From: Lytechinus pictus
Taxonomy: Eukaryota
Assembly: GCF_037042905.1 (NCBI RefSeq)
Contig: NC_087251.1
Span: forward strand, 36,458,001 to 36,522,000
Direction of reading: 5' to 3'
Length of the DNA stretch: 64,000 nucleotides
The notes beneath the pieces were generated by a model. The model saw nothing but the letters and a program-made list of their open reading frames with translations, was not told where the DNA came from and searched no databases. Below are positions 1 through 64,000 of this stretch, one piece after another. The number at the start of each line of letters is the position of its first letter. The first letter of the stretch is position 1. A program made the position numbers and the translations under genes.

Positions 1-87
1 ATAAACGTAAGTATTTTCATGACTTGGTACATGGTTGCTCATGTTGACATTTTCTTATAACATATTTATTTATCCTTCATATTTCAG

Positions 88-263
88 CTCTGAGGAGTGT
101 CCATGGTGAATACTTCTTGAATGGTGATTTCAGTATAGATCTTCCTCACTCCTTCAAAGCAGCCGGTACCACCATAGAGTACAGTAGAAAGGTTGGAGCA
201 CCGCAAGATAAACCGGAAGTCATTACATTCCTTGGACCTTTAGAAGAACCACTCTATGTTGTG
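88..263 (+). CDS. PAPLN: Papilin exon, ADAMTS spacer domain (LRSVHGEYFLNGDFSIDLPHSFKAAGTTIEY...FLGPLEEPLYVV)
   Basis: tttcag acceptor and gtgagt donor; GxYxLNG, AGT and GPLxEPL spacer motifs. Confidence 0.92.
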
Positions 264-1411
264 GTGAGTTGAAATTCTACTGCATTTCCATAGATTAACA
301 TGCGTACAAGCAAAGGTTCAGTCGATATTTTAATGAATTTGTTTAATTCTCACAAGATTTCTTATTTCATTCCATGAAATCATTTATTCAGTTAGTTTTC
401 GCTGATGTGGTTTACGGTACACCATGTGACACCATGTGGAGTGTTATAGAAACAGTGGATAGAAGAAGAGAAGAAATGGATAGGCGAGAAAGTGGAGATT
501 TGAGAGTAGAGTATTCTTTCTTGAAAGTAGTCCTGAACAGTCAGTCCGCAGCCCGTCCGAAAGTGCTCTATTTTATTCAGCGGTATGCATAGCCGTCCGT
601 GGTTATGCATACGTAATGAGCTGTGAAGACGAACTTTCCGATCGGTGTTTTTTGCTCTTAGAATCGTTTATTCCTCACAAAATTGGTCTTATTTTATAGA
701 TAAAACTTTGAAATTTCTGATCAGCTAAATAAAATGCACATTTAATGTATTTTGAAGACCGATATTTAGCTTAGAAAAAATGATTTTTTTCAAGAAATAT
801 ATGTGAATAAACAGAGCGCATTTTTGCACCGAAATTACACTTGCGTCAAATTGATATTATAATCAATATAAAGCGTAGACATTCTTCTTTACGACTGAAA
901 AAGAATTATGAAATTTCATGATGTAGCAAAGTCAGGAACCACAAAAAACCACGGCAATGTCCATCGCAAAATGATTGGAATTGCAGTAGAATTGCCGACG
1001 CGTTCTGATTGGTCAACAGCGGCGCACAGACTTGCAACATTTTATATAGCTTAAAAAACCCGAAGGAAGTATGGAAGAGATTGATGGCGAATTGCGTAAG
1101 CGCATTGTTTTGGCGTGTGCAAGGACCCTGGTTCGAACCCGCCGGACTGTTTTTTTTTTTTTTTTTTTTTTTGGGGGGGGGGGGGTGATGGGGATATGTT
1201 TATGCTTTTTCTTTAAATCATATTCCTTCATCGTTCCTACCCAGCTTTATTCTCTTTTTACTTTCATGTGAAGTTCTATTTAGGCCTGCATTTATTAAAT
1301 CATGGAGCTATTAATAGCTCTATGATTAATTCTTACTTCTTCTTAATCACTGCTTTTGATTTTCAAGTTCTTGATTACACTTATTTGGGCAGGGGTGGGA
1401 AGGGAAGTGAG

Positions 1412-1953
1412 TTAAAGGTCAAGTGCACATCAACAAAAAATTATTTGAATAAATACAGAAATTTCCCTTTTTTAACACAAAACAGTTATATACACAAAAC
1501 AATGGTATGCAAATAGAGTTGATTATGTCACTCACATCACATTACTTTTTAAATTTTTGTTGCATTTTTATTATATAAATTTTAGCAAATTTGATCTAAA
1601 AAATCTTCCTCGAATCACAATAGGTTACATTTATGGAAACTACGAATGTTAATGGAGGAATTAAAATCCCTCTCAAAATTTGTTAATGAAAATTAAAATA
1701 AAATATACATGTCATGTACATGTATCAAACAAAAAAATACACAAGAAATTAGAGTGCTTGTGACATAATCGAGTCTGTAATTTGCACATTGACCAAGATG
1801 AGCATATAATTGTTTTATAAAATTAGGCAAATTTCTCAATGTCAAAATAGTATTTTTTTTAATTTTGAATCATAGTTTTTATGAAATTTTCTGCAATACT
1901 TTATTTTTCTTTAAATTCAAATTAATTTTTTGGTGGGGTGGACTTCTCCTTTA
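1412..1953. mobile_element. TTAA-flanked (Kolobok-like) non-autonomous element
   Basis: ttaaaggtcaagtgcac ... gtggacttctccttta; similar elements at ~17528-17925 and ~38522-38974. Confidence 0.55.
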
Positions 1954-4009
1954 CTCTTTGCTTGGAATAGGGAATGCACATTAATATTTATCCACGAACG
2001 AAATTGTCTAAACATATGCAAATCCGTAATTGGACACATGCTCACTTTCCTTTCATCCAGGCCACTCCCTCACATCCACCAGGTTTACAGTCTTATAACA
2101 AAAATGATGAATTAATTATAATACCATCACACCATAGCTCCATGATCACACAACATTCATACAGTGCTTCACAACAAATATTTCACTTCTGTTCATATAT
2201 GCAATAATTACTGTGGAAAACAAAAACAAGGCGTAACCACATTCAAATACCGTTTAAAAGGACAAATATATTATACCTTCGAAAAAAAAAATGTGAACAT
2301 ACATGGCACTTAACCTTCAGCACATTAGATAACATATAACAGAGTTGCTTGAGAACAAAATATGATTATGGGGCATTGCAAGAAACTTATGTTCAATTTC
2401 AATTGCAAATCAACTACATGTTTGTGTTTAATCAAAGGACTTACCCTTAATTTTGGAATGTGTGATTGAGTAGAAAGTTTCTTGCAATGCACTATTAGTA
2501 ACATTAAAAATGTCCTTTGGTTTTGAATTGTGAATTTTTATTTTTGTCAAGCTGTATTCCTGTCCAAGTCAGTATTCTTAGTCCTCCCCAAAACTGTGCT
2601 CTAATTTTTTTGTTTCCAATATCGATAAAGATAAATTTTCTGTTGTATCAGTCCAAAATTTGCAAACGAAATAAGGGCTTTGTCGAAATCATGGTCTGAC
2701 CATTATAGTACATGATGGACTCTCCCAGAATGAAGTAGCAAGCAGAGACCAGAGTCAGCAAGTATGCAGATCTGTGTGTAGAAGAGACAAAAAAGAGAGA
2801 AATAGTCTAAATTACTAAATAACCATTCAAAGTATGAATTATGTTACATGTACGTCAATTAAGAGACTAACTAAGTTAAGTCTAAGTACTGTCTGTGACA
2901 GCCACAATTTTTTTATTTGAACAAAATGGTCTATAAATACTACTGACTACTGCGTACGGTAGTACCAGACTTTTTAGTTTGACTTTAAACTGTTTATAGT
3001 CTCTAGAGTAGACTGTCTGAGCTAATCATCATTTAATTCTTAACCGCAGCCTGGGCTGGGGCAAAAATCATCATGGGGCTCAACTTCGACTAATTAAGAA
3101 AAAAGGTTAACAATTTTCGACATAAATCAAGAAATATCTCAATCTATAATAAAAACTTGATGGAATTCGGAAACCTGATAATCATTGAATAAAACTTTAG
3201 AAGGGATCTACTTATTAAGCTTCGTTTATATTGAGTCTTAATTTAAAAAAAACAAGTCCACCGTCCACACAGACACATATAATGCGAGCCATCTGCCATC
3301 ATTACAGAAGTTTCAACGTATGGGACCAAAGGCGAAATTCTACCAACCCGCGACGAACGTAATTTTGGCATTATTTCGCGCCATCGTGGAGTGAACGAGA
3401 AGGTTACTTCCGGGTAAAACGTAAATTTCTCGATTTTTAGGGTATCATTTTCTCTAAAATTAAAATATAAGGTGAGTTTGCGTCAAGTTGGTTCTGACAT
3501 ATTTTGAACAGTGACTTTTCTTCTTTCTAAAAAATCCTGATCGAAACAATTTGGTTATGTAGCAAAGTCAGGAACCAAAAGTGAAATTCCGACTACAAAA
3601 TCGCAGTTAAAATATTACTAAAATAAGCATCAATTAAAGAGGTAAAAATGGTAGGTTGAAAATGTCGAAATATGGAAAATTATATACCAAACTGTAGATG
3701 AAGGTCTTGAGAATAACTTACCACAATTCGTTTCGACGTAAACTGAAGTTAGCGACCAGTACAGAGCTATAACTTCAGCCCCTCCAATTCAGTGGGAAAA
3801 TCAAGCCAAATTGATTGCACGTTTTCATTCGGAGACCGCTAGAGGGCCGCTGAATAAATTTCCGTGAATATGCTCATTATCGCGCGAGCTGCGGTCTGAC
3901 TGTGAAAAGGACTGTAAACCAGGAAAGTTTGATGAGTTGAGAACAGCTTGAGTAATAGAGCTGAGATGCTGGCTTGAGTCGGCGAGTAGAGATGATGAGT
4001 ATTAGAGAG

Positions 4010-4050
4010 ACTCGACGTTTCGGACAGGTTGACTGTCCGTCTTCAGGAGT
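4010..4050 (-). ncRNA. Minimal type I hammerhead ribozyme (Penelope-like element/retrozyme type)
   Basis: Minus strand reads actc CTGAAGA c ggacag tcaac ctgtcc GAAA cg TC gagt: full core, 4-bp stem I, 6-bp stem II, palindromic mini stem III. Confidence 0.8.
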
Positions 4051-5349
4051 GAGTGTTCGCTCGGCGTGCGGCGGTACTTGTGGCGTGCGTGCGGACGTGG
4101 GGGAAAGCGCTGGGCCGGCGGTCACGGCAGGCTGACGTCGTAGGTGGTGCTCTGTGTGTGGGTCGGCGGTTTTGGCGGGAAACGTCAGTTAGTTTTGTTT
4201 TATCAGGGTGGCTCTTTCAGCCAAATGTTGTTTACCCAAGAGGCCCACAAACAAAATACAGAAAAGTAGGACAAACTTAAAGATCCATATGAAGTCATAA
4301 ATCTAACCTTCATGCAATTTACTTTAATTGTGTGTAGAAGCTATCATTAAAATAATCTTATAAGTCTTTGTTTAACTTAAAAAGCTAATTACTGAGAATA
4401 AATTTGGGAAAGATGACAATGGTGCTGATGATTTGCACTTGACAGAACACCTGTTATGTGATATGAATTCATATAAACATTGAAAGAAAGGTTATCCTAT
4501 GATAAAGTTATGATAAGATAAAAAATATTTGTGTGTCAGGGGGTGGGCATTGGGAATACAGTGTATAAACAGAGTCAACTGGGAGCGAATATAAGTTATA
4601 ATTATAAATTATGAATATTTCAGAAATCTTGCTGAACATTTCATTCTCTATTCTTATTTTGTAATATCAATGGTAAAGATTTTAATCTTTATATCCTTTT
4701 GGAAAGAATTGCATTGTTGTACAAGATCTGCTTTGATGTTGAAAGTTAACAATTATTCTGAATAGATGTAGTTGTGGCCTTTTGATTAAAGCCCTTACTG
4801 CGTAGACAATAGAGGATAAGAAAAATCTTACAGCCTAGATGATGACTCTAGGGAGAATAAATAGCAGGATTTCAGTATTGTTGCGGCAACTTCAAAAAAC
4901 TAATGTTATCCTTTCCCATTGCCAAATGAAGGTTATTGTGAACAAAAGTAATGTTCAGTAGAGAATTTATGATTACAGAAAATAGGACCGATCGAGGGTC
5001 TAGATGGCAGTACAGGGTGGTTTGCCTTCAATGTTGGATGAAAGAAGAGCCCTTTATTATTGAGTTTGGCCAATTCGCTTTCAGTGGGTTACAGTATTTC
5101 AAAATTACTTTTGAATTATGCTTATCTAACAAAGCAATAAGCAACTTGTTCCCATAAAATAAAAAAAAATTGGCCACACTCTGTAATAAACTGCTCTGAT
5201 TGCATCCAACTTCGGAGGCAAACCACTGTAAACCGATTTCTAAACCGGTAATGTATGATTGCCCTAAGTAGTTTATTATGGTCTGCTTTGAGTTCAAGGC
5301 ATACAAAATTAGAAGGATGAGGCAATGTAAGGTACTGAGGGTTTATTTC

Positions 5350-5725
5350 TGATTCGTCCAATGCCGATTCGTCCAATTGCCTACTGGTCTACTATCATAT
5401 GGTCTACCATCAGTTCATCCACTATCCACATGGTCTCATTGCCAACTCACCATTTTGTCTGATAACCAGTTGGTCCAATAGCCATTTAGTTCATTTGGTC
5501 TAATTGGACTAAGTGTTAATTGTGCAAAATGAATGAAAATTAAATGGATATTAGACCAACTGGTTATAAGACGAAATGGTCATAGACGAAATGGTGATTA
5601 GACGAAGTGATTGGACCAAATGGTTTGTAGACGAACTGTTGATGGACGGAATGGCATTAGACTAAATGAAAGTAGACCATGTGGTGAGTGGACAAGTTGG
5701 CAGTAGACGAATTGGCAGTTTACCA
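5350..5725. repeat. Inverted-arm element of short agacgaaatgg/tagaccaa subrepeats
   Basis: Left arm ttcgtccaa/ggtcta, right arm tagacgaa/tagaccaa; relatives at ~16800-18035 (interrupted) and ~24275-24650. Confidence 0.65.
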
Positions 5726-5921
5726 ATGCTGAGCATGCCCCAAACTTTACTAACCTTGCCTGACATATCAAGTGTTTGTGATGACAATGTGGATTTTCCC
5801 CGAGTAACATTGTCACAAGGATTGTGATTAGGCAGTGTGCAGGTAATGCTTGCAAAAACTCTGTGAATGGCACTGCTCCTCTCTACCTCTTGAAAGAACC
5901 GAGCCATTATCAATAGGTCTT

Positions 5922-6134
5922 TGTTTCACAAAGAGTGAAGTGTGACTTAGAGTCATTCTTAAATGCCGATGCATACCTACGTAACATGCAATCTTATTGA
6001 CTAATAAGGAGAAGCGTGCGTCCTCTAGTTAAGATTTGACCAATCGACGATGCGTTTTATACCCGCACACAACTGGGAATTTACATGAGACTCATACATG
6101 TAAGTCACACCTAAATCTTTGTGAAACACTCCCC
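5922..6134. mobile_element. MITE of the ggggtgtttcacaaag family
   Basis: tgtttcacaaaga ... tctttgtgaaaca TIRs. Confidence 0.75.
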
Positions 6135-9100
6135 AGATTATTATGACGTAAGTTACATAGCAGTCCGCTAGCAAACATGCAAATGGAAAAGTCAGTATTT
6201 TTCAAAGACCTATACTGTTAACCTTGGATCCAACAATGGAGTTTTCATCACTTGTTTGGGGATGGTTGAAAGAACTGCTAACCAACAAATGATGTGTTAG
6301 GAAACGGTTCTATTTAAGGACCTTCTCCTCCTCTTACACCATTGCTTTCACACTCTCGTAATCCATCGGCTTTGTACCTTGCTTCCTCTGCCTGGAGTAG
6401 CAGATCTCTTAAAGGTTCCATTTCAAGAAAACAGGTTGTATGAAGTAGCAGATCTCTTTCAGGTTCATGTTGAAGGGAAAAATACTGTAAATCGACATGT
6501 TTTTCTTTTCTTTCGCTTCAAGTTCATATTCACAATCTTATAAAAATACAGAAACACAGATAAATAGCAGAAACACCCACTAAAAGGATAGAAACAATTG
6601 GAAAAAGAAATACTTATAAAGTAGTATTAAAAATCATTCAAAATGCTTTCAAAATAAAGTCAAGAGTACAACAGAATCATAATACAAGAATGAGAGGAGA
6701 TATCAAATGAGTCACATTGCAATATATTTGAAACATGATAATGGTAAACTAAAATTAGTAAATGTTCACTTAAAGTCTATTTGATGAATAGAATTGCATA
6801 GTCATATTTTGTATCATGATTATCAATTGCTGGTATTGAATCTAATTTCATAAATCTACAAATCATAAATATATCGCAAGTTGATAAAAGAAACGCATTA
6901 TTAACTCAAGTTTTTTGTGGAGCTACTTTATGGATTTCTAAGTAGTATATGACAAAATATATAATTCATTGCGTGTTGTGTCATCGTATTAAGCTGATTC
7001 AAGATTCTTTTAATCCATATCACTATTTGGAAAAATGAAAACTTATATGTAGGCCTATTTGATGTATTGCCAATGCTCTGTGTGCATGCATCTAATTCTT
7101 AATCCTGGAGGAGTGAATTAAGTATGATCGATGAATCAAATACTTCACTCCTACAAAATAAAACACACAAACACCCCCACCCTGTCACGCTAATTTGCAC
7201 ATTTTTTTTTTATATTAGTACTACTCTAACATAATTATTTCTGTCTTATTGGACTAAAAACAATTGAAAATTACCTACATTTATTTTACATATAACTAAC
7301 TTATGAAGCAATGACCACTGATATGAATTCCCTTTCCATGATTTACCCTTGTTTTGTCAATGAAAAGACTTTACTACATTAAAAAAAATTTTGGAGTTCA
7401 TTCAAATCTATGGCATTTTCCGCTAACCACAATCCGGGCCAGAAGTTAATGGCATAATTACCTGTGCAGACATTAAGTGGTATTTATTGGCTTCCCACTG
7501 ATCTAGTTCCTAAATTAACAGTAGATGCCATGACCAATATCAACTACAAATTTGACATTCTGGTGTTATATTTTGTTACTTATTCCAGTCAAAAGTTTAT
7601 GTTAATGGGTTTTCCCTATATTGTTATATATTTTCCATGAGAATAGACTGAGTATGGTTACCTATTTATAGATGCAAGAGTCATGAAATTGACTCTAAAA
7701 GTGTGATCTTCTTACTGGAAAGAGAGAAGTTTTTCATACTCTGATGTTGTATAAAAAAAATGAGAATCTGAGATTTCTTTGTAACATTCCTATGGAATAG
7801 TTTACTCTTAATTTCTAGTGATTTCAATAAATCCAGAGTGGCTGTCGGTGAATAGTGTCCAACCAAATATTGGATCTTGAGTCCCAGGGACCTATTTTTA
7901 GATTTCAAAGGATTTGAATTCAAATCAGCAATGTTAAAAAACATATCTAAGGGTCGGCTTGGTCAATGTTCACAGCAGCTGTGGATTAATTTTAAATCCT
8001 TGTCAATTAGAGTGTAATAATTCTGTAGGATTTACATGTACCTTAATTAGTGCTAAGCAGAAACTATGGCATATAAAGCATTAATCCATTAATAATAAAT
8101 TTTGTAGGGAACTTTGCATTGCATTACCATGAAGAAGGCCTTATCAATTTCTTGTGTCTGTTATCTAAAATGAAACCTGGGTAAAAGTTTTATCAGACCT
8201 TGATTAAGTAAGATGCATTGTCATCATCTAGCTAGACTAGCTCAGATAAGTAAAGTATTGTAGAGTTTCCTCACTTGTCATCATGTCGCTTCCATTGCCA
8301 TGGTAACATGATATTACAGGTGAAAGATCGTTCATGTCTTCTCTAATACCTCCAGGTTCCAGAATGATCCCAATGTGATATCCTTTAAACCTTTCTCTAT
8401 TTTTACCTTTGCGATATTCTAATATTTTCAGAAATCATTTCTATTGTTCTTTTGCAATCATGGTTAAAGTGATGTTTACCAGATCTTTGTTTTTTATGAT
8501 TTAAAGTAATTATAAAATACAATGAAATCAGTACATAAATATAAATATTAAAAAAATAACCTTCATTCCCTTCACCAATCAAGACATACAAATCACAATT
8601 GCATAAAGTTATATAGGATATGAATTTAATCGATTCATGTTTTTTTATAAAAAATGAAAATGCCTCTCTATAAGTAGTTGAAGTTGTCCAATTGACATAC
8701 AATTTATAAAGACAGTCACCTTTACCTTGAAAAATTATCATCAATTATCAATCCTTCAACAAAAAGTAGAGAGAGAAAGATAAACAACTTCTGGCTAAAA
8801 AGATGGCAGACGTAGTGCTTGAGATAGTTGCCATTGCAGATTCAAGATTTAGATCTACATGGCCAGACAAGCAGACATTTTAAGGATTAAATATCTTGTT
8901 GGTAGACACCCTGGTATCAGCATCTCAGTATCATCTAATCCCAGATGAGTGATGTTTTCATGGTTAACTATCTCCACATCCAATCTAGTCTATTACTTGA
9001 TGAAAGAAGGGTCTCATCTGGACTGGATCGTAGTTCAGTGTACCTGAACTCATCATGTTGTAGTTTTTAATTATGTTTTGTTATGAATTATAAAGAGCAT

Positions 9101-9459
9101 TTCATAGAACATATAGTTAGAGTTTCTCACTGACAGCTGTTATAAGCTACTGAATCCTTGCATCTGATTGGCTCAGAGCACATTTTTGTGAAGATCACTG
9201 ACAAGACTCTTCATGAAATGTACCAGTTTTAGGTTGGGATAGTTGGTTAAAATCTAAATAGTCATTAGCCATTATCTATCAATCTTTTTTTTAAAGGAGA
9301 TTATTCAGCCGTCAAATTCACTCACGAAAATTGTTTCTTGAAAAAAATTGTCCTAGTTTCATTTTTAAAATAATTTAGGAAATTGATATAGTATTATTGA
9401 TAGAAGTACAGCAGTGTAAGTAGAGCTAGGTTGTAGTAGTAGAAGTAGTAGTAGTAGTA

Positions 9460-9502
<43 letters not shown>

Positions 9503-9519
9503 CGGTGATGGTGGTATTA

Positions 9520-10166
9520 CACTCTAAAAACACCTCAAATGTTTTCCCAACCTTTTCAAATTGTTTATACCCAACCTTTCAGCGGAATCCAACATTCAAG
9601 TGTTGGGTCGAACTATTTAAAGGGGTAAATGCAACATTAAGAGGCTGTTCTCACTACGTTCCTAAAACTAGTTTACTGGGAACCGGTTCAGAAAGCCAGT
9701 TTGGAAGATTGCTTTGCTAGCGTTCTCACTTGATCACACGAAAGTGGTTTTCAAAATCACTTCACGTATAGCGCTCTTGTTGCTATGGAAACGCTCTCAG
9801 TGGGGAGACACGTTTCGCGCGAAATTCGAAACCGCAGCATAGGCATTCTACACCTGTCGTGTGGAGTAGCGCGCTCAAAATGTGCGAAGATCGCTTCCCG
9901 AGGAACGGTTGTGTCCTCACTTACGCTAAAACCACTTTTCCGATGCGAAGCGATCTTGAAAACTACATCGCGAGGTGGTCTTCCAAACTGGTTTGGAAGA
10001 GCGCTTCCAAGAGCGCTTCGACCGTTCTCACTTAGCGTTAAACTAGTTTCCACTAAACTAGTTTCCACTAAACTAGTTTAAGGAACTGAGTGAGAACAGC
10101 CTCTAAGACAAGGTTGTGATTCCTCCATGCTTTCAAATGTTGATTGAACATTTCATTTTTAGAGGG
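9520..10166. mobile_element. Older MITE (CACTCTAAAAA TIR, TA flanks) hosting the 9641-10103 element
   Basis: ta-cactctaaaaa ... tttttagaggg-ta. Confidence 0.7.
9641..10103. mobile_element. PIF/Harbinger-type MITE
   Basis: TIR gaggctgttctcact...agtgagaacagcctc; TAA target-site duplication on both sides. Confidence 0.88.
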
Positions 10167-10168
10167 TA

Positions 10169-10238
<70 letters not shown>

Positions 10239-10255
10239 AAGTAGTAGCAGTAGTA
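10167..10255. repeat. (GTA)n microsatellite; its other half is at ~9434-9500
   Basis: Directly visible. Confidence 0.95.
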
Positions 10256-13200
10256 AATGTACAAGTAGATGCAAATCTCGATTTAGAAGCAGTAGTTCAG
10301 TTGAAGTAGAAGTTGAAAGAGAGCTAGAAGTAGTACCAGTTATGATGTATTACTTCTGTCCTTCAATTTTGTTAAGTATCATTACTGTCAATGCATTTTT
10401 ATTCCGATGTGATGGTCAAGAGATTCAAACCATGTAAGAATAGATACTCATCGTTTCTCATTGATTCCCTATGTCATGATTGCTAAGATGCGTGTCTCCA
10501 TCAAGGCAGACATCCCTGCAGTGCATAATCCCTGATGAAAGCCTCTTCCATGGTGACCAAAATCCTGTACATTCCCAACAAATATTAGTGATGTGTTGTA
10601 TGTTTAGCTCTATCCTTGTGTGTGACATTCAACATTTAATCTGAAGTGAGTTATTAGAGGGGTGTATATTGAAAAAAAATACCAAGAGATTTTTCAAATG
10701 AAAATATTTGGATTTGAAGATCCACTTGTAAGACAAGAAGGTATTCTCAATATTATGTTTTGTTTTATGAGTTTGTATTTGGTGATTATTTTCATTTTAT
10801 TAAGGAGATATTTTCAGGGATTTTATAGTCAGTAATAATGGATAAATGAAATGCCATTTTTTTGTATGGCAATGCATGAGGGAAATCTCCCTTTATATTC
10901 TATTGTTTGTTTGTTTTATTTCCGTCATAAAAAAATACATAACAATATATATACATGTAAAGAGATACAAGAAGTAACATATACATACATAATGAAATAA
11001 ATTCTAAACATTGATTTTAAAAAAGAAAAGAAAAAATTAATGATTGAAAACATGTTAAGAAAGTTAAAAGATCAAACTTAAGACAAAAGACTGCTGGATA
11101 ACCCATATTCAGCTGCACACCAATTATATGTGCGGCTGGTCTTCCATGGGGACCAAATAAAAGAGAGAGAGAGAGTCATAGGGAGAGGAACATGAGAACA
11201 GGAAAAAAAGACAAAAGAGGGAAAGGAAGGAAGAAAGAAAAGAAAAGGTAGACAAAAGAAAGAAAGAAGGAAAGGAGAAAAAAAATCACTATCAGTTTAT
11301 CACTATCATGATTTAGTGTGTTTTGTCCTCTTTCACTTTGCAATATAATGCTAAGAAATGTTAATTGATGACATTAATTGTACATTTGGGATGATGGGGG
11401 ATGTGGGTCATTTGTATGTAACATAAATCTCTGCTTAGAATACAGTTAGAAATGTCCCTACTCTGTAAAACAGAATACAATTTCTGGTCAGAGATGGGGA
11501 GGGGGTGTATAATACTGCAAGGGGCTCCTCAGTTTTGCCTGATGTAAACATTGAGTGTTTGGAAGTTGTTATCACTGGTAATGCCATCATTGGCACACAC
11601 ATGTCTAGGCTGTCATGTTACCTCGTTCTTGACACGGGAGATCGTTGGTGGGAATTGACAAGTCCTCTATAACATTCATTCAATCATGTCCGCGCACAAT
11701 CTTCCCACATACCCGAATGGAGCGTTGATGGAGGAGTTATTCAATTACTCTTGATGTCTTCTTGGAACGTTTATGTCGGGTAAAGGGTTACAAATTGATG
11801 CACTAACATCTTCAAATTCAATATAAGAAATGTCTTCCTGTATACAAGCATAACAAAGCACCGTGGAGGAGTTATTCAATTATGACCACAGTCATACCAA
11901 GGTAAGCAACTTCAGACTGAACAAAGCTGTTATATTATTTTGAATCGCACTTGATCAGGCGGTTTGGAGTCTGTTCTTTATGGTTACTATAGTGTTGCAT
12001 TATTCTTCATGTCTACTTAAAAATACAGGTAGTATAGAAGAAGAAGCAGGTGCATAAGATAATTAAAGAAAAGTACATGAACCTGGATGCTATAAGTTCA
12101 TATTCATGGTGTTCAGATTTAGTTTGGGGAAGAAACTATGCATTCTTCATACCACCCACATTTATAAGATAAAGAGAAACTGTTGATAATTGAGTCTCAG
12201 AATATGTTTTTTTTTTTGTGAAAAAAAAAAAATAGGTTGGTGGCGGGGTCATTGCAGATAGAAGATTAACTTTTATTCCAGGGGATTCTGAAAAACGGGG
12301 GAGGGGGAGTTGGGATGAGGAAGAGCTTTCGGTACTCCCCCCCCCCTCCCAACATAAAAATGTGCATTGGGAGAGGGGGGGTTTGGCTGGGTTGGGATGA
12401 GGAGGAGCTTTCGGTACTCCCCCCCTCCCAACATAAAAATGTGCATGGAGAGAGGGGAGGGGGGTGCCAAAAGCACCTCCTCATCCCAACCCACCCCTCT
12501 CCCCATGCACATTTTTATGTTTGATGCTCATGGACAATAGCAATATGTTAACAAATTAAAGAAAATGTCACATGTTTTGGGAGTCTGTTCTCCCAGTTCC
12601 ATTTTAGAAGTCTTCCGTGCCACCTGCATTTTCTTTAAAAAATCTAGGATAGTCCCTAATCATTGAAATAATTGTGCAATTTCAATTTTTTTATTTTTTA
12701 AACCGAAACCCCCCCCCCCCCATACAATAGAATAACACACACACCAACAAAAAAAAATCTGTGACCCACTCTAAAAGCTGAAGCATGGGAACTGTCTTCA
12801 GTTAAAAAGGGAACCACATGCCCTGGACTTACCAAATACCCCTAAATACTTATCTTTGTTCATACTAGTAAAGACCTGTAGAAGGTGGAAAAAAAGGTTT
12901 CATACTGGAGCTAGCATGTTAAATGTGCAAGGTAGCCGAGATTTGACCTTGTTTTTCGCACCTTTATTCCTATGAAGCGTTTTGTACAGTTCCAGCCTAA
13001 AAGTGCAAGCCAACAATTTCATGTTCTCATTCAAACTACATATAAGTTGATTTCAATATCTAATAGAATTAGGTTACCCTCTCACACAACCTGAAAGTGC
13101 TCCCTGTTCGAACGTTGAGAGTTGTTTATCTGCCAGTACCCTGAGATGTAGGCTGCAAATGAATTGACTTGAATGTGTGTTATCATGACCATTATATCAT

Positions 13201-13534
13201 TAAATTGCCTCTCGTGTTACATGTACTTTTCTTTCAATGTGTAAGGCTTGGGGTTAGTATGTAGGACAAAAAAAAATCAGTCTGTTCATTTTATATGGAA
13301 CTATGGACAGGGTTCCTTTACCTGGGATGTTCTGTGGAGTGTTTCATTGGAACATATTTCACAACTAATGTTGTTTTGGGCATATCACATGCATGGAGTT
13401 CAGGAGCCTTTTACAGTTGTCAGTTAAAGTCACAGACTATTTCTTCATGAAATGATCCCCTGTTCTGTTCATAACACAAAATCCCTGCAAATTTTTTTAA
13501 AATCCAGATTGATAATACATTACCTGCTGGAAAG

Positions 13535-14215
13535 AGCACTGTGCCACACAGTGGGTTCACAGTGTGTTCACATAATGGATTATGTGAAAATGTGATCCAC
13601 ACTTTTAAAATAGCCAAATTTACAGTGTGGAGTTAATTTGATACTGTTTTGACCTCTGATGTATGAATTTTCACCATGTGTCTTAAAAGCATGTTCACAT
13701 AGTGGACTATGTGAACATACATGTATGATCCACACTGTTAAAATGCTCAAATGTTACTGTGAAAATAGCATCACACTGGACACCTCTACAGTTTGAGTGT
13801 TCCCACAGTGTTCACATATTGGACTCCATGAATATGCCATTCCTGCTGTTAAAATGCTCAAATTTAACACAGTGTGGACACTCTACTGTGTGAGTGTTCA
13901 CAGTGAGTTCACATATTGGACATAGGGGACTATGGGAAAATTCTATTCACTACATTAGAGTGCTCATGTTAACAGTGTGATAATGATTTACACTGTTAAT
14001 ATTGTTCAAATTTAACATTGTAAAGATAATTTCACACCCTGGACACCTCCACAGTGTGAGTGTACATAGTGTGTTCACATTGTAGATCATGTGCAGATGT
14101 GATTTACACTTAAAATGCTCAAATGTAATAGTGTGATTTTACACCATGTTCCACACTCTAAACACACTGTGGGACCCTCAAACAGAAACTGTGGGACATT
14201 GTTCTTTCCAGTGTG
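13535..14215. repeat. CAGTGTG-rich repeat element
   Basis: Repeated tgttcacatagtggact...aaatgctcaaat units. Confidence 0.7.
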
Positions 14216-16895
14216 GTTATATCATGTACCAGTATTTTAGACTGGGGTGAAACTGAAATATTTTACTGCAGTCACACCGACAAAACTGACTCCCAACCGA
14301 ACAATGATATACCATTTAAAATAGCTCAATAGCTTTAATCTATCTAGTCTGTTTTGTTGGTAATGTTTTAGCATGAAGTTTTGCAGTAGGGTGAATGAGT
14401 AGAATTGGAAGTTTTTTCTTCTATTTCATTAAGGAAAAAAAGGGTTGAGGTGGGGGTGGCGAGTTTGTATCAGACTTGACCTGCACTTCCGATGGCTTTG
14501 TCTTCTGGCTGATAGCGACAAGATGAGGATAGGTCCCGGTGATATTATCAAGCAGCTGTACATGCCAGACGCTTAGACTAGTGCCAAGGGACTTCATACT
14601 ATATCATCCTAGCTGGTAGGCTTCTTCATGAAACTTTTGAAAGGACAGTGCTCTTGACCAGGAATACTTTCAAGAGCCTTTTCTATTCAATTTTTATGTG
14701 ACAGATATCCCTTTGTAACAGAATCGGATTGGTCCACTGCTTTTGCAGCCAAGTGACAGATCTATAAAAAAATATATATATACTATATTTTCTCTTTTTA
14801 CATGTACACTAAACAAATTGCAGTGTTCCAATGTGTATCATCCAAACAAGAAAAAAGGTCACTATGATTAAAAAAAAAAAACATGGAGCTAGCTCCATAA
14901 AAATACTAAGCATTTTGTTCATTTGGCTATTTCATTTTTCATCTAGCTTTTTAAAATCATAATCATATAATAAGTAGGCAGACAGTCATCAATCTGATTT
15001 TGACAGTGTTTGAGTTTTGAGATGTGTTTTGAAAGTTGCTTTGTTATTGAAAAATTATTGCATGTAACAACAAAGTTTGCAGGCAGATCTTAAATGAAAA
15101 TAGTCTAAAATAAAATGTACTGGTATGTCTTACACATTGACCTATTTCACCATTTCATGAAACTAAAAATATTTCATGTTGATTTTGGAAAGGAGAATGA
15201 ATCCTACCAAAGCATTTAGTTGTTGGGGAAAACAAATACTCATTCAACAGAAGGGTCTGTAATTTGAGACTATGAAAATTTCCACTCTGTCCATAGCACC
15301 TGTCAGTCAATCTGTGCTATTTACTACCACTGGAATGTGGCAAAGCAGTGAGCGCAATCATGGTAATACCAACTTCTAACCAATCATGTGAAGTGACAGA
15401 AAGAAAGAAATATGTGTATAGTCTTCTTCATCAGACCCTTTTTTTACTTACTTTCCACTTTGATAAAAATATATAATTTCAAAAAGATTTGATGCTATCA
15501 ATCAACAATGCTTGGCCCATTTATCATTTTTCACTCCAAAATTTTGACATAAAATACCCAAATTTAATTTATTTGAATCATAGTTGTGTCTGTCTACCAA
15601 ATTTGTAAAATTTTGCTTGCTAAAATTATCAAATGTTCATGCTTATTACTATGTAAGCTATTAGCTTTATGCGAGTCAAAATATAGTCAAACAAATGAAT
15701 ACCTGAGAATATAGGAAAGAAAATACAGCACAATGATTTTTTTTTCAAAATGACTTTATAGTATGCAGTTATGATGTTCATTTTTGCTAGTAATTACATG
15801 ATTGAGAATTATGAGTAAAGGAGAAAAAAAATGATACCACTGTAAACAAAAGAATTTTTCTTTAAAACCTATCACACTGCACGTGTTTAGATCCCATTTC
15901 ACACAGAAGCCATGAAAGTATCACATTTAGGATAAAAGGATGATTGATTATGACAAGAATCCATGAATTTGACAGATATGACACTCTAGAGTAAGCAAGT
16001 CTGGCCTTAAAATAGAAAGGTCACTCTTATAAAAAGATAGTAACAGTCCACATTCATACAGTTATTTTGTAATAGTGAGGTAGAAAACATTACACGTGTA
16101 CGTCATGTTTAGTTTTTGTGAAAATCTGATTATGTTGGATATTCCATCTGGTTCTTTGTGACAAGAGGTTGGCGTCTCTAATGTGTGCCTACATGAATTC
16201 AAGTGATGATAAGATTTATCCATCTAACAATGACTTCCAATTTAAAAAAAATAAATGATCTTTATATTCACCAAATATTTTTATTGGATTCAGGTAGGAG
16301 GAATTTTTTTTCCATTGCGAAAATGAAGTTGAAAACTATACATGGAAGAATAGACAGTCAAATTGATAAACAGCTGGCAATTTTAGAATAGTAATGCAAT
16401 GTAGTAATGTAAACTTCAGAACGGTTACATTTAAAGAGAGATCAATGTTTCAACAGGACATTGGTTAACATCTATCCGACTTCATACACGTAAAAGCAGA
16501 ACCCACTATAATTTTATATTCTTCTAAAAACTTACAAATATGTTTTTCGTCCGTCGCAAGCATTTCAGTCCGTTGCCCAAACTTTCATTATCATTGTTTG
16601 GCAAATGTTTGTAAGATGGAATTTCATCTGAGTATGTGGGTGAAAATGCTGCTGTTGATGTTCTGAAAGATGAGAGGGGGTGGAATATATTTGATCTTCT
16701 TGATGACATAAGAGGGCCTGAGATGGAGAAGTTTGTAGGACAGCAATCCATAGACAGGAACATGAAATGAGTGAACAAAGTTGTGATGTTATAGAATATG
16801 ACATTGGTCTAACAAAATACAGTTTATATTCACTTTGTCTATAAGCAGTTGGTCTGATTTTCAGATAGTGTTATACCACATGGCCTAAACCCATT

Positions 16896-17330
16896 GGCCC
16901 GAATTCACAAAGGTGGTTTTGAAAACCCACGGTTGAATCCATGGTTTATGCAGATTTCCTGTATAAATTACGCTTAATTTATCACGTATTGGGCGCGTGT
17001 ATAAAAAATGTCCAATGCTGATGCGCGCTTTTGTCACAGTGCGCCAAATTGACGCCTGTTACCGTGGTTATCCACGCTATTTTATTCATGAGTCCACTGT
17101 TTTTATTCATGAGTCCACTCGTCGAACAGTGGACTCCTGAATAAAATAGCGTATCTAACCATGGTAACAGGCGTCAGTTTGGCGCACTGTGCCAAAAGCT
17201 CGCATCAGCATTGGACATTTTTTATACACACGCCCGATACGCGCTAAATTAAGTGTAATTTATACAGGAAATCTGCATAAACCATGGATTCAACCGTGGG
17301 TTTTCAAAACCACCTTTGTGAATTTGGGCC
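16896..17330. mobile_element. Fold-back MITE (near-perfect ~435-bp palindrome)
   Basis: ggcccgaattcacaaaggtggttttgaaaacccacgg... is mirrored over ~200 bp; second copy at 48777-49322. Confidence 0.92.
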
Positions 17331-18238
17331 ATTTTGTCTAATAGTCTCATAAACAGGTGGTCTAATTTCCACTTCATCTAATTCTTAATTTTTACTTTGT
17401 CAAAAAATGGTTCATAAACTGTTTTCATCTAGTTATAAAGACTAAGTTGTGTTAGACCAAGTAGATATTAGACAAAGTGGGTATGTCCTAACTAAGAATG
17501 AGATAAAATGGTAAATGGGCTTAAATGTTAAAGACAGTAGTTTGCAGCAAACAATTATTTTATGAGAAAGTCTTTTAAATCAAGGTTAATTGTCCAAATA
17601 TTTTCATACATCTAGATCTGGTGCATTCATGTAAACTTGTCTTTTTAAAAATCATGAAATTTTAGCTCAACATCGATAATTCTGATGATCATTAACATAG
17701 GAAAGCATATGTGGAAATGTGTACTAATATCGCTTCGAAAAATATACCGACATTTGATGGAATCCCTTGCTTATTTTGCTCATTTCTCAGCAATTACGCA
17801 TTTTCTTCCAGAGCTAGATTTGGCACATAATTTTCATTTATACATACAAACACTTTGGTGGTTATTTCATTGGATTCTGTTCAAACTCATTTTGAGATCG
17901 TTACCACAAATGGTATTTATCTTTAATCGCAATTAGACCAAATGGTAAGTAGATGAACTGGTTGTAAATGAACTTGGATGAGATCAAACAGAAAGTATAG
18001 ATAAAATGGCCATAGACCAAGTAGCAATCTAACCAACAGACTACGCCCACTTAGTGATTTCTACCATTTAATGTATTTGATTCCAAATAAGTCTTGTACG
18101 AAACTTGTATTTGTGTTTGACGATGTAAGCTCTGAAAAAGTCCAAACTGTTTTAAATTGTTTATTTTTCACTTTCACACTGATCCATGCTTTTTATATTT
18201 TTACTTTTGTTTTCATATACTTTCAATCTTATTTTCAG

Positions 18239-18371
18239 TTGCTGACCCAGGGTAGGAACCATGGAATTGAATACTCTTACTACGTTCCAAATGGAGTAGG
18301 TCCAGATGAACCAGATTCCTATTCCTGGACCTATACCCCTTATTCTGACTGCTCCAGAGAATGCGGAGGGG
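18239..18371 (+). CDS. PAPLN: Papilin exon, spacer end and start of TSP1 (LLTQGRNHGIEYSY...WTYTPYSDCSRECGG)
   Basis: ttttcag/gtaagt; phase 0 matches the previous exon across a ~18 kb intron. Confidence 0.93.
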
Positions 18372-20161
18372 GTAAGTTCTTATTCCTTCTCTCCAGTGTT
18401 GTAGCTAGATCATTTTATATGCTGGGCAAAATGTAAACAGCAAAGCATAACAAGCAAAGTGTACCGAGTGAAGCGCTCACCCCTTATTGCCAGGGGGGTC
18501 CAAGGTTTTAGGACTTCTAGAGATACTACAATCGTCAAATTGAGGGGTAAGTTTTGTAATTTTTCAAATGGCCCCATTGAGCTATTTTTCCCCAACTTTT
18601 TCAAGCAATTTAGAGGGAATTTGTGCCGGATAGCGACATTTTTTTTTACTACCAGTGCTGGGTGCAAATTAATAGCATGGGCTGGCCTGCCTGGCGTAGC
18701 CAAGCATAGCTTCAAAACTGCTTCTCTTTATTACATACTTTATTGACTCTACCCACATATACATGTAGTGAACCTGAATTATGAAAAAATTTGCATTATA
18801 TGATGAAATATACTTGTTTGAATGCCACATAAAGAAGCATAAAGTATAAACATGTAAAGAAAAAAGTATGTTTAATCAATTAATCAAATGAAAATGAATC
18901 TGGGCGGTATCAACCCATGATAGGGATATGAACAATCTTGCAAAATGCCAAATAGCTTTAAATTTAGGTTCATTGCCATTACAGAGCTGAAAATAGCTAG
19001 AGTCAAATATAACACATATGTATTATTAAATCTATTACAAAGTTGTGAAATGTTAAATGTCATGCATAACCAACAGAATTGAAGAAAAGAGGAATTGAGC
19101 TTTAATAATAGTGATCTTGTCCGAGTTGAGTAAAAATAAAGAAGCGAAAAGAGCAATTCTTGTATGAGAGGCAAGCCACTGGGACTTTCAATTAAAAAGT
19201 TTAATGATTTAAGAATCCCATTAAGAACAATACAAAGTAGAAAGCTAAATGACTCTTTAGAAAAGTTTTAATTGAAATAATAGCAGTTAAAATAACTAAC
19301 TTGAATTACAAAACACAATTCTGAATAATGAAATGGTAATAAGATCAGAAACCAGCTAGGAAAATTTTTCACTCAGGAGACTCAACTCCGAATATCTTTG
19401 CATCTTCTTGGCATTGAACTGCTGGTTTTATGAAGCCGATGACAGAGCTTTATTTTCGTTTAATGAGGAGTTGGTCATTTTATTCTCCCACCTGTGTTTT
19501 CTTTAGTAAACCGAGACCAGTCCTACCACTATGGTGGCACCCTACATCCAGGTGCGATGAAAAATTGACATGATGAGTCCAGAGAGGGTAGTTAGGTGGG
19601 CATTTTCTCCCATGACAGTTGCTCCTCCCTTGATTTCTGTGAACATGTAAGATGGGGGATGGGGTTGTCATAGGGTTTTTGGTTCAAAATAATGTAAGGA
19701 TTAGGATTTAGGTTTGAAGTTAGGATTAATGTCTAATGTGTAGCTATTTAGGAGAAACAAATGTCATGGACCCCCTAGATAGGGATGGATGCATGCTTCC
19801 TGGGTCTATATATTTTGGCAGAAGATATTGGGGGAAAGGGAGATTGATTGATTTTTACAGAGGTGTGCCATTGAAACTGTCAAAACTTTTCTCTATTTGG
19901 GGGGGGGGGGCATATAGGGGGGGGGGGAGCCATTTTCAGTTGCTTCAGTGATGACATTGGTGAAATATCTATCCTGGATGGAAAAATTACAAATGACAAA
20001 AATTTTATCTTATTTTTAGGGTAATGTCAAACCGAACCCATCCTCTTACCTTTATGCTTAAACAATACCGCAAGCAATATTTCTTCAATATTTTTTCAAA
20101 AAAAGTCACTGATAAGTAGCTCAACCCATATTTACTGATACTGTGTGAGATGACACCAACT

Positions 20162-20415
20162 GGTGTGTTGGCTCAGTTGGTAGAGCGTCTGTCTCACAAC
20201 CGGGAGGTCGGGGGTTCAAACCCCGGCCGCTTCAGACCAAAAGACGTTAAAAGATGGGAGTTGCTGCTACCCTGTTTGGCATTCAACAATTAAAGGGATA
20301 GAGCCTCGTTGATCTGGTGCTGCACAGCGGCTGCCGGGCCCATGATCAATTGGGCAAAACAAATTTTTGGATTATATCATTTCTGGTCTCTATTTCGAAC
20401 AATAAAAAATATGGA
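20162..20415 (+). mobile_element. tRNA-derived SINE
   Basis: A box TGGCTCAGTTGG, B box GGTTCAAACC, tRNA-Val(CAC)-like arms with a non-pairing acceptor stem, ~180 nt body and A-rich end. Confidence 0.85.
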
Positions 20416-21324
20416 TCTTTTTTTAAAGATGGATGAATAACAATCTCTGCCCCTTTGAATATATGAAATATGAATGAAGCTGTCTCAGATCATGACTAAA
20501 AGTCCAAAATTCTTCAATGATTCTTTTGTATTAAAAAAAATTCTGATTGATACCAGTAAATGAAATGAAGAAGCAAAAGCTGTTACCTTTTACTTCAAAG
20601 AAGCAAATGATTGAAATCTATTAAAAGCTCAACGTTGTTCTTTACTTTGGATTTATCTGCCCCTCTAATACCAATGACATCGACTCCAAACTGACCAATG
20701 GCATGTCACATGTAATAACATAATAGTTCTTGTCAGCCTGGAGTCAAATTTCCAGTGTGACTGTAGTATATAAGATTAGTAATAAAATATATTTTGTGTA
20801 CAAGTTTTCTCTGTATGAGGTTAAAAATACAGCTATGAAATAAAAATGGAAAATTTCTTCCCACAACCACCATCCTTGGTTGTAGACGTGTTTACAAGGA
20901 TTCACCCTTCTTTTTTTAAGCAGACTCCTTGTGAGTAGCTTAAGACCTCAGGTGTGTTACACTTATCCCATAGGCATATCCACCTTAATGGGCATTTGAT
21001 CTCCCGTAAACTTGAAGAGATTTATAGAGGTTATAGGTCAAATACTACCCAGGTTCCCCAGTGGCCCAATGGTAGACTCTCATGTCTGATGAAAGGCAAG
21101 TTGCCGAGGACAATGTTCTGAGCAGTTTAAAAAAGCACTTTCCTGTTTCTTTCTGATTTTTTTTTATTGACAAGTATGATTTTCTTTCAGTGATGAAGGC
21201 AGACAAAGTAACAAAAAATATGTGTTTGCCTCCATTTTGATTCTTCTCAGCTATTTGAACCATCTATCTACACTTTTTGTGAAATAGCACCCCAAAAATG
21301 GAATATATTTCACTACTATTCTTC

Positions 21325-21430
21325 TTTATTTATTTATTTATTTATTTATCTATTTATTATTTATTTATTTATCTGTCTATCTATTTACTTATTTATTTAT
21401 TTATTTATTCATTCATTCATTTATTTATCT
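21325..21430. repeat. (TTTA)n microsatellite
   Basis: Directly visible. Confidence 0.9.
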
Positions 21431-21791
21431 TACAAATTACACAAAACTCCTTATTTGATTTTTCTGAAAATTGGATACACAATCATTAAGCTTTGTTCCA
21501 AATATTTTTTTTTAAATTTTCTGTTAAACATTTGGTAAGGCCATAGAGCAGGAAATAATTTTTCAAGTTCATATTTATTGAAGAGTCTAGAGGCCCATTT
21601 CTAAAAACTTGTTATGGTAATAAATTTGCAATTAACTTTTCAAAGCTACCAAAATCCTTAAATTTGATTGGCTGATACTAAAATTGTTATAGGAATGGTG
21701 CATAAATTATTTGAACAAGTCTTTATGGAACAGGGCCTCAATTGGATTCTCATATGATGATTTGAAACTGTTCGCCTATATTTTTGATCAG

Positions 21792-21918
21792 GTTTCCAGA
21801 CAAGGACAGTAACCTGTACACGTTCTGGTGACTTTGAAGCAGTACCGACCTACCTGTGTGACCCCGCCCTGAAACCAAGCAACAACAGGACGTGCAATGC
21901 AGAGGCCTGCCCTCCAGT
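21792..21918 (+). CDS. PAPLN: Papilin exon, TSP1 (GFQTRTVTCTRSG...CNAEACPP)
   Basis: cag/gtaagt; phase 1 to 2; RxVxC...C...C pattern. Confidence 0.92.
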
Positions 21919-24690
21919 GTAAGTTATTTCCCACTCTTAAAAATCAATCTCCAATGACTTTATTAAGAAATGGAAATATAGTGAAACCTGTCTGTAGTGA
22001 CTAACCAAGTGAAATACCAAATGTGGCCCTTATGGGCAGGTGGCTGCTATTAACAGGTTCTTATTCACACAAAATTATCGTGTTAAACAAAGTTTAAATG
22101 TAGAATTCTTGGCGCAAGGATTTGATTCAGAGACAGATCATATAATTTAGGATAACTCTGTTTGTCTCTAACAGTTGGAATTAATATTGTTCTATCATTG
22201 TCAAAACCACATTTTCTCCTTACTTTTTCATTATTCATTTGTTGATTTCTTATTTGGTTTTGTTATTCTATAAATTACCTGACCCATAGCTTTTACAATA
22301 ACCCATGACCTAGATTCCTTTATCCTTTTAAGATCCAAAATTCTTAGATCATATCCCCTAAATGTTTATCAGCTTGCTTTCAAAGTATCACCTCAATGTC
22401 ATCTTCTTGTCAGCATTCTAGTTTTATATTCGTTTATTTTGTTGTCGTCTTTATCTCCAACTCATTTTTCTATATTTATGGTCATGTATATTTTTCACTG
22501 GATCATCCAAGTTTGTAATGTGCCATATGATGGGGGCCAGTGCATCGAAATAAAGATGTCGTAGCCCCTTTATAGGTTCGAACTTTGTAATACCAGCATC
22601 CTACACCCCCCGAAGTATACAAACTCCTCAAATCTTTTGAATCGCCTTGATAAAATGTTTATCCAGGAGTTACGTGTGACATTCCAGCCCGTCCCATCCT
22701 AAGGCTTGAAAACTGAAAATGTCAAAATATATCCTATTTTTGTCACCTTGTCTACAAACAACGGTGTTTATGTGGCTTATCTCGTTCATCAGTATCTAAA
22801 CTTGGCATTCCATAGACGGGGATGATCTTGGTTAAACTGGACAGACATCCCTGGAAGCGTGGATTATGGAGCCAGTATCAAAATTGAAGTTGACATGAAA
22901 TGATGTATATTTTTCATAATATTTTTTTTTTCATTTTTGGGCATACCATTGCACAGGTATGATGATTGTATTCATGGACAATGGATGAAACATTTCTACA
23001 CCGATAATTTTTTGTTGTGGGATAGCTACCCTTCCATCTCATTGCTTATGAATTGTGTTCAGGAAAAAGACCATGTGAATGCATCAACATTATTTTATCA
23101 TAATATTAAGATCATGTTTTTAATTGAAAACATTGCATTTATGCTATTTAATACTTTATAATAGAATGAGATCAAGAATCCAACCTTTTAAATGATCACA
23201 TTGGAAATTTGTTTGTATGGTACAAAATATGCAAACACACCAATAAAATGAAATACAGGATGGAAAATGTATGTTGCAAATTTATTTTTCTATGAAAAAA
23301 ATCAAAAAAAATCTTTTTAAATGACATCGAGCAATTTTAGTTCATTTCATTTAATATCCCTCATATTTTTCTACAGTAAATTCTTAAGGCTTATTTTTCA
23401 AAATATCATAAAAAATGTTTTTGTTTACTTTCTGTATATATTCAAAATACATAATACACTGAAATTCAGATTGTATAAATGATGTAGAAAACATTGGAAT
23501 TGTTGTGTTTGAATATGTTGAATCAGAGTCTACATTATCCAAACTTGTCCAATATTCCACTGACTATTGCTCTGAGTTGATCAGATGACCACACTCTCAA
23601 CTTGAACTTCAGGTGTGGGAACACATGCTCCAAACTCATTCTAGCTGAATGTCCGAACTATAGATAGACAAGTGACAATTCTATGTCAAGCGGAAAGGCT
23701 CAAATGATTTCCTGACATAAATCTACCGTGTCATGTTGGAGGATTCACAGGTAAACTGACAGCGGTAACAAATGTTCTCAGCTCTTGTATGATGCCCATC
23801 AAACTCACCATGACACATGGAAATGTATCTCCCCAACCATGGCATTGTTTTATAATTGATCAAATAAAAACAATGTGTAGATTTTGATGGAGTTTTACCT
23901 ATCAGGTGCAACATCCATAATGAAAATTAATGAAGGAATTCATAAAACGATTAAGCCTCTAAGTTAGGGATGAATATTGGGGTTTTGAGGTCTATCATTG
24001 TTGTCTAAATTTTTACTTTTAGTTTATTTCCATAACGAGCCTAAAGAATATACTGCAGAATATTATAAGTGATTAAAGAAAATGAACTAAAATTGTCATA
24101 TTTCAATTGAAATATAGCTAACTATCTAAAGAGACATTGCATAATTCAAAAGAAAAAAAAACAGAAAAATTTATTGAATGTTTTTAAAATCATAAGGTGA
24201 TCTAAAATCTAACAAGGATTTTGGGGTCTAATTACTATGTGGTATATGTTTGTTTAATACCCAATATTTAGTGGGTATTGTCTAACTTCCAGTTCATCTA
24301 ATTCTCACTTTATCTAGTTATTATTTTTTAACTTTTGTCAGATTAATTTTATTGGGTATTTTCTAATGCCAATTTAGTCTAATGCCCAGTTGGTGTTATT
24401 TCCACTTTTTGTACAAATAATTTTTTACTTTTTGTCAAATTTGATATTGATTCATAATCATTTCATCTAACCGTATAGATTAAGTGTATTTTGTCTAATA
24501 CCCAAGTGGGTATTAGACAAAATAGGCATAGTCTAACTGGAAATTGGAAGAAATGGTAAATGGGCAAGTAGACCAGTTGGGTAGTAGACACATTGGTTGT
24601 AGACGAAATAGGATTAGACCATGTGGGAGGAGACCAAATGGAAAGTAGAAGAAGCAGGTGTACTTCAATCCTCAATTTACTGAAGTGTAT

Positions 24691-25002
24691 GGCCCATATT
24701 CTGAACTTGGGTTTAAATTAAACCCTGGTTTAAAGTTGCGGTTTAACTATGGAGAGCCAATTGGAGCACAAATCCCTTACAGTACACATTCAATTTAGTA
24801 ACTCATGTGGCACCCGAATCGTTCATAATTGTCTGGGAATGATAACTGAAGTATTTTTCTTCGTTATGAAAGCAAAATGAAACAAAATAGTAAACATAAA
24901 AAATATACGATATAAACAAAATTTTTGAATTTTTGGCTCCCCATAATTCTAGTACAGAGTTAGACCATGGCCTTAGTTAAACCTGACTTCAGAATACTGG
25001 CC
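24691..25002. mobile_element. MITE with ggccc-tattctgaa TIRs
   Basis: ggcccatattctgaa ... ttcagaatactggcc. Confidence 0.75.
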
Positions 25003-25559
25003 TTTGGGTTTATCTCCACTCTCTTTAGCAATGTCAGGGTTAAAAATGGCAATCTTTCCTGACATTCCACATATGCATTCTTCATCAGTTTCTGTCTGGC
25101 TGTGTACTTGACATAATTTATTTGATGAGAATTAGCAATCTGTACCTGTAGAACAACTATTTACACAAAGTAATTGGTCCCACCTTTCAAACCGTGTCTG
25201 GTATCACTATTACAAGTTGAATGAGGAAAGCAGATTGACAAATAGTATCTGATATGTTCTCTAATGATTTCAACAAAGTATGAAACATATCGTAGCTTGC
25301 TTTGCATATACTGTTGACTCTTAGAAAGAAGGTGGCAGATTCAGACACAGTTATCCATGGGATTCTTTTAATTTTATAAATGTTGTACAATTTATATCTT
25401 TTTTGCACCTCTTTATTCTTTTGGTATCAAATATGAAAATTACATTAAAGTCACACATTGAATTCATGTTATTGTGCATGTGTGTTATTGATGTTCTTAA
25501 AAGCAATGGTTGTTTCAAGTTATAACACAACATTTTTGACCGATATTTACCTTTGTGGA

Positions 25560-25950
25560 AGATTTTTATTATTTATCTATGTACTGCGCTTTCCCCAAGA
25601 TGGCCCAAACTGCTTACAAGAAGCATGATAAGAAAACGAAAAATGTAACAAATATAAGAGTGAAACTTTCAATCTTAAAACTCTGGATTGGAAAATAGAA
25701 ATGTTTTAAGTGACTTTTCAAAATGAAGGGACAGATACTCTCCTGTATATTCCAATGTTCTTTCAGGTTAACTCGAACATAGCATGAAATGTGTATCATT
25801 TATGGCTAAGTTTGATGTAGAGAAGTTCCATTGTCATCATGATCAGCAAGAATTATGCATTCTGAAGTCTTGAATGTTAAAGGAAGAGATATATGGTATC
25901 TTATCAGGGGCTAAACGACATTTTCTTTCTTCTACAACAAACGCATCCAA
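25560..25950 (-). mobile_element. Possible decayed L2/CR1 LINE 3' end
   Basis: Minus-strand fragments HWN... and HFEKSLKTFLF resemble the WN...FKxxLKTHLF end of L2/CR1 ORF2. Confidence 0.4.
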
Positions 25951-26975
25951 TTTGTAGCCATTTATATTTTGTCTCGCGGAAGGTGAGGTTTTTTCTGACA
26001 TTGTGCGCATACCTGGGACTAAGTAGTGGGGTTAACTGGGGATGAATAGTAGAGCCTTATTGATTGACAGGAGACATGCACACAAACAAGTCTTATGCCA
26101 TCTTGTCAACAGAAGTGTGAGTTTCAGACATGATATCGATGACCTCCGCCTATTCATGCAACGACGTCCGAGAATGAGAAGAAGTTTATTCATTAATGTT
26201 GTGCCTTGGATTCCTGTGTAAAAGTAGAATTGAAGATGATATTGGCTTAATTGTACAGCACAGTATCGTTACACTATTATTCTGATCGAATAATGAATGG
26301 AGCTAATTGTTACAAATATATTCCTCTATGCGATTATGAATATTCTAAAAGTAAAAGAAAGAAGAATCCCATTGTCACAGAGATTCAGTTTGAAGACAAT
26401 AATACAGTATTATTTTTCATCATTGTTTTTAGCTAATGGTGAATGGAGCTTTTTGTTTACAAGACAATGATGATGAGTATATTTTCATAACAATGTTAGT
26501 AGATGGAACTATTCGTTGATAAGTTGCATTTATTGGCATAATTTTTTAATGAAAAATATCATATGATTTCTAATGAAAGTTTGTTGATACACATGCACTG
26601 TATGTTCTCATATTATCCACCTAGATAATAAAACTTACTGACAGCTATAATTTCATTTCACTATCATGTTATTATTTTTTTTTCAAAATGCCTTCAAACA
26701 CAATATACCCCACCAAGAAAAAAATTATTTTAGAAAGGGGAAGGAAGTTTACGTCACAGCAACAAATCCTTTTTATTTCATTGCTGCAATGTATAAAACA
26801 CATGTAAGATATACTTGGAGAGAATATGCTGATGTTCCAACAGACTTGATGAAAACTCAACATTTGTATGCATATATGTATTTTGTTATAATACCACTTT
26901 ATTATTATCTTTTTTTTAAAGGAATGCACAATTGAATATTTGTTTCCTTCTTTGTGACATTTTTCTTTCTTTTAG

Positions 26976-27186
26976 ATGGTACATCGGAGACTGGAGTCCA
27001 TGTTCTCAATCATGTGACGAGGGTTCCCAGGTCAGGCAGGTCTACTGTAGTCAGCTGTTGGAGAACGGACGCAGGGAAGCAGTGGAGGAGGTGTACTGCC
27101 TAGCCATTCTAGGATACAAGCCTGAGTACCAGCAAGAATGCATTGTCCAGCAATGTCCACATTGGGTGGCTGGAGAGTGGTCAGAG
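26976..27186 (+). CDS. PAPLN: Papilin exon, TSP1 (WYIGDWSPCSQSCDEG...CPHWVAGEWSE)
   Basis: ttttag/gtgagt; WxxxxWSxCSxxC motif. Confidence 0.95.
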
Positions 27187-28234
27187 GTGAGTAGTAGGCA
27201 GCGTAGGAAGTACATGAGGGAGACGGGCGATTTCGCCCTCATAAAAGCCCAAATAGCCCCTAAAATTCACCCAAAATGCATGCTTTGGGGCGACCATTCT
27301 TTCTAGAGTCTCCCCAAGATCTGTTCCAAAAAATATTCAATATTATTTAGAAAAATCAATATTCTAACTGGCAGAAGAATAATATTTGCTTTTACTGCAC
27401 AATTACTTTTTACCCCTAAAAGTAGCCCTTCAAATAAAAGAAATATTCAATTGGAAGAGTAACTGCATTTGTTAGAAATCACACATATAAAAACAAGGAA
27501 TATTGGTCAACAGATTGATATTTGTTAAATGGTCAAGGGCATCCCTTATTTCCATTTCAAAATAAATGAGCCACAAAATTGTCACAAAAGATACAATGTG
27601 TTCAAGTCCAGTAAATGAGGTTGAATGAAATAGTTCAATGGATAGATAAAATCAAACTAGGACAACAGATATAATTGAATGACTTTATAATTATAGCCTT
27701 TTCTTGATGTTTGCATTATTGGAATCGCCACTTGGTCAAGCTAGAGAAGATAAAAGACCATTACATTGAAAAAAAAAATTGATACAGAGGTTTCTATTTC
27801 CAATTTCATTGTTCATCTTGATTTTTTGATAAAAATTACTATTGACACATATCTGTACATGTATTTTGATACATGACTAGATTTTGATACATGAAAAATG
27901 CATTTTCCTTTAATATCTAGAAACATTCTAATGTTGTCCCGTGTATTTTGTTGATTATCATTTAAACTGCTGTATTAATTGAAAAGGTATTGCAGAGGAA
28001 CTTGTGACAGGAAGGAAATTATGCTTGCACCATTTGCATTTCACGGTATTTGGGGTGGGGGACTTGGCCCACTTTTTCCTCAAGTACAGCTATACGTCCG
28101 ATTTTGAAGAAAAGATCTTATTTCTGCATGAATATTTGTTTACTTGAAGTGTTGCCTCGTATAGATTAATATACATATGTCAATGGGTATGATATTGGCA
28201 CAAGTTCATGTATTGTTCACTGTTTATTATTTCA

Positions 28235-28345
28235 CATTGAGGACTAAAGGTATTTTCTACATTTGCCTCTCTCTACCCAGGTTTAGAAAGTGGGTACCTG
28301 GAAGGAAGGAATTCCTTGATGCTTGAAAACTTGATCATGGTAGCT
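28235..28345 (+). mobile_element. SINE central-domain fragment (Deu-SINE-like)
   Basis: tgcctctctctacccaggtttagaaagtgggtacctg resembles the Deu core, recalled from memory. Confidence 0.45.
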
Positions 28346-28454
28346 TTGCTAAAGCCAGGATATGAGTATGAAGCTCTATAGGGAAAATTATATTAATCAC
28401 AGATATAAATGTTGCATATTGTAATATCATATTCATTATTATTATAATTGGTAG

Positions 28455-28622
28455 TGTTCGGTAGAGTGTGGTGATGGTACTCAAGCGAGGCGGATCCACT
28501 GCATGGCGGATCTACCGGAGACAGACTCTTCCTGTGATGCCTATGATAGACCAGAAGAGGAACAAGAATGTAACCTAGGTCCTTGTGATGGAGTGGAATG
28601 GATGACATCAGAATGGACACCG
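28455..28622 (+). CDS. PAPLN: Papilin exon, TSP1 (CSVECGDGTQARRIHC...CNLGPCDGVEWMTSEWTP)
   Basis: tag/gtatgt; phase 0-0; TSP1 cysteine pattern. Confidence 0.92.
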
Positions 28623-28629
28623 GTATGTT

Positions 28630-28744
28630 AGTAGCAGTAGGAGCAGTAGTAGGAGTAGTAGTAGTAGTAGTAGTGGTAGTGGTAGTAGTAGTAGTAGTAG
28701 TAGTAGTAGGAGTAGTAGTGGTAGTAGTAGTAGTATAGTAGTAG

Positions 28745-28783
<39 letters not shown>

Positions 28784-28830
28784 TGGTAGTGGTAGTGGTA
28801 GTAATAGTAGTAGTTGTACTGCTGGTAGTA
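28630..28830. repeat. (GTA/GTG)n microsatellite
   Basis: Directly visible. Confidence 0.95.
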
Positions 28831-29462
28831 GCTGGTCTAAATCATTCTTCATCAGAGTATTGATCCCTAATTGAATTGCAATTATTATAGAATGTCTACA
28901 TTAAATATTCTTTGCTCCTTTTTTATGCGTAAAATATCTAAGATTCTAGTAATCTAGCAGTTTTGGTTTCATTGATAGTAACTTCCCACCAATCGATTAA
29001 AGCTTTAAGATGAGGGTGGGTTTTGATATTCACATTTCTCATAAAGCATTCTTATATTATAAATGCACATAATATGGGTGTTTCTTTCCTTATACACAAT
29101 TCTAATTTCTTCACTATTTCACTGGGTATTTTTTCATTACTATAAGAATATAACAAAGCTGATGGCTATATATTCTAATGGCATTGTCAGTAGACTATAT
29201 TGTTTAATTCTCTCAGCTCCAATTAGGTTTCCAAAACTTTGCAAATTGCTTTTCAGACCTTTAAGCCAAGGAAATATATTTTATCCTTTATCCTCATCTT
29301 CATCCTCAAATTACTATCACTCCCAAATCCTGCAATGCGCTTACCCTAAGCCCATGTCTTCAGAAAAAAATTGAAAGTCTTCATTCCTCTATTTCAATTT
29401 ACAATATCATTATTGTTATCAATACTTTACCTTAATATTCCTCTTGCTTATATCTATGGCAG

Positions 29463-29636
29463 TGTGCAGGTCTGTGCGGTCTTGGTATCAAATCTCGTCA
29501 GCTCTTCTGCGCTACCAGGGCTGGTACTGTCTTTGATAAAGATCTTTGTGAGATGTCTGCCATGCCTGATATGACATCAGCTTGTCCTCTTCAAGAAGAG
29601 TGTGGACCTAGATGGATGGCTTCTCACTGGAGTGAG
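29463..29636 (+). CDS. PAPLN: Papilin exon, TSP1 (CAGLCGLGIKSRQLFC...ECGPRWMASHWSE)
   Basis: cag/gtatgt; phase 0-0. Confidence 0.92.
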
Positions 29637-30204
29637 GTATGTAGATAAATTAATGCAGTTGTAATTCCTGTTTTATATTAAATGTGGAGTAATCGATAGA
29701 AGAATACTGCAATTCATTTTATATCAGTTATTTCATGAATAAATAGGTAATTCATAAGTAGGTTAAATTATGATAAAATTGTTGCTGAGGAATATTATCA
29801 GAAATTTATGGCTTCTAAAATCCTAATAGTTCGTTATTAAAAATATATGTAATAATAAATGAAAATAATTTAATAATTCCAAATGTGGTTTTGCAAAAAT
29901 ACCTTTCTTGAAAATATGTACTCTTATTCATTAATACAAAAGTATTTTTACGACTATTATTTTTAAAAATACTACTTTATCAAATCTGCATAGTTGTAAA
30001 AATTAGCAGGAGCTGAATAGAGTTGATAAAAGGAATAATGAATAATCAGTTAGAGTAATGTTCCCTTGCTTTATAGATAAATGAAGATAATTTAGGGGAA
30101 ATAGGTGTCAACAGATGGAGCCATTTCACCTTTCAAAACAGATAAAATTTCAGTATCAACCACAAACCTGTCATTCATTCCTAATCCTTCACCTTCTTTC
30201 ACAG

Positions 30205-30390
30205 TGTTCTGCTACGTGTGGTGGGGGCGTGCACTCTCGAATGGTGTTCTGTGCCGATGTAACCGAGGACTCCATGGTGCAGGTTGAGGATTCAGACTGC
30301 AACCCAATGACCAAGTTTGAGACAGAGGAGATGTGCAACACTGAACTGTGCTCTGATGACTATGTCTGGTTTTTAGGACCATGGGGGCAG
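30205..30390 (+). CDS. PAPLN: Papilin exon, TSP1 (CSATCGGGVHSRMVFC...WFLGPWGQ)
   Basis: cag/gtgaga; phase 0-0. Confidence 0.94.
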
Positions 30391-30464
30391 GTGAGATGAA
30401 GAGATCAAAATTATGAATTTTACTTTGTCATTATCCTTGGTGGAAAAGGACACAGTGGTGTTTC

Positions 30465-31335
30465 ACAGTGTGCTAATAATGGACAATGTGGACATGTGAA
30501 TCAAACTGTTAAACTTGAGCATGCTAAGGGTGTGGAACATACTGTATTTCTATGCAGTCCACTATGTGAATACACTGAACACTCGCATAGTAGAAATTCC
30601 AGTTTGGAATTATCTTCACACTGTTTAATTTAATCTTCACATTTAATCTTCACATAATTTAATCTTCACATAGACAACTCTGTGAACACACTGTAAACAC
30701 AATAAGAACACACTAAAGAAACCAGACACACTATACACACTAAAAACCCACTGTGAACACACTTAACACACTAAGAACACACTGAAGAAACTAGACACAC
30801 TAAGAACACATTGTGAAGAAACTGGACACACTGAACACACTAAGAACACACTGTGGACACACTGTGAACACACTGTGAACACACTAAGAACTCATTGTGA
30901 AGAAACTGAACACACTAAGATCACCCTGTTAACACTCTGTGAACACTAAGAACACATTGTGAAGAAACTGGACACACTGAACACACTAAGATCACACTGT
31001 TGACACACTAAGAACACATTGTGAAGAAACTGGACACACTGAACACACTTAGATCACACTGTGAACGCACTGAACACACTAAGAACACATTGTGAAGAAA
31101 CTGGACACACTGAACACACTAAGATCACACTGGACACACTTCGAACACACTGAACACATTGTGAAGAAACTGGACACACTGAACACACTAAGATCACACT
31201 GTTGACACACTGTGAACACACTAAGAACACATTGCTAAGAATACACTTTGAATTCACTAAGAACACACTGTGGACACACTTAATACACTGAACACACTGT
31301 AGAAATACCAAGAACACACTGTGAACACACCTTGA
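30465..31335. repeat. ACACACTG-rich minisatellite-like repeat
   Basis: Reiterated aacacactaagaacacattgtgaagaaactggacacactg units; related arrays at ~13535-14215 and ~53340-53995. Confidence 0.85.
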
Positions 31336-31914
31336 CAATTTTCTGTCCAATAGGGGTTATATTCATTTTTATTACTTTTATCATTGTTATTGTTCTGTTT
31401 GATGATACCAGTTGATTGGTACCAATACCTGGAAGTTGAAAAGCAAAATGAATTGCTCTAAGCATTTTAGATTAGTAATCAGAGATGTGCAATTTCACCA
31501 CTCCACCAGTGCCCCCATTATGAAATAATAATATTCAGTGATTTCTTGATATGCAAAGTTGTGAGTCATCTCTAGTTAAAGCCTCCATTTTACATCCTAT
31601 CCAAGGGACATATATTTTTAATCCATAGTATCTGCATCTTCAATACAGTAGAGGCCTGCTCAAACATAAAGTGGATTCCAATTCAATCCAATCTATAGAG
31701 TATTTGTTTTAGCGCCTTTTCCTTGCAGTTACAAAGCGCTTTACAATTTTCTCCACTAGGTATCAGTCATCCATTTGCCTAGATTAATTTATTCATTGTC
31801 GATATATTTAAAATTATTATTTAGATGTAGGGTTTAAGTGGCACAGATAATTCTTGATGTCTTGCAAGGTTGTTTCAAAGAGACAAAATACTACAACTGA
31901 TTTTAACGTGCATG

Positions 31915-32420
31915 CCTATGATAACCATCCAATATTGAAAATACTGGATGACATGAATATTTTGCCCCGCACACAAGATTATCATTGGTTAATAAATGAT
32001 TGTGCGCATGAAGCTATTGTTACGTCACAATGAAATTGCATTGCGTAGTTGCCAGGAGGTGTGGTAAAGGAGCGTCATTTTATTGAATTCAAATGCTCTT
32101 GCACTATACGCTAGCGCATCTTAAATACAGCGATTTCTTTTTTTCAAATGACAATACTCAGGCGCCATGCTCATGATTTACAGGATTGCCGTTAATGATG
32201 GTTAGTAAAAACAATTTTTTTTGCTTCATTTCTTTATGTTTAGCTTTGTGAGGGTATCTTAATATAATGATAATATTGGATGACCAATTTTCGTGGGATG
32301 CATAGAAATATTGTTACTCGCTGAAGAACAATATTGGATTTGTCTCTGACTCATCCAATATTGTTCTTCAGCTCGTACAATATTTCTTCGCATCCCACTC
32401 AAGGCCATCCAATATTCCCT
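31915..32420. repeat. Interspersed element with a long terminal hairpin
   Basis: 32272-32417 is an imperfect palindrome (aatattggatg...gctgaagaacaatattgga / tccaatattgttcttcagc...catccaatatt). Confidence 0.65.
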
Positions 32421-32544
32421 AAGTATGAGTTTGCCAAAAAGAGTTGGTAATGTGTATAGAATCTAACTTTTTACCCCTATTTTCAAGATACCATGATGTT
32501 GTTGATCCACGTAATCTTAACATTGTTAATTTTCTTTATAACAG

Positions 32545-32686
32545 TGCTCCAGACCATGCGGAGTAGGTTCCAGGACTCGAGTCCTAGTCTGTATGAAAGG
32601 AGAGATTCCCCAGATCCCGTCCCTGTGTGAGGACTCCATACGACCTGTCAGTGAAGAGCAATGCAACACTACACCGTGCACTACAG
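32545..32686 (+). CDS. PAPLN: Papilin exon, last TSP1 (CSRPCGVGSRTRVLVC...CNTTPCTT)
   Basis: cag/gtaaat; phase 0 to 1. Confidence 0.93.
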
Positions 32687-32694
32687 GTAAATAG

Positions 32695-33481
32695 GAACCT
32701 GTGTTAGCAGCTACCTCTCTACAGTAGCCACCTGTCTATAGTGACCACTGAAACTGACTCCTGTGTCCCGAATTTACAAAAGAGGTTTAAACCAGGAGGG
32801 GGGAAAAACTGTGGAGTAGATGCAAGTTTTATGTATGATTATGCTTAATTATTGGACCTTTCTCAGAGCACAGGCTAAATCAAGTTCAGTTGTGTAAATG
32901 ATATCTGCAAAGTTCATGGTTCTGTACTTTCTCTTGGGGTGTTTCACAAAGGGTTCAGTGTGACTTAGAGTCATGCTTAAACGCCAGTGCATACATGTCA
33001 TTCAACGCGTGGTCTGATTAATGGAAATGCTGTAGTGCGCGTCCCATGTACGTGATCTGGGGGGTGTTTCACAAAGATTTAAGTATGACTTAAGTCGCAC
33101 TTAAATGCTGACACGTACAAGATATGCAACGCGCAATCTCATTGATCAATACGCAGTAGTGTGCGTCCTCTTTGCATGATGTGATGTCATGCCGTTTATA
33201 CCGCACGCAAATAGACATTTAAGTGCGACTCTATGTCATACTTCAATCTTTGTGAAACACCTCGCTGATCAATGTGGTGATGCGCTATATACCGCATGCA
33301 ACTGAAATTTAAATACGACTCTTAAGTTACACTTAAATCTTTGTGAAACACCCCCCTGGTTTAAACATTTTTTTAATATGGGCCATTTTGTGCATAAGAA
33401 CCTGTTTATAGCAGTCACCTGTCTTTATAGGCCACTTTTTGTGTTTCCCATGGGTGGTTACTATAGACAGGTTTCACTGTA
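32695..33481. mobile_element. Nested MITE cluster
   Basis: Pogo-like end caggtttcactgta; ggccc-type TIRs ~32765-33384; ggggtgtttcacaaag element ~32936-33356 containing its own relative at 33060-33264 with a CTG duplication. Confidence 0.75.
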
Positions 33482-34328
33482 ATCAAATCCTTATTTAACT
33501 ACCTCAGATCATCTATTCTCATCCTATTTTGTTAAAGTTTGTTAATGTGATCAATGAAACATGAGCCTCGACCACAAAAGTTTTTATCAATGACAATAAA
33601 ATACAGGGAAATAATACTTGCAACCTTATAGTAAACAACCTCAGTGACATAGTCTCATCCTATTTGTATTCAACATTTGTTAGTTTGATAAATGAAACAT
33701 GGTCCTATTCAGCAAAAGTTGTTATCAATGACGGGATATGTAATCTTTGGTGTTGATTAGTTGAAAAGCATTTTTACTTTGGTAACTTCATTGAATGACA
33801 ATTGCCAAGTCATTAATAGCAAGTTTTGTATAAAGGCGTCCAAGGCCGTGTTTCACTTGCCAGCAACCATTTACAAGCTACTGTAATAAGCCATTGAACT
33901 CCTTAATTCAATTGACCAGTCGCAAATATTTTTTACAGATGTCTGGCAATTGTTACTGATAACAAGATTATTTGAATAATAAAAAAAAAATGGTCCCAAG
34001 ATATTGTTAAAAATTGTCTAGTTTGTATATTTCAGACCTTTTCTTATTATATATTATCTGAACTTGTTTCACACTCTTTATGAATGTACTTCATTCTATT
34101 TCTCCCACAAAAGCTTTCATACAAATCTAATGATTAAATATTTTTTCTTCTCTGTGTCACAAAGTTATGTATATATGAATGATGCATTAGAAATATATTT
34201 CTGGAAATTTATACTATATTTTAAATATTTGAACCATTAGGTTTAGATAGAGTGGCTATAATATTGCAATGCTTATTGAAACGTTTATAAATTTTTGTTG
34301 TTGTTAATCTCTTTTTTATCTCTCATAG

Positions 34329-34396
34329 GAGGGAACCGATCACGTAGAAAGAGAAAGAGAAAAAGGATTATTCTCAAAAAATCTTCACAGCCTTGA
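34329..34396 (+). CDS. Candidate alternative terminal exon (GGNRSRRKRKRKRIILKKSSQP*)
   Basis: Pyrimidine tract ending ctcatag; phase 1 matches the last TSP1 exon; stop at 34394-34396; AATAAA at ~34656. Confidence 0.45.
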
Positions 34397-35533
34397 AAAT
34401 TTCTTTCTCAAAGTTGATTTAAAAAAAAAATTATTTATAATTTTCAATATATGGAATTGGTTTTTGTGGTTTTGGTTGGTACCTTTTCCCTAACTCCCTG
34501 GTTGTGATTGTTGTTGAATTTTAATATTTTTTGAATTATTTGTTCAAAGAGCTTTACTTTTTTCCATCTATTTAATTTATTGTTAAAACTAAAAAATCAA
34601 TCGTAGAGGGTATTCATGTACAATAATATTTGCATTTTCTATATTTTTAAACTTAAATAAAAAAAATATTTATTTTTTATTTCATTTTTGAGGTGATGGA
34701 GTGGGGGTCTTATGGAATTGATCATACGCTAAGTTTTTAATTATTTAGCAAAAATGGACATAATTTCACCTTGTAAATTCCTTTTGACTCTACGTTTATA
34801 AGGGAAATTTTGTGGCAACAAACTTCTATTCACATGACTACTAAATATGATCTACTCAAATAAAAAGGAATCAAAATAGGAATAATTATTTAGTATGTGT
34901 ATCTTCAAAATAAAGAAGAATTAGTTGATAGAACTCATCAATAAAGTTCACCTCAATCATAATACTTTCTTTGCCTTGATGCATGAGAATTAAGATTCCC
35001 CCTTCTACTATTTGAAGTGTATTATATTATTTACATGTTTACACTTCTAATTATATAATCATCTTTTCCATTATGACAATATTTTAATATACATGTATAT
35101 TCAAAGGTTATTATTAAACTTTGTGTGACTTCAAATATTCTAGACAAGAGAATAGATTACTCTATATTAGAGTAGATGTGGAATGTATATATTTTTGTTG
35201 TTCTGATTGTTCTGATCTGATTTAAAACAATGGAGCATGATTTAATTTTCATCAATAATAATATTTTTTTTCAGAGTATTTGGTGATCAAGAATATATGG
35301 TTCATTAGTATGCCGTTGAGTGCCAATGATATATTCTTGATTGTGAAACTTTAATTTAGTATAATGCGTGCCAAAATGAAAAAGAGTTCATTATTAGATT
35401 AATGTAAGCCTTTCAGTAGAAAATGAAATAAATTGAGCCATAATTTAATTCTGTTTACTTTTTCATCATCAGATCAAGTATCTCTCTTTTTAATATTGTT
35501 AATTACTCTCTGAAATGTCTCAATGTGAAATAG

Positions 35534-36205
35534 ATGTGATTGTCACAATGGAAGAATTGGAAACAGTAGGAACATTGATAACAACAAAAGAAACTGAAGA
35601 AAATATATTCGCAACATCTGAGATGATGATCACAACTGAAGATGCAACTGAAGAAGTGATTATATCTACAGGAGAAACTGTGACCGTCTTCGAAGCTACA
35701 GATGTCGCAACTGAAGAAATCACTAAAGATGTGACAATTGAAGAAGAAGGAGAAGGTACTGCATTTGCCACAGATGTAGTGACTGTCAAAGGGGATGAAA
35801 CAATGAGCTTTACAGAAGTTACAGAAGTTCCGGTGACAATCGAGATAGAGGTATTCGACCCTGAAACCACCACACCTACATCTAAGATGCTTCACGGTGA
35901 AACGGAAGGACTCATAACCAGTATGGCTAACCCTGAGATGGCCACAGTAATCAGTTCTGAAGCAATCCAAACAACACTGCCTGCTACATCAGGTATTCCT
36001 CTCACCACCTTGGCCAAAGTCCTCACCACAAATATACCCTACACCACGAGCACCAACAGCACCCAACTGCAGAAGAAGTCTGATCAATTAGATCTTAGTT
36101 CTGATGATTCTTTATCAGTTGAAGTTGTTTCATCTAAAAGTGAAATTTCTTCAATCAATGCGGTCGGTCCGTCATCATCTCGTGATGAAAATATCTTGAA
36201 TGATG
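35534..36205 (+). CDS. PAPLN: Papilin Thr/Glu/Ser-rich mucin-like exon (672 nt, phase 1-1)
   Basis: 237-aa T/E-rich ORF; weak tag acceptor at 35533, gtaaga donor; frame-compatible with both neighbours. Confidence 0.75.
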
Positions 36206-37896
36206 GTAAGATATGGAAGACAAATTAATAATGTTGCAGCAGCACTCGCACTGGTAGTTTTGCACCTAACACTGTAATGAACACTCCATTCGTGAGCAGA
36301 AACTAAAACTTACAGGTTATCAGCATGTTGGCTTTTAAGTCTCCTTTTTATGATTTGGGGAACAATTAATCATTCCACATTTTCTGATTTCTTATGCACA
36401 GACTATTTACTCACTTTTTCTTTTGTTTCATATCTTGTTTCATTTTTAAAACCTTAATACCTGCTAATTATTGAAAAAAATTATGTTTCAGGGGAGATTG
36501 ATTTATTTGTATGAGGCTAGATTATTTTCTGGGTATAAGTTTAGCAAAACTAATTTGATGATTATTTTAATTCTTCATTTCTGTATGCAGACTTAGCAAT
36601 AAGTGCTTTTATGAACGTGGTTGTAAAATTTTGAAGATTTTTTCTCCTCAATCAATTTAGAAAAAGAGAGGGAGGGGAAGAGAAATAGACTGGGAGAAAG
36701 AGAGAGAGGGAGAGGAGGGGATAGAAAGTTGTTATTTCTATTGACTCAGTCATTCTCTTTGCACATTTGTACACCTTTGTATGATATTTCTACGGTATTT
36801 GATCATCTTAATAATTAAGACACATTTACATTAGCTGTAAGCTATCAATCTACCTTTGGAGTTTTTTATTCTGATTTTGTCTTAATGGTTTATGGTCACA
36901 ACTTATTATTTCTACAGTATTTGATCATTTTAATTATTAATACATGTAGCTGTAAGCTATCAATCTAATTCTTTGAGTCTTTTTATTTTTATTTTGTCTT
37001 AATGGTTAATGGTCACTTAATTCATATGCACTGATAATTTAAATGTATGTGTGTCATAATGGCCAGTGGTTCTTAATTTTTACTATCATTGACATACCAA
37101 TTCTTATTTCTCTCACTTCAACTATAACATGTATATCAATCACTAGAATATAATTTTATCTCATTAACCATTCTTATTTAATTGACTTTAGTATTTTTCT
37201 TTTGATTATTTTATCTTGTATCAGATTTTTTCACCCAACATCTCCATTTCAGTCTCATGTCATATAATATTTTATTGCCCAGATACATATCAACAATTAT
37301 GACTGATGTCATTTTATTTTATGTATTAGTTTTACATGTTAATATGTGTATATTTAGCTTTGGACTATTGCATGAATGAATCAAACTTATTTGAGTATTT
37401 AAGTACTATTTTCATTGCTGATATAAGCTATGTGATCTTTACAAATAAAGGAACTTGTAGATCCCTCATCAAAATTGTCCTAATATTTCATTGTATTTTG
37501 TGTTACATATCAAGAAAGTTCTTTTTAGATTCAAGGTTAGACTTAATTATCTTCTAAAATTTCACAAATTAATATGTTGTTTTCTTTTAAGATTATTCCA
37601 AAGTTTTATTTCGCATTTGAGAAAAATTATGTGATAATAATAAAAGAGTCACTAATCTCATTGAAGTAGTGAATATCTACTTTTAGATATATATGACAGG
37701 CAGCATTGATGATATAAAAAATTCATTGAATATTCCTGTTATGCCCTCTGAAATCAGGGCCCTGTCTTACAAATAGTTGTGATAAATCAATCTCAAATTG
37801 TGATTGATCCAAGCTTCCTATCTCTCATGTACACAATTCAAAATCAGTCTCAATTTGATTTTAATGTGTTACAACTCTCTGTTAAATGAGGCCCTG

Positions 37897-38174
37897 GGCC
37901 CCGTCTTACAAAGAGTTACAATTGATCCAATCAATCGTAACTCTATGAAAATCCATCAGTGTCATAATTTTTTCTACTGGAAATTTTCAAAATGTCGTTT
38001 GTAAACAAAGGAGAACATACCAAATTGTCAAGAAATCAATGAATTTATGGACATACATTCATATCTAGAATTTTTTTTGAACAAACATGCATTTTATATG
38101 TTGACATTGCTGGCCGCCCATAGTTGCAGTTGATCGGATCAATCGCAAATCGCAACTCTTTGTAAGATGGGGCC
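37897..38174. mobile_element. Harbinger-type MITE (ggccccgtcttacaaagagtt family, CTG duplication)
   Basis: ~45-bp TIRs; copies at 55738-56009 and 58005-58250, partial at ~43790-43898. Confidence 0.85.
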
Positions 38175-38306
38175 CTGCTGTTTTGTTGTTTTTATGTTAC
38201 ATTGTATTTTTAATGTACCATAAAAATGTTGTCTTGTCTTCCAGTATTATTGTTATTATACTTTCTGTACGTACATGTAAATGGCTGTCCTGTTCTCCCC
38301 CTTCAG

Positions 38307-38412
38307 ACATTCTTGAAGAAACAGAAACTTCTGTGAGTTGTGAAGATAGTGAGTTTAGATGTTGTCCTGACGGCGTAACAGCCGCTTCAGGGCCGTTCAT
38401 GGAAGGGTGTAG
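38307..38412 (+). CDS. PAPLN: Papilin exon, Cys-rich repeat (CEDSEFRCCPDGVTAASGPFMEGC)
   Basis: cttcag/gtaagt; CCPDGxT..GP..EGC papilin repeat. Confidence 0.93.
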
Positions 38413-40971
38413 GTAAGTTAGTGGTTATAGGGGGGTACATTCCGTTGCAGCATTTATTGGCAAATGCAAGCGCCTACCTCCGCTTTCATTGTTATGTCAT
38501 ATCACCTCCACTGCATGCACTTTAATGAGGAAGTTAACCCCGACAATGAAGGTGTTTGAATAAAAAATGAAAATTATAGGCGAAGGTTTGATGAAAATCC
38601 GTGAAAGAATTAGAGAATTATGAATTTTATTCTTTTTTTTGGAGGGGGTCAAACCTTCCCATATGTCATGTGATATAAATTTTTTTAATTCCCATTTTTA
38701 ACGGTATATGGTCACTAAAATATTTTTTAGCATAATCAGGTATGAAATGATGTATGATGATATAACAAATTCCCAAGTTTTCCGAGAAAATGGCAATTTA
38801 TGGAATTAATTCCAATGGGGGAACTACTCACATGTAACGTCATAAAATCAAAACTTTAAACATTTTTATCTCTGTTAGTCTATGATGGATTTCACCGAAT
38901 CTTCACCAATATGTTTCTTTGTTTTTTTGCTTTTATTTAAACCAACTTTATGTTGGGGTGAACTTTCCATTTAATAATCAAAGCTGGCTGTATGTTCACC
39001 ATTATGCACATATATCGCTCATATCATGAAACTACAATTATCCCATTTTGACCCATCACATACTGCTACAGATGTAATATTCTGATAATCAACTTCATTG
39101 AATCGATGGTGTTTTAATCGTGATTTATTCCACTTTGGAACTTAGGAGGGAACTATATATTTCTTTCAAAGGGGGAAATCTTCAGAAAAATGGACTTATA
39201 ATTGGCACAATATACTCATGCTTACATCTGTTTGTGTTTTTAGTTTGTCAATGGTGCAGGATTGGTTATTCGGGGCGTCTTGGTTGTGTGATTCTTTAAG
39301 AGTATTGCATTCTCAAATTTCTCATTTTCATTAACATCTTTCATTAATTACAACAACATTTCTCAAGTATAATCTTGACAGGATACTAGTTTAATTTGAG
39401 GAATCGATAAATGGATTTAATCCTATATTCATGATAGAAAAATTAATAAAATATAAGATAATGAATCTATCCTTCTTAAATCGTGCAAAAATCCATCACA
39501 ATGAATCTAGCTTCACTTGAATGAAAAATTATTTCTGTTTTAAATATATTTCCTCTGTTGTATTTTTATTTCATATATCTGTGTTTATTTCTTATCTGAC
39601 ATTTGTGCAGTCGGTCAGTTCAGTTTTGTTGCTGTCATTTTCTATACACCCATGTTCATGTTTCATGTTCTCTTGTTTATTCCTAACCACACAATATTTA
39701 GCCAGAGATATAAAGAAAATTACCAAACTGAAAGTAAATCCCAATGCATGAAAATTCAATGTTTATAGTTTTCAGTTGTCCAATTTATCCACCTATGGTC
39801 TGAATTCACAGTGGGTTTTATCTTTAATGATTTCTCTCCAGTAATATGTTTCTTTTAAACTCTTTAAAATTGTGCTTACATTGATTTACATTTCCCTTTT
39901 TTGAATTCTGGCCAATGTGTTCATGTTTTGAATGTTGTTGTTTTGTTTGTATTGTAAACCCATATCATATTCTCTGCTGCTTCATCCTGCTGTATCTATA
40001 CATGCATCTCATATGGAACATGTGTAAGTTTTTTTTCTCTTTAATCTTTATCATTTTCTTTGATCAATTTGAAGTAGCTTGGCACATTGAAGAAGGACTA
40101 AACATTACCTGTCCCAACAAAGAAAGTGCAGTGAATGATGATTTTGATGAATTTTAGTTCATTAATTGACAGTTTGAAACCTTTTTAATATAGCCTTTCA
40201 TTAAAAAAAAACAATTATGTGTTGCTGTTTTTTTCTTCTTTTGGGGACATTTTCTGTGCTTCTTCATTATAAAGCTACCATAGAATTGTAAAAAAGAACA
40301 CTTTGACTTAATATACTTTCCTGAAAACATGTAATAATAATTTCATTGCACCATTTTGGCAATCTTATTATTAGGTCTATTAATGAATAATAGATAGATA
40401 AACACAGGTCAATAGATATAACAGTCAAGTGAAATATGTTTTTATCTAATTTGTAAATTGATATATACACATATTAGAAAGCCAGAATGAGTTAAAAAGT
40501 TTTATTTTATTTCAAGTTTCATTGCTTCTCCATCATACTACAATAACTTCATTAAAAACTAAAAGCATTTCATTTAATGATGTCACAATCAGTCTAATTT
40601 GTCATGTTTTTAGAATAGTATGTTTAAGATCAGGAATTTTTTTCCAAATAAACATATTGATTTTTTTTTACTCTACAATTAATTCAATATTACAAGACAA
40701 ATGAAATATTTGATAGATAATTGATAATAGCATTGTTTGTGGTGAATATTTGATGCAATTAAAAAAATTAAAAGTGAGTTGTTAAAGTTTATTTGGGAGA
40801 TAATTGATCATGTTTATGGTGAATAAAATGGGGGAGGGAGGCGGGGTAATATTATAAGATTATAATTGATGCAATTACGAAACTAAGAGAAAGGGGGGGG
40901 GGCAGGAATTAAGGATAATATTTTTTGTTGTAGTATTCTTGTGGACTTAATTTTGATTTTCTACATTACAG

Positions 40972-41183
40972 AGACTGTGAGCAGACACTGTTCAAGTGTT
41001 GCCCCAATGGAATCACCCCGGCCAAGGGAGAAGACTACGCTGGCTGTGAGGAGCTCAAGGAGCTAGTAGGTGGAGAAGGGGAGAGTATCGGGTGTGACTT
41101 CACTGAGTTCAGCTGTTGCCCCGATGGTGAAACTGCTGCTGCCGGACCAAACTATGAAGGATGTGACATTGATCCCATCGAAG
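40972..41183 (+). CDS. PAPLN: Papilin exon, two Cys-rich repeats (CEQTLFKCCPNGITPAKG...; CDFTEFSCCPDGETAAAGPNYEGC)
   Basis: cag/gtaata; phase 2 to 1. Confidence 0.93.
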
Positions 41184-41329
41184 GTAATAATCACATTCAT
41201 CTGTTAAGGCCCACTAATTGTGGATATTGTTTATATTTGTTCTTGAAATGGATAATAGTAATAATATTCAACATTTATATAGAGTTTGATATTAAAAAAA
41301 ATGTGCTCCACACTATTACCATGGGATTC

Positions 41330-41445
41330 TGGTATTCATTCTCAACAGGAACTAATTAACTTACCCTGGGTGGAGGGTGGCAAATTTTAATTAATGCCTT
41401 GTCAATTAACACAAGGATTCGAACCCCGGACCTTTTGGTTTAAAT
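41330..41445 (-). mobile_element. Decayed SINE fragment
   Basis: Minus-strand B box gggttcgaatcc followed by ttgccaccctccacccagggtaag, which is similar to 28261-28300 (+). Confidence 0.5.
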
Positions 41446-41948
41446 TCCTTATACCTACCTTTGATCCACATGGTGGCAGCGGTGGGATAATGAACCTATG
41501 TCATCAAAATTAATGGTTGTATTTCATCTCTTTTTTTCTGTTGTTTCACTCTGTTTCTTTTGATAAATTAAATTTTGTTAAATTTGAATAATGAACATGG
41601 CTTATGCTTTTCTTCTCATGTATTAATCTTTCATTAAATTTCTTTATGTGTTTTACGTCATCAGAAAATGATTGAATATCATCTTTTTTTTTTCTTTGTC
41701 TCTTTGTTTATTTATTTTTTCTAAATTTACTTTATTTAGCTTTTTCATAGTGAATATTGTTTTTTTTTTATTCATGTTGTTATAATGACTGTTTATAATC
41801 TTTATCTTCTTGGTTTGACTTAATTTCTATTATATGAATTAAATGTGTTCAACTTTGAATAGTTAGCACAGCTTCATCTATTCTTCTCAAAATTGACTTA
41901 TATTGATTTTCCTAATGTCTCTTTTACACTACCACTTCGCATCATCAG

Positions 41949-42137
41949 ACCGTTGTTCTCTGAAGAGTGACCCTGGTACTTGCCGAGCTTGGATAGTCAA
42001 ATACTACTTCGACTCCAACTATGGTCAGTGTATCCAATTCTGGTATGGAGGCTGCGGAGGTAACGTTAATCTCTTTGATACCTACGAAGAATGCAAGGAA
42101 GAATGTGTTGGTGATGACGAGCGACTCACACAAGAAG
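41949..42137 (+). CDS. PAPLN: Papilin exon, Kunitz domain 1 (P1 Arg)
   Basis: GTCRAW...CIQFWYGGCGGNVNLF...C...C; cag/gtgagt. Confidence 0.96.
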
Positions 42138-42155
42138 GTGAGTTGGATCGATAAG

Positions 42156-42561
42156 CCAGTTCGTAGTTCCGCTCTGCGCATGATCAGAAGATTCTGCGCA
42201 TGATCAGAGGAAGGTCATTTGTACTAAAGTGACAGGGTGGTTTAAAATTGATGTCTTTGATGTCTTGATTATTCATATATTCTTTTGAATTGTGTTTTTC
42301 ATTTGCATCCACAAAAACAACTATGCGTCCACGAAGGACTGGTATTTCACAGTTTCCCAAATACATTGTACAACATGCTATAATATGCATTCAAAGTAGA
42401 AATGCAACGAATACCTTCATACAGTGTTCATTGATGTGCTATTCTCCATCCTGCTATGTAAGGCATGCTTACGTAATATCTTGCTTTAAAATCTCCCTAT
42501 CACAATGAAAGAAATGAAAGGTCATTTGACCAAAATTGTCCATGAAGTAACTACGAACTGG
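42156..42561. mobile_element. MITE just downstream of the Kunitz 1 donor
   Basis: TIR ccagttcgtagtt ... aactacgaactgg. Confidence 0.75.
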
Positions 42562-43048
42562 TCAATTTACTTTGACTGGGATCATTTACACCAAAATCAA
42601 TTTTCAGTGGTTGTATTATGGCTGGGGTGTTACAATATAAGATTTTTGAGGGGAGCTCAGTAATTGCTGTATTTTAGAAATATGTCAATGGCGGGAACCT
42701 CATGTTGTCTACTTAAGCAGTCTGCTAATTCCTGTTGAAAACTCTATTACTTACTTACATTGATCTTTTCGGTAAAATTTGATTAATTTTTCTAACACAA
42801 TGTTTTCATCATTATATCATGCAGAATTTTCAAGTTATGATTATAATTCATTAAGTATATCAGAGGTATAAGTTTATAGTAAAAAATCAAATATGTTAGA
42901 AGTGTTTAAAATGATATTAATTTTTATTGATAGGACATGATGTGCAAACCACAACAGGTATTTTTTCATCATTTTAAATGTGATCAATTTCGATGTGGTG
43001 GACATTTGATATAGAGAGATAAGAAATTACATCTTATATTCCCCTCAG

Positions 43049-43222
43049 ACCTCTGTATTCTGCCAGCTGATCCTGGCCCATGCAAGGGCACATTCAGTAA
43101 CTACTTCTATAATGACAGGACTGGCAGATGTGAGACCTTCAAGTATGGAGGCTGCCGTGGTAACAAGAACCGCTTCAGAACCGAGGCAGACTGTGAAATT
43201 GCTTGCGGAACATTCCACGATG
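43049..43222 (+). CDS. PAPLN: Papilin exon, Kunitz domain 2 (P1 Lys)
   Basis: LCILPADPGPCKGTFSNYFYNDRTGRCETFKYGGCRGNKNRF; cag/gtatgt. Confidence 0.96.
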
Positions 43223-44489
43223 GTATGTAACTGTAAACTCATCATAATTCCTTGGTGCAGTGATATGGGCTGGTTTCATAAAGACTTACTCCTGTGGTAA
43301 CTTTGCCATTATGGTAACTACCATGAAAACCTTGACTGTGATTGGTTGCTGAGCCCTGTTACCATAGAAGTTGACATACTTGCAAAGTTACCATAGTAAC
43401 TCTTTTTAAAATGAGTCCCACATTTATAAAGCTTAAATCATTGGCATAACTGTGGATAGTCCAACATGACACAATTATTTTCTCAATCTTGTCTTTTCAG
43501 CACTATTAAAAACTGTCTACCAGTGATAAATGCAATAATTTTTCTTTCCCATAAAAAAGTTGCGACTTTGGCCCTGTGACAGAAAAGTTTGCAATCAATC
43601 ACAAAATGTCACTGGCCAATCAAGATCATTTTTTCCCCATTGATAACCAAAACATCTGTCAAACTGTTACGAATTTGTAATTGATCACAAATCTTTTATA
43701 TTACAGGGTCCAGAAAATCCAATTAATAATGGAAGAGAACAATTTAGAGAGAGATGTTGTTTCAATTTGATACCATTTCTTCTCTTTTTTTACAAAGGAC
43801 ATTGTACAAATTTCCTGAAGAACAAATTATGACATTGATGGATTTCCATATACGTGGGGTTGATCGGATCAATCATAACTCTTTGAAAGACGGGGCCCTG
43901 TTGTATATTAACATCTACCATAGATAGTGATCTTGTTTATTTGTTTATTGGATAAATAAATAGATGGAATAGAATTATCAAAGTCGATTACTTCCAAATA
44001 TATGACAGAATAATTAAGATCTGCTTTGAGTATCACACAGATGATATGGAAATATTAGCCACTTACGTCACATATTTTTGTTTTGCTTTTTGTGTATGGA
44101 TGTATGTGTCTCTACAATACAAAACTAGTGAAACCTCAGGAAAACAGCTTTGCTCTAATATATGTGCATGTTTTTTAAATATATTTTTCAAACTCAAGCA
44201 ATTGAATAATTCATTCCATTATCTGGCTATTTATACCCAGATTATATTGTCTATGATTCTGGCTAATAGGTACTCATTAGCATTATCATTAATTTGACCA
44301 TTAAAAAAAGATATACATACATGGAAATGATATGAGAAAAGCAAGATGAGACATGACATGTGGGCCAAGGTTCACAAGGAGAAATTCTTCCCTTTTGCAT
44401 GAGGTCTCCTTAAATGCTGCTTTGAGGGATAAAATTTCATATTTCCATTAGTATAATTAATATAAATAATCATATTTGTTTGTATTTAG

Positions 44490-44690
44490 ATCCATGCAGT
44501 CTTCAGGCAGAGTATGGGGACTGCAGGGACTCTCACGTCAGGTGGTTCTTCAATGCCGACACTCGAATGTGTGAAGATTTTGAGTATTCTGGTTGCCGTG
44601 GTAACCAAAATCGGTTCATGGACAAGCAGTCGTGTGAGGAAGGATGCAATGCCAATCTTATAGACCATGTTGTGCCGATTACTAAGTATG
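44490..44690 (+). CDS. PAPLN: Papilin exon, Kunitz domain 3 (P1 Arg)
   Basis: GDCRDSHVRWFF...CEDFEYSGCRGNQNRF; tag/gtaagt. Confidence 0.96.
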
Positions 44691-45094
44691 GTAAGTCAAA
44701 CTATTTTCAAAGCTTTATTTATGAATATGCTTGTATTTGCTTTAGAATTTAATATCATGTTTTACAAAAAGTGTTCCTTTATTTTGAAAAACTGACTAAA
44801 TTATTTTGAAAACAGGTTGTACGCAAATTTAGGAGTGACAATTATTCCATGGCAACTCATATTCTAAAGATATCTTATGCACAAAGATGTTAAAAACAAG
44901 AAGGTAGATGAACAAAGAAGGTAGTTGAGAGAATAATACTGCATGTATTACTAACTTTGTTTCTGTTTCTGTTATGGTAACTCCTGTAGGAACTCAGCAG
45001 ACAGCTATTCGCTGGTATGATTCCAAGCTAGTATATAGCCATTTCAAAGGTTATGTCTGATCAGATTTAGCTGATAGATGATCAGATATTGTGG

Positions 45095-45226
45095 CTCACC
45101 TTGTAGACAACAGAAATTACTCTTTGAGTCTTTTTATCAAATTGGAGACAATGGCATAGTTGGGATTCAAACTCACAACCTTGTAATTAAGAGTCTAATG
45201 CTCTAACCACTATACCACACCACCCG
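45095..45226 (-). mobile_element. Decayed tRNA-derived SINE head
   Basis: Minus strand gtggtatagtggttagagc...aggttgtgagtttgaatccc (A and B boxes). Confidence 0.6.
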
Positions 45227-45330
45227 CGTGACTCAAAAGTGCTCTGCCGATTTAAAGATCACCAAATTATCAGCTTTTGATAAAAGAAAATGGTGTGTAA
45301 CTAGTTTTCAACCTCTGTTCTTAATTACAG

Positions 45331-45498
45331 AGCAGTGTAGTGTAGCTGCAGATCCAGGAAACTGCTTTGCCTACTTCCCCATGTGGGCATATGATGTAAC
45401 AGAAGGTAAATGCAAGGACTTTGTGTATGGTGGTTGTCAAGGCAACAACAACAAATTTGAGACTGAGCTGGCTTGCCAGGAAGCGTGTTATGTTGAAG
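45331..45498 (+). CDS. PAPLN: Papilin exon, Kunitz domain 4 (P1 Phe)
   Basis: GNCFAYFPMWAY...CKDFVYGGCQGNNNKF; cag/gtatgg. Confidence 0.96.
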
Positions 45499-45670
45499 GT
45501 ATGGGATATTTTTTTATCACAATTTCAATTTTGGAATTTAAAAAAATGCAAAGAGAAATGGCTTTTTACACATTCACAATGCTGTAATAATTTGATGTGG
45601 CAATGTGAATATTTTGCCTTGAAGATGTGATTGTGAGATCTTAAATATGTTTTTAAAAATACATATTTTA

Positions 45671-45873
45671 CAGGGGCGGATCCAGCTTTTTATAAAGGGG
45701 GGGGTTGGGGTGGTATGCGAGGGAGCGTAGCGACCGAGTCCAAGCGAGCGGAGCGAGCGAGGGGGGAGGGTGTGGGAGGGGGGTGTCCCCCCTCCCACAG
45801 TAGGGATTTAAAAAAATGGTTTTTTTTGGGGGGGGTTGCAACCCCCCCAACCCCCCCTCTAGATCCGCTTCTG
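45671..45873. mobile_element. hAT-like GC-rich MITE
   Basis: caggggcggatccag ... ctagatccgcttctg. Confidence 0.75.
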
Positions 45874-46071
45874 TTTTAACACCTTACTATGAATCCTTTG
45901 CTAACCATAGAATCTCTGTTGATTAAGAAAAAATATGGTTATTATGTGACACTTTGTAAAGATATCATCAGCAATTTCAAATTTACATAATAATACAGTC
46001 AATATGGCATTTTCATAACCACCCACTCTTCTATACCATCTTCCCATTTTCCCGAACCTCACAACAACCAG

Positions 46072-46275
46072 GCAAGACACTTTGCGAGCGTCTGCGTGCC
46101 CTCCATGAGGCATCGGGGGTGCTTGACCAACCCCAGTGTAAGTTTGATGGTAGCTTTGAACCCCTCCAGTGCCCCCCTCGGAGCGGTGATTGTTGGTGTG
46201 TGACAGACCTTGGGGAAGAGATTGATGGCAGCAGAATCACCAGACAGCTTCACACACTCAGGCTTGACTGCTCAG
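46072..46275 (+). CDS. PAPLN: Papilin exon, thyroglobulin type-1 domain 1
   Basis: TLCERLR...PQCKFDGSFEPLQC...CWCVTDLGEEIDGSR...C; cag/gtattc; phase 1-1. Confidence 0.92.
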
Positions 46276-47304
46276 GTATTCATTTATTTGTTTAATCTAT
46301 TAAATTTCCAAATTAAAGAAATATTATAGAAAATACATATCAAACTTCCATCATTTTACTTTGTGGAGGTGTCATTAAAAGCAGAAGCTTTACATAGGTG
46401 ACTCCTCTTATATACACACCCCAACCCTCTCCCATCTTGGGAAAAAAATATACATTTTGAGAGTAGTCATAAAAAAATCACCCACTAATGTGACTTTTCA
46501 ATTGACGATTGTAAAAATATGAAGTTGCAAAAGTGAATTAGATGCAGTTTGAAAATAAATATAAAAACAAGCAAAGCTAAGCACACTTTAGATAATTGTA
46601 TCATTAATGTTTTACTTTTGTTCCATTCATGATTATCCATGAACTTAAGAATTCAAGCCAAAATCATTGAAATTTTTTTTTGTCCAAGTGACTCTCTTGC
46701 AGTTCAAGTCATTGTTAAGGCTTGAAATCCGATGATTTTTTAAGAATTTGATATATTCAACTAGAAATATTATCAATAATATAAAGATATATAAAGAATG
46801 GATGAGAATTATGACTACTTTCATATCTACTGCTGATACCATACAACTTTATTTTGTTAGGATATATTTTTTATACACATCATTTCTTTGCCATATCTTT
46901 AATAGTTCTTCTAATACTCAGTTATAAATGATATACCTACCTTAAATACTCTTTGATATAAGTAAAATATAATGCGAGTGGAACATAAGTTACAGTACTA
47001 CTACTGAGAGTAATGTTAATCAAAACTATAAAAGTGACAATGTTATTATTGATGATGGTGATAACAGTAAATATGTATTCATATACATTTTCAATTATAG
47101 TAATAAACATAACATATATATTATGAACTTTTGAAAATTTATGACCAATTTCATATCTACTACTGATATCATAATGATGTACCCTGCAAGTCATATGAGG
47201 AATAGAAGCTATCAATTGTAAATCCTTTATTTATTAGATACTATAGTAACAGTCAGACACCTGTGCTTCTCGGCCAATTAAAACCAAGGAAAGTTGCCTA
47301 ATCT

Positions 47305-47519
47305 GGGGGGTGTTTCTCAAAGATTTAAGTATGACTTAGAGTCGCACTTAAACGCCTAGTTGAGTGCGGTATGAAAGGCTTGACAACAGTGGTCAGATTG
47401 TGCCATGAGGATGTGCACTACTTCGTATCAATCAATAAGATCGCGTGTTGCATATTTTAAAGCGTCGGCATTTGAGTGCGTTTCTTAGTCATACTTAAAT
47501 CTTTGTGAAACACCCCCCC
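47305..47519. mobile_element. MITE of the ggggtgtttcacaaagatttaagtatgac family
   Basis: ~30-bp TIRs; relatives at ~5922-6134 and 32936-33356. Confidence 0.85.
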
Positions 47520-47620
47520 TTGAAAATCTTTAACCCAACAGATATTAATGAAACACCTCTCTCCTCAATGAAATCATTAATCCACCTTCCTTACACTCTA
47601 TATGCATTCCCTAAATTCAG

Positions 47621-47875
47621 TCTATCCAGACAGCGCTGGCAACTCTCGGCCGACCATCAGAACGACCACTGTAGACATGGCTGAGCTGACCCTATGCCAG
47701 CAGGATCAGCGTACAGCTCAGGGTAGCTATGTTCCTCAATGCACCGAGAGTGGAGACTATGAACCCATGCAGTGTTATGGATCTAACAATGATTACTGTT
47801 GGTGTGTCAATGAGAACGGCGAGGAACTGGACTTCACCAGGACGCTCCCGGAACAGGATAGACCAAGCTGTCAAG
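47621..47875 (+). CDS. PAPLN: Papilin exon, thyroglobulin type-1 domain 2 (alternative in-frame start at 47630)
   Basis: YVPQCTESGDYEPMQC...YCWCVNENGEE; gtaggt donor. Confidence 0.92.
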
Positions 47876-48202
47876 GTAGGTGTCCTAGACATTTTGTATC
47901 TGAAAATGGGTTTGGGGATGAATAGAACTATATTTTCCTCAGGTTAGTTCCTCAAGGAGCAGTTATAAATTAGGGGTCATTTACTCTAGATATCTCATGC
48001 GACTTGATCTTCAACCAATCCAATTTGTGTCTTTATTGAGCTAGTATCTGTTTGTATGTTTGTTTTATAAAGCTGTTAGTACAGTTACAAACTACTTCAC
48101 ATGTGACCGGAACATGTTATTAGGTGCTATGCCAGCTCCAAAGGGATGTATCATTTACCGCAAAAAGGATCACCGGTCGTATGCTCAGTTTTTCGTAAGT
48201 TA

Positions 48203-48434
48203 AGGCCCTGTCACATTGTTCCGGGCAAGAGTTTTGGGTAAGTTGCGGGTTATTGCCCGCTACTCACGCACAACAAAGTTTTGAACTTGTCCAAAACTTT
48301 TCTGATTGCAAATCGGACTTGCGTTCGCTTCTTTGGGAAACTGCGCGTGAGATGCATGCGATATACTGTCAATGCGGGCGACATTCGGATAGCAAAAATA
48401 GTTACTTGCTTGCACGAAGCGATGTGACAGAGCC
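48203..48434. mobile_element. Harbinger-type MITE
   Basis: aggccctgtcacat ... atgtgacagagcct. Confidence 0.7.
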
Positions 48435-48526
48435 TTTACGTATGGATTTATGAAACACATTCCTTGGCTATAAATAAAAAGCATCAATTATAACCCGTAA
48501 CTTTCCGACTTCTCTTACTCCTACAG

Positions 48527-48754
48527 GTATCCTAGACTCTGTATGCTTCACCACATACAGGATGATCAAAGAAGGTACCCAATCTTCAGAATACATGCCG
48601 CAGTGTACGCCTCAAGGTCTGTTTGCCAAGCTGCAGTGTCAGACAGAGAGAGGCTGTCTCTGTGTGAATGAATCCAGTGGGTCTGTCCTGTTTGCAGTGG
48701 ATGTTGACCCTGAGATGGCCACACCTAGGTCCTGCGATGGGATAAGTACCAGAG
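48527..48754 (+). CDS. PAPLN: Papilin exon, thyroglobulin type-1 domain 3 (CLCV variant)
   Basis: YMPQCTPQGLFAKLQC...CLCVNESSG; cag/gtgggt; phase 1-1. Confidence 0.88.
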
Positions 48755-48776
48755 GTGGGTAAAGGCCAATCTCCAT

Positions 48777-49322
48777 GGCCCAAATTTACAAAGGTGGTTT
48801 TGAAAACCCACGGTTGAGTCCATGGTTTATGCAGATTTCCTGTATAAATTACGCTTATTTTACCGTGTATATTAAATAATGGCAAAAAGAAGCTGCTGAA
48901 AACTGCTTATCTAATAAAAGAGAGCCAATGGAGTAAATTAGAAAGTCAAAAGGGGCCTAAGCTTTCGATCCTAGCAGAATCTTCGTCGGAGGCAAAATAA
49001 TGTCTAATGCTGATGCGCGCTATTGTCACAATGCGCCAAATTGACGCCTTTGCCATGGTTAAGTACGCTAATTTATTCATGAGTCCACTGTTTTGAATTA
49101 ACGAGTCCACCCTTCAAACAGTGGACTCATGAATAAAATAGCGTATCTAACCCATGGTAACAGGCGTCAATTTGGCGCACTGTGACAAAAGCGCGCATCA
49201 GCATTGGAATTTTTTATACACGCGCCATATACGCGCTAAATTAAGCGTAACTTATACAGGAAATCTGCATAAACCATGGATTCAACCGTGGGTTTTCAAG
49301 ACCACCTTTGTGAATTCGGGCC
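48777..49322. mobile_element. Second copy of the fold-back MITE, interrupted at ~48873-48997
   Basis: Near-identical to 16896-17330 apart from the insert. Confidence 0.9.
48955..48993 (-). ncRNA. Minimal hammerhead ribozyme variant (core CCGACGA) in a ~125-bp insert
   Basis: Minus strand reads gcct CCGACGA a gattc tgcta ggatc GAAA gc TT aggc; U4-to-C change in the core. Confidence 0.6.
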
Positions 49323-50037
49323 ATATGTTTTCTCAGGCTATATACAGTCTCACCAAGGGAACTGACTCCATACTGACTGATTATAAGCCATTTGAAATAG
49401 CTTTGACTAGTCTGGGTTGGTTTTGTTGGTGTACCTGTTGTATTAGAAATAAGCAATATTGCAGGATCTCTTCTTGAATTGAAATGAATTGGTTTATATA
49501 AAAACAACATAAAACAGGCAACCCGAAGGTTGAAAATGTTCAGTTTACAAACATAAATCAAGAAATAATGTAATTATCCAAAGTTAGACACAATTCATGA
49601 ATCAAGTGTAGTTTTACAAATTATTTCAATGCTAATAAAATGAAAGTTACTCCTGATAAAAGATTTTTTTACAATAAATGGATAATTCATCAGTTTTCCA
49701 CTATCATTTTTGATTTATTAGAAAAATATAGAAATAGAGTGAATTAGATAATCAGAGAAATAGCAAAAATATGAATGGTCTGTTAAAGCAAACACAAATT
49801 ATGTGATTGGTTTAATAAACAGAATATAAATGGAATAAGAATTTATAGAATATTTCAATTTGAGTGAATTAAGAACATGCTCATCAAATAAAAAGTTTTG
49901 AAAAAGCTGTATTCTGATTATTGGGTCAACCAGTGATAAGGGTGAAAGAGACAAAGTTGAGACTAATATGAAAACAAAGATTGCACATAACACTTGTATT
50001 GCTTATTCCCCCCCCCCCTCCCACTTTTTGCCTTCAG

Positions 50038-50247
50038 TCCTGACGATCTGTCAGATCCATCAACAGGAAAGCCTTGCTACGAGCGGCGAGGCTGAGAACC
50101 GTTACATCCCTGATTGCACCTCAGACGGTTCCTACGCACCTATCCAGTGTTATGAAGGCCAGGCAAGGTACTGCTGGTGTGTCAACGAAGCAGGAGAGGA
50201 GATACCAGGAACCAGAAGGAGGGGTGAAGAACCAGACTGCACAGTTG
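50038..50247 (+). CDS. PAPLN: Papilin exon, thyroglobulin type-1 domain 4
   Basis: YIPDCTSDGSYAPIQC...YCWCVNEAGEEIPGTR; cag/gtaaaa. Confidence 0.94.
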
Positions 50248-50926
50248 GTAAAAGATTCATTTTTAGTTTTGGTAAATCCCCTAAGAGTGAGTGTCACTAT
50301 TCAAATTCTTTACTAGATCATCCGATTGTGTATATGCCCTCAAATGGATTGTGATGTTGAGGATGTACAGTATAATAGAAATGTGTTTCATTGAAAGAAA
50401 TTTGTGATTTCGCGCAAAAAATGACCTACCCAATCAAAATTAAGTGTGTAAAGTTCTCAAGCATAGAATGAGCTAAAAATGTCAGGATATAGTGTTGTAT
50501 GTACCTTTATAATATCAAATTACTGTATTTGTAAGGTAAGTGCTCAGAGGGCTATTTTGAAAAAAAAAAAATATTACTGAGAGAGGATGCCAGATATGAA
50601 ACAATTAATGGCCTCTACACTCTTGTAAGATTGGAATGTCAGATGATACTGGAGTATAATTCACATTATTGTCCCATTACCAAAGCTTTTTACAGGCTTT
50701 AAAGGAGAAACTTTTCATCAGTGAAATTCTTCATAATTTATGTAAAAATATCTAAATTGGTCTACAATTTGACTGTTTTCTGTGCAAATTCTCAAAATTG
50801 GTAAGCAGTAGTGATCACCCCCAACTGTGAAGATTCCCTCGTGTGGTTGTAATCGTGAAGACATAAAGCTGAAATATGTTACTCGATATTTTGTTTATAA
50901 AAATTATCAATTTATTTTTTATGCAG

Positions 50927-51157
50927 AGACCGTAGAACCTACGGAAGCAGTGACCGAGAAGACCTCGGCAGCAGCGACACCAACCATAGCAAACACAGCA
51001 TTAGAGGCGACGACCACCATCATCACCACCCAGGCATCTATCATCGATGTCAATGATGTAATTATCATAGGAGAAGAAGGGACGTTAGAGGGAGAGGAGG
51101 AGGTTTCAGAAGAGATACCGGAAGAGGAAGACTGTACTGATAGTTCAAATTGTCAAG
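50927..51157 (+). CDS. PAPLN: Papilin exon, Thr-rich/acidic linker
   Basis: Open T/A/E-rich frame; cag/gtcggt; phase 1-1. Confidence 0.8.
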
Positions 51158-51566
51158 GTCGGTTCCTGAACCAAATAATTTCAATTTATTTCTATATTTC
51201 CTTTATGAAATATAAAAATACATACATACGTGCAGAAAAATAGAAATATTAAGTTGATTAAAGCAATTTATTTGTGAGATATTATATGTGAATGAAAATA
51301 ATGAGCCAGAAATATATTCAAATATGATTGGTACTGCTTAAGCATCTCACTTGGCTGATGGGAACTTTCAAAGCAATTGAAACTCATAGAATCCCGCCTT
51401 GAATTCCCTTGAATTCCTCTAGTAGACTGTTGGACAACATGTTATATAATTTTTAAAGAGATAAAAAAAATGTATATTTCAATTATTTTCATAAGAGTTT
51501 TTTTTAAGACCGATTTTTGGGCATCCTCACACTTCTTTAAAATCCTCCTTTCTCCATGCACCCAAG

Positions 51567-51851
51567 GTACTTCCTCAGCAAGCATAGGCCCAAGTCAATC
51601 CCCAATCTCTGCCACACCTGGAGACATGGTGGTTCTGACTTGTGAGGCAACGGGATCCCCACCCCCAACCATCTCATGGAGGAGATTTGATCAGGATGTC
51701 AGTGAGTTTGACGACCGGAGGTTCCAGATCGGCGAGGATGGGGTCTTAACCATCCTCCACGCCAAGGTCAGCGATTCAGGACCGTTCGTCTGTGTGGCTG
51801 ATAATGGTGTCGGAGAACCAGATACAGCAAATTTTGAGATAACAGTTTCAG
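51567..51851 (+). CDS. PAPLN: Papilin exon, Ig domain 1 (alternative in-frame start at 51579)
   Basis: LTCEATGSPPPTISW...LTI...DSGPFVCVADN; gtgaga donor. Confidence 0.92.
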
Positions 51852-52010
51852 GTGAGAGAGAACAATGCTTGGTTGCAATCAACAAGTTCAATGTGTGTTT
51901 GAAAATGTGGTTATTTTTTCATAAAAAGAGATTTCAACAAGAAGAGAGAGTTAACTCACAACAATCTACATACTGTGTTTTCACCATTGTGAGTGCATTT
52001 ATCTTTTTAA

Positions 52011-52217
52011 GGCCCGTATTCTCAAGAGGTTTCATTTTTAATATAGTACCAAACCATGGTTTATGCGAATTTGTTATATTATCGTGCTTCATTCAAGCAT
52101 GAGTTTGGCACCCTTTGTGAAAAGGGTGTATTTATAAGTGTAACTATGTACACAAAATATATAGTCCATGGTTTTGTACCATGCTACAATTGAAACCTCT
52201 TTGGAAAAAAATGGGCC
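52011..52217. mobile_element. Harbinger-type MITE with TAA flanks
   Basis: taa-ggcccgtattctcaagaggtttca ... tgaaacctctttgg...gggcc-taa. Confidence 0.7.
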
Positions 52218-52356
52218 TAACTTTTTGTATTCTTTTCATAGTTATTATGAAGAATAGGTTTCATACATAGATAAATAGGATAAAAGCACATTCTGATATA
52301 TTGGCTCTGTTTTTGCTGAAACTTCTTCATTCATTTCCTACTTTTTTTCTTCTCAG

Positions 52357-52647
52357 ACCGTTCTCGACCTCCTAGGAGGCGTGGTGGACATCGCCAATCT
52401 CGCATTAAGGTCCGGGAAGGCAAGACCGTCAGCATGAACTGCAGAGCCAAGGGCAACCCTCTCCCAACCATCACCTGGGAGTTCCAAGGGTTAGAACTCT
52501 CCGACATTGAGAACAGGATCACTAAAGGAGATGGAGGACTACTCAGGATCAGTGATGTCAACCTAGCGGACATGGGCACCTACAAGTGTACTGCTAGGAA
52601 CATGTATGGCATTATACAGATGAGAGTCTTTACTCTTATTGTAGAAG
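52357..52647 (+). CDS. PAPLN: Papilin exon, Arg-rich linker plus Ig domain 2
   Basis: MNCRAKGNPLPTITW...DMGTYKCTARN; cag/gtgaga. Confidence 0.94.
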
Positions 52648-53105
52648 GTGAGATGGAATATAGTCAACCTTACCAAAGTCGAATCTGTTGGGACTGAAGA
52701 AAGAGTTTTGACCTCAAAAAATTCACAAGCGTTGAATATGAAGAGAAGATGACTTGGAAAGATGTTATGATTATTTGACTTTTTTTTTACTCTAATAGCC
52801 AAGATTGAGTGTATGTTTAGCAACAAATTGCACTTTCATTTCTTCTAAATTTGAATTTTTTATTTGATGGAAATTTGTTTAAGGGATAATTTCCAGGTAA
52901 TCATGCGAGTGATGTCTTGTCCAAATCCCAGCCCTCCTTTAGCCTATGAAATCCCACCACCACAGCATGTCAAGGGAAAGGCGATCCCATATGTTAAATG
53001 TTGTGCATTGGCCACCATGATTTTGTTCTCTTGGACATTTGACATGTTTAGATCCAAGGTTTCCTCAATCCACTAACGATATCACTTTTTTCTTTCTTAT
53101 TTCAG

Positions 53106-53285
53106 CTGAAGTTGCAATAGTGGATCCTCCCATCAGCCAACAAGTTACCGAGGGTGATACCGTCAACCTTCTTTGCGGAACCACAGGATCGCCTAAACCT
53201 AATGTTATGTGGAATCGTAATGATGCTCCTTTACCCAATACCAATCGATTCATCATAGGTTCAACTAATGATCTCACAATAAGAG
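53106..53285 (+). CDS. PAPLN: Papilin exon, Ig domain 3 first half
   Basis: EGDTVNLLCGTTGSPKPNVMW...LTIR; cag/gtagga. Confidence 0.93.
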
Positions 53286-53339
53286 GTAGGAGTTTTCTTT
53301 GTATCTGTTATGTAGAGGTGATCCCTATTTGAAGAAAAA

Positions 53340-53995
53340 CAGTGTCCCACACTGTTTACAGTGTGGAACAAAGTATGGAGTGTGTTCACAGTGTGGCAGA
53401 CAATGTGAGGTAACCTTTAGCCTGTTTGATTTAAGCATTTTAAAAGTGTGGATCACATTTTTCACCTTGTCCACTATTTGGACACACTGTGAACACTCAG
53501 TGTTGAGATGTTCATTGCATGAAATCATCACCACGCTTTAAAATTTTAGCATTTTAACTGTGAGTTGCATCATCACATAGTCCACTATGTGACCACACCA
53601 TCAAATTTATCTCACACTGTGTACACAGTGCAAAAGTCAATTGGACACTGTGGACTTCACATAGTCCACTATTTGACCACACTGTAAAATTTACCTCACA
53701 CTGTGTCCACTGTGTGACCACACTAAAATTTACCTCACACTGTCACTGTGTCCACTATGTGACCACACTTTAAAATTTACCTCACATTGTGTCCACTATG
53801 TGACCACTCTATGAAATTTACCTCACACTGTGTCCACTATGTCACCACACTATAAAATTTATCTCACACTGTGTACTCAGTGCAAAAGTCAATTTGACCC
53901 TGTTGACTACGTAGTTGTGTCCACAGTTTGAAATTAATTTTACAGTGTAAAATTCATAAATCACATCTTTCCATACTTCATTATGTGAACACACT
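53340..53995. repeat. CACACTG-rich tandem repeat element
   Basis: ~39-bp units tgtccactatgtgaccacact..aaatttacctcacactg. Confidence 0.8.
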
Positions 53996-54081
53996 GTCAT
54001 TTCCAACAGCGTAATGTAGAGCAGTGACAGAGACTTCAGCTCTAAAACTAAAAATTGTCACTTTTTTTCTCTCCCATTTAG

Positions 54082-54171
54082 ACATAAAACAAACAGATGC
54101 TGGTAAATACTCATGTACAGCAGCAAATGGAATCAGTACAAGAACAGCAAATGCAGTGATTTCTGTATCAG
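54082..54171 (+). CDS. PAPLN: Papilin exon, Ig domain 3 second half (DIKQTDAGKYSCTAANG...)
   Basis: tag/gtaaat; DxGxYxC motif. Confidence 0.93.
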
Positions 54172-54324
54172 GTAAATCAATTTAGTTAATATTTATCATT
54201 AATAAGTTGGTATTGGTAGAATGAATTATAGAATATAATTTTTCAAGTTATAAACTTAATTTGCACATTTCTATTTTGAAAGTTGCATCAGAAGTCATTT
54301 ATCAATATTTATTGTCAACTTCTC

Positions 54325-54590
54325 CACCATAATCATCACTGCCACCACCACATCAACATCATTACCATTATAATCATCACTGCTATCATCTCCATTATCA
54401 TCATTACCACCATCAAAATCATCAACATCACCACCATCATTATCATCATCATTCATCACCATCATCACCACCACCATCATGTCTATTATCATCACCACTG
54501 CCATCATCTTCTCCATTAATCTTCATCATCCAAACCATCGTCGTCGTCATCACCAACATCATCTACCATAACCCTAAACACCATAATCAC
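54325..54590. repeat. Degenerate (CAT/CAC)n microsatellite
   Basis: Directly visible. Confidence 0.9.
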
Positions 54591-54669
54591 ACTTTATACA
54601 ACCAGAAACTTTACAGGTTGGAAGAAGTATAATCCCCTTCCCCCTTCTTTCTTTCCCCCCTTTACTCAG

Positions 54670-54827
54670 GTGCTGAGGTTGATCCAAATTGTCAAGACCA
54701 GCCACAGTACGTATCCTGTCAGCTCATTGTTATAGCAAAGCTTTGCTCGACGTATCCATACGGCAAGTTCTGTTGTAGAACATGTCGAGACAATGGCATG
54801 CTACCACTCACCACTGCTACGCCTTGA
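54670..54827 (+). CDS. PAPLN: Papilin last coding exon, PLAC domain (CQDQPQYVSCQLIVIAKLCSTYPYGKFCCRTC) and stop
   Basis: cag acceptor; six-Cys PLAC pattern ending CCxTC; TGA at 54825-54827. Confidence 0.95.
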
Positions 54828-55737
54828 ATGTATAAGGAGGAGCTGATTTTTACCATTTTGCCAACCAAGACCACTCCAGATATCTTCATATTTTTTAAAG
54901 GATTCTTATAATTTAGGTACCTCTTGTTTAATCTCAGTTATTATCCTAAGAGAAAAGTTTAAAAAACTTCTCATTTGAAAAGAAAGTTAAATTTTGTTAT
55001 GTCCTTTATTTTTTGACTTGGTCAAGACCCCCCAAATTATTCATAATCTGAGGAGAATCAAATCATTTTATGTGAAATTTAAATTCCATCCATAATCTTT
55101 TACCATTTTATGTTCTTCGAAGTTGTGAGTCAGTAAATATTTTAAATGAAGAGCACAAATCATTTTGGATTTTAATGTTCTTAACAGTTTATTTCTTTTA
55201 AACTGTTTTTGTTTTTGTTTTTAATCACATTACACCAAGAAACAATATGAGGTACTTATCAATATATTGCAATATGAAATTATTTGTGGACGATTGTTAA
55301 AAACCAGTATGCCATTCACCATATTTGTGCTTCCAAATGTTTGGAAGTCATGGATCTGATTTTCTAACTTAATATTTTTCTATTCATAAAGGTTGGTAAT
55401 ATCTGACATTTACTAGAAGATTGTTAATAATCTCAGTGCTATAAGCTTACTGCACAACTTATGACCAGGGTCCTGTTAAAAAAAAAACTTATGATAAAAT
55501 ATAGCAGTGTAAATGCACTGAAATCATTCAATGTGATTGTGAACTAGTGATAGAAATTGTGCATTTGTTATTATAACAAGTCTTTGTGAAGCAGGGTCCT
55601 GTCTTGCCTGTGATTGGTATGCGACTGAAGGGGGGGGGGGGGTATATAAACAGGCATGAGACTTGATACTACATGTACATTAATGATTCGACTAATGTGT
55701 CTGATAGTTTTACAAGTATGAAATCATACCAATCCTG

Positions 55738-56009
55738 GGCCCCGTCTACAAAGAGTTACGATTGATCCGATCAATCTTAACTCTATGGAAATCCATCAGT
55801 GTCATAATTTTTTTCTACGAAAAAAATGCACAATGACCTTTGTATGCAGAGAGAAGCACAGTGAATTTTCAAGAAAACAATGAATGCATGAATGTACATG
55901 TACATCATAGAAAATATTTGGAAAAAACATGCATTTTATATGTTGACTTTGCTGGCTTTCCATAGTTGCGATTGATCGGATCAATCGTAACTCTTTGTAA
56001 GACGATGCC
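55738..56009. mobile_element. Harbinger-type MITE, same family as 37897-38174
   Basis: Shared TIRs and body; ctg flanks. Confidence 0.85.
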
Positions 56010-58004
56010 CTGGAAGTTGGGTGGATAGCCAATAATTGTTATGAAACTCACAAGCTGAAAGGACAGTATGTCACATCACCTCCTCCATTTAGTAGCAGTA
56101 AAAGGGGGAGCATTTCATGAAAGAAATGGTGATTTGTGGTTTCAAATTTGCTCTGAGCCAATCGTATGCAATGGTTTCGGTAGCTTGTAACTGTCAGTGA
56201 AAATCCCCAACAAAACTTGTTATGGATACTCCCCAAATATCAACAAAGGGATCTGATAATGACAAAATATGGAAGTAAAGGCGGTGTGAATGCAAGAATG
56301 CAATTCTTAAGATGAACCCCTCCATTGTCTTTCAGTTCCTCAACTCTTTCAGGCCTAGAAATCATTTTTTTTTTTTACATTTTGTAAGCACAATGGATTG
56401 TATATTTGAACAAAACATTCGCAAATGATCCTGAATATGCATTAGAAAACAACATAGTCCACTTATCTTGTCATGAAATATTTCAGCATATGTGCTTCTA
56501 GAATGATTTATGTTATACAATTTCGATTTTAAGATACAACATATTTATAAGCTTAATTTTAATATTAGTTTCACGACAGTCTTAGAAAGTTGATGTACAT
56601 ATATATTTTTGTGTTAATTGATTGTTGTGATTAGCCTTTGAGCCTCTTAAACATTTTTTTGTTTACATTTTTAATTTCTATTGGTAATTGTTTTGAAATT
56701 ATTATGGCATAGCCCAATTCTTTTGTATATAACACCCGTGGTATTAATACTCCTTATTTATAAATATATATATTTCAGTGGGTGCTTTTTGTATGTTTCA
56801 ACTTGTGTGTCTATGAGGTTAAATGTTGATATGTTATACATGATATTATCATTGTTTCTTAAAGTGATCATAAAGATTCATTCATTCAGTTATTGCAAAT
56901 AAGTTGCAAAAAAAACTTTTCAAGGTTTACTCTGCATTTATTTTGTATTTTGGTAGTTTGTAGTTATATTTTGAGAGAAGAGTATCTTGTACTTTCCACA
57001 ATGGTGCTAAATGATTTGCTGCATTTGTATATGCCAAAGTGTACTGCAACAGCAAATTATATACTACTATTTTACACATTACTTGGTTGTATTTGTGTAG
57101 TCATAAGCCTGACAATCTGCAGAGCATATAACTTTTTAATACTTTCATAGATTTGATGACCAAATGTAGATTAATCTTGAATTATGGTTAGACTTTGTAT
57201 TCATTGATTGCAAGAGCATATTTTGTGGCTTGAATGTTTGTTTGGGGAGGTGGCTGTATAGAATTTCAAAAGAATTAAACAAATCAGTGTTAAAACTTCT
57301 CTAAAATGTAACTTCATAGCTGGAAAAAATGCATGAAATACATTCACAATATATTGTAAGTCGATATTTCAGCGTGTTTTTCTTTATACACAAATTTTTT
57401 AAGAATATGGGACCAACGTAAGGACATTTTTCACGCATCTTAAGTATATGTTTAAAAGTTTACGTGTTACCTACTGACTATGCATTTGTTCATTCTATTA
57501 CATGTAGCTACTGGAATGTTATAGCAATAAGTGCACTTTACAAGACTGTATTGCTGCCTGAGGTGTACCTGATTTGTCAACATTTCAGCAACTTTATACC
57601 GTCATATGGATCTACTTTTTATGCATATGTACATTCATGCTGCACTTTGCTACAGGGATTTTTGAACTTATTTGTTTTTGTAACAAACACTGTTTATTAC
57701 AACATTCTACATACAGTACATGTAATAATCCAAGCACCAACTTGATTTTGATGTAACAAAGCCCCCCAAAATTGTACATTATCAAGAAGAGAAGATCATC
57801 TGTATACATATACTGGCTAAGGGTATTGTTTATCGTCATCTATTTGCATGTAGCAATGGTCCCAAAATAGCACTACACTACCCACATTTTCAAATAAAAC
57901 TTGATGTGTTCACTCATGATGCATATTCATCAAGTTAGATATCAAATTTTATTGTTTAATGTCATCAATTTACTCTTGCAATTGTTTGTCATGGAATCTA
58001 ACAG

Positions 58005-58250
58005 GGTCCCATCTTACAAAGAGTTATATCTATGGAAATTCATATGTGTCATAATTTTTTCTACAGGAAATATACACAATGTCCTTTGAAAACAAAAGAG
58101 AAGCACAGTGAATTTACAAGAAAACAATGAATGCATGTATATACATAATAGAAAATATTTTGAACAGACATGCTTAATAGATGTTGATGTTGCTGGCCGT
58201 CCATAGTTGTGATTGATCGGATCAATCACAACTCTTTGTAAAATGGGAAC
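58005..58250. mobile_element. Harbinger-type MITE, same family as 37897-38174
   Basis: Shared TIRs and body; cag/ctg flanks. Confidence 0.82.
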
Positions 58251-58903
58251 CTGATCAAGTAGTTTGTTCTACTTTTTTTTTCTAAGAATTTATTTACAGC
58301 ATAATTAATGTAAATACTCCCAAATTTACAGGAAGTCTGAGTCATTTTGTACTCACTTGCATGTATTATCAATTTGGAATATTCTGATTGAAAAGGTGCA
58401 TTTATTTATATATTGTAAGTGAAATTATGAGCTATTTTTGGAGCTGGAGAAAAAAAAATCTTTGTTTATTGTGTAATTCAGTATCCACATCTTTTTATAT
58501 TCTTGAATTAATTCAAAACAAGTATTTCTATATAAAGTAGATTTCTCTGTATGAGTTTTGAGGGGGAAAAAGTCCATATTTCACAACATACAAGTACATG
58601 AGAATTGTATATTTTTATGCTTTTTGTAATACTCCCTTTTTATGTATGGTTTTGTTTCAATATATCAGCCTACATCGGTATAAACTAATAACTGCCTTCC
58701 ATAATGTATGCCTATTCTTACAAACTGATTGATTCTTTACTTGCATAACACAATATTTTTTTTTTCTGTACTGAAAGTATTTCCTCTTTTTCTTGAAAGT
58801 AACAACTAGAATAGGAATACATACATTTCTTCTTGATATCAAGTATATACTCAGTGTATCCAAGTAATACTGTTGCTAGTTTGCTACACACTTTTCCTGA
58901 TAA

Positions 58904-59272
58904 GGGCCATTCTTGGTCACGTGTGTGACACAAATCATCAAAAAATCATGACTTAAATAAGCTACAAATCTAGTGATTTATAACTAATTATGATCACTTT
59001 AAAAGTTTAGTTTCATTTTGAAATTCACAGGAATTTACAAATGAAATTAAACTTTCTAAATCATGCTTCTGTGTGAAATCACACATGTGACCCACTTCTT
59101 TTGACCTCTGACCTTGAACCTGCATATTGGAGACAGCAAAAATTATTTTCAAATGATAGCTGACTAAACATGTTAATGTTATATAACCTTTGAATTACTA
59201 AATCTTTAAAAAATTTAGAGTCAAGTCAAGATTTGTCATAATTTTGGTCACACACGTGATCAAGAATGGCCC
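58904..59272. mobile_element. MITE
   Basis: gggccattcttggtcacgtgtgtgac ... gtcacacacgtgatcaagaatggccc. Confidence 0.82.
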
Positions 59273-61590
59273 ATAAAGCAATTATTTTACTGATGAGCAT
59301 TTGCTGGTTTTAATTGACATGGACTGATGTTTGAAATTAATGCCGGGATATTACAGTCAACAGTTTTAATCGGGTTAGGATAAATATCCTCTTCAAATGG
59401 TGCTTGTAACTCAGAAAGTTTTAAGATTTATACATACTATGCAGGCCACGCTAAGAAAAAAGAAATGTTGATACATACTTACATGTAACTGTACAAATAA
59501 AAGGAAGTCAAATAACTGTAAGATTTACATATATATTTTATTATCTTTTCGTTCTGCCAATTTTTTAATACAAATTGCATCATGATGAAGATAAGACTTT
59601 ATCTGAAACTTTTGTCCCATACACTTTTTATTCTTGTCAATCATCATCGTTAGGAACCTTACCAAAAGTCAGTGCTGCGCCTTCTAGCAAAAATACTGCT
59701 TCAATGGTGCTAAGCGTATAGAGGCTTACCTACATTCCCCATAATTATGTCTATTGTGAAATGTGAAGATTGCCACCGGAAAAAAAACATGTGGATGATT
59801 CCCGCCAAGAAGGCGTGGCTCTGACTTTTGGGAAGATGCCTCAGAAGGACCAAGTTTCTCAAAGTGGGCCAACATTTGAAAGACCAGAGTCTTCCATTTA
59901 ATACTTTAAACACTTGTAAGTCAACAGAAATTTATTGACAATCTTGAGAATAAAAATTTGCATTTGTATAAACTTGATTTCACTTTGTTTTCTTGTTCTT
60001 GTGTTTCGCATATTTATCAATATTTTTTGGGGGTGATTCAAGCTTCTTTGATAAATGCTTTGCACTGAGCATCCTTCCATTTCAAGAAAAATACATTCAT
60101 GTGAAACCCAATAAAACTTTAATAAAGCTACCTTCTCTGATACTGCAAATATATGAAATCTCCCTACATTATATTTATTCTGGACCTGAAATTTATGCCT
60201 CCATTATCGCCAGACTCGAGTGTGTTACACACCTTACTTCTCAAATTGTAAACTATTGACCTATGTGACCTCTGACATTGTGCCCCCAAAATTAAAAACA
60301 GATCAGTACAAGTGCTTTATTACATGAGCAAATTTTGGAGTTGATCATTCAAACGGTTACGCCCTTTCTTCATGACAGTTTCTTGACCTGGGACTATTGT
60401 TAACCCTATATCATCCTTAATACTAGTTTTTCCTAATCCTGGAATAGTGGTAGCCATTTGTGAGTGTTTATCACTGATTTGACAACAGCGCTGGCTCTGT
60501 TGCCCCTAGGGCACACATCGAGCCCATCCTTGGCTTGGCAGAGTTCTGTTCTCACAATAACTCTTAATCTTGGCATTTCACGCTAAACACTGCAATTGCC
60601 CAGCTAACCCTGGGCCACATAGTCCTGTACTAATGGTGGGCGAACAAAAATTAGTGAGAACAGAAAGAAGACTAAGCTTAACACTGAATTATAGTGGCAC
60701 TATGTTGCCATTTAGCCCCCCCCCCCTCCATAGTATTGGGTTATGGAAATATTTGGATAGTGAGAAAAGGGTGTTAGTTGATTATGTGACCTTTGACCTC
60801 ATGACCCCAAACTCTATCACTCACATTATCCAAGTGTAAAACTGGTCCCTCATATACTTATCTAGCTATCAATGTATGACCTATGTGATCTTTGACCTTG
60901 ATACCCTGAAACTAATAAGATCACTGATCAATCCTATTGCATAGTTGGACCAAGTTTCTAGTTGATCTGGCAAACAGTCTTGAGTTCTAAAGTTCTTGAG
61001 TTATTGTGAGAGAGTGAAGACGGGATGGACGGACATAAGAACTCCGCTAACCAACTATAATGGGAAGCAGTATCACAAATAAATCTGGTGCTATGTTGGT
61101 GTAACACCATTTGATGCACATAAATATAATTGGCAATGCAATGGGACTTTACATAAATTTCTATAAGGCCCACCTAGTAGTAGTCAAGATCATGAAATGG
61201 CATTGGTGAAGTACAACTACAAGATATAAAATCTAATTTAGAAATATGCATGCTGATTAAGAAGACAAATCCAGCTTGTCTCCAAAAACAATGAAGGCTG
61301 ATGCTCAACAAGACTTGTCAAAACAGACAAGTACACTTCATTGTCACTCCTGACTCCTTGACCTAATAATGCTTTTCACTGTTTCATCCATCCATTCCTC
61401 AAGAGTTGTTCATCTAGCTCCTGCAGATATTTATTAGCACCTTCCAATTGTTCGTCAACACTTCTGTAAGATCCATCTTCATTAATCCTGGCAATCCTAC
61501 ATTGGTTGTCAATGATTACGGCTTTCTTGACAATCTCTTTTTTCAGTCAGCCAGGGTGTTAGATCCTGGCAATCCTTGTAGCATTGATCA

Positions 61591-61728
61591 TCAATGATTC
61601 TGATTTTCTTGACGATCTCTCTCTTCAGTCAGCCGCTTTGTAAGAGCGATCTGTCTCTCCAGCTCTTCTCTATTCTGCCGTTTTCTCTCTTGCCTTTCCA
61701 GGTCTTTGTAAATGCCTTCACGTAATTT
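61591..61728 (-). CDS. PET117: PET117-like cytochrome c oxidase assembly factor, last coding exon (KLREGIYKDLERQERKRQNREELERQIALTKRLTEERDRQENQNH*)
   Basis: Strong minus-strand acceptor (ttttttccttttcag), phase 0. The peptide resembles the PET117 C-terminus (RLRDGVIRDIERQ..K..N...L..QI.LT..L..ER), recalled from memory. The N-terminal exon was not found in the window. Confidence 0.8.
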   Translation of the reverse strand, partial: KLREGIYKDLERQERKRQNREELERQIALTKRLTEERDRQENQNH

Positions 61729-61985
61729 CTGAAAAGGAAAAAATACTGTAAAACGTCAATAAAATCAATGCTACTGATGCTTCACATGGATGGGACGGTG
61801 ACCCATTTTTACACAGGTGCATGTGAACTGAATGAGCACTCAATCTCGGACATAACCAATGTCAATCTTTGTTTATCCTTAAAAATTCTTAGCCTATAGA
61901 ATATCAGAAATGGTATAAAATAAGACATTGTAAAAATCTTTGACAGAATAGGGTACCCATTAAAAAAGACATGATTAAAGTCGCT

Positions 61986-62085
61986 TGATTGCCGTCATAC
62001 GTCAGCGCAGCTACAGCTGAGCGTACAATCATGCCAGCCAATCGATTGGCGTGTCCATACGCTCGGCTGTAGCTGACGGCAATCA
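61986..62085. repeat. ~100-bp palindromic element
   Basis: tgattgccgtca...cagctacagctgagcgta mirrored by tacgctcggctgtagctgacggcaatca. Confidence 0.7.
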
Positions 62086-62786
62086 AAGAAGAACCTGGCT
62101 GATCCCAATCTGTTTGTCATAAAAATTCGCTATTTTCCAGCATATTTTTCGGAAAGGTGGTGAGCTGATTGTATTTGATATAAATTTATCTTTATTATTT
62201 CTTCCTTTTTCCCTGTCAAAAAGCTAAATTTAGGAGTAATCAAGAAGGGTGCAAAAGCACACCCTTTCTAAATGTATGATATAGTTGAGCGGCGGTTGTT
62301 TGCTCCACCGTTACGAGCCCAACGGCTGTCATCTGATGGTCTGTGTAGGACAAAAAATCAGAAAATGTTGAAAAACTCCTCCAAAACAGCAAATTTATTA
62401 GTCTACTCTCCAATACATCATTCCACGAACAAGGTAATATGATATAACAATATATGCATGGGAGACAATCTCTGATATTGGAGACTTTTGTTTTGTGTGT
62501 GGATGATCATGAAAACATATTTTGTTTTGTGATTGTGTGTGTGGATGATCACGAAATTCGAAAACATAGATCTTAATTATTTCTGTAATTTGTAAACTCT
62601 GTAAGTCTGTTCTTGTGATGGGGTTGCCCCGGGAACCTCGACACGACGTCTTTAGACAGTGTCGAGGTCCTGAACGCTCCCACTCGTTCTCACCGGAGTG
62701 CACTGATGCACTAGATTAATCGCTAAATTACAAAAACATGGATGATAAAACGAAACCAAAAATACGACAGTTAGGACTGACCTTAC

Positions 62787-62923
62787 CTAAACAAACTGAG
62801 TTCAAGATACGTTCTCCTTAAAATTACGAAAATTCGATGGAATCGTACAACAGAGGATCAATTTTCGGATTTCGTACGAATCGCCATGTTGAATTAAATG
62901 AAAAACATGTATGCGCATGCGCA
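62787..62923 (-). promoter_or_regulatory. Housekeeping-type promoter and putative non-coding first exon
   Basis: Perfect NRF1/P3A2 palindrome TGCGCATGCGCA at 62912-62923; YY1-like AACATGGCG at 62882-62890 (-); CpG-rich; donor ag/gtaagg at 62787/62786. Confidence 0.6.
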
Positions 62924-64000
62924 ACATGAATATTTATAAGATGTCGTCACTGTTAAGGTTAATGAATATGCATTACAAGAAGAGATAAGAAAACTTCGGT
63001 CGAATCACGAACTTGCTTTTCAAATAAATCGCGATTTAGGTATTTCAGTAATGGATATCAATCTTGCTTGCATTTAAGGACGTTCCACAGTTAAAGTAAA
63101 ATCCATGTCATTTTCACCAAACTTTGCACATAGATACTTTAGAATCTTAATATTCGAAATATGCAAAAATTAATATAGGTCCATGTGCTTGATTTTTTGC
63201 TATAGAGCTTCAAAGTTCACCCAAATTGATGTTCTTAAGAATTGCGCATTCAAAAGAATTTGGCATTTTTAGACCGCCCAAGATTACTACAAGGAGTTTA
63301 AACCTCTATTACTCAGTCAAAATACATGAAAAAGTCATCAAATTTCGCAAGAGAGTTGATAATTATATCGTTAGAATGGAGAATCTATTCATTGTGCTAT
63401 TTGTTTGCAATTTTAAGTTTAACAGCACTGTCAGTTCTTAAAAATGGCGTAAAAGATAACAAAATCCCAATCTAAAAAATGTAAAATTTCAGTAACAAAC
63501 TACAAACGTACAATAAATGCTGCACTTTATTCAAAATCCATGTCATTTTCACCAAAATGTGCAGAATTGTAAAGGAAGGTTTACCTAAGACGTACAAACA
63601 TAAAAAAATAGGGGTTCATGTGCTTGTTTTTAAACTATCAGCATATTTATTAGAGCAAATGTGCTTTTTAAAACACAAAAAATGCGCCGAATGCTTAGTA
63701 TCTATGTGAAGAAAAAATCAAAACCACTCTACCATTTATTCAAACTCGGGGTAATATTCGTGATTCTTGGCAGCACTGCAAAGTAAAGTATTTTGAAATT
63801 GTAGAGAATATTTTTTTTTAATGGTCCATGGAATAATTCAATTTTTTAGCTTCATGAAATAATGCATCGGATCTGCAGTTAAAGTGCAGAAGATGAGAAA
63901 AATCATCTCATACCCGCAGCTAATTAATCACCTATTCATCCATTGTGACGTCAGCGCGCAGAGTGTAAACTATGCGCAGATCATAATGCGCACAAACATA

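Follow-up and report, generated by a model that had tools for sequence, protein, structure and literature searches.

A minimal hammerhead motif antisense in a papilin-like intron lies in a split, probably Penelope-type insert of a very abundant family

Introduction

A minimal hammerhead motif inside a long intron raises the question of what kind of element carried it there, and whether it can act at its present position. The stretch of DNA analysed here (64 kb, hereafter the window) holds one such motif, which an earlier note, made from the letters alone, had read as a young Penelope or retrozyme remnant. The family described below bears on what the hammerheads of Penelope-like elements (PLEs) are for. 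Motifs of this type occur by the thousands in animal genomes, so that the locus itself carries little weight alone.

Results and Discussion

Host gene and orientation

The motif lies antisense within an intron of a plus-strand gene (264-18238; 17,975 bp, GT-AG), in agreement with the placement in a papilin intron of ~18 kb given in the earlier note. The host exons are ADAMTS-spacer-like, TSP1-like and Kunitz-like, and judged by eye the gene appears to be papilin. The hammerhead is unable to cut papilin pre-mRNA because it is antisense to the gene. The exons that border the intron are as follows.

88..263, plus strand: host exon that precedes the intron, ADAMTS-spacer-like and by eye papilin
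18239..18371, plus strand: host exon downstream of the intron, with the end of the spacer and the start of TSP1

The hammerhead motif

Window 4050-4010 on the minus strand encodes a minimal type I hammerhead with all core bases present, and each part that had been named before (core, stem I, 6-bp stem II, ACGU and GUC site) was found at its position. The parts are listed here in the order of the RNA.

4010..4050, minus strand: minimal type I hammerhead, core sequence, with features as in the accessible part of PMC4209133
4050-4047, minus strand: stem I, 5' arm, 4 bp
4046-4040, minus strand: C3-A9
4039, minus strand: extra C after A9
4038-4033/4027-4022, minus strand: stem II, six Watson-Crick pairs, G10.1-C11.1
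4032-4028, minus strand: loop of stem II
4021-4018, minus strand: G12-A15.1
4017-4016, minus strand: CG between A15.1 and U16.1
4015-4014, minus strand: U16.1-C17, GUC site
4013-4010, minus strand: stem I, 3' arm

The predicted cut falls at 4014/4013, which is also where the earlier note had put it (between plus-strand 4013 and 4014), and A15.1-C-G-U16.1 forms the palindrome ACGU that replaces stem III. The motif has the core CUGANGA...GAAA...UH with stems I and II, as well as the features of the PLE type, namely an extra base after A9, G10.1-C11.1 and a palindromic 15.2-16.2. A hammerhead descriptor applied to both strands of the 64-kb window gave this single match, and 200 block-wise dinucleotide shuffles of the window gave two loose matches and no strict ones. 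The hammerhead models proposed earlier as a check did not recover the motif: an Rfam search of the window reported it neither at the gathering score nor at E ≤ 10.

In metazoan PLE motifs, as characterized in the accessible part of Cervera and De la Pena (2014; PMC4209133), helix I is short and helix II long, A9 is followed by an extra base, and G10.1-C11.1 and a palindromic 15.2-16.2 are present; the motifs number thousands per genome, mostly as single copies that are regarded as truncated PLEs. The window motif is the same in being type I, with a 4-bp stem I, a long stem II, an unpaired base after A9, G10.1-C11.1 and a palindromic 15.2-16.2. It differs from the Schistosoma PLE hammerheads of that paper, in which stem II has 7-8 bp rather than 6 bp.

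Cleavage potential at the locus

In the lowest-energy fold of the monomer the extra C pairs with G12 and stem III is absent. The fold has a z of -1.76, with equal or better folding in 14 of 200 shuffles; the signal of the motif is its core sequence, not the stability of its fold. Two copies of the motif co-fold via ACGU, a duplex worth only -3.1 kcal/mol, and neither a second hammerhead nor any other dimer partner was found within the 64-kb window. In the accessible part of PMC4209133, a single minimal hammerhead did not cleave and dimers cleaved weakly, while the hammerhead of an Anolis PLE cut only in the presence of the element's protein (PMC11167929). As a monomer, the window hammerhead is predicted to be inactive, and cleavage at the locus would need either a second motif in trans, through an ACGU dimer, or the protein of the element. 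The lone motif, the need for protein and the lack of a nearby partner speak against the earlier suggestion that antisense transcripts could cleave themselves here, and the hammerhead of the window copy is probably inert.

The motif lies in an insert split by a DNA transposon

Boundaries were mapped by placing contigs of four public sequencing runs on window 3200-4800. The insert comprises 416 bp in two minus-strand pieces (4184-3907 and 537-400), in which a CpG-rich segment of 134 bp is followed by the ribozyme and a tail of ~240 bp. Its parts and surroundings, from the 5' end of the element, are listed below.

4185..4196, unstranded: target-site duplication, right copy, 12 bp exact
4051..4184, minus strand: 5' part of the insert, 134 bp, 69% GC, CpG observed/expected 1.4 against 0.45 for the window
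3907..4009, minus strand: first half of the element tail, deeply covered by contigs and with indels and loose ends of the family
538..3902, unstranded: non-coding DNA transposon in the tail, 3,365 bp, with terminal inverted repeats and a TGAA duplication
400..537, minus strand: second half of the element tail, displaced by the DNA transposon, with a family loose end and the target-site duplication
388..399, unstranded: target-site duplication, left copy, 12 bp exact

The 12-bp repeat is the longest exact repeat between both flanks, and 0.7% of random window pairs reach this length. At the right boundary a family contig terminates at 4184 and a single-copy flank contig begins at 4189, which is 4 nt short of the branch expected for an empty allele. 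The 3' end of the insert is placed at 400 from the target duplication only; a family loose end left of 3903 is identical to window 504-533 at 28 of 30 letters (compared by eye). The GC-rich block at ~3903-4240 described earlier does contain part of the insert, but the insert ends at 4184, 4197-4240 is flank (43% GC), and the element continues at 537-400. Two further candidates were set aside: a 33-bp match tried as flanking repeat, whose shared piece lies inside the DNA transposon (3548-3580 with 912-944), and a GGCT...AGCC hairpin at 4210-4222, which is flank, is altered in run X1 and was taken as chance.

The DNA transposon has 15-bp terminal inverted repeats (14/15 matching) with CAGT...ACTG ends, is flanked by a 4-bp TGAA duplication at 534-537 and 3903-3906, and lacks any ORF of ≥100 aa within 538-3902. 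A 2-bp duplication with termini one base longer also fits; a multi-copy contig that terminates at 3902, the right end of the transposon, favours 4 bp. This right end has ~20-fold flank depth in run X1, and a contig 99% alike to the transposon is present in a run labelled as a second organism.

The perfect 12-bp duplication is in keeping with the earlier description of the remnant as young, but the copy predates the transposon inside it. Between the listed contigs and the window copy the divergence is ~2-10%, and the single-copy flank shows 24 differences in ~410 letters; because the contig divergence resembles that of the single-copy flank, the window copy can be dated only as older than the transposon. 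The earlier note had found the hammerhead block, but neither the left part of the insert nor its nesting, nor the histone-like signal described below.

Identity of the element

The insert combines the marks by which PLEs are recognized, a hammerhead-bearing terminal repeat, 5' truncation and a target duplication, and we consider it likely that this duplication-flanked, transposon-split sequence is the 3' end (pseudo-LTR) of a 5'-truncated PLE, with the hammerhead silent here. Its 5' part (4051-4184) is likely the 3' UTR/promoter part of the pseudo-LTR; contig depth over it is ~4-5% of that over the ribozyme.

Searching the window by tblastn with two PLE proteins gave no match to RT or GIY-YIG sequence, as would be expected of a truncated copy. 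There were no matches to a 103-aa frame by phmmer or in word-based searches for an RT or GIY-YIG of the family; protein searches of four readings of the insert returned nothing, and Pfam was empty for the two that were scanned. The Penelope RT/GIY-YIG ORF to which the earlier note sought a link was not found for the window family by tblastn, phmmer or word searches. Its reading of the locus as a Penelope remnant is supported in so far as a PLE-type minimal hammerhead sits in the remnant of a multi-copy retroelement. The family likely belongs to the coding PLEs, and we infer its PLE origin from these features. The window locus itself is probably an ordinary PLE-type remnant, a known kind of element, and inert.

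Abundance of the family and the ends of its copies

The insert belongs to a very abundant family; a search for further copies had been called for in the earlier note. Depth in run X1 was ~84 on the right single-copy flank against ~550,000 summed over the ribozyme (order of magnitude). By region, contig depth, which does not equal copy number, was 1,100-1,700 over 3200-3850, 17,000-21,000 over 4064-4171 and 285,000-570,000 over 3956-4063. With the bin 4010-4063 corrected for its final 11 bases, the ratio of ribozyme to downstream depth was 0.96 in both DNA runs (X1, X2), and that of upstream to ribozyme depth was 0.039 (X1) and 0.051 (X2), a value that would also be lowered if the upstream parts of subfamilies had diverged to <80% identity.

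The best-supported loose ends, at 4045, 4049, 4050 and 4052 (11-17 contigs each, with 178 further ones), are AT-rich. Their agreement is 0.43-0.47 as against 0.41-0.44 for unrelated flanks, with three of the four inside the 95% range and 4052 (0.47) above it. Copies of the family thus contain the entire ribozyme, and most of them end at its 5' edge and not at the cut site. Three contigs lead from 4044-4049 back into the tail, and an opposite-strand joint occurs in the family at 4046 (2 contigs); the window copy has no partial tandems and no inverted 5' copy. It carries TCACTC at 4052-4047, which we take to be initiator-like, and no clear TATA box near the ribozyme 5' edge. Behind 4050, nearly the same AT-rich loose end is seen in runs X12 (organism A) and X18 (organism B), so that both likely carry one orthologous insertion of the family.

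A model for the copying of the family

Genomic copy ends are a record of RNA templates. Those of the family point to an uncleaved template that starts at the ribozyme, and against a model in which cleavage defines the copied unit. We propose that a PLE protein would nick AT-rich DNA and begin reverse transcription at an internal position of the RNA, within the tail that follows the ribozyme, as the Anolis element does. The template would be mostly uncleaved, so that copies retain the entire ribozyme, and most copies would end 0-6 nt upstream of the core since the RNA would start there. A transcript from the 5' repeat would carry the tail twice, and priming on the first tail would give a short run-off cDNA, often with a head-to-head inversion. 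The window copy may represent the minority that reaches 134 nt further, through priming in the 3' repeat followed by truncation. Both priming routes would require an uncleaved or re-ligated template, and a circular re-ligated template would likewise preserve the entire ribozyme. We infer a transcript start at the ribozyme 5' edge; the start need not sit at the ribozyme, because that of the D. virilis PLE lies farther upstream, 46 nt before an intron of 75 nt that extends up to helix I (accessible parts of PMC2377424 and PMC4209133).

Several of these steps have counterparts in known elements. Internal priming on an uncleaved template, with zero reads ending at the cut site, was reported for the Anolis PLE, whose ribozyme mutants insert normally (PMC11167929), and inverted 5' copies and 8-10-bp duplications are given as PLE traits in parts of PMC8557442 and PMC3846280. 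Poseidon PAc of Anolis carolinensis (Frangieh et al. 2024, PMC11167929) has the ribozyme just ahead of the tail, as does the window family, with the start of reverse transcription in the tail shown for PAc; it also resembles the family in its AT-rich targets and in the use of unprocessed RNA as substrate, presumed for the window family. The two differ in that the PAc ORF starts at stem II, whereas the window copy has ACG at the corresponding codon and its family has no ORF linked to it, and in the length of the 3' end behind the cut site (~245 nt in the window element, ~90 nt in PAc).

A histone-like signal in the tail

With the DNA transposon omitted, the tail contains a stem of 6 bp closed by a UUUC loop and followed, after 5 nt, by CAAGAAAGA.

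3907..3913, minus strand: histone-type stem-loop (interrupted by the DNA transposon), 5' arm with the first base of the loop
529..537, minus strand: histone-type stem-loop, remaining loop and 3' arm
515..523, minus strand: purine-rich 9-mer, separated from the stem-loop by 5 nt and resembling a histone downstream element

The intact window shows no histone stem-loop match because the TGAA target of the transposon forms part of the loop. The 9-mer, which we take to be identical to the sea-urchin histone downstream element, is retained in the loose ends that runs X2 and X12 show for the family, where neighbouring letters vary; no literature passage confirming that identity was found. In 20,000 shuffles of the element the stem-loop arose in 3 and the stem-loop with the purine core in none, and no histone-like hairpin was present in the tails of other families (0/109).

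The 6-bp stem, 4-nt loop and downstream purine-rich element are like those of histone mRNA 3' ends in the accessible parts of PMC7026596 and bioRxiv 10.64898/2026.10.14.759114; the latter gives as diagnostic a G-C at stem position 2 and a U at loop position 3, both of which the joined tail also has. Unlike the histone signal, the first pair of the window stem is A-U, its flanks are non-canonical, and it lies in a retroelement tail and is split in the window copy. It matches mouse H2a at only 10/16 letters against a metazoan mean of 14, and the spacer is short, with the purine core 9 nt behind the stem in the window tail and 16 nt in mouse H2a (PMC7026596, in the part available).

On the strength of these letters, the family might use the host's machinery for histone-mRNA ends, a possibility that we hold to be unlikely. 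A stem-loop of the SLBP type with a U7-pairing element, lying 100 nt behind a start-marking ribozyme, would then give a non-polyadenylated, histone-like RNA, whose unprocessed fraction would be copied into thousands of ribozyme-headed inserts; the signal would supply a 3' end for the element mRNA, or give an attenuated RNA of ~145 nt. If the stem-loop signal works, U7 and SLBP would process an RNA other than a histone mRNA, a class to which the accessible part of PMC5054213 describes their pathway as specific. No histone-like end signal in a retroelement and no 5'-edge copy pattern appeared in the literature titles and abstract openings surveyed; the accessible part of PMC4209133 likewise gives no account of copies beginning at the ribozyme edge or of a histone-like signal, both of which are features of the window family.

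The scales stand about level for a different explanation, namely that the signal is a by-product: the 9-mer would persist not for U7/SLBP but because it encodes Gln-Glu-Arg at the start of an ORF, or because it belongs to a hairpin bound by protein. Between the ribozyme and the 3' end one frame stays open over 91 codons, and the tail of the Anolis PLE is an ORF start (PMC11167929). Among the family changes in four loose ends, compared by eye, 3 are silent and 6 mostly conservative, and 4 of the 7 listed tail indels are multiples of 3. The departures from mouse H2a in stem-loop and spacer fit a by-product as well, as does the reach of the insert ~115 nt beyond the signal, which implies a template that was uncut there. 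Against a by-product, the frame lacks an ATG in the window copy, 3 of the 7 indels shift it, 3 silent changes in 9 are about what chance would give, the protein searches had no match, and the shuffles never reproduced stem-loop and purine core together. We consider the coding evidence for the 91-codon frame weak. A 50-nt pyrimidine tract followed by two ATGs lies near the 3' end of the element (430-500, minus strand) and resembles an intron end ahead of an ORF start, though the window copy lacks an AG there.

Other explanations for the insert

The bulk of the family depth begins at the ribozyme, and an ORF link was not found for the family, as might be expected of an independent non-autonomous SINE-like element (ribozyme plus ~240-nt tail) that makes short transcripts of its own and borrows a PLE enzyme in trans; non-autonomous pLTR-forming PLEs are known (PMC8557442, in part). 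We regard such an element as improbable here: a minority of copies, including that of the window, extends into the upstream CpG-rich segment, which fits a longer parent, and the insert is without a tRNA-type head.

Animal non-LTR retrozymes, as described in accessible parts of PMC7229834 and bioRxiv 10.64898/2026.07.22.740005, resemble the insert in being non-coding, 150-450 bp long (the insert has 416 bp), equipped with a type I hammerhead and probably PLE-mobilised; the bioRxiv paper proposes them as PLE derivatives, and the three contigs that lead back into the tail would also suit a retrozyme monomer producing circular RNA. This origin is very improbable, since retrozymes are tandem units with canonical ribozymes and circular RNA, whereas the insert is a single unit with a minimal motif, enclosed by a target duplication, and family copies do not start at the cut site. 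With no tandem unit and no second ribozyme in the 64 kb, the retrozyme half of the earlier proposal is not supported. That the host has co-opted the window copy to cut or terminate antisense RNA at papilin is scarcely credible, even though the core is intact and contigs from presumed RNA runs contain family sequence, since some of thousands of copies will be intact merely by age, the monomer is predicted inactive, those contigs differ from the window copy and are strandless, the tail was disrupted by a later insertion, and the right flank is uncovered in run X2 (not proof of absence).

Loci with the same core in other DNA

The PLE reading of the motif can be set beside loci with the same core in metagenome contigs, of which 108 were obtained (109 matches), with a total estimated at ~7,300 by extrapolation from 2/64 parts scanned. 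The strict stem count held for 30/109 matches. In two of the 109, the motif immediately follows an RT ORF on the same strand whose end looks GIY-YIG-like by eye, the RT being recognized by Pfam in one (L002; RVT_1, E 1.4e-10) and by BLAST to L002 in the other (L025; E 9e-17). The L002 ORF (234-1961, minus strand) is an uninterrupted RT plus GIY-YIG-like frame of 576 aa that ends 98 nt before the minimal hammerhead.

Among related pairs with enough flank, 241/283 have <20 nt in common upstream of C3, the pairs being non-independent and the loci chosen for an intact core and downstream likeness, which biases the upstream comparison. An inverted copy is present within 250 nt upstream in 34/101 matches and in 0/67 downstream controls (L023 counted twice). 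Nine loci (L018, L020, L023, L030, L045, L085, L096, L104 and L105) are short head-to-head palindromic inserts of two ribozyme-plus-tail units that meet near the ribozyme 5' edge; confusion with MITEs is possible.

A few long copies carry TATA-like and initiator-like words near the ribozyme 5' edge (by eye), as known from a rotifer pLTR (PMC3846280, in part). Across 99 related loci there was no excess of TATA-like motifs 30-50 nt upstream (2 matches), and Inr-like motifs showed modest clustering only. BLAST of the window element against the 108 loci matched the ribozyme alone; a family-specific pattern had 0 matches in metagenome contigs and a relaxed pattern 0 in viral contigs.

Other repeats in the window

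Window 20162-20234 (plus strand) has a tRNA-like head (Rfam, 31.2 bits; no ARAGORN gene) followed by non-tRNA sequence, likely a SINE. Two copies of a palindromic MITE-like element, ~87-91% alike, lie at 16895-17331 and 48775-49324.
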